A DNA stretch of 64,000 nucleotides from Candidatus Marinacidobacterales bacterium (GTDB lineage Bacteria > Acidobacteriota > Vicinamibacteria > Marinacidobacterales > SMYC01), in contig OZ250169.1 of NCBI GenBank assembly GCA_965237955.1, positions 6,720,001-6,784,000 on the forward strand, in the 5' to 3' direction. How positions within the stretch are numbered: the first letter of the stretch is position 1; the number at the start of each line of letters is the position of its first letter. This document shows, piece after piece, positions 1 through 64,000 of the stretch. Position numbers and translations under genes: made by a program. The notes under the pieces are model-generated. The model saw only the letters and a program-made list of their open reading frames with translations. It searched no databases and had not been told where the DNA came from.

Positions 1-1399
1 TGTCGGTGGCGAGACCGGTGTTCGCGTACATCTGCGGAAACAACATCGAGATGAGAACGTAGGCGAGCCGGTCGCGTAGCTTGTTGGTGACGCGCGAGCG
101 TTTCCAAACCGCCGACAGATCGTAGAATTTGTTCCAGACTTCCTGCGTGCGCACGCGGATCTCGTCCATCGTCATCGTCGGGTGCGGGAGGTAGAGTTTG
201 GGTCGTTTGCTACGCGGGATGAGCCAAAACCGGTTGAGAGGAATTCCCTCGACGGTTTCCTTGGCCTGATCGATCTCCTTCTCCCACTTCTGAAAATCGA
301 CCGTTCCCGGAAACGGCGTGAGCGTGACGAACTGCGCGAAGTCCAGGCCTGCCTTGCCCGCGAGCTCCACCGTTGCGTCGAAAGTATCCTCTCGGTCCGT
401 CGACAATCCAAAGATGAACGAGCCCAAAATATGAACATCGTGCTCGACGAACTTACGTAGCTGGCGAACCAGGTCGTCACCGGCAACGTTGAAGTCCTTG
501 AAAACCGCTTTCAAGCCCTCCTCGGTGACCGACTCCACGCCCACGAGCGCGCCCTTGACGTTCGCCCGCTTCATCGCCTCGAGATACTCCGTATCGTCGG
601 CGGCCTCCATGGTGATCTGAGTAAGAAACACCATGTCATGCGGGAGCTCGGCGAGGCGATCCATGAGCTCGAATCTCTCCGCGCGAATGTCCTTGAGCTC
701 TTGAAGGCGAGGCCCGTTCCGACGCTCCTCGAGCTCGATGTCCTGAATGGTAACGGGATAGAAGTTGTCGTCGGCGAGCAGAATGAAGCGAAACCCCTTC
801 CGTCGGAGCTCGACCACTTCCTGTACGACGACATCGGCCAGGCGTTGCCGCGGACGTTGCCCGTCGGTGCGCCACACCGAGCAGAAAGAGCAATGCTTCG
901 GACAACCGCGCACCGTCTGAACGGACGCGATCATGTAGCTGTCAGTCGGCATGAGATCCCAGCGCGCCGGCAGAAATTGATCGCCTTCGATGCGACCCCC
1001 GTCGTAGATGCGTTGCTGCTTGCCTTCGCTGATGTCTTCGAGGACATGGCTCCAAATGTGGTCGCCGTCGCCGGTCACCACCGAGGTAGCTCCACCATGC
1101 TCGAACGCTTCTTCCGGATAGAGCGTAGGATGGGAGCCGCCGAAAACGACGTGGGCGCCTCGTTCACGCGCCTTGCGACCGAGCGTGTATCCCCGCAATG
1201 CGTTCAGCGTGTGGATGCCGATCCCCACGACGTCTCCGGGTTCGACCGTATCGAAATCCATCTCATCGAGAGTTTCGTCGACGATATTGGGCGTACCGAA
1301 CCGCGCTGGTGTGGCCGATGCCAGAACATAGAGCCAGCGAGGCACGATGATGCCTATCCCGAAGGACGTATCGTTAGGGTTAATCAGATGGACGTTCAT
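1..1399 (-). CDS. B12-binding-domain radical SAM protein, 3' end runs off the window
   Basis: Not in the ORF track; translated by hand. ATG at 1399 (MNVHLINPNDTSFGIGIIVPRWLYVLASATP), CxxxCxxC motif RGCPKHCSFC near 880-905, and QMYANTGLATD at the window edge, all in one frame. Confidence 0.85.
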   Translation of the reverse strand, partial: MNVHLINPNDTSFGIGIIVPRWLYVLASATPARFGTPNIVDETLDEMDFDTVEPGDVVGIGIHTLNALRGYTLGRKARERGAHVVFGGSHPTLYPEEAFEHGGATSVVTGDGDHIWSHVLEDISEGKQQRIYDGGRIEGDQFLPARWDLMPTDSYMIASVQTVRGCPKHCSFCSVWRTDGQRPRQRLADVVVQEVVELRRKGFRFILLADDNFYPVTIQDIELEERRNGPRLQELKDIRAERFELMDRLAELPHDMVFLTQITMEAADDTEYLEAMKRANVKGALVGVESVTEEGLKAVFKDFNVAGDDLVRQLRKFVEHDVHILGSFIFGLSTDREDTFDATVELAGKAGLDFAQFVTLTPFPGTVDFQKWEKEIDQAKETVEGIPLNRFWLIPRSKRPKLYLPHPTMTMDEIRVRTQEVWNKFYDLSAVWKRSRVTNKLRDRLAYVLISMLFPQMYANTGLATD

Positions 1400-1538
1400 G
1401 CAGGAGTCTCCGCAAGTGGTCGCGTTCACGTGAAAGGCGTTGCCGGCCAAACGGGACCATAGCCCGATCGCAAGATAGGCGAGGATACTGGAGCCCGGAC
1501 CCGGTGTCAACGAATAGCGACATGATAGGATTCCGTGG

Positions 1539-1961
1539 ATGGTGCATGGGGATTCAACCGACGTCGACGGTCTCACGATTCTCGGCGGCGGCAAGACGAC
1601 CTTCCCGTCGAGCCCAGACGAAGCGACCCTCGAGACGTTCGCGAACGCCTACCCGGACCGCAACTACAACATCCTGCTGGATTGCCCCGAGTTCACGTCG
1701 CTTTGCCCGATGACGGGGCAGCCGGATTTTGGCCGCATCGTCATCGACTACGTGCCCGGCGAGCGGTGCATCGAGAGCAAGTATTTGAATATGTATTTGT
1801 TTTCTTTTCGAAACCACGGCGGTTTCGGCGAAGCGATCGTGAATCGCATCCTCAACGATGTTGTCGCGGCGTGTATACCGAGACGCGCCACCGTGCGTGG
1901 AAGCTTCGCTCCGCGCGGCGGGATCAGCATCGAAGTCACCGCGAGCTTTCCCGAGGAGTAG
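1539..1961 (+). CDS. queF: preQ0 (7-cyano-7-deazaguanine) reductase, short type I, with a divergent QueF motif
   Basis: PEFTSLCPMTGQPDF catalytic Cys/Asp segment and C-terminal PRGGI; the signature reads ESKYLNMY. Confidence 0.85.
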   Translation: MVHGDSTDVDGLTILGGGKTTFPSSPDEATLETFANAYPDRNYNILLDCPEFTSLCPMTGQPDFGRIVIDYVPGERCIESKYLNMYLFSFRNHGGFGEAIVNRILNDVVAACIPRRATVRGSFAPRGGISIEVTASFPEE

Positions 1962-1967
1962 AACCGG

Positions 1968-2255
1968 ATGGCTGCTTATCTAATCGCGCGCGTCGAGGTC
2001 ACGAACCCGGACGTTTACCAGAACTACAAGAAGCTAGCGGCCGAGGCGATCGCGAAATATGAAGGACACTACCTCGCACGGGGTGGCAACATGGAAACCC
2101 TGGAAGGTGACGAGGAGTCGCGGCGGGTAGTGATCGTCGCGTTCCCCACCCTCGAACAAGCGAAGACGTTCTACAACTCGCCGGAGTATGCAGAAGCCAA
2201 AGCAGCCCGCGAAGGCGCTGCCAAGGGGCAGTTCATCGTCGTCGACGGCATTTAG
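1968..2255 (+). CDS. DUF1330 family protein
   Basis: 95 aa with YEGHYLARGG, LEG, RVVIVAFP and FYNSPEY, typical of the family. Confidence 0.9.
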   Translation: MAAYLIARVEVTNPDVYQNYKKLAAEAIAKYEGHYLARGGNMETLEGDEESRRVVIVAFPTLEQAKTFYNSPEYAEAKAAREGAAKGQFIVVDGI

Positions 2256-2261
2256 CAGCTG

Positions 2262-2471
2262 ATGACCGGCGGCCTCAAGCGCCGAAAATATGGCCACCGA
2301 GACACAGCGACCCAGTTTGCTTCGGAGCCGTCGAACGCAGCACACTTGGCCATGCAAATCGCGAGCTCGACCCGTGTCCAAAAGAGCGTGCAGAAAGACG
2401 TCATGAAGAACATGCAGGGTGATCTCGACGCGAGCAAGACCGCCATCGAACGCTACTACAGGGAACGCTAG
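2262..2471 (+). CDS. small hypothetical protein or gene fragment
   Basis: 69-aa ORF just after DUF1330; its stop overlaps the predicted sortase stop; no recognised motif. Confidence 0.3.
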   Translation: MTGGLKRRKYGHRDTATQFASEPSNAAHLAMQIASSTRVQKSVQKDVMKNMQGDLDASKTAIERYYRER

Positions 2472-3163
2472 TCGTCTGTCGCGATCGCGCGCACCACGTA
2501 AGCGTTCGGGCCCGCCGGGAACGACCGCATGGAAGGGAAAACACGTCACCAGCGTCAGCATCTTGTCGTCCGTCGGCTCTAGAACCCATAGATCGTTTTC
2601 GTCGACGACGAGCGTGGTCTCGACGCGATAGCGATGTCGCTTCGAGTCTGGCGTGTCGATGACGAGCTCGTCACCCGGCGTCAAATGCTCGAGGAACGCG
2701 AAGTGGGTGTCGCGGTGACCGCTCACGACCGCGTTCGATGCACCGCCCAACACGTCCGAGCTCCCTACGTGCGTCGGCCCGAACGCCATGTTGCGGCCGC
2801 TCGCGCCGGCGAGAACGAAGTAGTCTTCAGATAGCCGGGGCGCTCTCAAGAGCGCCACCGGCCAGGTGTCGGCCCAGGGCCAGGGCTTGGGCTCGGCCGC
2901 CCCGGCGACCCGTTGTTCCCAAGCCCGAGTCAGGAGGAGTTGGGCCAACTGTGCCTTGGCGAGAATCCAAATGCTCTCGCCGAAGAGCGCAAGCGCAGTC
3001 CCCTGTATCAGAACAAACTAGATAAAGCAGAGCTTGCCGGAACCCTTCTAAGTGCATGAATCTTATGAATATTATGGGCTGGCGAAAAGCCTAACTTTGT
3101 ATAGTAATCAAAGATCCAGGGGACTAGGGCGATGAAGAATAAACCGAACGCTCGTCTTTGCAT
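2468..3163 (-). pseudogene. class GN (dedicated) sortase, interrupted by a MITE near its 5' end and with a +1 indel near 2500
   Basis: Motifs KPWPWADTWP, GHRDTHF and LTLVTCFPF. Removing the MITE rebuilds MQRRAFGLFFIALALALFGESIWILAKAQLAQ from ATG 3163. Removing one base near 2500 gives the normal end GPERYVVRAIATDD*. Confidence 0.85.
2998..3124. mobile_element. 127-bp MITE, copy 1
   Basis: GTCCCCTG...CAGGGGAC ends with ~30-bp imperfect TIRs, AT-rich core, CTAG on the right and CAG on the left; near-identical to 9976-10102 and 18855-18981. Confidence 0.9.
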
Positions 3164-5301
3164 GATTTGTCGCCGCTCCAATGAATCAACAGACCGATAA
3201 TGAGAAGAAGAAACCCTAGAAGCGCGAGCAACTGGGCCGGCGTACTTCCTTGGGGCAGCGTTCCCACCGTGTGCTGGTAGCTCCAGCCTGCGGGCAGTTG
3301 CGTGGGCACCGCCTTCGTCATCCCCTTAGTCATCGGTGTACCGTGAGGTGCCGTCGGAGTGACGTCGACCGCGACAAGGCTCGTGAACCTCGACACCAGG
3401 TGGTGTTGTAGTGCCACATCGACCACCTGCGCCCGAACCTCGTCTCGGTCCGCCCCCTCCGTCATCGAATCCATCGAATCCACGCCTGCGGCAATTTTCC
3501 TGCGTGCCCACAGTTTGGCAACGCCGGAGTGCGTCTTACCGCCTCGAAGTTGAAACCCGATCCCCCAGGGCTGATCACCTCGTTGTCCCCTAACATCCAG
3601 TCCGCTGGAGACGTCGGGCAGCCGTGCGGTCACGACCACCGGCTCGCCCTGATAAAGATCGGGTATCCGCTTCGGCCAGACTTCGACGCGATCGTCTTCG
3701 AAGTCGAGCTCGATTCTGCTCAACACCGGGCTTTCGATCTTCCGAAAGAGCTCGCCCATCTTTTCGGAGACTTCACCCACGGTCCCGACGTAGGTGAACG
3801 TCCCACGACCGAACTTCGCCGCGCGCGTCATGAAGTGCGAGTTCGGTGCCGAGCCGATGCCGACGGTGAACAGGCGTCGCTCACCCAAGTTTTCTTGAAT
3901 GTAAGCAAACAGTTGCGCTTCGTTGCCAACGCTGCCGTCGGTAATAAAGATGACCTGGCGCACGCGATTCGATTCGAGGTCCCCTCTCTGCGAGAACGCC
4001 GCCGTCAGCGCGGACAACATCTCGGTGCCAGCGTTCGCGCCCAAACGCTCGACGTAGGCGCGTGCCCTCCCGATCGCCGGTCGGCCAGCGGCTACGGGCT
4101 GGTCGAAGAGCTTCGACGTCCGCGAATTGAACTGGATGACGTTGAAGGAATCCTCCGGCTGCAGTCGATCGAGTGCCATGAGGAGTGCCCGACGCGCTTG
4201 CTCGATCGACGTTCCGTGCATCGAGCCCGAGGTATCGATGACGAAGATCGTCTCGCGCGGCAGCCGTGCTCCCTTCCCTTCGACCTGCGGCGGGAGGAGC
4301 ATCAACATTATGTAGTTGTCCCCATCCACGCTCTCGGTAAACAAAGCCGCGCGGGGCGCGTCGCCCACCTCCGGCTTCCAACTCAACGTGAAGTCACGGT
4401 CCGCCGGCGTCGGCGTCTCCGAAAGCGAGATGCGGTAGCGAAAGCCGCCTTGATGCTCCACCCGGATGCGGTGCGAGGAACTGTCGATGCTCGGAAGCGG
4501 CATGCCCAGTCCAAGCTCGACCTCGAGATCGACGAGATTCTCGCGTTCCACACTCGGGTGGAGCACCGGCGGCGTCACCCTGCCCGCGTCAGGAACTATA
4601 TCGGTCGCCGCCCCCCAACCTGTTCCCGAGAACGCAACCTGTTCCGTGAGGGGCTTGCCGGGAATGTAGCGAGGCCCCACCACCATCGGGAAGCGCAAAT
4701 CGAACCGACCGGCTTGGTAGCGAATGTCTTCCTGGTATTCGAGCTGCACTTGCACCTCTTCGTGAGGCCCAATGTGCGCCACCGACATGGTGAAAATGTT
4801 CGGACGCTCTTGCTCGAGAAGCGACGCCTTCTTTCCAGCCTTCTTCGCCTTCTCGTAAGTTTGGCGCGCCTTCTGTTTTTCCTGGATCTGAGCCTCGATC
4901 ACCCGCTCGCCAATCACCATACGGAGGGTGTCGACCGCCGAGCGTTCGGGCAGCGGGAAAACGTAAACGCCTTCGACCCACTCACCCGAGGGATTGCGGA
5001 AGGTTTGCACCACCCGAGTCCGACCGATGAGCCCGGTCACGTGGATGCGCACTTTCGTCTCCACGGTGGGTGCCGGGACATACCCGCGGTCCACGTCCGT
5101 GCGCAGCAACAAGCTCCCCATCTGAACGTTGGCGGGCGTGACAGTCTGAGGCCGCGCCCGCTGCTTCATCGACGCCCACCCGGACGCCGCAAAAGCGGTG
5201 ACGATCGCAAAGGCGATGATCCGCTGGCTGATGGCCGATGGCCGATGGCCGATGGCCGATGGCCGACGGCCGATGGCGCTGCAAATGAATGTCCTCCTCA
5301 T
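3124..5301 (-). CDS. sortase target protein with VIT and vWA domains (marine proteobacterial sortase target type)
   Basis: Signal peptide, VIT domain (EGVYVFPLP), vWA MIDAS motif DTSGSM and FITDG, C-terminal LPQGSTP followed by a TM helix; RBS before ATG 5301; next to the sortase. Confidence 0.9.
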   Translation of the reverse strand: MRRTFICSAIGRRPSAIGHRPSAISQRIIAFAIVTAFAASGWASMKQRARPQTVTPANVQMGSLLLRTDVDRGYVPAPTVETKVRIHVTGLIGRTRVVQTFRNPSGEWVEGVYVFPLPERSAVDTLRMVIGERVIEAQIQEKQKARQTYEKAKKAGKKASLLEQERPNIFTMSVAHIGPHEEVQVQLEYQEDIRYQAGRFDLRFPMVVGPRYIPGKPLTEQVAFSGTGWGAATDIVPDAGRVTPPVLHPSVERENLVDLEVELGLGMPLPSIDSSSHRIRVEHQGGFRYRISLSETPTPADRDFTLSWKPEVGDAPRAALFTESVDGDNYIMLMLLPPQVEGKGARLPRETIFVIDTSGSMHGTSIEQARRALLMALDRLQPEDSFNVIQFNSRTSKLFDQPVAAGRPAIGRARAYVERLGANAGTEMLSALTAAFSQRGDLESNRVRQVIFITDGSVGNEAQLFAYIQENLGERRLFTVGIGSAPNSHFMTRAAKFGRGTFTYVGTVGEVSEKMGELFRKIESPVLSRIELDFEDDRVEVWPKRIPDLYQGEPVVVTARLPDVSSGLDVRGQRGDQPWGIGFQLRGGKTHSGVAKLWARRKIAAGVDSMDSMTEGADRDEVRAQVVDVALQHHLVSRFTSLVAVDVTPTAPHGTPMTKGMTKAVPTQLPAGWSYQHTVGTLPQGSTPAQLLALLGFLLLIIGLLIHWSGDKSCKDERSVYSSSP
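5222..5277 (-). repeat. tandem heptamer array (GCCATCG-like x8) inside the signal-peptide coding region
   Basis: Units read directly; they translate as AIGRRPSAIGHRPSAISQR. Confidence 0.9.
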
Positions 5302-5384
5302 TGGATCCTCCCGAGTGGCGCATTGTTCCGATGTCCCTACACCCCTATTTAAGGGCGCCGGTGCGCTCCGGGAGCGACAGACGC

Positions 5385-5422
5385 GTGGCGAATCGATGGA
5401 ACAATGTGGCAATCCCGTGGCA
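5385..5422. promoter_or_regulatory. putative OmpR-family binding array (four phased GTGGCA-like direct repeats)
   Basis: GTGGCG 5385, ATGGAA 5396, GTGGCA 5406, GTGGCA 5417, spaced 10-11 bp, in the divergent gap beside an OmpR-type regulator. Confidence 0.5.
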
Positions 5423-5463
5423 GGGGTAGCCGGCCTCGAAACCATGCGCTACATTGGAATTAC

Positions 5464-6180
5464 ATGGCAAAGCACATGGCTTCCGTCGCCATCGTCGACG
5501 ACGAGGAGAACCTCCGGGAGACGGTGGCGTACGCGCTCCGGCGTGAGGGCTACCACGTGGATCTCTACCGCGACGGCCAGGACGCATGGGAGAGGCTCGA
5601 GGGCGATCTCCCCGATGTCGCCGTTCTCGACATCTTGATGCCGCGGATGGACGGTCTCGAGCTCTGCCGCAAGCTCCGTGGCCAATCAGAGCTTCTGCCC
5701 ATCATCTTTCTCACCTCGAAAGACGAAGAGTTCGATCGTGTGCTCGGGCTCGAGCTCGGCGCAGACGATTACCTGTGCAAGCCTTTTGCGATGCGGGAGC
5801 TGGTCGCGCGGATCAAAGTTCTATTCCGCCGCCTCGCTCTCGCCGGCGCCAATGCGGACACCGACGGCGAAGAAGTCGTGAGCCTCGGCTCCCTCTCCCT
5901 CGATATGAGGCGCTATCAAGCGACGTGGAAGGACACGCCGTTGTCACTCACCGTCACCGAGTTCATGTTGTTGCACGCTCTCGCGCGCCGTCCCGGCCAT
6001 GTCAAATCGCGGGCGCGGCTCATGGAAGAGTGCTATCCGCACGACGCCTACGTGAGCGAGCGCACCATCGACAGCCACGTCAAGAGGCTCCGCAAGAAAT
6101 TCGGCCACATCGATCCCGACTTCGACGAGATCGACACGGTGTACGGACTGGGCTACCGTTATCGTGAGCACCAAAGCTGA
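5464..6180 (+). CDS. OmpR/ChvI-type response regulator of the dedicated sortase system
   Basis: REC domain (VDDE, DILMP, GADDYLCKPF) plus winged helix (RTIDSHVKRLRKKF, VYGLGY). Confidence 0.93.
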   Translation: MAKHMASVAIVDDEENLRETVAYALRREGYHVDLYRDGQDAWERLEGDLPDVAVLDILMPRMDGLELCRKLRGQSELLPIIFLTSKDEEFDRVLGLELGADDYLCKPFAMRELVARIKVLFRRLALAGANADTDGEEVVSLGSLSLDMRRYQATWKDTPLSLTVTEFMLLHALARRPGHVKSRARLMEECYPHDAYVSERTIDSHVKRLRKKFGHIDPDFDEIDTVYGLGYRYREHQS

Positions 6181-7747
6181 CCGCGCTCCCCTCCTGGGCA
6201 TCCGGCGCTTCGTCTCCCGCATCTCGATCCGACTGCTCGCGTTCAACGTTCTTCTCGTTTTCCTCCCGCTCGCTAGCGTCTCGTACCTGGAAATCTACGA
6301 ACGAAAACTCCTGCAAGCGCAAGAGCAATCGATGGTCCAGCAAGCGCGCGTGCTCGCCGCTGCACTTTCCGAGCGAGGAGCAATCGCCGAGACGCTGGTC
6401 GAGCCTATCCTCGTCCGTCTCAATCAGCGAACGACATCGCGTATCCGTGTCATCAACCAAGAACACCGGCTCGTCTCCGACACCAGCCTCCTCGGACCTC
6501 AGCGCGAGCCCGGACGGGACGCTAGAGAAGACGAAAGCGTGCGCTCGAGCTGGATGTACCGGCTCGGCTCGTCGCTATTTCGATTCGTCGATACCATCAT
6601 CGCCGGACCCGGACCCGTCATCGGCGAGGAGTTCTACTCGGCGGAGCGTCGCTTCGACGGCGCCGAGATCGAGCTCGCGTTCAACGGACAATACGGCGCC
6701 GCGACGCGCATCACGCCCGGAGGCCAGCGTTCGGTAACGCTCTACAGCGCGCTCCCGGTCGAAAACGACGGAGCGGTCACAGGCGTCGTTCTCGTCTCTC
6801 AGTCGACGTTCCAAATTCTCCAAGACCTCTATGAAGTTCGACTCGAGATCTTCCGTTTTCTTCTCGTGGCCGTCGGTGTCGCCGCGGTCTTGAGCCTTTT
6901 GGTATCGACCACCATTTCGCGTCCGCTGAAGCGTCTACGTCGTCAGGCACTGGCGATTCTCGACCGCCGCGGACGTCTCACCGGCCGTTTCAAAGGCTCC
7001 GAACGCCTCGACGAGATCGGCGATCTCAGCCGCTCGCTCTCGGAGCTTTCCTCCCGCCTCGAAGAGCGAATGCATTTCATCGAGTCCTTTGCCGCGGACG
7101 TTTCGCACGAGTTCAAGAATCCCCTCGCCTCGATGCGCTCGGCGGCGGAAATGCTTGCCGAGGTCGAAGACCCCAAAGAGCGCGAGCGTTTCGCGCGCAT
7201 CGTCGAAGTGGACATCGCGCGGCTCGAGAAACTTCTTTCCGAAGTCCGGGAGATCACGCTTCTCGACAGGTCGACAGCTGAGGATGACGCTGAGGATGAC
7301 GGGCTCCCCGGCCCCGTCGATCTCAACGCGGTCCTCAGAGGGGTGGCGGGACGAGAACGCTATGAGTCCGTCGAGCTCGAGCTGGATCTCGCCGAGGGTG
7401 AAGTCGTGGTCGCGGCCGGTCCCGATCGGCTAGCGCGCGTTTTCGAGAACTTGATCGATAACGCCGTTGGTTTCTCGAAGGACGGTCACGTTCGGGTGAG
7501 CTCGAAAGTGGAAGGACGTGAGGCTCTCGCCGTGGTCGAAGACAACGGGCCCGGCATTCCCGAAGAACACGGCGACAAAGTGTTCGACCGCTTCTTCAGT
7601 TTCCGACCCGACGGGACACCGTCCGAGCACAGCGGCCTCGGTCTCGCGATCGTGAAGGCGATCTTGGAGCGACGCGGCGGCAGCATCCGCACCGTGGCCT
7701 CGACGCTCGGCGGCGCCGGCTTCGAAGTCCGGTTGAAACTCGCTTAG
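6164..7747 (+). CDS. ChvG/CreC-like sensor histidine kinase
   Basis: Two TM helices, HAMP, H-box DVSHEFKNPL, N box ENLIDNA, G boxes DNGPG and GLGLAI. Confidence 0.93.
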   Translation: MSTKADRAPLLGIRRFVSRISIRLLAFNVLLVFLPLASVSYLEIYERKLLQAQEQSMVQQARVLAAALSERGAIAETLVEPILVRLNQRTTSRIRVINQEHRLVSDTSLLGPQREPGRDAREDESVRSSWMYRLGSSLFRFVDTIIAGPGPVIGEEFYSAERRFDGAEIELAFNGQYGAATRITPGGQRSVTLYSALPVENDGAVTGVVLVSQSTFQILQDLYEVRLEIFRFLLVAVGVAAVLSLLVSTTISRPLKRLRRQALAILDRRGRLTGRFKGSERLDEIGDLSRSLSELSSRLEERMHFIESFAADVSHEFKNPLASMRSAAEMLAEVEDPKERERFARIVEVDIARLEKLLSEVREITLLDRSTAEDDAEDDGLPGPVDLNAVLRGVAGRERYESVELELDLAEGEVVVAAGPDRLARVFENLIDNAVGFSKDGHVRVSSKVEGREALAVVEDNGPGIPEEHGDKVFDRFFSFRPDGTPSEHSGLGLAIVKAILERRGGSIRTVASTLGGAGFEVRLKLA

Positions 7748-7844
7748 ACCGAACCCGCCTTCTCCCTCGCCGAAGCTTCACATGAAGGCTGGTGGGGGCG
7801 CCGGGCACCAGATTCGGGTGGCCGTGTGGCGTCGTGCTTTGGAC

Positions 7845-7864
7845 AACTGTGTCCGGACACAGTT
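7845..7864. repeat. perfect 20-bp palindrome AACTGTGTCCGGACACAGTT, with degenerate copies at 8577-8596 and 9141-9153
   Basis: Read directly; the internal copy matches 17/20 and the terminal copy 12/13. Confidence 0.85.
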
Positions 7865-8095
7865 AGGCGTGAACGCTCGATAAAAAAAGTTAGAGAGAAA
7901 CTATTTTTTTCTTGACAGCTTTTTCGAAGCGCTTTGATAAAAAGTGCGGGTCCGATCTGTGATGTGTCTGTGCGCGCGTCAGAGCAACGATAGACGCGTT
8001 GTTTTTACTGTCGAGACTTTGAAAGACCCTTTATGTCTTTGCGCTTGATGTGAGCGAACCACAGGCGACAAAAAAGTCCATGCTATAAGAGGCTC

Positions 8096-9160
8096 ATGAA
8101 TAACAAAGACGATTTGAAATCGCTTTCCGACGACGAGTTGCTTCGTCGCTTGTCGGATGTGTTGGCGCAGTCGCGACGCGTGGAGTGGGTTCTCGTTGCA
8201 CACATCGCTGAAGTCGATGCGCGTCGTCTGTATGCGCGCGAGGGCTCGCCTTCCATGTTTCAGTACTGCCAAGACGTATTGCATTTGTCGGAGTCGGAAG
8301 CCTATCGACGTATCGCTGCCGCTCGTGTCTCACGCAGCTACCCCGTGATCCTGAAGATGCTCGAGGATGGACGCCTTCACTTGGCCGGCATCTCGGTGCT
8401 GAAAAAGCATCTAACGGATTCGAATTACGAAGACGTTTTGACTAGAGCAACGCACAAGACGAAGAGTCAGATCGAAGAGCTCGTGGCCGAGTTGGCTCCA
8501 AAGCCGGATGTTCCACCGAAGATTCGCAAGCGACCGCAACGCATAGCCAAGTCCGAGTCGCCGAAGTCTGTGCCCGAACTAATTCCGGACACAGTTGAGC
8601 AAACTGCTCCGGCAACGAAGCCAGAGCCTCCGGCGTCCCTTGAGAAGCCGGCCACCGTCGAGCAACTGGCACCAGCTCGCTACAAAGTGGAGTTCACCGC
8701 GAGCGAGGAGCTCCGCGACAAGCTCAGGCGACTCGAAGCACTCATGCCCGACTGCAACCTAGCCGAAGTCGTCGAAGCGGCCGTGATGGAGAAACTCGAG
8801 CGTCTCGAAGCCAAACGCTACGGCAAGACGAATAAGCCGAGAAGGAACCTCGAAGACGCCGATACGTCACCGGGCGTGCGCGGCATCGCCGCTCCCGTCA
8901 AGCGCGCCGTGTGGGAGCGCGACCGTGGCCAATGCACTTTTATCAACGGCAACGGCAAACGCTGCCCCGAGCGCTACAGGCTCGAGTTCCACCACGACGA
9001 GCCCTACGCGCTAGGCGGCGATCGAAGCGCAGACAACATCCGGCTGCTCTGTCGAGCCCATAATGCCTACATGGCGGAGATGGACTACGGCAAAGCCAAG
9101 ATGGACCAGTTCCGCGCCTGCGAACCCAAGCCTACGTTCGAACTGTGTCTGGAAGCTTGA
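8096..9160 (+). CDS. HNH endonuclease with DUF222-like helical N-terminus
   Basis: N-terminal HIAEVDARRLY...SMFQYC...LSESEAYRRIAAAR; C-terminal VWERDRGQC...LEFHH...GG...NIRLLCRAHN. Confidence 0.88.
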   Translation: MNNKDDLKSLSDDELLRRLSDVLAQSRRVEWVLVAHIAEVDARRLYAREGSPSMFQYCQDVLHLSESEAYRRIAAARVSRSYPVILKMLEDGRLHLAGISVLKKHLTDSNYEDVLTRATHKTKSQIEELVAELAPKPDVPPKIRKRPQRIAKSESPKSVPELIPDTVEQTAPATKPEPPASLEKPATVEQLAPARYKVEFTASEELRDKLRRLEALMPDCNLAEVVEAAVMEKLERLEAKRYGKTNKPRRNLEDADTSPGVRGIAAPVKRAVWERDRGQCTFINGNGKRCPERYRLEFHHDEPYALGGDRSADNIRLLCRAHNAYMAEMDYGKAKMDQFRACEPKPTFELCLEA

Positions 9161-9433
9161 GACTCCGCCGATGCCATCGCGGCGGCCCCGCGGCCCTACA
9201 ACCTGTTGCCCGGAGCACCCGCTGCCCATCGCCCACACATCGAATCACCACGGCGCGCAGTCTGTGTCAAGGTCGGCGAAGCCGCCGAGCGAAGCGAAGG
9301 TAACCTTGACACGCGCGAGCACCGTCTTATCGGGCGATGGCCTGTCGGTTTCTCATGGACGGGCGCCGAGAAGGCGCGCGGGCAAATTCCACTATCAGAA
9401 ATCGCTCGGGAGTTTGTTGTGCGGATTCAGAAG

Positions 9434-9960
9434 TAACAAAAAAGCCAGATACAAGACCTGCACACTACCTCGAATTCCTCTCAAAGCTTTACAAGCTCGC
9501 TGCCGATTTTGATCAGAGGCAATTGATGTGAATTCGAGAGACTGCCGCCAAAGAGGACAACGATATCGTTGCCAGTATTGCGGCAGCGTTGCTGCGCCTC
9601 CGTACTCCCACCAAGCCGGCACGCGTGTCTTCAGTGCCTTCTAGGCGGCACGGAGATTCCGGCGTCGACGGCCTACGCGAAGTTCTTTTGTCGAGGAAGA
9701 TATTCCCGTCTAACTCAAAACTTCTATCGCTCGCGCATCGTTATTTTGGCCTACCCCCGAAGCCGAAGGAGTCTCGTGAACGTCTCGCTGGACGGATTCT
9801 TCGCGGAATCGAAAAGGGCACGGTTGTGCAGCAAGAGTCGTTCCGCCATGCGCTTGAACAGCATATTGCGAAACAGAACGTCGGCTCCGACTTCGTTTCT
9901 CGCTGGACAAAAGTGATCCGGGATCTCCAACCCCACACGGGATGTCGCGAAACAAACTGA
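9434..9960 (+). pseudogene. hypothetical protein with an in-frame TGA at 9529-9531
   Basis: ORFs 9337-9531 and 9589-9960 share a frame and read continuously across one stop (DFDQRQLM*IRETAAKEDNDIVASIAAALLRL). Start is approximate. Confidence 0.4.
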
Positions 9961-9975
9961 GCGCGAGGGCCTCTA

Positions 9976-10102
9976 GTCCCCTGGATCTTTGATTACTATA
10001 CAAAGTTAGGCTTTTCGCCAGCCCATAAGATTCATAAGATTCATGCACTTAGAATGGTTTCGGCAAGCTCTGCTTTATCTAGTTTGTTCTGATACAGGGG
10101 AC
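9976..10102. mobile_element. 127-bp MITE, copy 2 (inverted relative to copy 1)
   Basis: CTAG at both junctions; 2-3 substitutions versus the other copies. Confidence 0.9.
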
Positions 10103-10262
10103 TAGCGACTTTGAGATCATATGGTCGCGCTATTCTGGAATTATCGACGACCGAATTGAAGAGCCAAGTAAAGTAAAGGCGCTTGTTCGTGCAGTTCACA
10201 AATTCGCCTTCGTAACTACAATCCTGAGTAAGATCGAAGTTCTCCGCCCAGAACACCAGCGT

Positions 10263-10499
10263 CTCTTCCTATACGCCCAGCTTGCTGAAGACGTTCAAGG
10301 ATTCCTTGCTCGGTTACGCTCTTCGACTGGCATACTGAGCATCAGAGAAAGGCAACGAGTTCTTCGTCTGCTCGTAAAGGAGGTGCTGGTCAGCCTTGAA
10401 GCCATACACATCAAACACTCTATCCCTGTCCCTCCCACCGCATTCCGGGAGCGTCGTCGCGATGGGGCTCCACTCCAAGTAATCTTTTGCGTTCGGGGC
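10263..10499 (+). pseudogene. C-terminal remnant of a large serine recombinase
   Basis: Hand translation LAEDVQGFLARLRSSTGILSIRERQRVLRLLVKEVLV...IHIKHSIP...LLRSG resembles the tail of recombinase-family proteins; no start codon or catalytic domain. Confidence 0.6.
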
Positions 10500-10587
10500 G
10501 CCAAGACGCGAAGGCGCAAAGAACCCGAGTCGAGTAAACCAAAGTGAACCCGAACCCTTTGCGTCTTTGCGACTCTGCGCCTTTGCG

Positions 10588-10589
<2 letters not shown>
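10497..10589. repeat. REP-like inverted doublet (ACGCAAAG/CTTTGCGT family), left arm truncated
   Basis: Right arm 10557-10589 matches 31527-31559 at 32/33 and overlaps the ligA stop. Confidence 0.8.
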
Positions 10590-12823
<2,234 letters not shown>

Positions 12824-12878
12824 CGCGTTTCGAGCCAAACCGTTGGCGCGCTGACGTCCGAGCCCGGCCTCCCTCGAC

Positions 12879-13892
12879 TCAGACTCCGCTACGATAGTGT
12901 GGAACGGGAACATCGATCATCGAGCGAACACCGGGCTCGAGCTTCGATATCGACGGGACGGTAGCGACCAGCATAGCGATCGTCGCCTCGTCGCCAGCAA
13001 CACCGTTCTCGAAAAAGACGTTGACGTTCGGGTTACCTTCAATCGTGATGCGATCGCTCGGTTTCTTCGCACCTACATATATTTGCAGGTCGAGCGACAC
13101 GACTTCCTTGCGATTCTTGAAGCCCTTGACGACGTGATGGATACCCGCGACTTGGCCAACCTGCACCGTCAGGTGCGGTGTGCGCACTCGCTTTTTCCCT
13201 ACCACCGGTCTGATCTTCTCGTCGACCTTGTCGAGTGACCAGCCGAGGCCCTCCGCCACGAGATGCATCGACTCCCTGAGCCCCACATGGCCGAGCTCTT
13301 CTTTCTTGACGCCTCTGCGAAACTGAGCGGTGGTCAAGCCTGCGCCGACTTTCTTTTGGAGGTTCTCGCGTCGCGTCGTCGCGTCGACGACGCGCTCGAT
13401 CTTCACGGATTTCAAGTCCAGGCACGGCGCGGTCGCCGCGAGCACCATGGTATCCATGACGAAACCCGGGTTCACGCCGGTCCCAAGAACTGCGACGTCA
13501 CGTGATTTCGCGAGCTTGTCGAGCTCTCGCGTCTGCGCGGCGAAGCGCACATGCGGCAGGAGGAGCTCTTCGCACGAGCTGATGACGTTCGTGCGCGCGT
13601 TCACACACTCCTTGATCTGCGGCAAGACTGCTTTGAAACGCGATCCAGTCGTCAGGATCACGACGTTGGGCCGTGTGACCCCGAGAACGTCGTCGGGGCG
13701 ATCCGACACTCGCACGCCGGAGGGACGCGTCATCCCGGCAAGGTCGGCGACGTCCCTCTGAAGTTTCGCAGGATCGCTGTCGATGACCCCCACCAGCTGA
13801 AGATCGCGGCGACCGAGTATGACTTTTGCAGTTTCCAGACCAATTTGACCAAGGCCGTAGATCGCGACTCGGATCCGCTCCAGGGTTTTCAT
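12879..13892 (-). CDS. DapB-N / 2,4-diaminopentanoate dehydrogenase-like NAD(P)-dependent oxidoreductase
   Basis: Rossmann GLGQIG, LGTGVNPGFVMD, RRENLQKKVGAG and GHVGLRES motifs. Confidence 0.8.
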   Translation of the reverse strand: MKTLERIRVAIYGLGQIGLETAKVILGRRDLQLVGVIDSDPAKLQRDVADLAGMTRPSGVRVSDRPDDVLGVTRPNVVILTTGSRFKAVLPQIKECVNARTNVISSCEELLLPHVRFAAQTRELDKLAKSRDVAVLGTGVNPGFVMDTMVLAATAPCLDLKSVKIERVVDATTRRENLQKKVGAGLTTAQFRRGVKKEELGHVGLRESMHLVAEGLGWSLDKVDEKIRPVVGKKRVRTPHLTVQVGQVAGIHHVVKGFKNRKEVVSLDLQIYVGAKKPSDRITIEGNPNVNVFFENGVAGDEATIAMLVATVPSISKLEPGVRSMIDVPVPHYRSGV

Positions 13893-14010
13893 CGAACGCT
13901 CCTCCGATTCAATTAGGGACGGGATAACGTCGCAAAATTTTATACCAAACCCGATGCGCCCGTCCAGCTTTCGTGAGCCTTGGCGAGCCTCCTGATCTAT
14001 AGTTGCAGTC

Positions 14011-15252
14011 ATGACGCCGAATTCGTCCGAGCCGCCGCGCTACCCACAACCGGCCGGGGCATTGGTCCTGTTCATGGCCGTCGTCGGCATCGGCCTGGCC
14101 GTAGGTTGGGCCCTCCCCGAGGGCGCGGCCCTCGTCGCCATGCCCGTCGCAATACTGTTGGCGACGATCCTCGCCGTCATCGGTTTCAAAGTCGATCCCA
14201 AGGAGACGCTTCTCCTGAGGCTCCCGAGCGCGACCGATTTCCTCATGGCGATCCCGCTCGCGATCTCGTTTTTCATTCTGGACGACCAGATCGCCGGGCT
14301 CTCCCATGCACGCTTCCCCGTATCCGAAGCCACTCTAGAGTACTTTCGACGTACGCTCACCGTGCAAAGTCCCTGGGATTGGGTCGAGAAGATTGCTCTC
14401 ATCGGTCTCGGCGCGGCGGTGTCCGAGGAGCTCATGTTCCGCGGGTTCATGCAGACAGCGTTCCTGCAGCGCCTGCGGCGACCCGCTGCGATTACCCTTA
14501 CAGCGGGGCTTTTCATGCTGCTCCACGTCCAATTTCTGCCGGTGCTCGCCGCGGGGATCGTCCTCGGCTTCGTCGCGCTCGCGACCAAAAGCATCGTCAT
14601 CCCGATGTTCTTTCACTTCACCAACAACGTGATCCAGCTGTTGCTGTTCAACCTAGCGGGGCTCGAAACGCTGGGCGATCCGGTTTGGATTCCGCCGACG
14701 ATCTTGTTGCCGGCGCTCGCGATGTTCGCGTTGTCGTGGGGCTATTACCTGCGGCGTCTCGAGCCCGAGCCGGAGACTCCCGCCGACGCGGCAAGCGAGC
14801 CCGCGAGCGAACGGATAACCATGCCCCACGATCCGACGTCGATCGGAAAGGAGCTGGCATCGGTTCCGCAAGGCCGGCGCCGGCTCGGCTGGCTCGTCGT
14901 GGCCGCGGCGGTAGTGGCCGGTGTCCTCGTGCTAATAGGACTCTTCGGTTGGTCCGTGTACTACATACATCCTGAGCGCGTGCACGCGCGCGGCATCGAA
15001 CTGTTGGAGCGTCGTATCACCGCCACCCTCGAACCGGGGGCCTCGGACAAAGCGGCTCGGATCACGTCGGCCTTCCGTGCGTTGACAGCGTTGAACGAGA
15101 GCGGTCAGTTAGAGCTACGTGATCTAGCAACCGTCCGGCAGAGCTATCGCGAGCTGAGCGCGGACGGAGGCCTGGACGCGCAAGACGCGGACACGTTGGT
15201 GGAAGCAATCCACGAAATGGTCATGGATCGGACCAGGCTGCGGACTTTCTGA
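14011..15252 (+). CDS. CPBP (CAAX/Abi) intramembrane metalloprotease with a C-terminal extension
   Basis: EELMFRG, FMLLH and HFTNN motifs; multiple TM helices. Confidence 0.85.
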   Translation: MTPNSSEPPRYPQPAGALVLFMAVVGIGLAVGWALPEGAALVAMPVAILLATILAVIGFKVDPKETLLLRLPSATDFLMAIPLAISFFILDDQIAGLSHARFPVSEATLEYFRRTLTVQSPWDWVEKIALIGLGAAVSEELMFRGFMQTAFLQRLRRPAAITLTAGLFMLLHVQFLPVLAAGIVLGFVALATKSIVIPMFFHFTNNVIQLLLFNLAGLETLGDPVWIPPTILLPALAMFALSWGYYLRRLEPEPETPADAASEPASERITMPHDPTSIGKELASVPQGRRRLGWLVVAAAVVAGVLVLIGLFGWSVYYIHPERVHARGIELLERRITATLEPGASDKAARITSAFRALTALNESGQLELRDLATVRQSYRELSADGGLDAQDADTLVEAIHEMVMDRTRLRTF

Positions 15253-15266
15253 GACGGCGCCGCGCG

Positions 15267-15776
15267 CTAGGAATCTCTCTGCGGCTCGGTAAAAAGGTCT
15301 GTGTAGAACGCCGGCAACAGGAACGACCCGACGCCTATTGCGAGAAGCGCCAGGCCGAGAGCGATATTTCGCTGGAACGTAAAAAAACCAATCGTGAGGA
15401 AGTGAACGATCAAGCTTCCGTAGAACCCGAGAAACAAACACCGCGTAACCGTCGGGGCCGCGTTCATGGCAATAAGTGCGAGGAAATCGACCACGAGCGA
15501 GACGAGAAAACTCGCTCCCATAATCGTCCAGAACGAATCGAGATCGATCGGAAGGCCAATCGCTTGCCAAGAGAACGTGGCGAGGAGAGCGGTCGCGTAG
15601 GGGTTTCTTCCGCCCAACCGCCGATAGGTGATGCCTTTGACGGGAGTAAAGCAAGCGATGAGAAACAGCGCCCCCCCGGCATCCTCCCATGACGATCCGC
15701 CCAACATGGCGAACACGAGTGCGGCGCCGTCGAACACGACAAGGAGCATCAATAGCACCGGGCGCAAAGAAGCCAT
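15267..15776 (-). CDS. hypothetical membrane protein
   Basis: 169 aa, strongly hydrophobic, starts 3 bp after the lysA stop. Confidence 0.7.
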   Translation of the reverse strand: MASLRPVLLMLLVVFDGAALVFAMLGGSSWEDAGGALFLIACFTPVKGITYRRLGGRNPYATALLATFSWQAIGLPIDLDSFWTIMGASFLVSLVVDFLALIAMNAAPTVTRCLFLGFYGSLIVHFLTIGFFTFQRNIALGLALLAIGVGSFLLPAFYTDLFTEPQRDS

Positions 15777-15779
15777 CGT

Positions 15780-17033
15780 TTACCTTCTTCCCAGCTCGCG
15801 AGCGACGAGCTCAGCTTCACTCTCGGCCTCACGGACGACGCGATGCTCGGCGCCGTTCACGACAACCTCCGCAGGACGAGGCCTCAAATTGTAGTTCGAG
15901 CTCATCGCAAAACCGTATGCGCCGGTATCGAGAATCGCAAGAAGCTCGCCTCGCTCGAGCTCGGGAAGCTCGCGAGCGCGAGCGAACACGTCCGAGCTTT
16001 CGCACACCGCGCCGACGATGTCGACCCGCGGTGTCGAAGCCACGCCCTCCGCCAACGGAACGATGCTGTGATAAGCGTCGTAGAGCGCCGGACGGATCAA
16101 ATCGTTCATCCCGGCGTCGACGACGACGAAGCGCCGGCCGTGAACGCTCTTCACATAGAGCACCCGGACGACGAACGCGCCAATCGGACCGAGGAGTGCG
16201 CGTCCCGGTTCCGTCAGGATCTCCACGTCGAGCGCACTCAGAGGCGGGATAACGCTTTCGGCGTATTGGTCGAACCCGGGTGTGTCGTCGCCTTCGTAGG
16301 GGATCCCGAGCCCGCCTCCGATATCGACGAAGCCGATCGGAACCCCGGCGTCTCGAAGCTCCTTCACCCAAGCGCCCAGCATGGCGGCGTTCTCGGAAAG
16401 CGGTCGGATCGAGGTGATTTGAGAGCCGATGTGAGAGTGGACTCCAACGAAATCGAGGTGGGCGAAATCACGGTGGCGTCGGTAGAGCTCGCGCGCTTCG
16501 TCGGGGTCCACGCCGAACTTGACGGCCGCCACGCCGGTAGCGATATGGGGATGGGTTTCCGGGTCGATATCGGGATTCAGCCTCAGCGCGACCGGAGCTT
16601 TCCCGCCCTCGGCAGCGGCCAGGCCATCCAAGACGTGAAGCTCGGTCTCCGACTCCACGAGAAACATCCGGATCCCGGCACGCACGCCGGAAACGAGCTC
16701 CGGTTCCGTCTTACCGACTCCGGAGAACACGATGCGAGACGGAGGGAAACCCAGCTCGAGCGCAAGCGCCAACTCCGCACCCGAGACGACTTCCGCTCCC
16801 GCTCCTTCAGCGACAAGCGGTCGCAACAGCGCCGGCTGACTGTTCGCCTTCATGGCAACACAATGCAGGTGACGCGAAGACGCGAACGCGCTCTCGAGAT
16901 CGCGATAGCGTTCGACGAGCGTTCCTACCGCGTAAAGATAGAACGGCGTCGGAACGGTATCGGCCACTTCCGCAACGACCACGTTCTCGACGGCAAGCTG
17001 ACCGTCCCGGTAGTGGAACACATCGCGAGGCAT
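15780..17033 (-). CDS. lysA: diaminopimelate decarboxylase
   Basis: AMKAN PLP lysine, HIGSQI, DIGGGLG, EPGR, CESSD and GAYG motifs. Confidence 0.95.
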   Translation of the reverse strand: MPRDVFHYRDGQLAVENVVVAEVADTVPTPFYLYAVGTLVERYRDLESAFASSRHLHCVAMKANSQPALLRPLVAEGAGAEVVSGAELALALELGFPPSRIVFSGVGKTEPELVSGVRAGIRMFLVESETELHVLDGLAAAEGGKAPVALRLNPDIDPETHPHIATGVAAVKFGVDPDEARELYRRHRDFAHLDFVGVHSHIGSQITSIRPLSENAAMLGAWVKELRDAGVPIGFVDIGGGLGIPYEGDDTPGFDQYAESVIPPLSALDVEILTEPGRALLGPIGAFVVRVLYVKSVHGRRFVVVDAGMNDLIRPALYDAYHSIVPLAEGVASTPRVDIVGAVCESSDVFARARELPELERGELLAILDTGAYGFAMSSNYNLRPRPAEVVVNGAEHRVVREAESEAELVARELGRR

Positions 17034-17090
17034 GGGCGGGGATTATACGCGCGCGGAGCGGTTGGGGGGAATCCCGCGCGCGCCGCGGTC

Positions 17091-17221
17091 GCCATCAGCT
17101 ATCGGCCATCAGCCATCAGCAGGCCTCAGCATTGCCCCTCAACTCAACCCGGAGCTGAGTTTAGCTGAGGACATCAGCATAACTCCCCGCCGCTGATGGC
17201 TGATGGCTGATGGCCGATGGC
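17091..17221. repeat. inverted heptamer (GCCATCR) arrays around a 71-nt spacer
   Basis: Left arm 17091-17120, right arm 17192-17221; inner stem CCTCAGC/GCTGAGG. Confidence 0.85.
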
Positions 17222-17240
17222 GCGACGAAGTTCATTCGCC

Positions 17241-17606
17241 CTATGGGCGAATGAACTTTCTCAAATCTGTATGGCCTTCATGAACGACTACGATGGCACC
17301 GTCTCTCAGGTCTTCGTCGAAGAGCTTCAACAAGTTGAACAGTGTCGACGTAATTTGATTGTCTTCCATCTCCTCGGTGCGGAAAAAGATTACCGATGGC
17401 CACACACCGGAATCGGATTCGACGAGGCGTGCAAGGCTGCGATTGCGGGTGACGACGATGCGCTCCTCAAACGCTGCTAGGCGGAGAAACTCGCGAATGG
17501 GGAGATCGGCGGCGCCGATCTCGACCGCATGCGCGGCGTCGTAGCCGGCGTCGTTGAGATCCTGGACAACTCCTTCGGGAAAAAACGGGTCGGCAAGAAT
17601 CTTCAT
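17241..17606 (-). CDS. DUF5615/VapC45-like PIN-domain protein, degenerate
   Basis: Family pattern MKILAD...L...GYDA.H...RIVVTR...PSVIFFR...GAIVVV; several expected Asp/Glu residues are absent. Confidence 0.7.
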   Translation of the reverse strand: MKILADPFFPEGVVQDLNDAGYDAAHAVEIGAADLPIREFLRLAAFEERIVVTRNRSLARLVESDSGVWPSVIFFRTEEMEDNQITSTLFNLLKLFDEDLRDGAIVVVHEGHTDLRKFIRP

Positions 17607-17610
17607 GCCG

Positions 17611-18828
17611 TTATCCCGAAACGGCCGCCCGGTGCGGGGCAATCTCGTGCAACGCGTCGGCGAAACGCTCGATTTCCTTCTCGGTGTTGTAGTGCAAAAG
17701 GCTCAGCGCGCAACCGCCCTCGTCGACCGGTAGACCGAGAGCCTTCATCAACCGTGGCGCTCCGGCGTTCCCGTGGCTCACGCGAACGCTTTTTTCCGCC
17801 AAAGCGGCAGCGACGGCCTTTGGTTCGAGGCCGTCGAGCCGGAAAAGGATATGAGGTATGCGGTGCGCGGCGTCGTCGGGATCGCTGATTCCGTACACTG
17901 TGGCACCGGGTACAACCTGCAGCCGACGCAGCGTGAGGGCCGTGAGCGAACGTTCATAATGTCGGATCGCCTGCATACCGCGCCGCATGTGCCGCCGCCG
18001 GCCATAGTCTTCGGACGGCTGTAACTGCATTTGTTCCGTGATGAGACCGAGCTCTTCGATGTAGCTGAGCGCCGCGCCAAAGCCGGCGAGTGTTTTCGGC
18101 TCGACGCTCGCGCCGTCGAAAAGCTCGGGACCGTCTGCACGCAACGACCGCATGCGCTCCCGGCTGCCCCATAGGAAGCCGACGTTCGCGCCAAAAAAAA
18201 GCCGAGTCGACGCAATGAGAAAATCCGAGCGCAGGAACCGGACGTCGATGGCGCCGTGCGGAAGAAACGCGGACCAGTTCACCAGCAACGAGCTCTCGTG
18301 GCCCTGCACTCCCAACGCCACCGGCAGAAGCTCCACAATCGATCCGGCAGCGCTCGACGCTTTGGACATCACCACGAGCCGGGTGCGCTTCGACAGCATG
18401 TCGCCGAGGCGGTCGGTATCGATGCCGGCGTGTTGACGTTTGATCGGCCAGTGCTCCAGTTTCATGCCGTTCGACTCGAGCGCGAGCCACGGCACGAGAC
18501 TTTCTTCGTCGCCGAGCTCAGTGGTCACGATCTCGGAATTAGGTGGATAGCTCTTGGCGAGCGCCCGGCTCAAACGATCGGCGAGCTCGGTTGCATCGGA
18601 CGCTATGAGAATCTCTTCGCCGGCCCACTCGACGTTGGAGTTCAGGAAGAAAGCGAGACTCTCTCGCGTCTCTCGCAACAACTCGTCCGCGTCGCCGTCG
18701 AACCCGACGTCCTCGAGCTCCCGTACCGCGCCCAAGGACTGTGGTGCTTCGTTGTTGTCGAAATAGATAGTGTCCGAGTCTTGGAGTGACGGAAAGCATC
18801 CGCGGACGTAGTCGAGGGGGAAATCCAT
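17611..18828 (-). CDS. class V aminotransferase / cysteine desulfurase-like protein lacking the PLP lysine
   Basis: VRGCFPSL...YFDN start, LPHGAIDV...DF and LHYNTEKEIERF end; AAGGAG RBS before ATG 18828. The longer ORF-track start lies in the MITE. Confidence 0.8.
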   Translation of the reverse strand: MDFPLDYVRGCFPSLQDSDTIYFDNNEAPQSLGAVRELEDVGFDGDADELLRETRESLAFFLNSNVEWAGEEILIASDATELADRLSRALAKSYPPNSEIVTTELGDEESLVPWLALESNGMKLEHWPIKRQHAGIDTDRLGDMLSKRTRLVVMSKASSAAGSIVELLPVALGVQGHESSLLVNWSAFLPHGAIDVRFLRSDFLIASTRLFFGANVGFLWGSRERMRSLRADGPELFDGASVEPKTLAGFGAALSYIEELGLITEQMQLQPSEDYGRRRHMRRGMQAIRHYERSLTALTLRRLQVVPGATVYGISDPDDAAHRIPHILFRLDGLEPKAVAAALAEKSVRVSHGNAGAPRLMKALGLPVDEGGCALSLLHYNTEKEIERFADALHEIAPHRAAVSG

Positions 18829-18854
18829 GCAGTACTCCTTGCAGTGGGACACTA

Positions 18855-18981
18855 GTCCCCTGGATCTTTGATTACTATACAAAGTTAGGCTTTTCGCCAG
18901 CCCATAATATTCATAAGATTCATGCACTTAGAAGGGTTTCGGCAAGCTCTGCTTTATCTAGTTTGTTCTGATACAGGGGAC
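18855..18981. mobile_element. 127-bp MITE, copy 3, in a divergent promoter gap
   Basis: CTAG at 18852-18855 and 18981-18984; one substitution versus copy 1. Confidence 0.9.
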
Positions 18982-18998
18982 TAGTATAGTACGTTCAT

Positions 18999-20054
18999 AT
19001 GACGGATGACGTGGGCAAGACCGAGCCGGCGAGTCAGATCGCGTCTTTCTTTTCTTCCCGCTCGGAAGACTTCGAAACGCAGTACCACGCCGCCATGGAC
19101 GCTCGGGTCGTCATCGACCGCTCGCACCTCGTCCGGGTCGCGGTTCGAGGCGCTGACCGTACAACTTTTCTCCACAACATGCTCAGCGCTGATATCAAGA
19201 ATCTTCCCCTTGGCGCCGGGACCGAAGGCACGTTTCTCACGATCAAGGGGAAGCTCGTCTCGAATCTCACCGTGTTCCACGAGGACGACCGCCTCCTCAT
19301 AGAGATGGAGTCGGGGCGCGTGAACGCTTTCATCGAAGGACTGTCACGCTACATCATTTCCGAAGATGTCACTCTCGAAAGTCTCCAGGGCGACGAAGCG
19401 TCGTTTTCGGTCGAGGGCCCGGGCGCGAGCGAGCTTCTCGCCAAGCTGACCGGTGGTAGCGCGTCCAAATTCAACGGGCTCGACAGGCTCGCGCATCTCG
19501 GCGTCGTGAGCGCCGATGGTGTGAGGATCACGGCACGACGTCACGATCCGAGCCCGCGGTTCGACGTAGCCGCGCCCGCGATCAAAGCTCTCGAGCTTCT
19601 CGAGAACGCGCGCGAGCTGGGCACGGTGGTCGGAAGCTCCGCGCTCGCGGAAACGCGTCGCATCGAGGCCGGCCGGCCGCGGTTCGGAACCGACATGGAT
19701 GAATCCCACATGCCGCTCGAGGCGGGTCTCGACGAAGCCATCAACTTCGACAAAGGTTGCTATATCGGCCAGGAATATGTCGTGCGACTCGCCCACCGGG
19801 GCCACCTCAACCGAAAGCTCGTCGGCATCAAGATCGCCCTCGAGCACGCCCACGGCCGCCCCGACGTCCCTTCCGCGGGGTCCAAGGTAACCGCCGGCGA
19901 CAAAGAAGCTGGAGCGCTCACGAGCGCTGCCTATTCACCGACGTTGGGCGTCGTCGTGGCGCTCGGCTACTTGCGGAGAGAATTCTTCGAGCCCGACACC
20001 AAAGTCACCATCGACGGCAAGACCGGCGTCGTCACCCCTCTACCGTTCGTCTGA
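18999..20054 (+). CDS. ygfZ: YgfZ/GcvT-family folate-binding protein
   Basis: Signature KGCYIGQE plus GcvT-fold motifs. Confidence 0.88.
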   Translation: MTDDVGKTEPASQIASFFSSRSEDFETQYHAAMDARVVIDRSHLVRVAVRGADRTTFLHNMLSADIKNLPLGAGTEGTFLTIKGKLVSNLTVFHEDDRLLIEMESGRVNAFIEGLSRYIISEDVTLESLQGDEASFSVEGPGASELLAKLTGGSASKFNGLDRLAHLGVVSADGVRITARRHDPSPRFDVAAPAIKALELLENARELGTVVGSSALAETRRIEAGRPRFGTDMDESHMPLEAGLDEAINFDKGCYIGQEYVVRLAHRGHLNRKLVGIKIALEHAHGRPDVPSAGSKVTAGDKEAGALTSAAYSPTLGVVVALGYLRREFFEPDTKVTIDGKTGVVTPLPFV

Positions 20055-20090
20055 AGCTCTTCATCACGGTGGAAGAAACTCAACGGTAGA

Positions 20091-20122
20091 TGCGCCTTCG
20101 CGACTCTGCGCCTTTGTGTTGA
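20091..20122. repeat. single arm of the CTTTGCGT REP-like family
   Basis: GCGACTCTGCGCCTTTG shared with 10557-10589 and 31527-31559; lies between convergent genes. Confidence 0.7.
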
Positions 20123-20162
20123 GTTTTTTTTCGTCAACATGGTACCGTGACCCTCTACAGGG

Positions 20163-21017
20163 TCAGCTCAGACTTGCCAGGAATTCCTTCCAAACCTGCC
20201 AATACACATCTCGACCGACGAGGAACGCGTCCGAGTGGCCCGCGCCGTCGATGGGAAGAAACCGCTTCGGTTCGTTGGCGGCCTCGAACAGATTCTTGCC
20301 GTGAGCGAACGGAACCGTCTCGTCGTCGGTTCCATGAACCACGAGCAAGGGCATTTCGAGCGTAGGGATTTTTTCGATGTTCTCGTAGCGCGTCCGCACC
20401 CAGCCGTTGGGGATGAACGGATAGGCCTCTTTCGCCATGTCGCGGATCGATGTGAACGGCGCTTCTAACACGAGCCCGGCGGCTCCCACCTCTGTCGCGA
20501 GCTGTAGCGCTACCGCAGCGCCGAGCGATTCGCCGAACAGCACGATGCGATCTTCGGCGAGCCCACGTTCCTCGACGAGGTAACGGTACGCGGTGCGAAC
20601 GTCGTCGTAGGTGCCCGCCTCGGTCGGCCGGCCGGAGCTCTGCCCGAAGCCACGGTAGTCGAACAGCAAGACGTCGGTTCCGAGGTTCGAGTGCATCAAA
20701 AGCACCCGGTCGAGGCGGTGCGAGATGTTACCAGCGTTACCGTGGCACACGAGGACGGTGTAGCGCTTTGCCGCCGGCTCGACATGCCCGACAGGATCAA
20801 CTGGGGAAGGCAAAAACCACGCGTGGAGGCGATGGTCGTCGGGCGTCACCAGGGTGAGCTCTTCGTGACGAAGCCCGAGTGCTCGAGGCGTCACCTCGAA
20901 ATCGTCGGATGGAAAGTAGATCAGCCGCTCTTCGAATATCACAGCCATCACCACCAGGAAAACAAGAGATGCTAGGATGGTGAGCACGTTTCTTCCTAGC
21001 CGAGGAGGAAACTTCAC
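20163..21017 (-). CDS. membrane-anchored alpha/beta hydrolase (ABHD17-like)
   Basis: HGNAGN, DYRGFG, GESLG nucleophile elbow, HGTDDE and GH; start approximate. Confidence 0.9.
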   Translation of the reverse strand: MKFPPRLGRNVLTILASLVFLVVMAVIFEERLIYFPSDDFEVTPRALGLRHEELTLVTPDDHRLHAWFLPSPVDPVGHVEPAAKRYTVLVCHGNAGNISHRLDRVLLMHSNLGTDVLLFDYRGFGQSSGRPTEAGTYDDVRTAYRYLVEERGLAEDRIVLFGESLGAAVALQLATEVGAAGLVLEAPFTSIRDMAKEAYPFIPNGWVRTRYENIEKIPTLEMPLLVVHGTDDETVPFAHGKNLFEAANEPKRFLPIDGAGHSDAFLVGRDVYWQVWKEFLASLS

Positions 21018-21046
21018 GATTCCATTATGGCAGAGGGCACGCAAAG

Positions 21047-21883
21047 GTGAGCGCCACCAGCCATCGCGCGAGTTTCACCGAGCTCGTCCAAACAGGCGGC
21101 GACGGCTTTGCGCTCGACCGGGCCGCACTACTCATCGCCGCCGAGGAGTATCGAGAGCTATCGATCGAGAGCTATCTCTCGAAACTGGACGGCTTGGCCG
21201 AGCGCGTCGCGTCCCGCCTTCATGGTGACGCAGGGCCGCACGAAACGCTGACGCGGATGCGGACCGTCCTTGTCGAAGAGGAAGGCTTTTCGGGAAATAC
21301 GGAGGATTACAACGATCCTCGCAACAGCTTTTTGAACGACGTCCTCGATCGCCGGCTGGGGATCCCCATCGCGTTATCGACGGTGTACATGGAAGTCGGC
21401 AGACGCATCGGGTTCTGCTTGCAAGGGATCGGCTTCCCCGGTCACTTTCTCATCAAGCATTGCACCCCGTCCGAGGAAATCGTCGTCGACCCGTTCCACA
21501 CAGGGCGGATCATGGCGGACGCGGACTTGCAGTCCCAGCTCGACACGAACTTCGGCGGGAGGATTCGCCATGAGCCCAAGCTCCTCGCAACGATTACGTC
21601 GCGCGAGTTTCTGTTCCGAATGCTGTCGAACCTGAAATCCATATACGTACGCGCGCGAGATACAGAGCGCGCCCTCGCGGCGGTCGAGCGTATGCTCGTT
21701 CTGGCGCCTGAAAACAGCCGAGAGCACCGGGACCGGGGCGTGCTACTGGCCCAGCTCGATCGGCCGCTCGAAGCGCTCTCAGTGCTGGCCAAGTATCGGG
21801 AGTTGGAGCCAGACGCCAATGACGCCGACGGCGTCGACTCTCTGATGAAGCAGCTAAAAGTGAAGATTGGGATGAATAATTGA
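21047..21883 (+). CDS. SirB1/transglutaminase-like protein with C-terminal TPR
   Basis: FSGN..DY.DPRNSFLNDVL.RR.GIPI, FPGHFL, RML.NLK and EHRDRG. Confidence 0.9.
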   Translation: MSATSHRASFTELVQTGGDGFALDRAALLIAAEEYRELSIESYLSKLDGLAERVASRLHGDAGPHETLTRMRTVLVEEEGFSGNTEDYNDPRNSFLNDVLDRRLGIPIALSTVYMEVGRRIGFCLQGIGFPGHFLIKHCTPSEEIVVDPFHTGRIMADADLQSQLDTNFGGRIRHEPKLLATITSREFLFRMLSNLKSIYVRARDTERALAAVERMLVLAPENSREHRDRGVLLAQLDRPLEALSVLAKYRELEPDANDADGVDSLMKQLKVKIGMNN

Positions 21884-21906
21884 TCCAGCTGCAACGCGGC
21901 GCCGTC

Positions 21907-21935
21907 TTGACAGGCCTCCGGCGCCGAAATAGAGT
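21907..21935 (+). promoter_or_regulatory. sigma70-type promoter
   Basis: TTGACA-17 bp-TAGAGT, about 190 nt upstream of the CarD-like gene. Confidence 0.65.
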
Positions 21936-22127
21936 ACACAGGTAGCGCAGTTCTAGCCCAACCGCCTCGGTGCTCATCCGGCAGCGGGTGGTGCCGCCCT
22001 CGCCCTGACATCCGGGCCCACCACAACTACCCGGTGACCCTCGCGCCGGTCTGCGGACGGACGGAGTTGGCGGCCCCGGGTCCAACGGAAATCGTGATAT
22101 GGTTATGACCGAACAAGGAGGTGCACG

Positions 22128-22835
22128 GTGGGCCAGGAAATTCGCGCCCTTGCGGGGCTCCCGGAACCTGGTGAGCCAGTCTTCTATCCCAAGGTAGGCC
22201 ATTGTATCTACCGCGGCGTCACGGAAGATCGGGTGGCGCCAGGAACTCAGCTTCTGGAGCTCGAGGATCTCGAGGAGGGTAGCCGTATCCTCATCCCGCT
22301 GCCGAGAGTGCCGCAGCTCAACCTGCGCCCGGCCGGAACCGCCTTCCAAGAGATCCAAGAGGTCCTCGCGGCGGAGTTCGAGGAGCCTCTCGAAGACGAG
22401 GACGAGCTCCACAAGCTCGTCGAGACTCTGATAACCGACGGCTCACCGCGAGCATTGGCGCAATCCCTCAAAAGACTCCACTTGCTGCGACAGACCACGG
22501 GGCTCAGCCGCGAAGAAGAGCAGACGCGCAAGAAGATTCGCAGCTGGCTCGCTGCCGAAGTCTCGATCTCCAAAGATTGCACTCGGGCCGAAGCGCAGGC
22601 GTTCATGACGCGTATCCTGCAGGAGACGATGGCCGAGCACGAGAAGAAAGAAAAAGAAGAAGCCAAGGAGCGACGCCGGGCGGCCCGAGAGCAGAAGAAA
22701 GCTGAGGAGGCCGCAGCGGAGGCCCTCGCGGCCGGCGCTTCGAACGTGGCAGATGTCTTCGGGCCTCCTGTTGGAACCGAGGAACTCAAGCACGCTGGAC
22801 AGGCTGAATCCGCCGCTGCGGTGCCCGATCAATGA
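22128..22835 (+). CDS. CarD/CdnL-family protein; probably continues to ~23080 past a frameshift
   Basis: RNAP-interaction domain pattern (VFYPKVGHC...RILIPL...NLRP), AAGGAGG RBS; an acidic Pro/Glu-rich tail continues in another frame. Confidence 0.75.
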   Translation: MGQEIRALAGLPEPGEPVFYPKVGHCIYRGVTEDRVAPGTQLLELEDLEEGSRILIPLPRVPQLNLRPAGTAFQEIQEVLAAEFEEPLEDEDELHKLVETLITDGSPRALAQSLKRLHLLRQTTGLSREEEQTRKKIRSWLAAEVSISKDCTRAEAQAFMTRILQETMAEHEKKEKEEAKERRRAAREQKKAEEAAAEALAAGASNVADVFGPPVGTEELKHAGQAESAAAVPDQ

Positions 22836-23132
22836 TCACACCCACGAGCCGGAATCGACTGAGCCAATTGAGACTGCCGAACAGACCAAACTGGCCGAAC
22901 AGGTCCAACAGGCCGAGCCCGGTGATGGCGTCGAGCCGGTTGAACCCGCGGAACCGGTCGAAAGCGCAGCGCACACGGAAGTCGTCCCGCCACAGACGCC
23001 CCCTGGCACGCCCGATGTCGCGCCCGAGAACAACGAGGCCACTCCACGCCGAGCGGAGGAAGAAAGCCCCCCCAGGTTAAGGCATTCGACGTCGTCTCGA
23101 ACCGATAAGTCGTTGCGTGTGCAATCTTCGGT

Positions 23133-24845
23133 ATGTCGCAATATCCAGCGCTTCTCGTCAAACCGCTCCACGGCGAGCCGTTCCACGTCTCGCTCGACAA
23201 AAACGTCATCAGCATTGGTCGCTCGAAGCGGAACGATCTAGTCCTGGCGGACCAGTGGCTCTCCCGTCACCACGCTGAAATCCGTAACGCGAGCGGCTCG
23301 TTCTCGATCGCGGACCTCAAGAGCCGAAACGGCACCTACGTCAACGGACAGCGGATCGATGGCACGGTGCAGCTCAAGAACACCGACGTCATCACCCTAG
23401 GAGACCAGCAGATCAAGTTCCTCGACGAAGCGTCCGGAAGCGTAATCCTCACCGAAACCCCGGCTGGCCTCGACCTCGAAGGTACCATGGTCGTTCCAAC
23501 CGCTCAGCTCCTCGCGGCGGCGCGTGCCCAAGAGGACACATGGGACAACATGGGCGGCGAGCGCCCTTCCGTCGCCAAGCCGGTCTCCGGCGACGATTCC
23601 GCTCGCATCAAAAAGCAGAATCAAATGCTGATGACGCTCAGCGACGCGAGCATGGCCCTCATCAGCAACCGGCCGGTGAACGAGCTCCTCGAGTTCATCC
23701 TCGAGCTCGCGTTCAAAGTGATCAAGGCCGAGCGTGGCGTTCTCATGATCAAGAGCAACGGCGAGCTCACGCCCAAAGCGGTACGGACCGCAAGCGGCAA
23801 CAATCCCCGCGAGGAGATCAGTTTCAGCCGGACCATCGCCGACAAGGTCACGGCGGAGAAAGTCTCGATTCTCACCAACAACGCGCTCAGCGATCCCCGC
23901 TTCGATAAGGAGGAATCGATCGTGTCGCTGGGTATCCGCTCGGTGATGTGTGTTCCCCTCTGGCACGACAACGCCGTTACCGGACTCCTCTACGTCGACA
24001 GCCTCCGTCGTGAAAACGTGTTCAGCGAGGACGATCTCACTCTTCTTACGTCGCTCGCCAACGTCGCTGCCGTCAAGCTCGAGAACGCAAGGCTAGTCGA
24101 GGAAATGATCGAGAAGAAGCGGATGGAGCGCGAGCTCGAGCTCGCGCACGACATCCAGCAAGGTCGGTTGCCGAGTGAAGCACCCGATGTGGAGGGATGG
24201 GATCTCGTAGGGACGAACACCCCGTGCTACACCATCGGTGGTGACTACTACGACTTCATCGAGCGACCCGGCGGGCTCGCGGTCGCGCTCGGCGACGTCT
24301 CGGGAAAAGGCGCCGGCGCCGCGCTCATGATGATGGTGCTCCGCGCGACGATACATTTCGCGAGCCAGCGCGAGAAGACGGTCACGGACATCATTACCCA
24401 GGCGAACGGTGTCATTTACGACAACTCCCCGCCGCAGTTCTACGCCACGTTCTTTCTCACCGACGTGAACACGAGCACGGGGAAAATGCGCTACATCAAC
24501 GCTGGGCATATCCCCCCGATCCTCTACCAGAAGTCGTCCGACTCGATCGTGCGCCTCGAAGAGGGCGGAACGGTCCTCGGTCTTTTCGATATTGCGCAGT
24601 TCACCGAAGGCGAATCCGAGCTTCAACCCGGCGACGTCCTCGTTATTTTCACCGATGGCATCAGCGAAGCGTGGGGCGCCAACGACGAAGAGTTCGGTGA
24701 GGATCGACTCGCCGAGCTCGTCCGCGACAACGCGTCCCTCGAGGCGGCCGAGCTCGAAGAGCTCATCCAAAAGGAAGTCGACACCTTCACGGACGGCGCC
24801 CCGGCCACGGACGACAAGACGATTATTGTTGTTAAGCGAACTTGA
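23133..24845 (+). CDS. FHA-GAF-SpoIIE (PP2C) Ser/Thr phosphatase
   Basis: FHA (GRS, SRHH, SRNG), GAF, and PP2C motifs GGDYYD, DVSGKG, TDG, DD. Confidence 0.93.
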   Translation: MSQYPALLVKPLHGEPFHVSLDKNVISIGRSKRNDLVLADQWLSRHHAEIRNASGSFSIADLKSRNGTYVNGQRIDGTVQLKNTDVITLGDQQIKFLDEASGSVILTETPAGLDLEGTMVVPTAQLLAAARAQEDTWDNMGGERPSVAKPVSGDDSARIKKQNQMLMTLSDASMALISNRPVNELLEFILELAFKVIKAERGVLMIKSNGELTPKAVRTASGNNPREEISFSRTIADKVTAEKVSILTNNALSDPRFDKEESIVSLGIRSVMCVPLWHDNAVTGLLYVDSLRRENVFSEDDLTLLTSLANVAAVKLENARLVEEMIEKKRMERELELAHDIQQGRLPSEAPDVEGWDLVGTNTPCYTIGGDYYDFIERPGGLAVALGDVSGKGAGAALMMMVLRATIHFASQREKTVTDIITQANGVIYDNSPPQFYATFFLTDVNTSTGKMRYINAGHIPPILYQKSSDSIVRLEEGGTVLGLFDIAQFTEGESELQPGDVLVIFTDGISEAWGANDEEFGEDRLAELVRDNASLEAAELEELIQKEVDTFTDGAPATDDKTIIVVKRT

Positions 24846-24889
24846 TCCGATCCGCCATCATCCGTCAGCCATGGACTCGCGTTGGATCC

Positions 24890-25014
24890 GCCATCCGCCA
24901 TCGGCCATCAGCCATCAGCAGGGCTGGCGCTTTTGTGACGCTCCTGCCGGCAACCAACACCGCGTCACAGCCAAACGACGGCTAGCTGACGGCTGATGGC
25001 CGATGGCCGATGGC
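24890..25014. repeat. inverted heptamer (GCCATCR) arrays around a 65-nt spacer
   Basis: Left arm 24890-24919, right arm 24985-25014; inner stem TGTGACGC/GCGTCACA. Confidence 0.85.
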
Positions 25015-25032
25015 GCATCGAATGAAGTTCCA

Positions 25033-25061
25033 TTGACGCGTGCAAAATACTGTGTTAACTT
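25033..25061 (+). promoter_or_regulatory. putative promoter of hsp20-lon
   Basis: TTGACG-17 bp-TAACTT with a TGn extension. Confidence 0.5.
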
Positions 25062-25088
25062 GATTTCTATCTCTTTCCACGAGGCACA

Positions 25089-25565
25089 ATGGTCCAAAAA
25101 CGGGGCGCGCTTTCCGATGTTACGAGTCTGCAGAAAGACATCAACAAGCTCTTCGAACAACTGGCTCATCTCGACAGCACCGAGGCCGGCATCGGTCTCG
25201 GCGAGTGGTTCCCCCGGGTAGACGTTCTCGAGACGAAGAACAGCGTCGTCGTCAAAGTCGAAGCTCCGGGGTTCGAAGAAGACGACCTCGAAGTAGTCTT
25301 CCGCGGCCCAAAAATGATCTTGTCGGGAGAGAAGAAGCAGTCGAAGGTCGACGAGTCCGTGCGCGGTTATCTGTGCCTGGAGAGAAGCTTCGGCAAGTTC
25401 TCTCGCTCGCTCTACATCGATCAAGCCGTTGACTTGACGCGTGCATCCGCTCGACTCGTCGATGGGGTTCTCACCGTGTTGATTCCGAAGCTCGAAGATC
25501 GGCGAGGAAGCGAGTTCCGTCTCGAGATCGAAGGCCCGGCGTCCGAAAGCTCCGCCCAGCAATAA
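25089..25565 (+). CDS. Hsp20/alpha-crystallin small heat shock protein
   Basis: PRVDVLE, EAPG, LSGEK, ERSFGKFSR and DGVLTVLIPK. Confidence 0.93.
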   Translation: MVQKRGALSDVTSLQKDINKLFEQLAHLDSTEAGIGLGEWFPRVDVLETKNSVVVKVEAPGFEEDDLEVVFRGPKMILSGEKKQSKVDESVRGYLCLERSFGKFSRSLYIDQAVDLTRASARLVDGVLTVLIPKLEDRRGSEFRLEIEGPASESSAQQ

Positions 25566-28000
25566 TGGATGTAGAACAGAACGAAGCAGAAGAGCCTCTA
25601 TTGGTGCCGGAATCGCTTCCGGTGCTCCCGTTGCGGGACATCGTGATCTTCCCGTTCATGATCGTCCCGCTGTACGTAAGCCGCGACAAATCCGTCAAAG
25701 CCGTCGACTTCGCTCTCGCCGACAACCGGATGATCTGCCTCGTCGCGCAAAAAGATCAGGAACGGGAAACTCCGGCGACCGACGATTTGCACCGCATGGG
25801 CACCGTGGCCGTGATCATGCGCATGCTCAAACTTCCCGACGGCCGCATCCGGGTGCTCGTTCAGGGCATGAACCGAGCCCAAGTGAACGGTTTCCGTCAG
25901 GACGATCCGTATTTTCTCGCGAACTTGACGTCGGTCGATGAAGAGGATTGGGAACAGGACTCCCTCGAGCTTCAGGCGCTGATGCGAAACGTCAAAGAAG
26001 CTCTCGAAAAATCAGTCAACCTCGGCAAATCCATTTCGCCGGAAGTGATGGTCATAGCCGCGAACCTGGAGGATCCAGGAAGGCTCGCCGACCTCGCCGT
26101 GTCCAACCTGGATCTCAAAGTCGAATCCGCGCAGGAAATCCTCGAGACCATCGACCCCATCGACCGTCTGAATAAAGTTCACGAGCTCATCGCCAAAGAG
26201 CTCGAAGTCCTCACGATGCAGCAGCAAATCAGCTCGCAGGCACGTGGAGAGATGGATCGAACGCAGCGTGAGTTCTTTCTTCGCCAGCAGCTCAAAGCGA
26301 TTCAGTCCGAGCTCGGCGAAGGCAACGAGCTCGCCGAGGAAGTGCGCCAGTTCCGGAACAAGGCCCGCAAGGCGAAGATGCCGAAAGACGTCTATAAAGA
26401 GGTCAACCGGCAGCTCGGAAAGCTCGAGCGCATGCACCCCGACGCCGCCGAGACGGCGACGCTCAGGAATTACCTCGAGTGCATGGTGAACTTGCCGTGG
26501 AACAAGCACAGCCGCGACAACCTCGACCTTGTCGCCGCCCTCGCCATTCTCGACCGGGACCACTACGGGCTCGGGCGCATCAAGGAGCGCATCATCGAAT
26601 ACCTGGCGGTGCGCAAGCTCAAGAAGAAGATGAAAGGTCCGATCCTCTGTTTCGTCGGGCCTCCTGGCGTCGGTAAGACTTCACTGGGACGCTCGATTGC
26701 GCGCGCGGTAGGACGTAAGTTCCACCGAATCTCTCTCGGTGGCGTGCGCGACGAAGCCGAGATCCGAGGTCACCGGCGCACCTACGTCGGCTCGATGCCC
26801 GGCCGCATCATCCAGGGAATCCAACAGGCGGGAACTTCGAATCCGGTTTTCATGCTCGACGAAGTCGACAAGCTCGGCTCAGATTATCGAGGCGACCCGA
26901 GCTCCGCGCTTCTCGAGGTCCTCGATCCCGAACAGAACAACACCTTTCGCGACAACTACCTCGGGCTTTCGTTCGATCTCTCGAACGTCATGTTCATCGC
27001 GACGGCAAACCAGCTCGACCCGATCCAGCCCGCTTTTCTCGACCGCATGGAAGTGATCCAACTGACCAGCTACACCGAAGAAGAAAAGCTCCAAATCGCG
27101 ACCCGGCACCTCCTACCCAAACAGCTCGAGGAGAACGGGCTCACCACCGAAACCATCGGTTTCAGCAACGAGTCGGTGCGGCAAATGATCTCGCGCTATA
27201 CGCGCGAAGCGGGTCTCAGAAACCTCGAGCGCGAAGTGTCACGGGTATGCCGCAAGGTCGCGAAGCGCGTAGCCCAAGGGCGCGAGGAGCTCTCTCGGAT
27301 CACGGCAGGGAATCTCTCGAGCTTCCTCGGCCCTGCCAAGTACACGCCGGAAGAAAATCTGGAGCAAGATCAGGTCGGCGTCGCGACTGGGCTCGCGTGG
27401 ACCCCCACCGGCGGGGACATCCTCTTCGTCGAAGCGACCGCCATGAAGGGTAAAGGCGAGCTCATCTTGACGGGCACGCTCGGCGATGTGATGCGCGAGT
27501 CAGCCCGGGCAGCGCTTTCTTACGCGCGCTCGCGCGCGGCGCAGTTCCAAATCGATGAGAGCGTGTTCAGTACCCACGACATCCACATCCACATCCCCGA
27601 AGGGGCGATCCCGAAAGACGGGCCCTCGGCAGGTGTTACTATGGCGCTTGCGATGATCTCGGTGCTGACAAATACTCCCATCAGAAGGAACGTAGCGCTC
27701 ACGGGCGAGATCACCCTACGCGGCAACGTGCTCCCCGTCGGCGGCGTCAAAGAGAAAGTCCTCGCGGCTCGGCGCGCCGGACTCGACACCGTCGTACTGC
27801 CCAGAGTCAACGGCAAGGATGTGGACGAGCTTCCCCCGTACGTGAAGCGTGACCTCCACTTCCAACTCGTGGATCAAGTCGAGGAAGTCTTGAAGGCGGC
27901 CCTCATCGATCACGGCAAGATCTTCCGCTTGCCGTCAACGCCGGCTCGCATTTCGCGCCGGTCTTCCTCGTCGCGGAGCACGCGGACGGCCCTCAAGTGA
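25565..28000 (+). CDS. lon: ATP-dependent protease La
   Basis: LON N-domain, GPPGVGKTS Walker A, DEVDK, PKDGPSAG catalytic Ser. Confidence 0.97.
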   Translation: MDVEQNEAEEPLLVPESLPVLPLRDIVIFPFMIVPLYVSRDKSVKAVDFALADNRMICLVAQKDQERETPATDDLHRMGTVAVIMRMLKLPDGRIRVLVQGMNRAQVNGFRQDDPYFLANLTSVDEEDWEQDSLELQALMRNVKEALEKSVNLGKSISPEVMVIAANLEDPGRLADLAVSNLDLKVESAQEILETIDPIDRLNKVHELIAKELEVLTMQQQISSQARGEMDRTQREFFLRQQLKAIQSELGEGNELAEEVRQFRNKARKAKMPKDVYKEVNRQLGKLERMHPDAAETATLRNYLECMVNLPWNKHSRDNLDLVAALAILDRDHYGLGRIKERIIEYLAVRKLKKKMKGPILCFVGPPGVGKTSLGRSIARAVGRKFHRISLGGVRDEAEIRGHRRTYVGSMPGRIIQGIQQAGTSNPVFMLDEVDKLGSDYRGDPSSALLEVLDPEQNNTFRDNYLGLSFDLSNVMFIATANQLDPIQPAFLDRMEVIQLTSYTEEEKLQIATRHLLPKQLEENGLTTETIGFSNESVRQMISRYTREAGLRNLEREVSRVCRKVAKRVAQGREELSRITAGNLSSFLGPAKYTPEENLEQDQVGVATGLAWTPTGGDILFVEATAMKGKGELILTGTLGDVMRESARAALSYARSRAAQFQIDESVFSTHDIHIHIPEGAIPKDGPSAGVTMALAMISVLTNTPIRRNVALTGEITLRGNVLPVGGVKEKVLAARRAGLDTVVLPRVNGKDVDELPPYVKRDLHFQLVDQVEEVLKAALIDHGKIFRLPSTPARISRRSSSSRSTRTALK

Positions 28001-28004
28001 CGCA

Positions 28005-28805
28005 GTGAAGCTTCTCGTCGCCGGCGACATCGTAGGGAAAGCCGGCCGGAACATCCTCAGGTCCGGCCTTTTACACCTCCGCTCCCAGGAAGATTTCGAC
28101 CTCATCGTCGTGAACGTCGAAAACGCGGCGGCCGGCTTCGGCGTCACCCCGGACATCGCGGGCAAACTCTTCGACCTGGGCGTCGATGTGCTCACCACCG
28201 GAAACCATGTCTGGGACAAAAGAGAGATCTTCGGCTACCTCGAGCGCGAGCCCCGCATCTTGCGCCCAATCAACTACCCGGATCCCTGCCCCGGCGCCGG
28301 GTCGTTCGTGGCCACGACCGCGAGCGGTATCGACGTCGCGGTGATCAACCTGCAAGGACGCGTCTTCATGCCGCTCATCGATTGTCCGTTCCAAGCGATC
28401 GATCGTGAGCTCGAGGCCCTGAATCAGACGATGAGCAAGAAGACGAGACACGTGCTCGTCGATCTCCACGGCGAAACCACCTCGGAGAAGATGGCGATGG
28501 CGTGGTATCTCGACGGCCGGGTCTCGGCGGTGGTGGGAACGCACACGCACGTGCCGACGGCCGACGAGCGGATTCTTCCCAAAGGGACCGCGTACATCAC
28601 CGACCTCGGCATGTGTGGCCCGTACGATTCTGTCATCGGCATGGCGCCCGAGACTTCTCTTCCCCGGTTTCTCACCGCGATGCCCACTAAATTCGAGCCG
28701 GCCAAGGCCAATCCGTGGATGTGCGGCGTGGTCATCGATGTCGACGAAGACACCGGGCTCGCCCGCGACATTCGCCGATTCAAGATCACCGAAGCAGATT
28801 TGTAG
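28005..28805 (+). CDS. YmdB/TIGR00282 metallophosphoesterase
   Basis: GDIVG, ENAAAG, GNH, SEK, GTHTH motifs. Confidence 0.93.
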   Translation: MKLLVAGDIVGKAGRNILRSGLLHLRSQEDFDLIVVNVENAAAGFGVTPDIAGKLFDLGVDVLTTGNHVWDKREIFGYLEREPRILRPINYPDPCPGAGSFVATTASGIDVAVINLQGRVFMPLIDCPFQAIDRELEALNQTMSKKTRHVLVDLHGETTSEKMAMAWYLDGRVSAVVGTHTHVPTADERILPKGTAYITDLGMCGPYDSVIGMAPETSLPRFLTAMPTKFEPAKANPWMCGVVIDVDEDTGLARDIRRFKITEADL

Positions 28806-28809
28806 AATC

Positions 28810-30183
28810 GTGTCTCGCTCGCAAGCGAACCGTGATACCGAGAGAACGATCCACTCGGTCTCAGACATCACCCGCCACATCAAGCTCGACCTCGAGCGCA
28901 CGTTCAATAACCTCTGGGTTCAAGGCGAGCTTTCGAACGTCAAACGTCCATCTTCGGGGCATTTCTACTTCACCCTGAAAGACGACAAAGCGCAGCTCCC
29001 CGCCGTCATGTTCCGGGGGAAAGCGCGCCACCTGCGGTTTCGGCCCGATGACGGTACCGCCGTTCTCGTGTGGGGACACATCACCGTCTACGAACCTCGT
29101 GGCGCGTACCAGATCATGGTCGAGCGGATGGAGCCGCGCGGCAAGGGAGCCCTTCAGCTCGCGTTCGAACAGCTCAAAGAGAAACTGGCCAAAGAGGGCT
29201 TGTTCGATCAAGAGCGCAAGAAATCCTTAACCCTCCTTCCCCAGAGACTCGGGATCGTGACGTCGCCTTCCGGGGCGGCGATTCGGGATCTGTGCCGGGT
29301 GCTCCACCGTCGCTATCCGAACCTCGAAGTGCTGGTGTACCCGGCCCAAGTGCAAGGAGACCTCGCGGCGGCGGAGATCGCCAAAGGCGTGCAGGTGCTG
29401 AACCGTCTCGGTGGTTTCGATGCCATCATCGTCGCGAGAGGCGGCGGCTCGATCGAGGACCTCTGGCCCTTTAACGAGGAGTCGGTGGCGCGAGCCATCG
29501 CGGCTTCAGCGATCCCGGTGGTAAGCGCAATAGGCCACGAAGTTGATTTCACCATCGCGGACTTCGTCGCCGACGTGCGGGCGCCGACACCGTCGGCGGC
29601 AGCCGAGATGGTGGTCCAGCGTAAAGAAGATTTCCGCGAGCACGTCGCCACGCTGTTCGGGCGGCTCGACAAGGGCGTGCGCTTCCGACTCCAGGAACTA
29701 GGACACCGCTGGTCGCGGGTCGCGACCCATCAGGTGTTCGCGGCCGTCGGCCACGGAATCGAGCGGCGCGGGCAACAGGTCGACGAAGCAAGCTTTTTGA
29801 CCCGTGCGACCATGGACCGGCGCATCGCCGCGCTCTCGAAGCAACTCCAAGATACCGCGAGAAGGCTCGATGCCCAGCGTCTCGACCACAAGCTCGGCAA
29901 AGCCGCCGCCAAGCTCGCCGGGCTTCGTGGGCGGCTCCACGCCTGTGAGCTCGCGGCACGCGCGATCGGACAGCAATCGCTCGCATCGGTAGCGGCGAAG
30001 CTCGAGGCGCTCTCGCCACTCGCCGTCCTCGGGCGTGGCTATAGCTTGACGTGGACAGCTCAGGGTAAACTTTTGCGCCGTTCCACGGATGTATCAATAG
30101 GCGACGCGGTGCGCGTCGACCTGAACCAAGGCCGACTCGACTGTCGCGTCGAAGCGGCCACTGAGCCTGAGATTGATGAATGA
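28810..30183 (+). CDS. xseA: exodeoxyribonuclease VII large subunit
   Basis: GELSN..SGH.YFTLKD, RGGGSIEDLWPFN, GHEVD, APTPSAAAE; GTG start at 28810. Confidence 0.95.
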   Translation: MSRSQANRDTERTIHSVSDITRHIKLDLERTFNNLWVQGELSNVKRPSSGHFYFTLKDDKAQLPAVMFRGKARHLRFRPDDGTAVLVWGHITVYEPRGAYQIMVERMEPRGKGALQLAFEQLKEKLAKEGLFDQERKKSLTLLPQRLGIVTSPSGAAIRDLCRVLHRRYPNLEVLVYPAQVQGDLAAAEIAKGVQVLNRLGGFDAIIVARGGGSIEDLWPFNEESVARAIAASAIPVVSAIGHEVDFTIADFVADVRAPTPSAAAEMVVQRKEDFREHVATLFGRLDKGVRFRLQELGHRWSRVATHQVFAAVGHGIERRGQQVDEASFLTRATMDRRIAALSKQLQDTARRLDAQRLDHKLGKAAAKLAGLRGRLHACELAARAIGQQSLASVAAKLEALSPLAVLGRGYSLTWTAQGKLLRRSTDVSIGDAVRVDLNQGRLDCRVEAATEPEIDE

Positions 30184-30200
30184 CGAATGATGAATGACGA
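30176..30200 (+). repeat. short heptamer run (ATGAATG/ACGAATG)
   Basis: GATGAATGACGAATGATGAATGACGA at the xseA-xseB junction. Confidence 0.6.
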
Positions 30201-30206
30201 GCCAGC

Positions 30207-30470
30207 ATGAAAGATGACGTAAAACCCAAAGACTTCGAGGACGCGCTCGGAAAACTCGAAGGGATCGTGAAAGAGCTCGAAGACGGCGAGCTCAGCCTCG
30301 AGAAATCGCTCGCACGCTACGAGCAAGGCGTGCGACTCGCTCGATTCTGTAACAGCAAGCTCGAAGAAGCCGAAAAGCGCGTCGCGATGTTACAGACTAG
30401 TGACGAAGGCGATCCCAAACGGGACGCGTCGGGTGCAATTCGGCAGACTCCGTTGGAGTTTGACGAATGA
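30207..30470 (+). CDS. xseB: exodeoxyribonuclease VII small subunit
   Basis: FEDALGKLEGIV.ELE.GELSLEKSL..YEQG; follows xseA. Confidence 0.95.
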   Translation: MKDDVKPKDFEDALGKLEGIVKELEDGELSLEKSLARYEQGVRLARFCNSKLEEAEKRVAMLQTSDEGDPKRDASGAIRQTPLEFDE

Positions 30471-31390
30471 ATTCTGCCTTCAGCCATCGGCCGTCGGCCA
30501 TCGGCTCCGACTTTGATGCTTACCTTGCCGGGCGGCGCGCGCTTGTTGAAGAATTCTTGGACGCTTGTGTGCCTTCGGAAGAGACGCCGCCTGTGACGAT
30601 TTCGCGGGCGGTTCGGTATAGCCTCTTTCCGGGTGGGAAGCGGCTTCGGCCGATTCTTGTTCTCGCATCGGCGGAAGCCGTCGGAGGTCTGGTCGAGGAT
30701 GCGCTACCCGCGGCGGCCGCGTTCGAGATGATCCATACGTATTCGTTGATCCATGACGACCTGCCGGCGATGGACGATGACTCGCTGCGTCGCGGAAAGC
30801 CGGCGTCCCATGTCGTCTTCGGGGACGCGATCGCGATCCTCGCCGGTGACGCGTTGCAGACGCACGCGTTTCGAGTCCTCGCCGAAGGCGAGTCTCCCGT
30901 CTCCGCCGAGAGACGGATTCGCGCCATAGCACTTCTCGCCGATGCCGCGGGCGCGTCAGGCATGGTGGGAGGCCAGGTCGCGGATCTCGAAGCGGAGGGT
31001 CAACCGGTCTCGAGCGACGGTCTCGAGTTCATCCATCGACACAAGACCGGCGCGCTCATCCATGCGGCGTCCGAGGTTGGAGCCGTCGTCGGAGGTGGCA
31101 GCGACGACCACGTGGCTCACCTCGCGCGCTATGGCGAGAACATCGGGCTCGCGTTTCAAATCATCGACGACATTCTCGACGTCACCGGAAACCCCGAGAC
31201 GCTCGGGAAGTCCACGGGAAAAGACGAGACGGCTGGTAAAGCAACCTATCCCCAAGTCCACGGCATCAAAAACGCCAACGCGCGCGCATCGAAGCTCGTG
31301 ACCAGCGCTCTCGAGGAGCTCGCACCCTTTGGAGACCGAACGGAACCCCTGTCCCGACTGGCGCAACGGATTCTCGATCGCAATTCCTAA
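30467..31390 (+). CDS. ispA: polyprenyl (farnesyl/geranylgeranyl) diphosphate synthase
   Basis: GGKRLRP, HDDLPAMDDD..RRG and FQIIDDILD; three heptamer units in the 5' end. Confidence 0.92.
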   Translation: MNSAFSHRPSAIGSDFDAYLAGRRALVEEFLDACVPSEETPPVTISRAVRYSLFPGGKRLRPILVLASAEAVGGLVEDALPAAAAFEMIHTYSLIHDDLPAMDDDSLRRGKPASHVVFGDAIAILAGDALQTHAFRVLAEGESPVSAERRIRAIALLADAAGASGMVGGQVADLEAEGQPVSSDGLEFIHRHKTGALIHAASEVGAVVGGGSDDHVAHLARYGENIGLAFQIIDDILDVTGNPETLGKSTGKDETAGKATYPQVHGIKNANARASKLVTSALEELAPFGDRTEPLSRLAQRILDRNS

Positions 31391-31439
31391 TCCACCGAGG
31401 CCAACCGTAGAGTTCCCCAATGCCAAGCGTTCTCTTTTC

Positions 31440-31559
31440 AACGCAAAGGCGCAAAGACGCCATGGCGCAAAGAGCGACCTCACTCATTTCGCCGTCTCCA
31501 ATCTTGGTCGCGAGCAGCTCCGTACACTTTGCGTCCTTGCGACTCTGCGCCTTTGCGTT
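31440..31559. repeat. complete REP-like inverted doublet (33-bp arms, ~54-nt spacer)
   Basis: AACGCAAAGGCGCAAAGACGCCATGGCGCAAAG ... CTTTGCGTCCTTGCGACTCTGCGCCTTTGCGTT. Confidence 0.85.
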
Positions 31560-31574
31560 TTGTTTTTAGCTATC

Positions 31575-32315
31575 ATGGGTCGCCAACGCGTCGACAAGCT
31601 CGTCGTCGAGCGCGGGATGGTGCCCACTCGCGAGAAAGCGCGGCGGCTCATTCTCGCCGGTGAAGTGCTCGTCGACGATGCACCCGTCGACAAGCCCGGC
31701 ACGCTCGTGCCCGAAGATGCCGAGCTTCGCTTGCGAAATCCTCCCAAGCCCTATGTCGGTCGCGGTGGCGAAAAGCTCGCGGGCGCACTCGACGTGCTCG
31801 AGCTCGACGTCTCGGGGTTGCACGTCCTCGACGTCGGCGCATCGACCGGCGGTTTCACCGACTGCCTCCTGCAGCGCGGCGCGGCCGAAGTGACGGCGCT
31901 CGACGTCGGTCGCGCTCAGCTCGATTGGAAGCTCTACTCGGATGAGCGGGTGCACGTCATCGAAGGCGTGAACGCGCGCTACATCCAGCCCGATGATTTC
32001 AACCAGCCGTACGCGCTCGTTGTGGTCGACGTGTCGTTCATATCGCTCACGAAAGTCCTTCCGGCGCTCGCGTCGATTCTCAGACCGGGAGGTCATATCC
32101 TCATGTTGGTGAAACCGCAGTTCGAGCTGAGTCCGCCGGAAATCGAGCACCGGGGTGTCGTCCGCGATTCAAAGAAACACGACAAAGCGATCGAAAGCGT
32201 GAAAACGAAAGCCGCCGAGCTCGAGTTGTCCGTACTCGCCGTCGCTCCATCACCCATCAAGGGCGCGACTGGTAACCAGGAGTTTTTCCTACTGGTGCAA
32301 TCCAATGAAAACTAA
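31575..32315 (+). CDS. tlyA: TlyA-family rRNA methyltransferase
   Basis: S4 domain, YVGRGGEKL, DVGASTGGFTD, DVSFISL, KPQFE, GNQEF. Confidence 0.95.
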   Translation: MGRQRVDKLVVERGMVPTREKARRLILAGEVLVDDAPVDKPGTLVPEDAELRLRNPPKPYVGRGGEKLAGALDVLELDVSGLHVLDVGASTGGFTDCLLQRGAAEVTALDVGRAQLDWKLYSDERVHVIEGVNARYIQPDDFNQPYALVVVDVSFISLTKVLPALASILRPGGHILMLVKPQFELSPPEIEHRGVVRDSKKHDKAIESVKTKAAELELSVLAVAPSPIKGATGNQEFFLLVQSNEN

Positions 32316-33216
32316 AAAGCCGAAGCTGAAGAAAGTCGCAATCGTGGCCAAGGCTCACGCCAAAGAGGCCCCCGACGTCGTGCGCGATCTAACCAAATGG
32401 CTCGACGAGCGCGGAGTCCAGCCGTACTTGGAATCTTCCCTCGTGGTAAAAGTGGGAACCGGCGCCAGCTTCTCGTTGGACAAGATGCCGAAAGACGCCG
32501 ACATGTTCATCGTGCTCGGTGGCGATGGAACCCTGCTCTCGGTAGCGCGCGCGATGCGCTCCCGGCAGATTCCCATCCTCGGCGTCAACCTCGGAAGCCT
32601 CGGGTTTCTCACCGATGTCTCCCTCAAGGACCTCTACGAAACGCTCGAGAGTGTCTTTGATGGCGATGTCACCATCGTTCCGAGAACGCTCCTCACCGCC
32701 GAGCTCGTGCGCAAAGGCGAAACCATCGTTACCGAGCGCGTTCTCAACGATGTGGTGATCACCAAAGGCGCCATCGCCCGCATCATGGAGCTCGGCGTGG
32801 ACGTGGAAGACCAGTTCGTCGCGATCGTGCGCGCGGACGGCCTCATTGTCTCGACGCCAACGGGCTCGACCGCGTATTCGCTCGCCGCCGGTGGTCCGAT
32901 CGTGCATCCGATGCTCGATGCGATGGTCCTCACGCCGATTTGTCCCCACACCCTCACCTACCGTCCCGTGGTCATTCCCGATCGCGCCACCATCGCGCTC
33001 ACGCTCCGAGGCGACCCCGGTGAGGTGTACGCGACCTTCGACGGCCAGGTCAGCGAGCCGCTGAAACCCGGCGACGTCGTTCGGGTGAGAAAAAGCCGCA
33101 ACGCAGTGAAGCTCGTCAGCGTTTCCGACAAGAACCACTTCCAGGTGCTCCGTCACAAACTTCGGTGGGCCGAGCGGCCGCGGGGACGCAGGTCAACGGC
33201 ACCTCCCAAACCGTGA
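32305..33216 (+). CDS. nadK: NAD(+) kinase
   Basis: GGDGT, NLGSLGFL, ADGLIVSTPTGSTAY. Confidence 0.95.
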   Translation: MKTKKPKLKKVAIVAKAHAKEAPDVVRDLTKWLDERGVQPYLESSLVVKVGTGASFSLDKMPKDADMFIVLGGDGTLLSVARAMRSRQIPILGVNLGSLGFLTDVSLKDLYETLESVFDGDVTIVPRTLLTAELVRKGETIVTERVLNDVVITKGAIARIMELGVDVEDQFVAIVRADGLIVSTPTGSTAYSLAAGGPIVHPMLDAMVLTPICPHTLTYRPVVIPDRATIALTLRGDPGEVYATFDGQVSEPLKPGDVVRVRKSRNAVKLVSVSDKNHFQVLRHKLRWAERPRGRRSTAPPKP

Positions 33217-33228
33217 TTGGATCTAGAT

Positions 33229-33708
33229 CTAGACCTTCGAAGACACTTTGGCCAGCTTGCAGATCATCTTCCACTCCTCGGCCGTCACTTCTTGCACCGA
33301 CAGACGCTGGCCGCGCCTGAGAAGCGCCATCCCTTCGAGTACGGACACTTCCCGCAGCATATCGAGCGACCACGGTTCGCCGAGCTTGTCGACAAACTCG
33401 ATGTCGACCATGAACCAATACGGCTTGTCCTCGCTCGCTCGCCGGTCGTAGTACTTGTTCTTCTTGTCGAACTGCGTGAAATCAGGGTACGCCTCCTTGC
33501 ACACCCGGGCGATGCCGACGATCGCTTTCGGATCCGCGTTCGAATGGTAGAAGAACACCCCGTCCCCGAGCTTCATCTCTCGCATGTTGTTGCGCGCTTT
33601 GAAGTTTCGGACGCCGTCCCAGTAGCTCGTCTTGTCTTTCTTCAAGTCGTCGATGCTGTACACATCGGGCTCGCTCTTCATGAGCCAGTAATTTTTCTTC
33701 GGTGCCAT
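33229..33708 (-). CDS. EVE domain protein
   Basis: YWLMKSEP, WDGVRNF.ARN, FFYHS, RLSVQ. Confidence 0.93.
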   Translation of the reverse strand: MAPKKNYWLMKSEPDVYSIDDLKKDKTSYWDGVRNFKARNNMREMKLGDGVFFYHSNADPKAIVGIARVCKEAYPDFTQFDKKNKYYDRRASEDKPYWFMVDIEFVDKLGEPWSLDMLREVSVLEGMALLRRGQRLSVQEVTAEEWKMICKLAKVSSKV

Positions 33709-33790
33709 GGTAGCCACTCTAATGCGCCGATCTTCCGCGAGGCAACTGGGACAAAAACGCGGACGGAGTTTGAGCTACAATGCGTGCACT

Positions 33791-34513
33791 ATGAAGACCC
33801 TAGTCGTAAGCATTTTGACCCTGGCGCTCCTCGGTGTATCGGTGGCCCAGGACCGCGATCAAGCCCTTGAAGACGCCGTGTGGGCGAAGCTCAAGAGCGA
33901 AAAGCTCGACAAACAGGTCGCGGAAGTCGTCGCGACCGGCACAAGCGTCATCCTCAGAGGCAAGCCGAGTAACGCGTTCATGAAGATGAAGGCGATCGAG
34001 GCGGCTCTGAGTGTCGAAGGTGTTACGGGCGTGGAAGACGAGCTCGACGTCGCCACCGCTGAAAGCCAGGAGAAGTTCGTGAAGGAGCTCCTGCGCGCAG
34101 TGGCCAATTATTCTCTCTTCACCGTCTTCGACGATGTCGCATTCCAGACCGCGGAAGAAGGGATCGTCGTCTTGAGCGGTTACGTCACCGAGCCAATCAA
34201 GAAAACCGAGCTCGGGGAGCGTGTCGGCAAGGTCACGGGAGTCCGCGAGCTGAAGAACGTCATCGAGGTACTCCCGGCCGGGGGGAGCGACGACCGGATA
34301 CGACGATCGCTCTATAACAACATCTACGGCAACGGCATGTTTACTCAGTACCGTAACCGGGCGCACCCTCCGATCCGGATCATCGTCAACAGGGGCAAGC
34401 TCATTCTGAGCGGCGCCGTGCGCAACCGCATGGAGAAATTGAAAGCGGAGTCGATTGCTCGCTCTACCTTCGGTGTTCTCGGGGTCGACAACCGCCTTCG
34501 AATCAACCCGTAG
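33791..34513 (+). CDS. secreted BON-domain protein
   Basis: Signal peptide and three BON-like repeats (VEGVTGVEDEL, VTGVRELKN, GVLGVDNRL). Confidence 0.85.
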   Translation: MKTLVVSILTLALLGVSVAQDRDQALEDAVWAKLKSEKLDKQVAEVVATGTSVILRGKPSNAFMKMKAIEAALSVEGVTGVEDELDVATAESQEKFVKELLRAVANYSLFTVFDDVAFQTAEEGIVVLSGYVTEPIKKTELGERVGKVTGVRELKNVIEVLPAGGSDDRIRRSLYNNIYGNGMFTQYRNRAHPPIRIIVNRGKLILSGAVRNRMEKLKAESIARSTFGVLGVDNRLRINP

Positions 34514-34517
34514 AACA

Positions 34518-34859
34518 CTAGGCAGGCGGACGGGTCACTCGATCCAGAGATCGCATCACGGGGAAGACGACGAGAAGCTCGGGCGGAAGCGAGATCGCGC
34601 TGCCGCCGTGTTCCAGCGTCCAGTTCCCCGCTGTCGTGTGCGGTCCCACGAGCACGGCGCCGGCGCCCTCGCTCCCACGGAGAGATCGCAGTCGAAAGAC
34701 CACACGGTCCACTTCGAACCGCCGGGCCATCACCCGCCACGTTTCCGACCCGAGCTGCACCCAATCGCCGGGCCGAAGCTCGGCTGCGGAAAGCGGTTGC
34801 CGTGGCAATCGGATGCGCGACTGCTGGATCAGCCGCGCGATCCGATGCCAGAGGCTCAT
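34518..34859 (-). CDS. hypothetical protein coupled to pspA
   Basis: ATG overlaps the pspA stop by 4 bp; 113 aa, beta-rich. Confidence 0.6.
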   Translation of the reverse strand: MSLWHRIARLIQQSRIRLPRQPLSAAELRPGDWVQLGSETWRVMARRFEVDRVVFRLRSLRGSEGAGAVLVGPHTTAGNWTLEHGGSAISLPPELLVVFPVMRSLDRVTRPPA

Positions 34860-35092
34860 GACGTTTGTTCCTCCTTTTTCTTCTTCATCTTGTCTCGGAG
34901 TTTTTGCATGCGATCGTCGACGGCGTCGTTGACCGCGGAATCTTCAGCTCGACGCCTCAAGTGGTCCCCTCGAAGCTCGTCGTCGAGTTTCAGATACGAT
35001 CGCTCCTCCGCGGCCTGAAGCTCGACCCGCTCGCTGATGCGGTCGAACTCGCTCTGAAGGTTCGCACGTTGCACCCCGACCATAACCTTTTT

Positions 35093-36476
35093 GGGTCTAC
35101 GCGGGTTCGTGTGGGTTGAAAACGGCATTTCTGGGTAATGGCGGAAGGAATGCCGCCACGATCTTCAGCTTGAGATATCCCTCGTCACGATAGCCGTAGG
35201 CGCGTCGTTGCAGAACACGGATTTTGTTGTTGACCCCTTCAACCAGTCCGAGACTGACTTTGTTCTCAGGATGACAGTAGGAGGCGATACCATCCCAATG
35301 GGACTCAATCATTCCGGCGAACTTCTGGTAGGGATGCAGGCGCTGCCATTTGAGGCTGTCTTTCCAACGTGTGAAAAAGGCGCGAGCCCCGCGTTCGGTG
35401 CGGTAATCCCAGAGTTGCCCGAAGGCCTCCTTCAAAACATAGGCGGTGTTCAGGCGCCGGTTGGCCTGGAGCAACTTCTTGAGTGCGCGGCGACCGTCCA
35501 GGCTCAGGTTCTCCCGCCGGGAAAGCAACGTGTAACGCTGCCCCTTGATATACGACCGGTCCTCGCCGCTGAGGCGTTTGTACTCACGGCGCCGGACCTC
35601 ATCGAGAGCCTTTGACAGGTGACGCATGATATGAAACTTGTCGAAGATGATCCGCGCATTGGGTGCGTTGTTAATCACCGAGTTCCGGAAGGGCTTCCAC
35701 ATATCCATGGCGGCCAGCTTGATACGGGCGCTTTTCTTCCCGCCCAGCGCCTTGAAGAACAAATCGATGTCGGTTTCTTTGCGACCCTCACCGCCCACCC
35801 AGATGGGACGCGCCCGCTCCAGGTCGCTGACAATGACACGATAGTTATGTCCCTTGCGGATGGAGATCTCATCGATACCGATGGCCCGAGGCGCCGGCAG
35901 CCCCGCCCGCTCGACTTGCTCTTGCATGTAGAGCTTATCCAGGTCCTTCACCGTAGTGTGGTGCAGACGTTCCATCTCGGCCACCGCCTTGTTCGGCATA
36001 TCCCGGCACAGCTTGCCCACATGCGTCGCAAAGCGCTGGGTGTAGCGCGGGTTGTTCGCCAGCCAGTCCAAGTGTTCTACATGCACACCACCGCACCCAC
36101 GACAGTTGACGCGCCAACGCTCGTATTCCAGATAGATCCGCCAGCCTGCCAACGACAGGTCGCGGACCCGGCACACTTGCTTGTCATAGCGCCCCCGGCA
36201 CCGATGCCCACAGTACGAGCACACGGCTGTTTTTTTCGCCTCTTGAGCTGGATGACGCGGGCGTATCGGTCACCGAATACACCGTTCAATCGGGCGCCAG
36301 CCACGAAACCTGGTAGCGCAAAAAGCGAGCGGATCGACTGGGGATTTTTCACTCGGTTAGCCTATCCGAAAAACGGATCACTTCTCAGCACCTGATGAAG
36401 TGCTGAATACCTTTTCCACACAATGAGTTACACTATTTCTCCGTCAGCATTCGCCCACAGATTTCCGCGTAGACCC
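35093..36476 (-). mobile_element. ISL3-family insertion sequence, 1384 bp
   Basis: GGGTCTACGCGG terminal IRs and 8-bp TSD ACCTTTTT at 35085-35092 and 36477-36484. Confidence 0.95.
35097..36352 (-). CDS. ISL3 transposase in two frames joined at an A7 run (36230-36236)
   Basis: Zinc finger CSYC/CRGC, GIDE, MDMWKPF, DKFH, EGVNNKIRV..RRAYGYRD; a -1 shift gives RRKKTAVCSYC. Confidence 0.9.
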
Positions 36477-36975
36477 ACCTTTTTAATGGCCCGACGTGCC
36501 TCCCCTTGACGCATCTGCGCCTGCAGGAGCTCCAGCCGCGAGCGCGCCTTCTGGAGGCGGTCGTGCATCTGGGTAATGGCCTCATGGATCTCCTCGGTCT
36601 CCTCGCTTTGCGTTCGAAGCTCGTCGCGCAAGCGGTCGCGCTGACGCTCGGCTTGCTCGAGGCGGCGCACCATGTCGCGGGCGCCGTCTTCGTCGCCTTT
36701 TTTCATCGCTCTTTCGGAGGCTTCCTGCCATTGTTTCATGTCCTTTTCGTGGAACGCGATGCGGCTTCGAAGCCGGTCTTCGTTCGCCATCGCGCGCGCG
36801 ACCGCACGCTTGGCCGATTCGAGCTCCTCTTCCATATCGAGGACGAGCTGGTTGAGCGAGCGCTCGGGATCCTCGAACTTGATCAGGACCGCATCGATGC
36901 TGCCCTTTACGAGCAAGGTAAATCTTTGGGTAACGTTCATGGTCAATCTCCTATCTGCCTATATGGTTGAGTTGG

Positions 36976-39900
36976 TTAGTACCAACCGACGAGCTGGCGG
37001 CCAAAGACACGAATCTGTTGCGCCAAACCCTCTCGCCGGTGTTCGAGATAAGCGGCAACCGTCATGAGCGCGACCCCGAGAAAAACACCTCCCACCCACA
37101 GCAGAAGCGGCTCGGTGGCGCGGATCATGATGACGAAGCACGCGAGATCGATGACGAGCGCGGCCGTCGACACGGTGAGAAGCGGACGGCTTCGGAGCCA
37201 GAAACTGGCCGTGCCGAATCCCACAGTGAGCAGCAACAGCACTGCCTGCCATGCCCACGTGATCTCGTCATAGAGTGCTAAGACCGGGGTCGCGTAGATG
37301 AACGCAGCCCCCGCGGTGAAGATGTGCCGACTCCACCGCGGTCCCATCTCCTCCGACAACAGAAGCGCCAGCGCCACCAAAGTGAATCCCGGCGCGAGCG
37401 AGTAGAACTCGAGGCCGACTCCTTGACCCGAGGCGATGGCGAAGAGGCCAAAGCCGAGAAACGACGCGGACAGCACCGATGGAAGCACTCGGTTGGCCTC
37501 GCGAGACGCAAGAATCAAGTAGAAGACGCTCGCGAGAAACAGGGGCCAGGGCTGCAAGCGGACAAGCGCAACCGCGCCACCGAGAAGCGCGAGCGATTGA
37601 CCGGTGAGGATCGACGACGACGCGAGCGACTGGCCGCGCTCGGTGCGCTTCCACAAAGCCGCGAGGCCGTATTGCAACACACCGGTCGCGAGCAACACAT
37701 ACGGTGCGCGACCGTTACCGAAGCTCACCCACCCCGCGTAGAAGCCGACGAGAACGCCGAGCAACAGCCACGCTTGCATCACCCACGCGTGGCCCGCGCT
37801 CTCATGGTGAAAGCTCCGGAGCGCGTGCCGCGTGGCAAACGCGGCGGCGATGGCGAGCATCGATCCGTAGTCCCACGTCGTGAAGATCTCGGTGGGCGCA
37901 AAACCCAGGAAGTAGCCGGACACGACGAAACACTCGAGCGCCGTCGTCCACAGTTGGAGCGGTTTCATCCCGCGGGCCTCGACCAGGACAATCCAGCCGA
38001 GCACGAGGGCCGCGAACAGCGGAAACCCTGATGCGATCGCCTCGACGAGTGCGAGCGGGAAAAACTCGTGAGCCGCCGCCCTCTCGAACCAGATCAAGCC
38101 ATGTGCAAGGACGAGGAGTAGGCTTCGATACGGCGTCTTGCGGTAGAGCATACCGATGAGAACGACGGTGACCGCGAGTGCCAGCGCCTCCGTTCCGACG
38201 AAGCCAAGCACGGCCACGACCGCCGTCATGCGCCAAAAGCGGACGAACCTCTCGACGCTGGGCACCAGGAACCGCGGCGCGAGCGCACGCGCGACCAACA
38301 CGCATCCGAGGGCTACCAGAAGCAACACCGGAACCGACTCGACGAGGCCGAGCGCCGCAAGATGGAACGGCACATACGTGACGAGAAACCCGAGCCCCAC
38401 CGCGGAGTCGGTCTCGTCTTTTTCTCTCAGGCCGTGCCACAGAATCGCCCAACCGAAGAGCGCGAGGATGACCGGTTCGATCGTCACAGCGACTGAGCTC
38501 GTACCCGTACCGAGAGCGACCCACAGCCATAGGACACCGAGCGCGCCGTGGCCGAGTACCGAGAGATGTGCGCCGAACGCCCACGTTGCTTTGGTCGCTT
38601 TTGTCGCTTTTGTCGCGTTTGCCCATCGCAACAGCACGACCGAGGCTACGAACAGCGCCTGTGTGGCGACGACGATCGTGACCATCGACGCCCCGTACGT
38701 GAACGCGAGCTCACCATGGATGCCGAGAGATAACGCACCGATTCCGGCGAGGATGACCGGTGCGAGCTCGAGTCGGTGGCCGAGCGCGAGTAAGAGCACG
38801 CCGGCCAACAAGACTTCGAGAGCACCTCCGCTCGTGAAACTGATGACACCAGAAATACCGATGACGCCGGCCCAGAAAAACGCCGGCCAGGTGAGGTGGC
38901 GCGAGCCGCGGCTTAGCGCGACGACACCGATCATCACGAGCGCGAGGAGCTCCATCCCGTAGGCGCCGCCCCACGCGAGAATCGTCGCGCCGAGCGCCGC
39001 GTGCGCGGCAACGAGCCACTCGCGTCTTCTGGTGATGAAGACCGACAGCAACGCCAGGGCGAGCGCGAGAGGAGCGACGATCTTGGCGCCGGCGAAGCCG
39101 GACAACGCGACGATTGCGATCAAGTGGATGGATGCACAAATCGCGTGTGCGCGACCGGCCTGCTGATATCGTCGGGCGAGTGCGGTGAAAAACAACGCGA
39201 GCCCGAGCTGCCCGAAGCTCAGCTTCGCAGCCGGGGCCACCAACCCCAGGATGTCCGTCAGGCTCACCACTGTTTCCACGGCGATGTGCGGCATCAACCT
39301 CGGGAGAAACACGTAGCCCACAACTGATGCGCACATCGCTAAAACGCGCGCGGGTACGTTGTCGTAGCGGAAGCTCCATCGGAACAAAAGCGTCGCGATC
39401 GCACAAAAGACGATTGCCGGAACCCGTCCGGAAGCATCAAGAAACGCAAACGGTCCCGCAACTACCATGAGCGCGAATCCCACTGCCAAAAACGCCACCG
39501 AGCGACGCGGCCACTCACTCGGACGCGCACGAAGCGATCGGACGAGCGCGTAGTAGTACTCTTCTCCGGTGGTGACGAGCGCGGCGCCCAGAATCAAGAT
39601 CGGAAGCGCGATGTAGGACGTCGGCAGACTCAAAATGCTCAAGCTCGCCGCGTAGAGAACAGCGAGAGCCAGAAACGGCAGTGCGTGGACCGGGCGATCG
39701 ACGCACCCATTAGCGGCGCGGCGGTCGCGATGGAAGAGGAATCGATTGATGTGTTGCGAGCCGACGTGGAACACACCACCGAAACCGATCGCGGCGACGA
39801 TGTAACCCCAGCCGGTCACGTTTAGCAGCGAGAGCAACGGCAAGCTCACCGTCAGCAGAGCGAACGCGACCGGATAGAGAACCCCGTCGTAGCGGAGCGC

Positions 39901-40281
39901 CTCCTTCAGGCAACGGCGGAACGCGCTCAAGAGTGCGATGATCGAGACGCCGTAAACGATCGCGCCTCCAGGAGCGCTCAGCAGATCCAAGTACGCCGCA
40001 CCCCACGACAGGACCGGCACGAGGACCGAGAACAAAAGTTGTAGTGCCGAGCCTGCGATTGGCAGACGCAAGCGGTTTTTGAGCAGCTCACCCGCGCCGA
40101 AGACGCCGAGCGAGCCCGCCACCAAAGTGAGAAACTGCGCCGTCACGGACATCCCGGCCCATTGGGATTCCACGAGGCGATACACCGAGACCGCCAGCAC
40201 CAGGGCGCCGACCGCGAGAAGCCAGCGGATGCCCTGAAGCGACCCGAGCCCGGTGGACTCCGTCGAATGTGTAGCTTTCAT
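36976..40281 (-). CDS. very large polytopic membrane protein, 1101 aa
   Basis: Almost continuous hydrophobic helices, GAGGAGG RBS, same strand and 35 bp upstream of pspA. Confidence 0.85.
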   Translation of the reverse strand: MKATHSTESTGLGSLQGIRWLLAVGALVLAVSVYRLVESQWAGMSVTAQFLTLVAGSLGVFGAGELLKNRLRLPIAGSALQLLFSVLVPVLSWGAAYLDLLSAPGGAIVYGVSIIALLSAFRRCLKEALRYDGVLYPVAFALLTVSLPLLSLLNVTGWGYIVAAIGFGGVFHVGSQHINRFLFHRDRRAANGCVDRPVHALPFLALAVLYAASLSILSLPTSYIALPILILGAALVTTGEEYYYALVRSLRARPSEWPRRSVAFLAVGFALMVVAGPFAFLDASGRVPAIVFCAIATLLFRWSFRYDNVPARVLAMCASVVGYVFLPRLMPHIAVETVVSLTDILGLVAPAAKLSFGQLGLALFFTALARRYQQAGRAHAICASIHLIAIVALSGFAGAKIVAPLALALALLSVFITRRREWLVAAHAALGATILAWGGAYGMELLALVMIGVVALSRGSRHLTWPAFFWAGVIGISGVISFTSGGALEVLLAGVLLLALGHRLELAPVILAGIGALSLGIHGELAFTYGASMVTIVVATQALFVASVVLLRWANATKATKATKATWAFGAHLSVLGHGALGVLWLWVALGTGTSSVAVTIEPVILALFGWAILWHGLREKDETDSAVGLGFLVTYVPFHLAALGLVESVPVLLLVALGCVLVARALAPRFLVPSVERFVRFWRMTAVVAVLGFVGTEALALAVTVVLIGMLYRKTPYRSLLLVLAHGLIWFERAAAHEFFPLALVEAIASGFPLFAALVLGWIVLVEARGMKPLQLWTTALECFVVSGYFLGFAPTEIFTTWDYGSMLAIAAAFATRHALRSFHHESAGHAWVMQAWLLLGVLVGFYAGWVSFGNGRAPYVLLATGVLQYGLAALWKRTERGQSLASSSILTGQSLALLGGAVALVRLQPWPLFLASVFYLILASREANRVLPSVLSASFLGFGLFAIASGQGVGLEFYSLAPGFTLVALALLLSEEMGPRWSRHIFTAGAAFIYATPVLALYDEITWAWQAVLLLLTVGFGTASFWLRSRPLLTVSTAALVIDLACFVIMIRATEPLLLWVGGVFLGVALMTVAAYLEHRREGLAQQIRVFGRQLVGWY

Positions 40282-40300
40282 CGTTGCCTCCTCATCCCCC

Positions 40301-40320
40301 CTATTACAAACTCGATGCCA
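40301..40320 (-). promoter_or_regulatory. sigma54-type -24/-12 promoter (GT instead of GC at -12)
   Basis: TGGCATCGAGTTTGTAATAG about 20 nt upstream of the ATG; adjacent to a sigma54 activator locus. Confidence 0.65.
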
Positions 40321-40382
40321 ATCGGACGTAGACGTATAAGCCTTTGCCGTCCAGCACTTAAGGGAATGCGCTTGTAGAAAGG

Positions 40383-40421
40383 GGGTCCAGGGTGCATGAT
40401 GGAAACTGCACCTTGGGACCC
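40383..40421. promoter_or_regulatory. imperfect inverted repeat, candidate enhancer
   Basis: GGGTCCAGGGTGCA-N10-TGCACCTTGGGACCC, 60-100 bp upstream of the -24 box. Confidence 0.45.
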
Positions 40422-40438
40422 GTGGTGCACGAAGACCG

Positions 40439-42472
40439 ATGCTGCAGGATCTGGCCCTCTACACGGAGCTTTCGATCTTCCTCGTCGGCACGTTCATGTA
40501 CGGCTTCCTGACGCGCGAGCTTTTCCGCCAGCGCGCCATTCTTCCGGGCAACCGCCCCATCCGGGTTCTCGCGCTGAGCCTCACGATCTGGTACGCCGGC
40601 TCTCTTCTCGACGAGCTCGCAGCGATCCTGTTGCCGGGCCTGATTCCCGGATCGGCGTTCTGGTCAGCGGTGGGTCCCGCGGTCGACGTCGTGCGCGCGT
40701 TCGGTTTTCTGGCGAGCTTCTCGCTTCTCGCACACGCGATCTGGCGCATGGTCGATCCACGGGTCACCTGGCGCTGGCTTTCAATCTGCTACGTGAGCCT
40801 GTTCCTGTTTCTCCCGCCCGCGTTCGACATCTTGCGGGAGCGGCAGATGGTCCTGGCGAACGTCAGCCGCGACACCTACCAAGTGTTCCTTGGACACGTC
40901 ACGCTCACGACGCTCATCTCTGTGTGCCTCATCCTGTGGGCGCGATCGAAACAGATGCGTCGCGACCTGGCGCATTTCTTGCGTTGGCTTCTGGTGACGC
41001 TCGTCGTCGTGGAAGCGCTCGTGCTTCTCGGCGCCACCGTCATCGACGTATGGTCGGAGCCGTTGTGGCGCATTCTCGTTTCGTCGTCGGGCCTCGTTCT
41101 AGGGGTAACGTTTCTATACTTCGTGCGCGCTTACAACTTGCTGAGCTTGTCACTGTCCAACCGGAGTCTCCGTCACTTCGCGAGCATACTTGCTCTCCTC
41201 TTTTTGATACTGCTCGCGGGACCGGCTCTCGGTGCTTCCGGCAATCCGGTGTTTCACCGCGTGCTCGCGTGGGGTTTGCTGCTCGCGGTCTTGGCCGGAC
41301 TCGGGTTCGGTCCGATCACGCGGTGGGCGGTTCGACGATCGCCACGGATGGCACGTCTTTTCGGCCGCAGCATTTCCCGAGACGATGTCTCTGAGCTCAC
41401 CGAAAAACTGCAGGACCTGAACCTCTCCGAGGATGACGCCAAGCAACTGGTTGCTTCTGAAGTCGGTCGCTGGGTCGGCGCCGCAACACGTTTCCTGAAC
41501 ACACCCGAACCGAGTGCGATAGTCCTGTGGTCGTATTTCGGAGAAGCGGGAACACGGGCGTTCAACCGGCTGCGGGCACCCACGGTCGTTGTTGCCGACG
41601 CACTCGTAGCCGGCGAGCTACACGCGGTCTTCCCCATCCGTGTCGGTGGCAACCTCGAAGCCGTGTTCACGATCCCGTCGAGTGCGGTCGGCGGCGGCTA
41701 CGAAGACGGCGAGATGGAGAGCATCCAGCTCGTGTTGAGCCAGCTCGCCGCCGTGATCGAGATCCGGCGCCTCCTCGAAGCACGACTCGCCGCGGAGCGA
41801 AGCCAAGCCGAGCAGGAACGGTTGTCGATGCTCGGAATGGTCTCCGCGTCTCTCGCGCACGAGCTGAAGAATCCTTTGTCATCAATGAAAGCGCTCGCGC
41901 AAACCGTGCAAGAGGAGCTCTCACGCGACGACGCGGACAGCGAGCAAGCAAAGGATCTCGGGCTCATCGTCGAGCAAGTCGACCGGTTGAACAGCATCGC
42001 TCGTGAAGTTCTCGGGTTTTCGAAGCCGGGGGCAAGCGCGGAATCGACCGAGCTCGCGTCGATCATCGAGTCCGCCGCGTATGTGCTCGACCACGAAGCA
42101 CGGCGTCGTGGCATAACGATCGACCTCGACGCGGTTACCGGCAAAAGCGATGCTCCCGGTGCTCCGTCCACGTGGCAAACGGTTGTGTTCAACTTGATGC
42201 TGAACGCCATCCGCCACGCGCCGGACGGCTCGACGGTGCGCTTGCGACTGTCGCGCAACAGCGACAACATCCTGTTCGAATGTGAGAACCAAGGCCCTGC
42301 CATCGAAGAGGACGTGGCGTCGCGGCTCTTCGATCCCTTTGTCACCGGAGCGAGCGGAACCGGGCTCGGCCTCGCTCTCGTCGACCGACGCGTCCGAGAG
42401 ATCGGCGGTGTCATCGAGCTCGTCAACGAGCCCGACCACATCGTCTTCCGAGTCAAGGTTCGAACGCTATGA
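40439..42472 (+). CDS. multi-TM sensor histidine kinase
   Basis: About 9 N-terminal TM helices, GAF-like linker, LAHELKNPL, NLMLNA, GTGLGL. Confidence 0.92.
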   Translation: MLQDLALYTELSIFLVGTFMYGFLTRELFRQRAILPGNRPIRVLALSLTIWYAGSLLDELAAILLPGLIPGSAFWSAVGPAVDVVRAFGFLASFSLLAHAIWRMVDPRVTWRWLSICYVSLFLFLPPAFDILRERQMVLANVSRDTYQVFLGHVTLTTLISVCLILWARSKQMRRDLAHFLRWLLVTLVVVEALVLLGATVIDVWSEPLWRILVSSSGLVLGVTFLYFVRAYNLLSLSLSNRSLRHFASILALLFLILLAGPALGASGNPVFHRVLAWGLLLAVLAGLGFGPITRWAVRRSPRMARLFGRSISRDDVSELTEKLQDLNLSEDDAKQLVASEVGRWVGAATRFLNTPEPSAIVLWSYFGEAGTRAFNRLRAPTVVVADALVAGELHAVFPIRVGGNLEAVFTIPSSAVGGGYEDGEMESIQLVLSQLAAVIEIRRLLEARLAAERSQAEQERLSMLGMVSASLAHELKNPLSSMKALAQTVQEELSRDDADSEQAKDLGLIVEQVDRLNSIAREVLGFSKPGASAESTELASIIESAAYVLDHEARRRGITIDLDAVTGKSDAPGAPSTWQTVVFNLMLNAIRHAPDGSTVRLRLSRNSDNILFECENQGPAIEEDVASRLFDPFVTGASGTGLGLALVDRRVREIGGVIELVNEPDHIVFRVKVRTL

Positions 42473-43857
42473 GCAAAATCAATGCCCACATCCTCGTGTG
42501 CGACGACGAGCCTTCGGCCCGCCGGGGTGCGATCCGCGCTCTCGGCAAAGACTACGCCTGCGTCGAGTGCGCGAACGGCGTCGAGTGCCTCGATGCGCTG
42601 AGCCACGAGACGTTCGATATCGTGCTCCTCGACATGCGCATGCCGGTCATGGACGGCCAGACGGCGCTCGAGGAGATCAGGTCGCGCCCCTCGCCGCCTC
42701 CCGTCGTCGTTATTACTGCGGATTTTGGCCTCGCGACCGCGATTGCTGCGGTGAAGGCGGGCGCCGAGAACTTCATCGCCAAGCCGTACGAGATTGACGC
42801 GCTTCGCCACGTCGTTCAGAAGACGCTCGAGCAGAACCGTTTGAAGCGCGAGAACCGCCACCTCGAGGAAGAAGTTCGACGCCTTCGGGGACCGGGCCCG
42901 TTGATCGGCGCATCGAACGCGATCCGTCGCGTCCTCGACACGATCGACCGCGTGGCTCCGGCGACGGCGACAGTGCTCATCCTCGGCGAAAGCGGCACCG
43001 GGAAAGAGCTAGTCGCGCGCCGGATCCACGAACTCTCGAGTGCTGCCGGCGGTCCGTTCGTGACCGTGAACTGCTCCGCGATCCCGGATACGCTCGTCGA
43101 AAGCGAGCTCTTCGGGCACAAGAAAGGCGCGTTCACGGGAGCGGACCGAGATCGCGCCGGCAAGTTTCAAGAAGCGCACCGCGGCACGCTTTTTCTCGAC
43201 GAGATCGGCGACATGGCGCTCGACGCCCAAGCGAAGCTCCTTCGAGTCCTTCAGGAAGGTGAAGTCGAACCCTTGGGCGGCGGCAAGACGGTAAGAGTGG
43301 ACGTGCGCGTAGTCGCGGCAACCCATCGCGACCTGAAACAACGCGTCGAAGAAGGGACGTTCCGCGAAGACTTGCTCTTCCGACTGAAGGTCGTCGACGT
43401 GCCGATGCCGCCGCTTCGTGAGCGTGCCGGCGACATTGCGATCCTCGCACGGCATTTCCTCGCGAGTTTCGGGAACGGGAAGCTCGAGCTCTCCCCCGAG
43501 GCGGAAGCGTTGCTCACCGCCTACGGATGGCCGGGAAACGTGAGAGAGCTTCGAAACGCGAGCGAGCGAGCATCGATCTTTTGTCGTGACAATGTCGTCC
43601 GTCCGGAAGATCTACCGCAAGAAGTCGGAGGCGTCTCGGCACCGGCAGCATCGGCGCTCACATGGGATCCCACCGACAACTTCCAAACGGCGAAGCAGAA
43701 AATCGTCGAGCGCTTCGAGCGCGACATCCTCACCACCGCTCTCGAAAAGCATGGTGGTAACATCTCGAAGGCGGCACGCGCACTCGGGCTGCACCGTCAG
43801 AACTTGCAGCAGAAATTGCGCCAGCTCGAAATCTCAGCCGAGACGTTTCGTACCTAA
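42469..43857 (+). CDS. sigma54-dependent response regulator (NtrC/ZraR type)
   Basis: REC, GESGTGKE, ESELFGH..GAFTGA, LFLDEIG, WPGNVREL and a Fis-type HTH. Confidence 0.96.
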   Translation: MSKINAHILVCDDEPSARRGAIRALGKDYACVECANGVECLDALSHETFDIVLLDMRMPVMDGQTALEEIRSRPSPPPVVVITADFGLATAIAAVKAGAENFIAKPYEIDALRHVVQKTLEQNRLKRENRHLEEEVRRLRGPGPLIGASNAIRRVLDTIDRVAPATATVLILGESGTGKELVARRIHELSSAAGGPFVTVNCSAIPDTLVESELFGHKKGAFTGADRDRAGKFQEAHRGTLFLDEIGDMALDAQAKLLRVLQEGEVEPLGGGKTVRVDVRVVAATHRDLKQRVEEGTFREDLLFRLKVVDVPMPPLRERAGDIAILARHFLASFGNGKLELSPEAEALLTAYGWPGNVRELRNASERASIFCRDNVVRPEDLPQEVGGVSAPAASALTWDPTDNFQTAKQKIVERFERDILTTALEKHGGNISKAARALGLHRQNLQQKLRQLEISAETFRT

Positions 43858-43961
43858 GACAGACCCGATAAGAGCGACGACGGACTCAAGCGCGAGCTCA
43901 CGTCGTTCCAGCAGGCCATGATCACCATCGGCGGCATTGTTGGTGTCGGAGAGGACAACGG

Positions 43962-45134
43962 ATGGCTACCTCGCATCCTCGACCTGAAGCTTCCGGATGG
44001 TTTGCCCTCGGCGCCGTTGCCGTCGTCGCCGTTCTCTAAGGTATCGGTGCGGTTTACTTTTTCGTGCAGGAGAGATGGGCGCGCTCCCCGTCTCGAGCCG
44101 AGACACGATCGCTCACCGAGCTACATCACCCTGAGGCGGTTCTCGGAATCCTTCGCGAGCACAGCGACGGCGTCTACCCGAACGAGCTCCGCCCCGCCTT
44201 GGCCCGCGCTTTGGAATCGGCTCCTTCCTTCTATCAAGGCCCGCTCTTTTACGCCGACTTCCTCGCGCAACGTCGGGAAGAGCCCCGACGGGTCCGCGCG
44301 CTGTTCGAGATCGCGGTGCGTCGCTTCCCAACGAACGGACGGATCCACCTCGCCTACGCGGAGTGGCTTCTCGACGCGCGAGGCGACCTGGCGGCGATCA
44401 CCGTTTTCGACGGAACCGATCCTCTACCCCTCGCGGAGTCGCACGTGCGGAAAGCACTCGCGCTCGAGCCCGAGTTGTCAATGCGCGCCCTGGCCGCGCT
44501 CTCCTTGCATCGCATACCGCCGGAGCGTTGGAAGAGCGTGATGCCTCGGCACGCGAGTGCCGATCGCGCTCTCGTTCTCGCGCTCCGACAAGCCGGTCAT
44601 CGCGAGCAAGCGCTGGAAGCGCTGCGAGCACTCGTCGCATCGACGACCCAGGCAGAGCTGCTAATCGCGGCGGCAGGCTGGGCTCTCGACTGGGAAGCTC
44701 CCGGGCTCGCTCTCAAGGCTGGCCGTCGCGTCTCGAGAGACGCAACCAGCGCATCCCTCGTGCGGGTGACGTTGCTGGTCGCACGTGCTCACTGGGCACT
44801 AGACGCGCCCGACGCCGCCTACGATGCGTTCAAGGACACGCTCCGGGCGATTGAAAGCCGAGCCGGTGTCCAAGACACCGCACTGCTCGAACTCCTGTGC
44901 GCGGCCGGCGACCAGTACCTGCGACGCGGAGAGCTGCTCGTCGCTGAGAGCTTCTACACAGAGGCCGTCTTGCGACACGACGGATTCGTTCCCGCTGCAC
45001 TCGGGCTGGGACGAATCTATCGCCGACAAAACGATCGGAAGGCCGCGATCGAGCAGTACGAAAAGGTGCTTCGACTCGACATCGACAACGATTCTGCGAG
45101 GCGCGAGCTTGAAGAGCTCCAGCACACACGATGA
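43962..45134 (+). pseudogene. membrane-anchored TPR protein with an in-frame TAA at 44037-44039
   Basis: RBS and ATG 43962; TM segment WFALGAVAVVAVL*GIGAVYFF is in frame with ORF 44064-45134; C-terminal TPRs. Confidence 0.65.
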
Positions 45135-46729
45135 TCGCAATCGTTCTCGTTATTCTCATTCTCGTGGTCGTCGTCATGGGCAGGGGAGGCTACGAGCCTT
45201 GGGCCGCGTTAGCTCTGGAGCTCGGGGCGGCCGGGTGCGCGATTGCGGTCGTTTTTGTGTCGAGCTTTCTCGGCAACGAACGGAACAACCTGCTCGAGCA
45301 GCATCTCGCCTGGAAGGAACTGCCGTGGACCTTTCGGCATCCCTTCTGGTCGCGTCTCACCGGCACCGGGCGTCGTGCGCGCAGGAGCGACGTCGAAATC
45401 CTGACGCCAGTGGCGATAGTGCCGACGAGGCACACGCTGTTGTTCGGGATGCCGTTTCGACGAACAGGGCTCAGCGCGCCTTTGTGCTTGCTGACGCTTT
45501 GGATCGGTCTCTCCGTCATTCCATTCGAGCGCGGTGTCCTCGAGGTCCTGTCACCCGAAGCCCATGCGCTGCGCTCCGAGGTTGAGGCATTCACCGCCGA
45601 CGCAGCTCCGCGGGCGCCAATGAGTCTCGTTCCGTTTCTGACGCTGCGAGCTCTCTGGTTATGGCTGGCATATCTGGTGTTCTTCTATGCGGGCTTTTCG
45701 ATTTCGAAGCGCAGGGATGGTATCCGCCGGCTCACGAGCGGTCTCATTATGTTCGGAGCGTTTCTTGCGGCGATGGGTCTCGTGTCGTCTCTAGTCGGCT
45801 GGCGTCATCTCCTCGGAGATACGACGGCTGAGATACAGCTCCGTGCGGCCGCGGGTTTTGGCAATCCGAATCACTACGCAGCGTTACTTTGTATGATCTT
45901 TTTCTGTGGGCTCGGAGCTCTCATCGCTTCCCGGCGAGACTTCGAGCCAGGAAGATCGCGGTCTCGTTCTTCAAGCCTGCGCATTCGACACCAGGAGGAT
46001 CTAGCGAAGACGATCATCATCGGCGTGGCGCTCGTTCTCGTCGCCCTCGGCATTTTGTTCTCTCTCTCCCGCTCTGCCATCGCTTTCACTATGTTGACGA
46101 CGGCTCTCTTTGTTGTATTCACGCGGCGTGGCAACGGTAGCCCCGCGAAAGCCGTTGTCGGAATCGTCTTACTCGCAACCCTGGCTCTCGCGGTCTGGAT
46201 CGGAATCGGTCCGGTGTTCGAACGTTTTGAAAAACTATCCGGGAGACTGGAAATCGACATGAGCCGTCGCCAAGTCGTCGTCGACACCTTGCCGGCGGCG
46301 GTTGATTTCTGGATCACCGGGTCCGGTCTGGGCTCCTATCGCTATATTACCGCGCAGTACCGCAGCTTTCCTGGCCGCATATTCTACTCGTGGGCCCACA
46401 ACGATTACCTTCAGCTGCTCGTGGAGCTCGGCGTGTTCGGGCTCGTTCTCCTGCTCTGGACGATGGCTCGGATCGTGGCGCTCGGGCGGCGCACCCGCGA
46501 AAGGCTCGCGTCACACTCTGCCCTGGCGCACCTCCACGCGGGCTATATCTGCGCGGCGATTGCCATCGCCCTCCACAGCTTCACGGATTTCAGCCTGCAC
46601 CTCCCCGCCAATTTCATGTTGCTTTCGATCGTCGTGGGCGTCGTCGTAGGGATGGAGCCTGCCGCGCCTACTGGTCGAGCGGACTCGCCTCAACATCGCT
46701 GGTCGCAGCCACAACGAGTTCACGAGTAG
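45131..46729 (+). CDS. O-antigen ligase (Wzy_C) family protein
   Basis: FGNPNHYA, SLSRSA, GSGLGSY, AHNDYLQLLVELG and HSFTDF motifs. Confidence 0.9.
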   Translation: MIAIVLVILILVVVVMGRGGYEPWAALALELGAAGCAIAVVFVSSFLGNERNNLLEQHLAWKELPWTFRHPFWSRLTGTGRRARRSDVEILTPVAIVPTRHTLLFGMPFRRTGLSAPLCLLTLWIGLSVIPFERGVLEVLSPEAHALRSEVEAFTADAAPRAPMSLVPFLTLRALWLWLAYLVFFYAGFSISKRRDGIRRLTSGLIMFGAFLAAMGLVSSLVGWRHLLGDTTAEIQLRAAAGFGNPNHYAALLCMIFFCGLGALIASRRDFEPGRSRSRSSSLRIRHQEDLAKTIIIGVALVLVALGILFSLSRSAIAFTMLTTALFVVFTRRGNGSPAKAVVGIVLLATLALAVWIGIGPVFERFEKLSGRLEIDMSRRQVVVDTLPAAVDFWITGSGLGSYRYITAQYRSFPGRIFYSWAHNDYLQLLVELGVFGLVLLLWTMARIVALGRRTRERLASHSALAHLHAGYICAAIAIALHSFTDFSLHLPANFMLLSIVVGVVVGMEPAAPTGRADSPQHRWSQPQRVHE

Positions 46730-47617
46730 CGGCCGCGGCGCCACCCAACACGAGGAGGACTCCCGGCGTAGCTAGTCCGCCCCCAACAGCTCCGCCCGCC
46801 GCCGCCGCCGACGTCACGATACCGGCGGAGCTGACGAACGCGCTAATGCCGACTGCCTGAAAACCCGCCGGGACCGCGGGGGCGCCTGGCGATACTGCGT
46901 TCACGACAATTCCTGGATTCGAGCCGGTGAACCATGCGATGGGCGCACGTCGTTGGCACTCGCCGGCGGTCTCGACGACAGCAACGAACTCTTCGGTGCG
47001 CACCGAGTCGAATGCACGGTCGATGGCTTCGACGTAGTAGTGGATGCTCGTCGTATCCGCAGAGGCTTTCGGAAGCACGCCATAGAATTTGCCATCCTCG
47101 TGAGAGATGGACATGTCCACGAAGTAGAGATCGGGATGCTGGGCCGCGCGGAAGAACAAACGCGCGAGCTGGACGTTGGCCCACGGCTCGATCTCGGCGT
47201 TCAACATCGGAAACTCGTCACCCGGCATGCATTCGAGTGGCTCGTGTTCGATGGTCGGGAGAGCGGTAGACGACTGGATCCGATCGGAGGAAAACGGCTC
47301 CGGGACGAGAAAGCGTTGTGCGCCTAACGTAACGACCCGCGCCTCGGGAACGAACGGCGTCCGACAGTCACGCTCAGCTCGATACGCCCGCTTCGCACCC
47401 GCGTCGACCTCGAAACAGCTCTCGAGAACGAACGGCATGCCAACACGCACATCGAAGACCTCATCGACGTCATACGTGGCGCCGTCATCCGAGATGCGAA
47501 ACGCGTACATGCCAGCCGGGAGTCGCGATACGAAAAACGTTCCGGCCGAATCCGTCGTAGCCTCGAAACGCTCGCCCGTCGTGAGCGAGCGAGCCTCGAC
47601 CGTCATCTCCCCGAGGG
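46661..47617. repeat. 957-bp direct duplication of 49088-50044
   Basis: Constant 2427-bp offset, about four substitutions seen, identical shadow ORFs in the ORF track. Confidence 0.95.
46668..47617 (-). pseudogene. 5'-truncated copy of the secreted protein gene 49095-50183
   Basis: Near-identical from LGEMTVEAR onward; signal peptide missing. Confidence 0.85.
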
Positions 47618-47827
47618 ACCATCGACTTGAATCAACGCAGTCGACTTGTAGAGCGGCGTTTGTACGAAGGCCAGGATCGCCGCGTCGAGCCAAGTCGCGA
47701 GCGCGACGGCGAACACGATCCACCGCCTTTTGAGAACCGTGTAGTAGTAGGAGTGGATGGTGACTTGGGGCTCGGCGTTGCAAGCGAGCTCTTCCCGGGA
47801 GGCATGCTGAGCGGATTGAACGGTCAT
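47618..47827 (-). pseudogene. N-terminal fragment of a Wzz/Wzc polysaccharide co-polymerase
   Basis: IHSYYYTVLKRRWIV...FVQTPLYKSTALIQVD is the Wzz N-terminal pattern; it breaks off at the duplication junction. Confidence 0.75.
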
Positions 47828-47870
47828 CTATCCTCTCTCCGATCGGAAGCCGAACTAAGAAAAGTGGCCA

Positions 47871-47895
47871 TGGCTCCTCAGCAGGGATTCGAGTC
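47871..47895 (-). other. tRNA-Asn-like 3' fragment (att-site remnant)
   Basis: Minus strand GACTCGAATCCCTGCTGAGGAGCCA = T-loop, T-stem, acceptor arm, G discriminator, CCA; no 5' half. Confidence 0.5.
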
Positions 47896-48105
47896 ACGGA
47901 GGCGGCTGAGCAGGTTCCTCTCCCCCACGCGGGTCAATGATTCCAGCTTGGAGAAGGCCAGAAACCCGAAGGTGCCCTTGATTACTAATCTTCTTATTAA
48001 TCGCTCTAATCTTTGAGAACTTTAGTTTTCGGCAGTTCTTTTTTTCTACTTTCTTATAGGGTGGCAAATGGAGTTGTACTCACGGATCACACGGAGTACA
48101 CGGAC

Positions 48106-49085
48106 GGCGTGCATGAATCAGTTCGGGACACGCACGGAACCCTTTGGCGGCCCAACTCTCTCCCCGGCGATCGCTTGGGATTCAGGCTTACCCAGCTCAG
48201 CCATCCGGTTCAATACATTGCACCCGATCCTTGCCTCCCGCTTCTGCGATTCGTGGCCGCGCGCGAGAAGGCTGTTTCCGAGCGTGCGCTTGTACCTGAA
48301 GAAAAGATTCTCGACGGCGCCCTGTCGTCGATACCCTGACTCCCGCTGCCAGCCTTGGCGCCCGACTTTGCGAATCGTCTCCAGGGTCGCGTTCCGCTGC
48401 GCCCACGTGCCCTCGGCGCCGTCCGAAGGCACCGCCCCTCGTCGAGGTGGGATCACGATCTTGATGTCCGCGGTGCCGACCCCACCGAGCAGCTCGTACA
48501 CCGACCGAGTATCGTAGGCCCCATCGGCTGTGAAACGTCGGATCGGAGAGTCGACCTGTTCGAGCAGACAGGGGGACAGTGGACGGATCGTCCTCGCTGC
48601 TCTTCGTGCGCGTCGCCGCCACGATGAAGCCGTCGTCATCCACGCCGACATGCAGCTTCCGCCATTGTCGACGCGCCTTCGAGCTCTTGTGCCTGTGGAC
48701 GTGCCGCTCACCGGCACCCGAGAGTTTGAGTCCTTTCGAGTCGACGATCAGATGGAACGCGCCATCATGCGCTCTGGTGGGGAAGGCACGTCAACGCCGT
48801 CACGATTGCCAGATTCGAGTAGCGCGGCTGGCCACCGCGGCGGCGGTTCTTCGGTGGTGTCCACGCTGCGCGCGCCTCGTCTGAGAACCAAACGGTGATG
48901 TCGCCACGGCTCCTGAGGCCACGCTCGTACTCCCGCCAGTTGGTCACGCGATACTTCGTCTTGTATTCGCGGTTCACTCTGGTGGACTTGCGCGCAGCCA
49001 TGGGTTCATCTCCTCGATATTCGATGTATCGAGAAGCTCAGTCGAAGCGGTTGCCGGAGTCAAGAGCTATTCGTGCACCAAAGCC
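48106..49085 (-). mobile_element. IS5-family (IS903 group) element with a degraded transposase
   Basis: End GGCTTTGGTGCACGAAT at 49085, partial other end GTGCATGAAT; YRVTNWREYERGLRSRGDITVWF, ADGAYD and GYRRQGAVENLFFRYK lie in broken frames (49001-48118). Confidence 0.85.
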
Positions 49086-49094
49086 CCGCCGCGC

Positions 49095-50183
49095 CTACTG
49101 GTCGGGCGGACTCGCCTCAACATCGCTGGTCGCAGCCACAACGAGTTCACGAGTAGCGGCCGCGGCGCCACCCAACACGAGGAGGACTCCCGGCGTAGCT
49201 AGTCCGCCCCCAACAGCTCCGCCCGCCGCCGTCGCCGACGTCACGATACCGGCGGAGCTGACGAACGCGCTAATGCCGACTGCCTGAAAACCCGCCGGGA
49301 CCGCGGGGGCGCCTGGCGATACTGCGTTCACGACAATTCCTGGATTCGAGCCGGTGAACCATGCGATGGGCGCACGTCGTTGGCACTCGCCGGCGGTCTC
49401 GACGACAGCAACGAACTCTTCGGTGCGCACCGAGTCGAATGCACGGTCGATGGCTTCGACGTAGTAGTGGATGCTCGTCGTATCCGCAGAGGCTTTCGGA
49501 AGCACGCCATAGAATTTGCCATCCTCGTGAGAGATGGACATGTCCACGAAGTAGAGATCGGGATGCTGGGCCGCGCGGAAGAACAAACGCGCGAGCTGGA
49601 CGTTGGCCCACGGCTCGATCTCGGCGTTCAACATCGGAAACTCGTCACCCGGCATGCATTCGAGTGGCTCGTGTTCGATGGTCGGGAGAGCGGTAGACGA
49701 CTGGATCCGATCGGAGGAAAACGGCTCCGGGACGAGAAAGCGTTGTGCGCCTAACGTAACGACCCGCGCCTCGGGAACGAACGGCGTCCGACAGTCACGC
49801 TCAGCTCGATACGCCCGCTTCGCACCCGCGTCGACCTCGAAACAGCTCTCGAGAACGAACGGCATGCCAACACGCACATCGAAGACCTCATCGACGTCAT
49901 ACGTGGCGCCGTCATCCGAGATGCGAAATGCGTACATGCCAGCCGGGAGTCGCGATACGAAAAACGTTCCGGCCGAATCCGTCGTAGCCTCGAAACGCTC
50001 GCCCGTCGTGAGCAAGCGAGCCTCGACCGTCATCTCCCCGAGGGGCGCGTGCGACGACCGGTCCACGATGCGTCCGCCGAGCATCCCCACGACGTCCACG
50101 GCCCCGCCCTCGGCGCCAGCGCGCCCCGCCAGCAGCGGAAGAATCGACAAGACGATCCAAGCGTTCGAAAAATATCTCTTCAT
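49095..50183 (-). CDS. secreted protein with a carboxypeptidase-regulatory-like domain and C-terminal hydrophobic anchor
   Basis: AAGGAGG RBS, signal peptide, G.IVD...TTDSAG.F....LPAG.Y, Gly/Ala-rich TM tail. Confidence 0.8.
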   Translation of the reverse strand: MKRYFSNAWIVLSILPLLAGRAGAEGGAVDVVGMLGGRIVDRSSHAPLGEMTVEARLLTTGERFEATTDSAGTFFVSRLPAGMYAFRISDDGATYDVDEVFDVRVGMPFVLESCFEVDAGAKRAYRAERDCRTPFVPEARVVTLGAQRFLVPEPFSSDRIQSSTALPTIEHEPLECMPGDEFPMLNAEIEPWANVQLARLFFRAAQHPDLYFVDMSISHEDGKFYGVLPKASADTTSIHYYVEAIDRAFDSVRTEEFVAVVETAGECQRRAPIAWFTGSNPGIVVNAVSPGAPAVPAGFQAVGISAFVSSAGIVTSATAAGGAVGGGLATPGVLLVLGGAAAATRELVVAATSDVEASPPDQ

Positions 50184-50329
50184 GACAGCCCTCCTTGCGG
50201 GAGCGGCAGAACTCCGTTGACAAAACCCGAACCCGCTTCCAGAATGAAACAAGACCAGCGAACTTTCGAACATCACACAACACCGTTTACCTGAAGCGCC
50301 GAACCGCCTCGGCGCAAGAACCGCGGACC

Positions 50330-51532
50330 GTGCATCTCACACCCGACGAAAAGCCCATCTACTGGGCAAGCTTTCTGGTGCGCAGTAGTCTCGGACTCGC
50401 CGCGTGGTGGCTCTCCCAGTTCTTCGAACTCGGACTCATCGATGACGCGATGCTCTATGAGCGCGTCGGAGCGACAATCTCGTCCGAATGGTACGAGCAC
50501 GGGACGTCGCAGACGTTGGCGGCTCTTATGGCTGAAGGACGGAACGCGTGGATCATGTTCTTCGTCATGGGCGCGCTCTCGTACTTGTTGGGAGGAGTTC
50601 GTGCGCTGCCCCTGCTCGTTTTGCTGTTTAACCTCGGGACCGCGTGGGTGCCGGTGATCACCTACCGCATCGGTCGCGCGCTCGGAATCTCTAGGGAATC
50701 GGCAAGACGGGCCACTTATCTGGTGATATTTTCCCCAGTTTTCGCTTTCTGGGGAGGAGCGCTCTACAAAGAGGGTCTGGTTCAGCTCGCCTTGGCACTC
50801 GTCGTCTTTCACGTGCTGACCTTGCAGAGGTCGTTTCGGGTTCGCTCGCTCGTCGTATTGGTGATGTCGTTGTTCGCGTTGCTCGGCCTGAGGTTCTACA
50901 TGAGTGTTTTGATCGCCCCTGCGATCGGGCTCGCGCTGCTTTGGGGAGGCAACAAACGACGCGAGGACGGCCGGCCGCGAAGCGATATCGCCGTCCGCCT
51001 CTTGCGACAGTGCGCCACGGTGGTCGCCGTGGTCGTCATATTGACGATGACGGGTTTTCACCGACGAGTCGGCTCGCTGTTGCCGCAAGGCACATGGGAG
51101 ACCTTCGCGCAACTGCAATATTCCCGGGACGATCTCGCCAGTGCGTCCTCCGGTTATCTTTTGGGCGCGGACGTCTCGACGCCGGCGCGGGCCGCGCGAT
51201 TTCTGCCCCTCGGTATCGCCTACTTCCTCACCGTGCCGTTGCCATGGCAACTCGGGTCGTTGCGACAGAATCTCGTCATCCCCGAGATGATTTTTTGGTT
51301 GCTTCAATACCCTCTTTTCTTCGTGGGAATGAAGGCGGGCCTGCGCCGCAACTTCGAGGGAAGCGCGCTGTTGTTGACCATCACGCTCGGCATGCTGGTT
51401 TTCTACGGTCTGTTCGTTGGAAACGCAGGAACCGCCTACCGACTGCGAGCGCAAGTGTGGCTTTTGTGGACCGTGTTCCTGGGCTGGTACCGCGACGCGA
51501 AAGCGGTGCAGCCGGTGCCCGCTCACCACTGA
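50330..51532 (+). CDS. polytopic membrane glycosyltransferase/polymerase-like protein (GT-C type)
   Basis: DDAMLYE loop, LYKE, PLPWQ and NAGTAYRLR motifs; polysaccharide gene context; start approximate. Confidence 0.7.
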   Translation: MHLTPDEKPIYWASFLVRSSLGLAAWWLSQFFELGLIDDAMLYERVGATISSEWYEHGTSQTLAALMAEGRNAWIMFFVMGALSYLLGGVRALPLLVLLFNLGTAWVPVITYRIGRALGISRESARRATYLVIFSPVFAFWGGALYKEGLVQLALALVVFHVLTLQRSFRVRSLVVLVMSLFALLGLRFYMSVLIAPAIGLALLWGGNKRREDGRPRSDIAVRLLRQCATVVAVVVILTMTGFHRRVGSLLPQGTWETFAQLQYSRDDLASASSGYLLGADVSTPARAARFLPLGIAYFLTVPLPWQLGSLRQNLVIPEMIFWLLQYPLFFVGMKAGLRRNFEGSALLLTITLGMLVFYGLFVGNAGTAYRLRAQVWLLWTVFLGWYRDAKAVQPVPAHH

Positions 51533-51548
51533 TCGGCGGAAGAGGTCT

Positions 51549-51653
51549 TCACACAAGTGACTCAACCTCAGGGTACGCATAGTGGCTGTACTCATAGGTA
51601 TAGGACGAGTGGTAGTACGATTGCGCGCAATCCGTGAGGTCGACGTCGTTTAG
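51549..51653 (-). pseudogene. C-terminal tyrosine cluster of a Wzc-type BY-kinase
   Basis: LNDVDL...SYYHSSYTYEYSHYAYPE; cut off by IS256. Confidence 0.7.
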
Positions 51654-53096
51654 GAGATGCCCCTGAGATAGTTGAAGGTTAGGAGTGGCGGCTCCTAAGG
51701 CCGGGTTCGATAGAATCCGGCTGTGAAGGAAAAAGAAAGGAGCCACCACGATGTCAAATTACCAAATCATCGATGCGAAGAACAGGAAGAAGCTTCGAGA
51801 GATACTGAGCTCGAAGGGGCAAGCTCTGTTGCCGTTCTTGGATGCGATTGAGCGAACCGAGATAGCGATCGACGAAGTGATCGACGTTGCTGGCCGAGCG
51901 ACGATCGAAGCGGTCTTGGATCTGTCAGCCCAAAGTGTGGCTGGGGAGAAACACCCGGGGAAGAAGGGTAGCGATGTTCGCTGGCACGGCCGGCAGGGTG
52001 GCGTAGTAAGCCTTGCGGAGCGGAAGTTGAGAGTGAGCCGGCCACGTCTGCGGCGTAAGGGAAAGGCAGAGGGAGGGGAGGTTGCGATTCCTGCCTACGA
52101 AGCGGTGAACAACTCGTCTCGGCTGAGCCAACGCATCTGGGAAATCCTGATGCTGGGTGTGTCGACGCGCAAGTACGCGTCGGTTCTTCCCGAGATGGCG
52201 GAGACGGTAGGGGTTAGCAAGAGCGAGGTGAGCCGTGAGTTCGTGGAAGCAAGCGCGGAGCAGTTGCAGGGGCTGATGGAGCGTCCGCTGGACGAGCTGG
52301 AGATCGCGGTCGTGTACCTGGACGGGATTCGCTTCGGCGAGCACCACGCGCTGGCGGCAATCGGCGTAGATACAGAGGGATACAAGCATGTTCTGGGGCT
52401 TCGGGATGGAGCATCGGAGAACCAGATAGTGTGCAAGGCGCTGCTGGAGGACCTGGTCGAACGAGGCCTGAGCCCAGAGCGGTGTCGGCTGTTCGTGATC
52501 GATGGCTCCAAGGCGCTACGGGTCGCCGTCGACGCTGTGTTCGGTACCCACAACAAGGTCCAGCGTTGCAGGAAGCACAAGGAGCGCAATGTGCTCGGTT
52601 ATCTGCCGCAGGAGCTGAAGCCGCAAGTGCAAGCGAGCCTGCGTTCGGCCTGGCAGCTCCCAGCAAAGAAGGGCAAAGCGCGGTTGGAGCAACAGGCGAA
52701 GTGGCTCGAGGACGGCTACCCCTCGGCGGCGGAGAGCATCCGGGAGGGGCTCGACGAGATGTTCACCATCAACGAGCTCGACCTCCCCGCATCTCTGAAA
52801 CGCTGCCTTGGATCGACGAACATCATCGAGTCGTGCTTCAGCGGTGCGCGAGGTCGTACCCGTCGCGTCACCCGCTGGCGCAATGGCAAGATGGTTCTGA
52901 GATGGGCCGCTTCGGCTCTGCTCGCCACGGAGAAAAATTTCCGTCGTATCATTGGATACCAATCGCTACCGATCCTCGAAGCGAAGTTAGCGGAGGTCAC
53001 TGAGAATCAAGCGCTCGACAAGCACGCCAAAGTCGGATAAACCATGTGTCAGGAGCCGCCACCACCTCGAACCTTCAACTATGGTGGGGGCACCTC
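51654..53096 (+). mobile_element. IS256-family insertion sequence without a target duplication
   Basis: IRs GAGRTGCCCC....ATAGTTGAAGGTT...GTGGCGGCTCCT at both ends; flanks are unrelated. Confidence 0.9.
51751..53040 (+). CDS. IS256 transposase, intact
   Basis: GVSTRKY, YLDG, VIDG, QRCRKHK.RN, STNIIES. Confidence 0.95.
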   Translation: MSNYQIIDAKNRKKLREILSSKGQALLPFLDAIERTEIAIDEVIDVAGRATIEAVLDLSAQSVAGEKHPGKKGSDVRWHGRQGGVVSLAERKLRVSRPRLRRKGKAEGGEVAIPAYEAVNNSSRLSQRIWEILMLGVSTRKYASVLPEMAETVGVSKSEVSREFVEASAEQLQGLMERPLDELEIAVVYLDGIRFGEHHALAAIGVDTEGYKHVLGLRDGASENQIVCKALLEDLVERGLSPERCRLFVIDGSKALRVAVDAVFGTHNKVQRCRKHKERNVLGYLPQELKPQVQASLRSAWQLPAKKGKARLEQQAKWLEDGYPSAAESIREGLDEMFTINELDLPASLKRCLGSTNIIESCFSGARGRTRRVTRWRNGKMVLRWAASALLATEKNFRRIIGYQSLPILEAKLAEVTENQALDKHAKVG

Positions 53097-53299
53097 CTTT
53101 GCCATGTGTAGAACAGGCTCGGCTGGATTTCTGCCTCGTTGCATACCTCCGAGACCGGCTTTTTCTCGGCAACGTGCTGGCGCAACAGCTCTGCCTTTTG
53201 CTCCGCAGTGTGACGACGACGACCTTTGCTCATGACAGCTCCTTTTTCCATGTGCGTATTTTAACTTCAGGACTGTCATGTTCCATCTGAACCGAAACA
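53097..53299 (-). mobile_element. IS3-family left-end remnant (IRL plus truncated orfA)
   Basis: TGTTTCGGTTCAGATGGAACATGACA end; hand translation from 53233 gives MSKGRRRHTAEQKAELLRQH...VSEVC...IQPSLFYTWQ. Confidence 0.8.
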
Positions 53300-53647
53300 A
53301 ATCCAGCCACGGTCCAGGTCCACCTCTTCTGTCCAGACCCGGTCGAAACCGAGCTCCCTGAACTTGGCCTGCGACCAGGCAATAACCCGCTGGTCTCCCT
53401 CTGTTCCCATGCGACGCGGCCCGACCTCCGTGGTCAGCGACTCGACGATGTCGACGGAAAGATTGTCAATAAGCGCGCGTTCGCGAAGCAGCACCGCGGT
53501 GTTCGCGAGCTTGGCCGGAATAATTGAATGATCTACCTTGAGATCGCCGACCGATTCTTGCCCAAGTGCCGTTGCCGCAAGAAGCAAACTACCTACTGCC
53601 AGTAGCGTCGTTGTTTTTGTTCGACTTGCTGTTTTCGTATTATGCAT
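53300..53647 (-). pseudogene. N-terminal fragment of a secreted M28/carboxypeptidase Q-like peptidase
   Basis: Signal peptide, IVESLTTEVGPRRMGT.GD...W....F..LGFD.VW.E; truncated at the IS3 end. Confidence 0.75.
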
Positions 53648-53732
53648 AGCCTTCCGATCCGTGATTGCCAGTGTGTAAGATGATGCGTCGCATGCGGCGA
53701 TACTACCGCACCACAAAGAGTCTGACCGGAAA

Positions 53733-55117
53733 CTACTTTGCAGCAGCCTCGGGAGTGAGTGTAAAGCCGAGCTTTTCGGCTGCCTTTCGCAAGCCGTTGA
53801 TGTGGTTTCGGCGAAAGCGCTCCTCGAAGGCAGATGCACCGATGTCTGTGTATTCGTGACCATATTTGAGCATGCGGAAGACGAGCTGAGCGAGCTTTCT
53901 TGCGGTGGCAAAGATCGCGGTTTTAGCGTCTTTACGTCGGGCGATGCGGCGATAGTAAGCACCAAGTGCGGTCTTCGAACGGTTGAGTGACAATGCAGCC
54001 ATGCGTAAGGCACCGGCGATACGGTTGGAGCCGGTGCCATTGGGGCGTTTGTAGAGTAGCTTTCCACCCGAGATGGGGCGGCGCGGCGCAAGACGGAGCC
54101 ACGAGACAAAGTGATTTTCACTGGGGAAGGCAGAGAGGTCGAACCCGACCTCGGTGAGTAGGATCGCGGCGGTATCGGGGCTGATGCCGTCGATGCGGGT
54201 GAGATCGCATCCAGCAAAACGCCACAGTTCGGTTCGCTGTTCCTGCTCGCCGCGGCGCCGCATGGCGCTTTGCTTGTTCGGGTTCGGATGAGCGGGCACA
54301 CTGTCGTGTCTGCGCTCGGTCGGCTGAAGCTCGATGACCACTTCACGGATAGACGCTGGTCGTAGAGTTCGATTTCGGCTTGTAGCACATCGTAAAGGCG
54401 CAGCGCCGATGCGAGATTGAAAAGATGCTCGTCACGCCAAGTGCCGGTGAGGTGCTCTGCGATTTCGTCTACGCTTTTCTTGCATCGATGATCTCGAAAC
54501 TCGGCGAGCTTCATCGGGTCACGTTCGCCAGAAACGATGGCACGAACGATGAGCATTCCGGTCTTACCGGTAATGTCGGTCACCGCACGGTGGACTTGCA
54601 CGTTCATCTGGTCCAGAGCCTTCTGCATCCATTGGACGGCTTGGCCCCGATGCTCGATTAGTTCTTGACGCTGCCGGTGCATCGAGCGTAATCGGCAAAT
54701 CGACTCCCCCGGGCGAAACGAGCCACGCAGAAGTCCGCAGCTGTGTAACGTCTGCAGCCATTGACAATCTTGCATATCGGTTTTGCGACCCGGAACGTTC
54801 TTCAGCTGCCGAGCGTTGACAAGAACGACCTCGATACCACGGGATTCGAGCAACTCATAAACCGGAATCCAATAGACGTGGGTGCTTTCCATCGCCACCG
54901 ACTCCACACCTTGCTCGATAAGCCAATCCGCAAGCTCAACCAGCGCCGGCGTTGTCGTGGAAAACACCCGCACGTTCGGCCGACCATCAGCTAGCTGCGG
55001 ACCGCAGACCCAATGCTCTCGACTCCCGAGATCGATGCCCGCTACCATCGGTCGTATCGACGGCAGGGAATTCCGTGAGAGACGCTTCGCCGCTTTGCTC
55101 TTCCTTCGTTTGTTCAT
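53733..55117 (-). pseudogene. IS110 DEDD recombinase with a 1-nt frameshift near 54345
   Basis: GIDLG, AMEST..YW and RKTD..D in the N-part; SWLRLAP...ISGG and ATARKLA in ORF 53733-54341. Confidence 0.9.
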
Positions 55118-55420
55118 TCGCTCACCTCAAGTGTATTTTGTGAGCGAAGGCTCCGGCCCGAGATGGCGATCGAATGGATTCTGACCGTGGGGAGTGCTTT
55201 CGTGGAAGCCTCGCCAATGATAGGGAGCCGGCTCGGACCCAAGCTGACCCTGGGGCATCATGCACCAATGACAGTACGGGGCTCGCTGCCGGAGCCTTCA
55301 CCGACAACCTTTCTACCAGCTTTGGTAGTTTCCTACTTGATAGGCCCGGCCTCCGGCCGGGGGCGTAGCTGACCCGAAAGTAAAATCCACCCCGAATGAC
55401 CGGCAGGGTAATATTGACGT
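55118..55420 (-). ncRNA. candidate IS110 bridge RNA
   Basis: Non-coding, upstream of the transposase; perfect 12-bp stem (55146-55157 with 55288-55299) and smaller hairpins; the position is expected for IS110-group bridge RNAs. Confidence 0.55.
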
Positions 55421-55449
55421 CATGCAATTTGTAAGAATTGGAGGAAGCT

Positions 55450-56562
55450 TTGCGAATTCTGTACGGCGTCGGCGGCGAAGGGATGGGGCACGCGACGCGG
55501 AGTGCCGTCGTCCTGTCGCACCTGGTTGCGGCCGGGCACGAGATCCGAGTCGTCGTGTCTGGTCGAGCGCACGTCTTTCTCGAGGAAGGGTTTCGCAAAA
55601 AGAAATCGCTCACCGTCGAAGAGATTGACGGGCTCACGCTTCGCTACTTCGGCAACCGCCTCGACCGCGCCGGGAGCTTGTTCTGGAACCTTCGCTCCGC
55701 TCCCAAATCAGTCCGCAAGAACATCAAGGTCTACCGGAGAGTCGCGGAGGATGGATTCCGACCCGAGCTCGTCATGAGCGACTTCGAAGCCTTGGCGGCG
55801 CTGTACGCGCTCCGGCACGGCTTACCCGTCGTCAGTATCGACAACATGCAGATCATCAATCGCTGCAAGCATCCCAAGGCAGTCAAAAAAGGCAAGGGCT
55901 TCGATTTCCGACTCGTCCGCCTCGCGGTCAAGGCCAAGGTCCCGCACGCTTACCACTATCTGATCTCGAGTTTCTTCTACCCGCCCGTACAACGGAAGTT
56001 CACGACGCTCGTACCCCCCATCCTGCGCGACGAAGTCTTGACCGTAAAGCGGGAGCCGCAGGATCACGTTGTCGTGTATCAGAGGGCCGTAAGCCAGAAA
56101 GTACTCGTCGGGATACTGAAGAGACTTCCCTACCCGTTTCGCGTCTACGGCGCCGACGCGGACGGCAAGGAAAACAACGTCACTTTGCGAGCGTTTTCGG
56201 GCTCGGGTTTTCTCGAAGACCTTCGCACCGCCCGGGCCGTCGTCGCCGGCGGCGGTTTCTCGCTCATGAGCGAGGCGGTGAGTTTGCGCATTCCCATGCT
56301 CGCGGTCCCCATCGAGCACCAATACGAGCAGGAGCTCAACGCCCGTTATCTGCAACACCTCAACTACGGACGCTGGTCGCGAAAGCTGACCGCCGGGGCC
56401 ATCGACGATTTCATCAAGGAGACGGATGCGTGCGCTGAAGCGCTCGAAGACTACGAGCCCCAGGACAACAGCCGGTTGTTCGCATGCCTCGACGAGATCA
56501 TCGAGTGCGTCGTCAAAGGGCAAAAAAGACCGCAGAGGCTCGCGGCCGGGGCTTCGGCGTGA
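55450..56562 (+). CDS. MJ1255/VC2487-family glycosyltransferase (GT-B)
   Basis: ILYGV.GEGMGHATRS, SDFE, IDN, GGFSLMSEA, QYEQ.LNA.YL; GGAGG before TTG 55450. Confidence 0.9.
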   Translation: MRILYGVGGEGMGHATRSAVVLSHLVAAGHEIRVVVSGRAHVFLEEGFRKKKSLTVEEIDGLTLRYFGNRLDRAGSLFWNLRSAPKSVRKNIKVYRRVAEDGFRPELVMSDFEALAALYALRHGLPVVSIDNMQIINRCKHPKAVKKGKGFDFRLVRLAVKAKVPHAYHYLISSFFYPPVQRKFTTLVPPILRDEVLTVKREPQDHVVVYQRAVSQKVLVGILKRLPYPFRVYGADADGKENNVTLRAFSGSGFLEDLRTARAVVAGGGFSLMSEAVSLRIPMLAVPIEHQYEQELNARYLQHLNYGRWSRKLTAGAIDDFIKETDACAEALEDYEPQDNSRLFACLDEIIECVVKGQKRPQRLAAGASA

Positions 56563-56642
56563 ATCTTCTTTTTGTCTTGTTTATCCTCATCGCCGCGTTT
56601 GTCTTCGCGAAGCTCGAGATCAATCCGAACCGGTCTTTGTAG
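56559..56642 (+). pseudogene. truncated membrane protein start
   Basis: GTG overlapping the GT stop; MNLLFVLFILIAAFVFAKLEI then an early stop. Confidence 0.35.
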
Positions 56643-56761
56643 TCGTCTGCAACCAAGCTTCGGCGCGCGACTCACCCCGGAATCCGCATGTGGAGGAGTT
56701 AACAGCAGGCGCGTTCGTGGTTGGAAGTGATGCCAGACGAGATCGCGTGGCCCTAGAGCTC

Positions 56762-57619
56762 CTACGACGCCGCAGCGAGAGCATCGCGCTCCGACGCATC
56801 CTCGATCGCAATCTCGAGCTCGGCTAGCTGAAGCTCGCCGAGCCCTAACGTCTGAGCCTCCGGAAGCGCCGGAAGGACCACGGTGGGATCGGCGTGCATG
56901 CTGATGCCGAGCTTGTCACAGGCAGCGTCCGCGAGACGAACGATGACGAGCACGTGCTTTCCCGGATCGTACTCCCTCTGGTGATGCTCGAGCGCGACGT
57001 TACAGTAGGTTTCGGGGAGGTTCCACCCGGTGAGGAGATGATGCCCCTGTTCGGCGTGCATCGCCTCGAGGGTCTCCAACACCAGCGCGTCGGAGGCTCC
57101 GAGCTGGACCCGCCCGGACGCGTCCAATTCTTCCAGCACCTTCAGCAAGAACAGCTCGCCGATATCGTGCAACAGGCCCGCAAGATAGGCTTCGGACTCG
57201 AGGGCCTCGAAGCCGGCCTTCTGCGCGATCCACTCCGATGCTGATGCAGTACAAATCGCGTGCTTCCAGAGCGTTTTCATGTGCACCGCGACGACCGGGT
57301 GCTTGGAATGATAGTTTTGCTCTTGAGTGACGAGCAGCACTAAGAACGATACCTTCTTCGTCCCCAAGCGCGTAATGGCCTCCTTCACCGTCCGGACTTT
57401 TCTGAGGCCCGAGAAGAACGCGGAGTTGGCGACTCTGAGCAGCTGACTCGTTAGGGCTTGGTCTTCCTGAATGACGGCGGCGACGTCATCCGTATCGAAA
57501 CTCTCGCTAGCCAGCATCTCTCGGAGCTCCATGCACTTAGGATTGAGCACCGGAAGTTCGACGTCACCCTTGTTCAACTTGTCCTGGACGATCTCGAGCA
57601 ACGAATCCGTGTCTTTCAC
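56762..57619 (-). CDS. HDOD domain protein
   Basis: LPVL, DQALTSQLLRVANS, AITRLG, LWKH, GLLHDIG, W.LP and HH. Confidence 0.92.
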   Translation of the reverse strand: MKDTDSLLEIVQDKLNKGDVELPVLNPKCMELREMLASESFDTDDVAAVIQEDQALTSQLLRVANSAFFSGLRKVRTVKEAITRLGTKKVSFLVLLVTQEQNYHSKHPVVAVHMKTLWKHAICTASASEWIAQKAGFEALESEAYLAGLLHDIGELFLLKVLEELDASGRVQLGASDALVLETLEAMHAEQGHHLLTGWNLPETYCNVALEHHQREYDPGKHVLVIVRLADAACDKLGISMHADPTVVLPALPEAQTLGLGELQLAELEIAIEDASERDALAAAS

Positions 57620-57621
57620 AA

Positions 57622-59562
57622 TCAATCTCCCAACAATCGACGTATCTCGTGAAGCGGCCTGGCCTTCTGAATCCGCGGTAAGCGGTGCAGCACCTCCTGG
57701 ATCGAAGTGACTCCCTTTGCCGCCTTGAGGGCTCCATCCTCTAGAAGCGTTACCAGTCCTGACGTTTCCATGCTGATGCGTCGGATCTCGTGCGACGTCT
57801 TTCGCTCCAGGATTGCCTCCTTGACCGGTTCCTCGAGCACGAGCAGCTCGAAGACGCCGGCGCGACCACGATAGCCAGTAAAACGACAAGCCTTACAGCC
57901 GCGGCCGCGGCGGAACTCGGCCCCTTTTCCCTGGTCGACGTTCCAGCCGATTCGGTGGAGATCGCGTGGAGTCACTTGATACGGTTCTGCACAGTGCTCG
58001 CAGACTTTGCGGAGAAGCCGCTGCGCCACGACACAAACCACCGTCGAAGAGATGAGGAAAGCCTCGATGTTCATATTGAGGAGCCGCAGCAGTCCCCCGA
58101 TGCTGTCCTCGGTATGGAAGGTCGTCAAAACCTTGTGGCCGGTCAACGCAGCTTGGATGGCCGTGTCCGCGGAGAAACGGTCGCGTATCTCGCCGAGCAC
58201 GATAATGTCCGGATCCTGACGCACGATGTGGCGTAGCGTTTCCTCGAACGTGAGGTTGATCTTCGGGTTGATGGAGCACTGCGAGATCCCCTCGACCACA
58301 TACTCGACTGGATCCTCCGCGGTGATGATGCTAATGTCGATTTCGTTCAAGTGGTTGACAGCGCTGTAAAGCGTCGTCGTTTTTCCCGAGCCCGTGGGTC
58401 CAGTGACGATGAGAACACCGCTCGGTATATCTAACGCGTCATCCCGGAATCGCTCGAGCATTTTCGGCGCCATCCCGAGGTTGCCGAGATCGACGAGCGC
58501 GGCGCGCTTGTTCAAGACCCGAATGACGATCTTCTCGCCGAAGACGGTGGCGTAGATCGACACGCGCAGATCGACGGGAGGCCCGGTGCCCACATTCTCA
58601 TAAAGGATGCGCCCGTCCTGGTGCCTGCGCTTTTCCGCGATGTCGGCCCCGGAGAGAATCTTGATGCGCGCGGCGACGTAAGGCGCAAGACTGCTCGAGA
58701 AATCCTTGTAAACCATGAGCACGCCGTCCACGCAAAACCGTACACGCAAACGATCCTTCATCGGCTCGATGTGGATGTCACTCACACCATCATCGAGGGC
58801 AGAGCCGATAATGGCGTGGACGACGCCGACGGCGGTATCGTCGTCCACCCCGGCGCGTTCCCCGCGAAGCGCCCCGCCCTCGATGAGACTCAACGCCTCG
58901 AGGAGTGAACTCTTCGTCGTGACCGCGGGAACCAGATCGTCCCCGAACAGACTCCGGGCCGCCGCCCGGTCGGAAGCCTCCAGGGGATCGGCAAACGCAA
59001 CCACCACCTTGTCGTTCTCTCTCGAGATGGGCACGAAGTGGTGCTTCCGGTAAAAGTTGACCGAGGCCTCACTTACCAGGCTCCGGTCTAGCTCCTCGAC
59101 GCTCGCCTCGATGTGGCGATGACCCAGCTGAAAGGAAAGCACCTCCGCGAGACGGGTGTCCTCCACGAAGTGCTCGTCGATGAGGATTTCGCCCAGCTTG
59201 CGCCCATCGCCCCGCTCTCTCTGGATTCCGAGAGCAGCTTCGAGCTCCGAAGGGCGGAGATTGCCCAGCTCGACCAGGAGTGCTCCGACCCGGACGGGTC
59301 TCGAGCTTTCACGTAGCGCCTTCTGGAGGTCGTCTTTGGTGACAAAGCCGAGCTCTTCCAGCACTTGCAGGAGCGTTTTTTCGCTGACGAGCTTCTCGCG
59401 AACCCGGCGGGCATGTCGGAGCCGTTGCTCGGTGAGCACGCCGCCTTCGACCAGGATCGTCGCGATCTGCTCTCCGGGGTCTGGGTCGCGCGCGCGAGCC
59501 TCGGCGTTTGCCTCGGCAGCGGGCGTGTTGGACAGGGCAGTAGCCTCTTCGGCGGACGACAT
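57622..59562 (-). CDS. GspE/PilB-family ATPase with MshEN-like repeats
   Basis: RVGALLV/RKLGEILI motifs, SDIHIEP, GPTGSGKTTT, EDPVE, RQDPD, GEIRD, Zn site CEHC/CKAC. Confidence 0.93.
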   Translation of the reverse strand: MSSAEEATALSNTPAAEANAEARARDPDPGEQIATILVEGGVLTEQRLRHARRVREKLVSEKTLLQVLEELGFVTKDDLQKALRESSRPVRVGALLVELGNLRPSELEAALGIQRERGDGRKLGEILIDEHFVEDTRLAEVLSFQLGHRHIEASVEELDRSLVSEASVNFYRKHHFVPISRENDKVVVAFADPLEASDRAAARSLFGDDLVPAVTTKSSLLEALSLIEGGALRGERAGVDDDTAVGVVHAIIGSALDDGVSDIHIEPMKDRLRVRFCVDGVLMVYKDFSSSLAPYVAARIKILSGADIAEKRRHQDGRILYENVGTGPPVDLRVSIYATVFGEKIVIRVLNKRAALVDLGNLGMAPKMLERFRDDALDIPSGVLIVTGPTGSGKTTTLYSAVNHLNEIDISIITAEDPVEYVVEGISQCSINPKINLTFEETLRHIVRQDPDIIVLGEIRDRFSADTAIQAALTGHKVLTTFHTEDSIGGLLRLLNMNIEAFLISSTVVCVVAQRLLRKVCEHCAEPYQVTPRDLHRIGWNVDQGKGAEFRRGRGCKACRFTGYRGRAGVFELLVLEEPVKEAILERKTSHEIRRISMETSGLVTLLEDGALKAAKGVTSIQEVLHRLPRIQKARPLHEIRRLLGD

Positions 59563-59603
59563 AGTGCCTTCCGATAAGCCATCGGCCGGAAAGAGGGGAA
59601 ACT

Positions 59604-62130
59604 TTAGCTCTCGATGGGTTCGGGACCCACGCACCCACGATCGTCTGCCGCAGCCAGGTTGCCATCGAGCACTTCGCGCACTTTCGTCGCCAGGGACTGT
59701 GGGGTGAACGGCTTGCGTATCAGCTGGGCATCCGATCGCAGCACGCCACGACTCGAGATCAACGTGTCGCTATAGCCCGACATGAACAAGATCCTGGTCT
59801 CGGGAGAGCGCTCGACTAATTTGCCCGCAAGCTCTTGACCATTCATCTTGGGCATGACGACGTCGGTCATCAACAAGTCGATCGGTAGGTTCTTGTGCTC
59901 GACGAGCTCGAGCGCTTCGACACCGTCTTTGGCAACGATCACATCGTATCCGCGCGCCGACAACACCTCACTAGACAAGCTCCGTACGCCGCAGTCGTCT
60001 TCAACGACGAGCACCGTCTCAGTGCCGTTGGTGACGGTAGTATCCCGGTCCTCGAGCTCGGTCGGTTCCTCATCCACGATCGGAAAATACATCCGGAACG
60101 TCGTACCCTGGCCGGGGTGACTGGCAACGTGAATGTATCCACCGCTTTGTTTGACGATCCCGTAGACCGTCGCCAGACCCAGCCCAGTGCCTTGGCCGAG
60201 CTCTTTGGTTGTGAAAAAAGGGTCGAAGATGTGAGAAAGGACGTTCTCATCCATTCCCGCACCGGTGTCCGCAACTTCGATGCGAACGTAGGAACCATCC
60301 GGTAGACTCGCATGGTCTCTGGCTGCGGCGTTCGCGGTCACGGTTTCCGTCCCGAGACAGAGCACGCCGCCCCTCGGCATCGCGTCGCTTGCGTTGATCA
60401 CAAGATTCATCACCACCTGTTCGATCTGGCCAGGGTCTGCAAGCACGTGTCCCGGCTCTCCAGGCGGCCGGGTCACGAACTGTATGTCTTCTCCAATCAG
60501 TCGGGACAGCATCGAGTGCATGTTGTGCACCAACGCGTTCACGTCCAAAACCTTTGGCTGAAGGACTTGGCGCCGACTGAACGCCAGAAGCTGCTGCGTC
60601 AAGGCTGAAGCTCGTTTCGAGGCAGATTCGACCTCTTCGAGTTTCTCGCGATCCTCCTCGTTCGGCTCACCTTCGGTGAGCACTAGCTGGGTGTAGCCGC
60701 CGATGATCGTCAACATGTTGTTGAAATCGTGTGCCACTCCCCCGGCCAGAAGTCCGACCGCCTCCATCTTCTGAGCCTGACGTAGTTGGAGCTCACTTCG
60801 ACTCAGCGCTTCTTCGGCTGCGTGGCGTTCGGTGATGTCTCGGGCTACGACGGCAATCGACAGCGGTGCGCCCGTTTGATCGTGGCGAACAATGAAGCTA
60901 TTGATATCCACCGGAATCGTGGTGCCGGTGCCGAAATGACGGAAGCGATACTCCCCGCTCCAGTGTCCTTCCGTCCACAGCGCGTGAAAAATACGCTGGT
61001 CGAGCTCTTTGCGATCAGCCTCGAGGACGTAGTCCGCGATGACCGTGTTCCGAGCGTGATCGAGTCCATCGAGCCCGACGATCGCGAGACCACAATCGTT
61101 CACGTACACCACTTTGCCGCCCAAATCCGCAAGCAAGATGAAGTCCGTGCTGTTGCCGACGAGTGCTGCCAGCCTCGCGTGCTCCGCGTCCGCTCTCCTC
61201 TCTGCAGTGATATCGGAGCTGTTGACCGTGAATCCGACGATCTCCTCTTTCATGTAAACCGGCCCCACACGCGATTCGAAGTACGCCTCTTCGCCGATCT
61301 TCGATTTGTACACGACATCGTAGCGTCCCTGACGGCCCGTCTCGAGTACGCCTCGGAAACATGCTTTGATTTCGTCGTGGAAACCGGGAGGAGCGAAATC
61401 GTAGACGGTTTTTCCTAGGACTTCCTCGAGGCTCAGGTCGGGGACAGTTCGATTGATGAACACGATGGTACCGTCGCGGTCCAGCCGCGTGATGTAGTCG
61501 GGAGAGCTATCGGTGACCGAGCGGAGAAGCTCTTCGGAGTCGCGGAGAGCCAGCTCCGTGTTCTCTACCCGTGCGATCTCTTTTTTAAGCGATCTTTTCC
61601 CGCTCCCGCGCCAGCGTCAGTGCCTGTTCGATGTTTCTCTCATAGAAGTGCATCACCATCGAGGCCCAGGCGAACAGTGCCGCTAGCGTCCCGAACGCGG
61701 CAATCGGCGTCGTCAAATCATCGCCGATGGGAAGGTTACCCGAGAGCTCGAGGCTCGTCGCCGCGAGACCGACGAACACGCTGGCCGCTGTAACCAGCAC
61801 CGAGGCGCGCGTGCCGAGCAGAAGCGAGGCGAGTAGAACAACGATGATGTAGCCCGAGGCGGCAGGCGTCGCGATGCCGCCATGAACCATCACCGTGACC
61901 GTGATGACACTCCAAAGCAGTACGCACAGAAGCCAACTCGCGGCACGCACCGCCCCCCGGTGCGCTTCGGTCCGAATCAGCAACAAGGAGCCGAGGACGG
62001 CCGCAACCGTCAGAATGCTTCGGAGCTCCAGGTCGCGCCCATACAGCGTAAACGTGCTCGCGACGGTCACACTGGCAAACGTCGCCCAGAAGGCGATGTC
62101 CAAAACCCGGAGTTTCTGGTTGAGAGGCAC
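59604..62130 (-). CDS. membrane hybrid histidine kinase (TM-PAS-PAS-HisKA-HATPase-REC), frameshifted near 61596
   Basis: AHDFNN, NASDAMP, GTGLGL and REC; removing one A joins the TM ORF 61585-62130 as RERERSLKKEIARVENTELALRDSEE. Confidence 0.88.
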
Positions 62131-62399
62131 CTACGGTCCCGATACGATGCAGCTAAGCTGATTTTGTAAGAATCGACAAAGTCAGAATAGCAACTGTGCT
62201 CCCAGGACACAAGCTCTATTCGAGCGTGTGCTGCGGCACACCTAGCATCTGCCCGGACCTGTGTGAACCCCTCCCGCCTTCGCTACTAGCTTCGGTGGGT
62301 CCGCCGCAGCCTGTGGCGAAGGGGGAGGGGCTGCGTGCACCGCGACGCTCAGGCGTCTTCCATATTCCGGCGAGCCTTCTCGATTAGCTCCGGTGTGAC

Positions 62400-62526
62400 T
62401 TCCGTGATGCCGTGCTCGCCAGCAGGTGCCGAGAGCCCGGAGAGCCTCGCCTTTCTCCAAGAGCACGGGTTCAACTACCTCGCGAACGCATGCATCATGC
62501 TCGAAAGCCGTCTCGCGACACGCTGA
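62400..62526 (+). pseudogene. possible C-terminal remnant of a CoA-binding protein
   Basis: GAESPESLAFLQEHGFNYLANACIM resembles the YccU-like C-terminus; the upstream part is degraded. Confidence 0.3.
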
Positions 62527-62581
62527 CAATTTGTCACCGCACTACCAAGAAGTGGTCTCGTCTCCCTGACAGAAATTGTCG
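62524..62581. promoter_or_regulatory. two candidate enhancer palindromes
   Basis: TGACAATTTGTCA (62524-62536) and TGACAGAAATTGTCG (62567-62581), 90-140 bp upstream of a sigma54-like box. Confidence 0.5.
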
Positions 62582-62667
62582 AACGCCGTTATACCGCGCC
62601 CTTGGCGGACGGCACACCGACAGAAATCGTCATCGCTCCTGATGGCATTCCCACGCAGTCAACCGAC

Positions 62668-62687
62668 TGGCACGTTTCGTGTAATAG
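62668..62687 (+). promoter_or_regulatory. sigma54-type promoter (GT variant)
   Basis: TGGCACGTTTCGTGTAATAG, same layout as 40301-40320. Confidence 0.55.
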
Positions 62688-62697
62688 CTCTTGCATT

Positions 62698-63893
62698 ATG
62701 GACAGCACGGCGTTGGCAATTTCGTTTCTCGAGTCTTTGCATCCCCGCCTACATCTCTTGCTCTATCTCTTGGCTTTCTGGCTTCTCTATCGCACGCGTA
62801 TCCTGCACGCGATCGTTGGCGCGGCGGACGTCGTGCTCGGCCGACGGCTGAGCAAAGGCCTGACCCTCGTGAGCGCACGATACGCCGAGGTCGTCGGCGA
62901 CTGGGCGCGCGCGGGTCAGCTGCACGAGGAGCTCTGCAACCCTCATCGCGCGATCGAGTGCTTCGAGCTCGCGGAAGACTACGAACGGTGCGCCGAGATC
63001 TGCCTCGCGCTAGGTCGTAACGACTACGCGGCCGAGTGGCTCGAGCTCGCGGGCGATCCGCGCCGTGCAGGCGATCTGTTCGACGAAGCATTCTTGTTCG
63101 ACAAGGCGGCGGGCGCGTATCTGAACGCGGGCGCCCATCTGCGCGCGGCGTCCGCCTTTGTCAGGAGCGGCGCCTACGCGCGCGCGGCCGAGCTCTATAG
63201 CGCGCACGGCGCATTCGAGCTCGCGGGCGAGGCGTTCGAGAACGCCGAGCAATTCGAGCAAGCGGCCGAGTGCTTCGAAAAGACCTTGCACGAAGCGGGC
63301 GATCTGCAGTCTTTGACGACAACGACCGCAGAGCGCGAATCGGCGGCGCGGGCCTCCTTGCGCGCCGCCGAGTGCTACAAGCGCGCCGGTAAACCCGCGC
63401 GAGCACTCGATGTTCTCGCCAAAGGCCAGCACCACGAGCTCGCCGCGAACGTCGCCGCGGGGACTATCGGGAGGCAGCACGGCTCTACCAAGACAGCGGC
63501 AACCGGAAAAAAGCAGCGGCCATGTACACGCTCGCGGGCGAGCCGCTCGCGGCGCTCCGCGTCGAGGCCGAGCACCACCTGGAAATGGGACGCCCCCGGG
63601 CCGGCGCCGAGTGTCTGCGACGAGCCGGCGACTCGGAGCGCGCGGCCGAAGTGTTTCAAAGCCTGGGCGAGATCCAGCGTGCCGCGGAATGCTTAGTCGA
63701 CGGCGGCGCGTTCGAGCGCGCCGGCGAGCTATTGCGGCGTCCGAGCTGCCAGACGAGGCCGCCTTCCGCTACCCGCTATCCGCTTCCCGGTCCGCTCACC
63801 GATGCTGCATCCGCCGATCCGCCGGCCTCACATCACACCGACATCGACGCAGCCGAACAAGGCACGACGCAAAGCAGACCGGAGAGCGGATAG
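62698..63893 (+). pseudogene. membrane-anchored alpha-solenoid (TPR/SNAP-like) repeat protein, frameshifted near 63460
   Basis: N-terminal TM, then ~13-aa repeats (AGD..RAAE.F); repeats continue in a second frame (GDYREAARLYQDSGNRKKAAAMY). Confidence 0.7.
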
Positions 63894-64000
63894 CGGACAG
63901 CTGGAGCGCGACGGGAAAGTGTTCGTCCAATGCGAGCGCGATGCGAACGGCGATCTCACGGTTCGCGTGGGTGGAAACGCCATTCAGGTCATGGATGGCC

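Follow-up and report, generated by a model that had tools for sequence, protein, structure and literature searches.

Palindromes flank a single nuclease gene in the REP/REPIN-RAYT and IS200/IS605 systems, whose HUH transposases act on looped single-stranded hairpins, and the free-standing HNH homing endonucleases of phages cut alleles without their gene at one locus. For the multicopy DUF222-like HNH genes of the REP13E12 type, we know of no established mechanism of spread. With regard to transcription, sigma-70 promoters typically have spacers of 16-18 bp, TG-extended -10 promoters do not need a -35 box, and looped regulation is known from sigma-54 enhancers. In ParB and Noc, the recognition helix enters the major groove of the palindrome, and four residues switch specificity (PMC7383237). 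REP13E12 is listed as repetitive elements in PMC10589994.

The unit studied here lies in the 8.1-Mb genome G000, within the 64,000-nucleotide stretch of DNA that was analysed (the window), and has a two-component kinase gene on one side and a convergent ligA gene on the other. Its features are collected in Table 1. The elements listed in an earlier sequence-only reading of this DNA, namely the perfect palindrome, its 17/20 copy in the linker, a 12/13 copy at the gene end, TTGACA, TGnTATAAG and the ORF, are all present in the sequence. Across the family, the left palindrome is positioned at approximately -230 to -280. The gene-end site, which in the window matches at 13/20 positions overall with 3/10 pairs, is a full palindrome in many homologs. 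We put at even chances the reading that the unit is a transposase-free selfish element that binds its own palindrome, cuts nearby with its HNH domain and has its gene throttled by a DNA loop.

Table 1. Features of the unit, with positions in the window; domain assignments are predictions.
Feature	Position	Strand	Remarks
PAL-L (left palindrome), perfect 20-mer	7845-7864		Likely operator of the encoded dimer and likely left boundary of the unit, judged from sequence
A-tract then T-tract before the -35, UP-element-like; insertion place of IS481-type elements in sister copies	7882-7911	+	
-35 hexamer TTGACA, consensus	7912-7917	+	No -10 at 16-18 nt
Spacer, fixed 166 nt, variable sequence	7918-8083	+	RR/YY and WW/SS steps with a period of ~10-10.25 bp
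Extended -10, TGn-TATAAG (here TGC-TATAAG)	8081-8089	+	ATG follows after 6 nt; mRNA predicted to be leaderless
ORF, 354 aa, ATG at 8096	8096-9160	+	Predicted dimer helix, ParB-like HTH, linker, ribbon-helix-helix (RHH), HNH nuclease
Helix, aa 12-43	8129-8224	+	Antiparallel dimer interface in the predicted complex
Predicted HTH, aa 54-81	8255-8338	+	Residues 67 and 71 (codons at 8294 and 8306) vary together with positions 5-7 of the palindrome
Linker palindrome, 17/20 versus PAL-L	8577-8596		In-frame ELIPDTV (aa 161-167), low-confidence Pro-rich linker
RHH-like domain, aa 194-241	8675-8818	+	Second dimer interface (model)
HNH nuclease domain, aa 258-335	8867-9100	+	
Decayed right palindrome	9141-9160		12/13 on the left arm (9141-9153)
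Right flank, in the G000 subfamily a degenerate inverted repeat of the DNA on the left of PAL-L	9199-9316		Short arm here at 7794-7814

Alignment of the leaders reveals two conserved islands, TTGACA with A/T tracts before it and TGn-TATA near the start codon, and between them lies divergent DNA of constant length. Under a single rule for the 204 loci whose upstream DNA was long enough, some of which are close kin, the distance from -35 to -10 was 164-169 nt in 139 loci, 176 nt in three and another value in two, and no distance was found in 60; a distance of 15-19 nt occurred in 0/204. A genome-wide spacing scan of G000 gave 166 as the sole peak, with 12 matches, 11 of them at the HNH gene family. 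Paralogs with approximately 32% identity keep the same arrangement, with TATAAT or TATACT at 165-166. After removal of redundancy at 60%, the 74 spacers share 31% identity, close to random between clades, and all measure 164-168 nt. Across phyla, the upstream box hardly departs from a sigma-70 -35, and a promoter scan of 7700-9400 returned no promoter on the + strand. Read from these sequence features, the leader is a split sigma-70 promoter, and subtraction of the canonical 17 from 166 gives a predicted DNA loop of ~149 bp. The sequence-only reading overlooked this fixed separation of 166 nt, although both boxes were listed there; its suggestion of a leaderless mRNA is supported by the spacing, which is general in the family.

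The spacer also carries a period of 9.75-10.25 bp in purine, RR/YY and WW/SS steps, which was first noticed among six features and then tested. None of 1000-2000 column shuffles reached the purine period, the close set (37) and the far set (37) show it in the same phase, and both period and phase were repeated in an independent metagenome set (27). A downstream control, which is less exactly anchored, is without the period. The three leaders of 176 nt form one clade (69-71% identity) that is sister to copies with 166/167 nt. They are one helical turn longer, no intermediate lengths were seen, and the +10 shift counts as a single evolutionary event. A DNA loop closed by protein would be expected to leave just such traces, namely a constant length, bendability in phase and a jump by one turn. 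We lean slightly towards the view that one sigma-70 holoenzyme occupies both boxes and that the loop, depending on DNA topology or on a protein, restrains a toxic nuclease; that the RHH domain or host HU/IHF closes the loop is speculation.

A further arrangement of the same element would treat the boxes as two separate sites, with a complete extended -10 for the gene and with TTGACA and its A/T tracts docking a second RNA polymerase or another protein that regulates the -10 promoter through an in-phase loop. An extended -10 could act without a -35, as TG-extended promoters do, which tells against the one-holoenzyme reading, and the fixed length, the period and the +10 clade show phasing only, not one sigma on both boxes. 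On the other hand, the upstream box is conserved across phyla as a sigma-70 -35 and never has its own -10, the 15-19 spacing being absent from all 204 copies. We consider two separate sites, the main rival reading, unlikely and continue with a single holoenzyme that would span the looped spacer.

Several other contents of the spacer were considered and rejected. The separate small RNA suggested by the sequence-only reading did not materialise: there was no Rfam match, folding z-scores were -0.6 (mean) and -0.4 for 30 spacers, and as to a covarying stem, the best 4-bp stems were paired in fewer than half of the sequences. The two spacer ends pair at -7.5 kcal/mol with their own partner versus -7.2 kcal/mol with a shuffled one (sd 0.2), with 1/14 offsets at z 2.8. 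A hidden peptide is contradicted by the lack of a 3-nt period, by lengths that vary by single bases and by frames that are open in at most 21/59. Histone wrapping was also rejected, PF00808 being found in 0/41 genomes and in 3/14 controls; with no histone-fold gene found in the 41 genomes, any protein that wraps the DNA would presumably have to be RNA polymerase, HU/IHF or the RHH domain. Three LexA motifs occur in 0, 2 and 0 of the 74 leaders versus 0.2-0.9 by chance.

In Pfam, the 354-aa protein matches HNH (PF01844) with an E of 3e-4, at its cut-off, and DUF222 with an E of 4e-3 (16.8 bits versus a cut-off of 24.4). Among 75 family members, HNH and DUF222 were the only Pfam matches, and DUF222 was weak in 17/75 (E<=0.01; best E 7e-7). 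Judged by these profile matches, the gene family is a distant relative of the DUF222/REP13E12 HNH family. NCBIfam gave no match for the protein, the PADLOC profiles (library dated 2023) gave 0 matches for four proteins, and the IscB model matched the HNH part alone in two homologs (19-20 versus 175 bits). The AlphaFold2 model, built with a 75-row alignment, has a pLDDT of 88; its N-terminus is one long helix, and Pfam gave no match to the ParB N-terminal (CTPase) domain. The best structural matches of residues 25-143 are the DNA-binding domains of ParB (on parS) and KorB (Z 6.5, rmsd 5.2 and 3.6, ~100 residues aligned), while residues 258-335 match HNH nucleases, including the GVE2 HNH endonuclease (Z 6.0, rmsd 3.1, 75 aligned), the Z-scores of both parts being middling; HNH effectors are among the weak fold matches. 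Folded alone, the middle domain matches mostly ribbon-helix-helix proteins (Z 3.5-4.0), and weak sequence matches to pCXC100 ParB (3NO7) agree with this fold. Foldseek gave no match at E<=0.001, and an Atlas search with the RHH part alone gave no usable match.

The homodimer prediction scored 0.79 versus 0.00 for the best control, the mark being one that 20/30 solved homo-pairs and 1/23 single chains reach and to which resemblance to solved RHH dimers may contribute. The dimer runs have at least 27% of contacts in common and a pLDDT of at least 66, and the predicted interfaces are helix 12-43 and residues 194-241. The models thus support a homodimer with a ParB-like HTH, a linker, an RHH domain and an HNH domain. 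In the HNH part, residues C280, C290, H300, C319 and H322 are invariant in alignment A1, and among 137 proteins H300 is found in 134, H322 in 130 and N323 in 131.

Members of the HNH gene family are present in 26/41 searched genomes, at 2-51 matches per genome, and in 0/14 genomes of one family of the same order. G000 has 31 matches. The leader is common to 11 G000 copies, of which four keep an ORF ending in CxxHN, and a fifth leader-bearing copy is full length without CxxHN. Three frameshifted G000 paralogs with approximately 32% identity are located at G000:C1 5497844, 4887465 and 5224165; paralogs at this distance have a different perfect palindrome (ATCTCG...CGAGAT) further into the gene, after the RHH region. 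Between intact G000 copies, dN is well below dS (A versus B, 0.05/0.63 in the N-terminal part and 0.12/1.23 in HNH). One protein search yielded 4,298 proteins at E<=1e-10 among 7,994 scored, and a second yielded 18,477 representatives at E<=0.001. The titled loci belong to Acidobacteriota, Armatimonadota, Eisenbacteria and a few other groups, the same palindromic site is found in several phyla at 35-45% protein identity, and an Atlas search indicated protein clusters of Myxococcota and Bdellovibrionota. A phylum-wide search was positive in 3/251 genomes with only seven candidates scored per genome, so it carries little weight. The viral contigs and plasmids searched gave no matches to the family, and a scan of a genome contig collection with a single protein found nothing. 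In general, the family is large, multicopy, patchy and often decayed.

These properties bear on a second alternative, in which the product would be a defence or addiction nuclease, the palindromes would be autorepression operators, and the split promoter would be a sensor closed by a bending protein of an invader or induced by stress, with passive spread through IS elements and recombination of kinase genes. The purifying selection on intact HNH, the HNH effectors among the weak fold matches, the frequent IS elements inside the unit and the kinase genes near 4/18 G000 loci (0.76 expected) are consistent with such a function. It is opposed by the dispersal of up to tens of copies per genome, many of them broken, by the lack of a PADLOC or NCBIfam match for the protein and of a conserved partner gene in the loci viewed, and by the linker and 3'-end palindromes, which are superfluous for simple autorepression. 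A defence or addiction role is decidedly unlikely in our view, and the selfish element remains the reading that we prefer.

The palindrome has the consensus AACT-nnn-TCCGGA-nnn-AGTT. A single perfect 20-mer is unremarkable, as about 11 are expected by chance in G000, and 134 perfect palindromes of at least 18 nt were listed. All 14 genome-wide matches in G000 (<=4 mismatches), three of which lie beyond an inserted IS, are located at copies or fragments of the HNH gene family, and the linkage between palindrome and gene therefore exceeds chance. Among homologs, upstream palindromes occur in 44/198 loci, linker palindromes in 69/228 and palindromes at the end of the gene in 75/218, compared with 1/222 and 2/227 for control windows placed within the gene, and 132/187 fully flanked loci have it in at least one of the three places. 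As the sequence-only reading had proposed, the palindrome belongs to the HNH gene, at three recurrent positions. Five genomes have 12-34 palindromic sites each versus 4-12 for the reversed control. When 20 sites were chosen for their distance from listed matches, 15 had no tblastn match within 1.6 kb, and at least one such 'solo' site belongs to a truncated gene copy whose break coincides with the linker palindrome. Another genus (L074, G011:C59) has, at the orthologous place ~110 nt past the kinase stop, a single near-copy that is one base short of the palindrome; no HNH gene lies within 1.5 kb of this near-copy, which is a possible scar or target.

The variable bases of the palindrome pair across the arms in 106/129 cells of 43 distinct linker sites, compared with a shuffle mean of 64 and a maximum of 83. 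In the 110 loci whose site was good, after removal of one misframed row, the highest mutual information in non-linker columns was obtained for residue 67 with site positions 5 and 6 and for residue 71 with position 7; in a smaller first set, residue 67 ranked 4th and 8th. H67 is accompanied by G6 in 47/47 cases and N71 by T7 in 8/8, and A/P/G/S67 by C or T in 38/42 of the rows counted on the tree, the large and small residue classes at 67 having been picked after data inspection. Residues 67 and 71 share a face of helix 66-81, the predicted recognition helix. A phylogenetically independent test, on a tree built without the tested columns, gave 4:0 in favour on five well-supported pairs (p 0.125, not significant). 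The co-variation of palindrome and gene for which the sequence-only reading proposed a test is seen, in that residues 67/71 track site positions 5-7. Because the variable bases follow these two residues, the palindrome is likely the protein's own double-stranded site rather than a REP hairpin, and the covariation of the recognition helix together with the predicted dimer better explains the symmetry of the arms, one dimer reading both half-sites. Based on the sequence and the models, it is very probable that the encoded dimer binds its palindrome.

A hairpin or RNA system like REP/RAYT, Ssn/NTS or IscB, with a palindrome acting as a single-stranded hairpin and a leader acting as a small RNA, would likewise produce pairing of the variable bases (106/129, above the shuffle maximum), and it fits the weak IscB-type HNH similarity in two homologs and the 15/20 selected remote sites without a nearby gene. 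The pairing, however, is accounted for by the recognition-helix covariation; in addition, the palindrome is without a loop, no Rfam match or conserved stem was found, and the sites number in the tens, at least one 'solo' site being a gene remnant. Such a system is very improbable, and the REP/RAYT analogy of the sequence-only reading fails in detail, since there are tens of sites rather than hundreds, the dimer explains the symmetry, and the enzyme is not an HUH transposase. Scarcely credible is an excision switch, whereby loss of 149 bp through the nuclease would bring the boxes together as a normal promoter, for although 166 minus 149 equals the canonical 17 and some copies have short inverted ends on the spacer, a spacing of 15-19 occurs in 0/204 loci, the spacer ends do not covary, and the 176-nt clade exists.

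By alignment of six close copies (G025, G033), the boundaries of the unit may be placed. Homology begins at the left palindrome; on the right, it ends at the 3' palindrome in two copies and extends ~25-100 nt in the others, as read by eye from part of the alignment output. Other subfamilies start nearer to TTGACA, without the left site. No general terminal repeat or target duplication was found outside the palindromes in 17 two-ended loci. Long terminal inverted repeats were rejected as general ends, being real in the G000 subfamily and absent from the 17 other loci, as is the inverted flank arrangement of the 9199-9316 type. In 16/16 relatives, there is no HNH match within 1.5 kb after the orthologous kinase, and ligA is located there in 8/16; the 2.8 kb at this place in G000 is therefore lineage-specific, the relatives being other genera that provide no exact junction. 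Most relatives have a small membrane-protein-like ORF between the kinase and ligA, which was not seen by eye in G000 (window 7748-10587). Five flank searches gave no exact pair of empty and filled alleles, the sole shared locus (L008/L270) reflects vertical inheritance, and the contigs of seven sequencing runs listed no circle or inversion joint, the short skips listed in them resembling other family members. As far as its sequence allows a judgment, the unit looks like a mobile element with the HNH protein as its only enzyme. The mobile unit with end sites in the sequence-only reading is supported at the left edge, where homology starts at the palindrome in the six close copies, and in the HNH protein as apparent sole enzyme; the right edge is ragged.

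Other mobile sequences and repeats surround the family copies. An IS481-type element (a putative name, given from sequence features) is located ~10 bp upstream of TTGACA in eight G000 copies, always antisense, compared with three copies elsewhere (G000:C1 1989011-1990390, 4885138-4886514, 5576921-5578292, 5696766-5700237, 6231159-6234658, 6560032-6561421, 5205995 and 1522090). Two of the eight are end remnants, and one copy has a second IS in between. The end of this element resembles the palindrome core, and the element looks as if it targets this leader. A second IS, with a small AbrB-like gene and a transposase, is presumably IS1182-like by its sequence features; it inserts at the palindrome edge with a short duplication (G000:C1 7105128-7107088, 6673058, 7121334, 6970402 and 5304517-5306575) and has its own promoter with ordinary 16-18 spacing. 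At 9973-10101 in the window is a 129-bp MITE-like repeat with 119 blastn matches in the genome, several of them identical, and the strain of run X5 has a precise empty site for it (joint 9972 to 10102). A dispersed repeat lies at the ligA end (10501-10600; 68 blastn matches, ~85% identity), and a GTCAAGG...CCTTGAC hairpin repeat is found at 9229-9325 (29 matches in the genome), with an inverted copy left of two sister copies. Ser/Thr kinase genes often abut family copies, within 1.5 kb at 4/18 G000 loci versus 0.76 at random (maximum of 4 in 300 draws) and at 11/140 other loci (e.g., L041, L046, L052, L053 and L055).

From these elements, a mechanism may be proposed. The predicted homodimer would use its HTH to bind all three palindromes, those of the two ends and that of the linker. 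Once bound, its HNH domain would nick or cut the DNA near the palindromes, and host repair or recombination would then copy the unit to new places, such that the sharp left edge at the palindrome and the ragged right edge would be products of cut-and-repair spread. On the side of expression, one sigma-70 holoenzyme would touch both boxes across a bendable, in-phase loop; transcription would occur only when the ~149 extra bases between -35 and -10 are looped out, and the looped promoter would hold the toxic nuclease at a low or condition-dependent level. Spread by HNH cleavage at or near the palindromes followed by host repair is, on the sequence evidence, fairly probable in our estimation. Against it count the ragged right edge, the many copies that are missing the left palindrome (44/198 have it), the lack of an exact pair of empty and filled alleles in the five flank searches, and the lack of a circle or inversion joint among those listed in the contigs of seven runs.

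Taken as a whole, we tentatively propose, at slightly less than even chances, a new transposase-free mobile class, in which an HTH-RHH-HNH dimer has a reprogrammable code of two residues and one polymerase bridges a sigma-70 promoter split by 166 bp. The 17-bp spacing between -35 and -10 is a basic rule of bacterial transcription, and a natural family in which several phyla keep the boxes at a distance of 166 (or 176) bp, separated by a spacer with the period of the helix, points to an unrecognised promoter control. If the proposal is correct, the promoter would sense DNA topology or a wrapping protein, and the looped ~149 bp would be selected for bendability. In addition, the family offers a testable handle on the spread of multicopy DUF222-like HNH genes, and a compact nuclease of ~350 aa, whose site measures 18-20 bp and whose residue-to-base code can be read, could find use as a new tool for site-specific work on DNA. 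In the literature searched, which was largely open-access, neither the palindrome code nor the split promoter was found described.

The family resembles several known systems in part. No cognate palindromes or split promoter were found reported for the REP13E12/DUF222-HNH genes of mycobacteria, and no comparable split promoter was found in the literature searched. With these genes the family shares multicopy, dispersed HNH genes and a weak DUF222 similarity, whereas the present protein lies below the DUF222 cut-off. RNA-guided HNH systems (IscB/HEARO) differ in that there is here no Rfam match and no covarying stem and the IscB similarity is limited to the HNH part. Classical IS elements differ as well, since the present unit has no DDE, serine or tyrosine recombinase domain and no general terminal repeats or target duplication. 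REP/RAYT and IS200/IS605 resemble it in the palindromes flanking one nuclease gene; unlike REP/RAYT, it has no HUH/Y1 domain (Pfam, 75 members), a loopless palindrome, and not hundreds of free extragenic sites. Compared with ordinary sigma-70 promoters, the consensus -35, the extended -10 and the UP-like tracts are alike, and the core boxes are 164-169 or 176 nt apart. With homing HNH endonucleases the present element would have in common a likely spread through HNH cleavage and subsequent host recombination, but its sites stand next to its own gene, its copies are scattered over many unrelated places of the chromosome, and the viral contigs and plasmids searched gave no match. Ssn, as described in PMC11893778, is likewise a stand-alone nuclease gene tied to a cognate repeat (NTS-SRM), with specificity that varies among homologs; Ssn, however, is a GIY-YIG enzyme that cuts single-stranded DNA and has its repeat in hundreds, whereas here an HNH domain is combined with HTH and RHH domains, there is no GIY-YIG match, and tens of sites lie mostly at gene copies. 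Finally, ParB-parS, Noc-NBS and KorB have a similar HTH fold and, as predicted for the present family, a two-fold dimer on a palindrome with a specificity that few residues switch (PMC7383237 for ParB and Noc), and pCXC100 ParB (3NO7) also has a C-terminal RHH dimer domain; unlike ParB-parS, the present family gives no CTPase-domain match, is fused to HNH, is multicopy and carries its sites around and inside its own gene.
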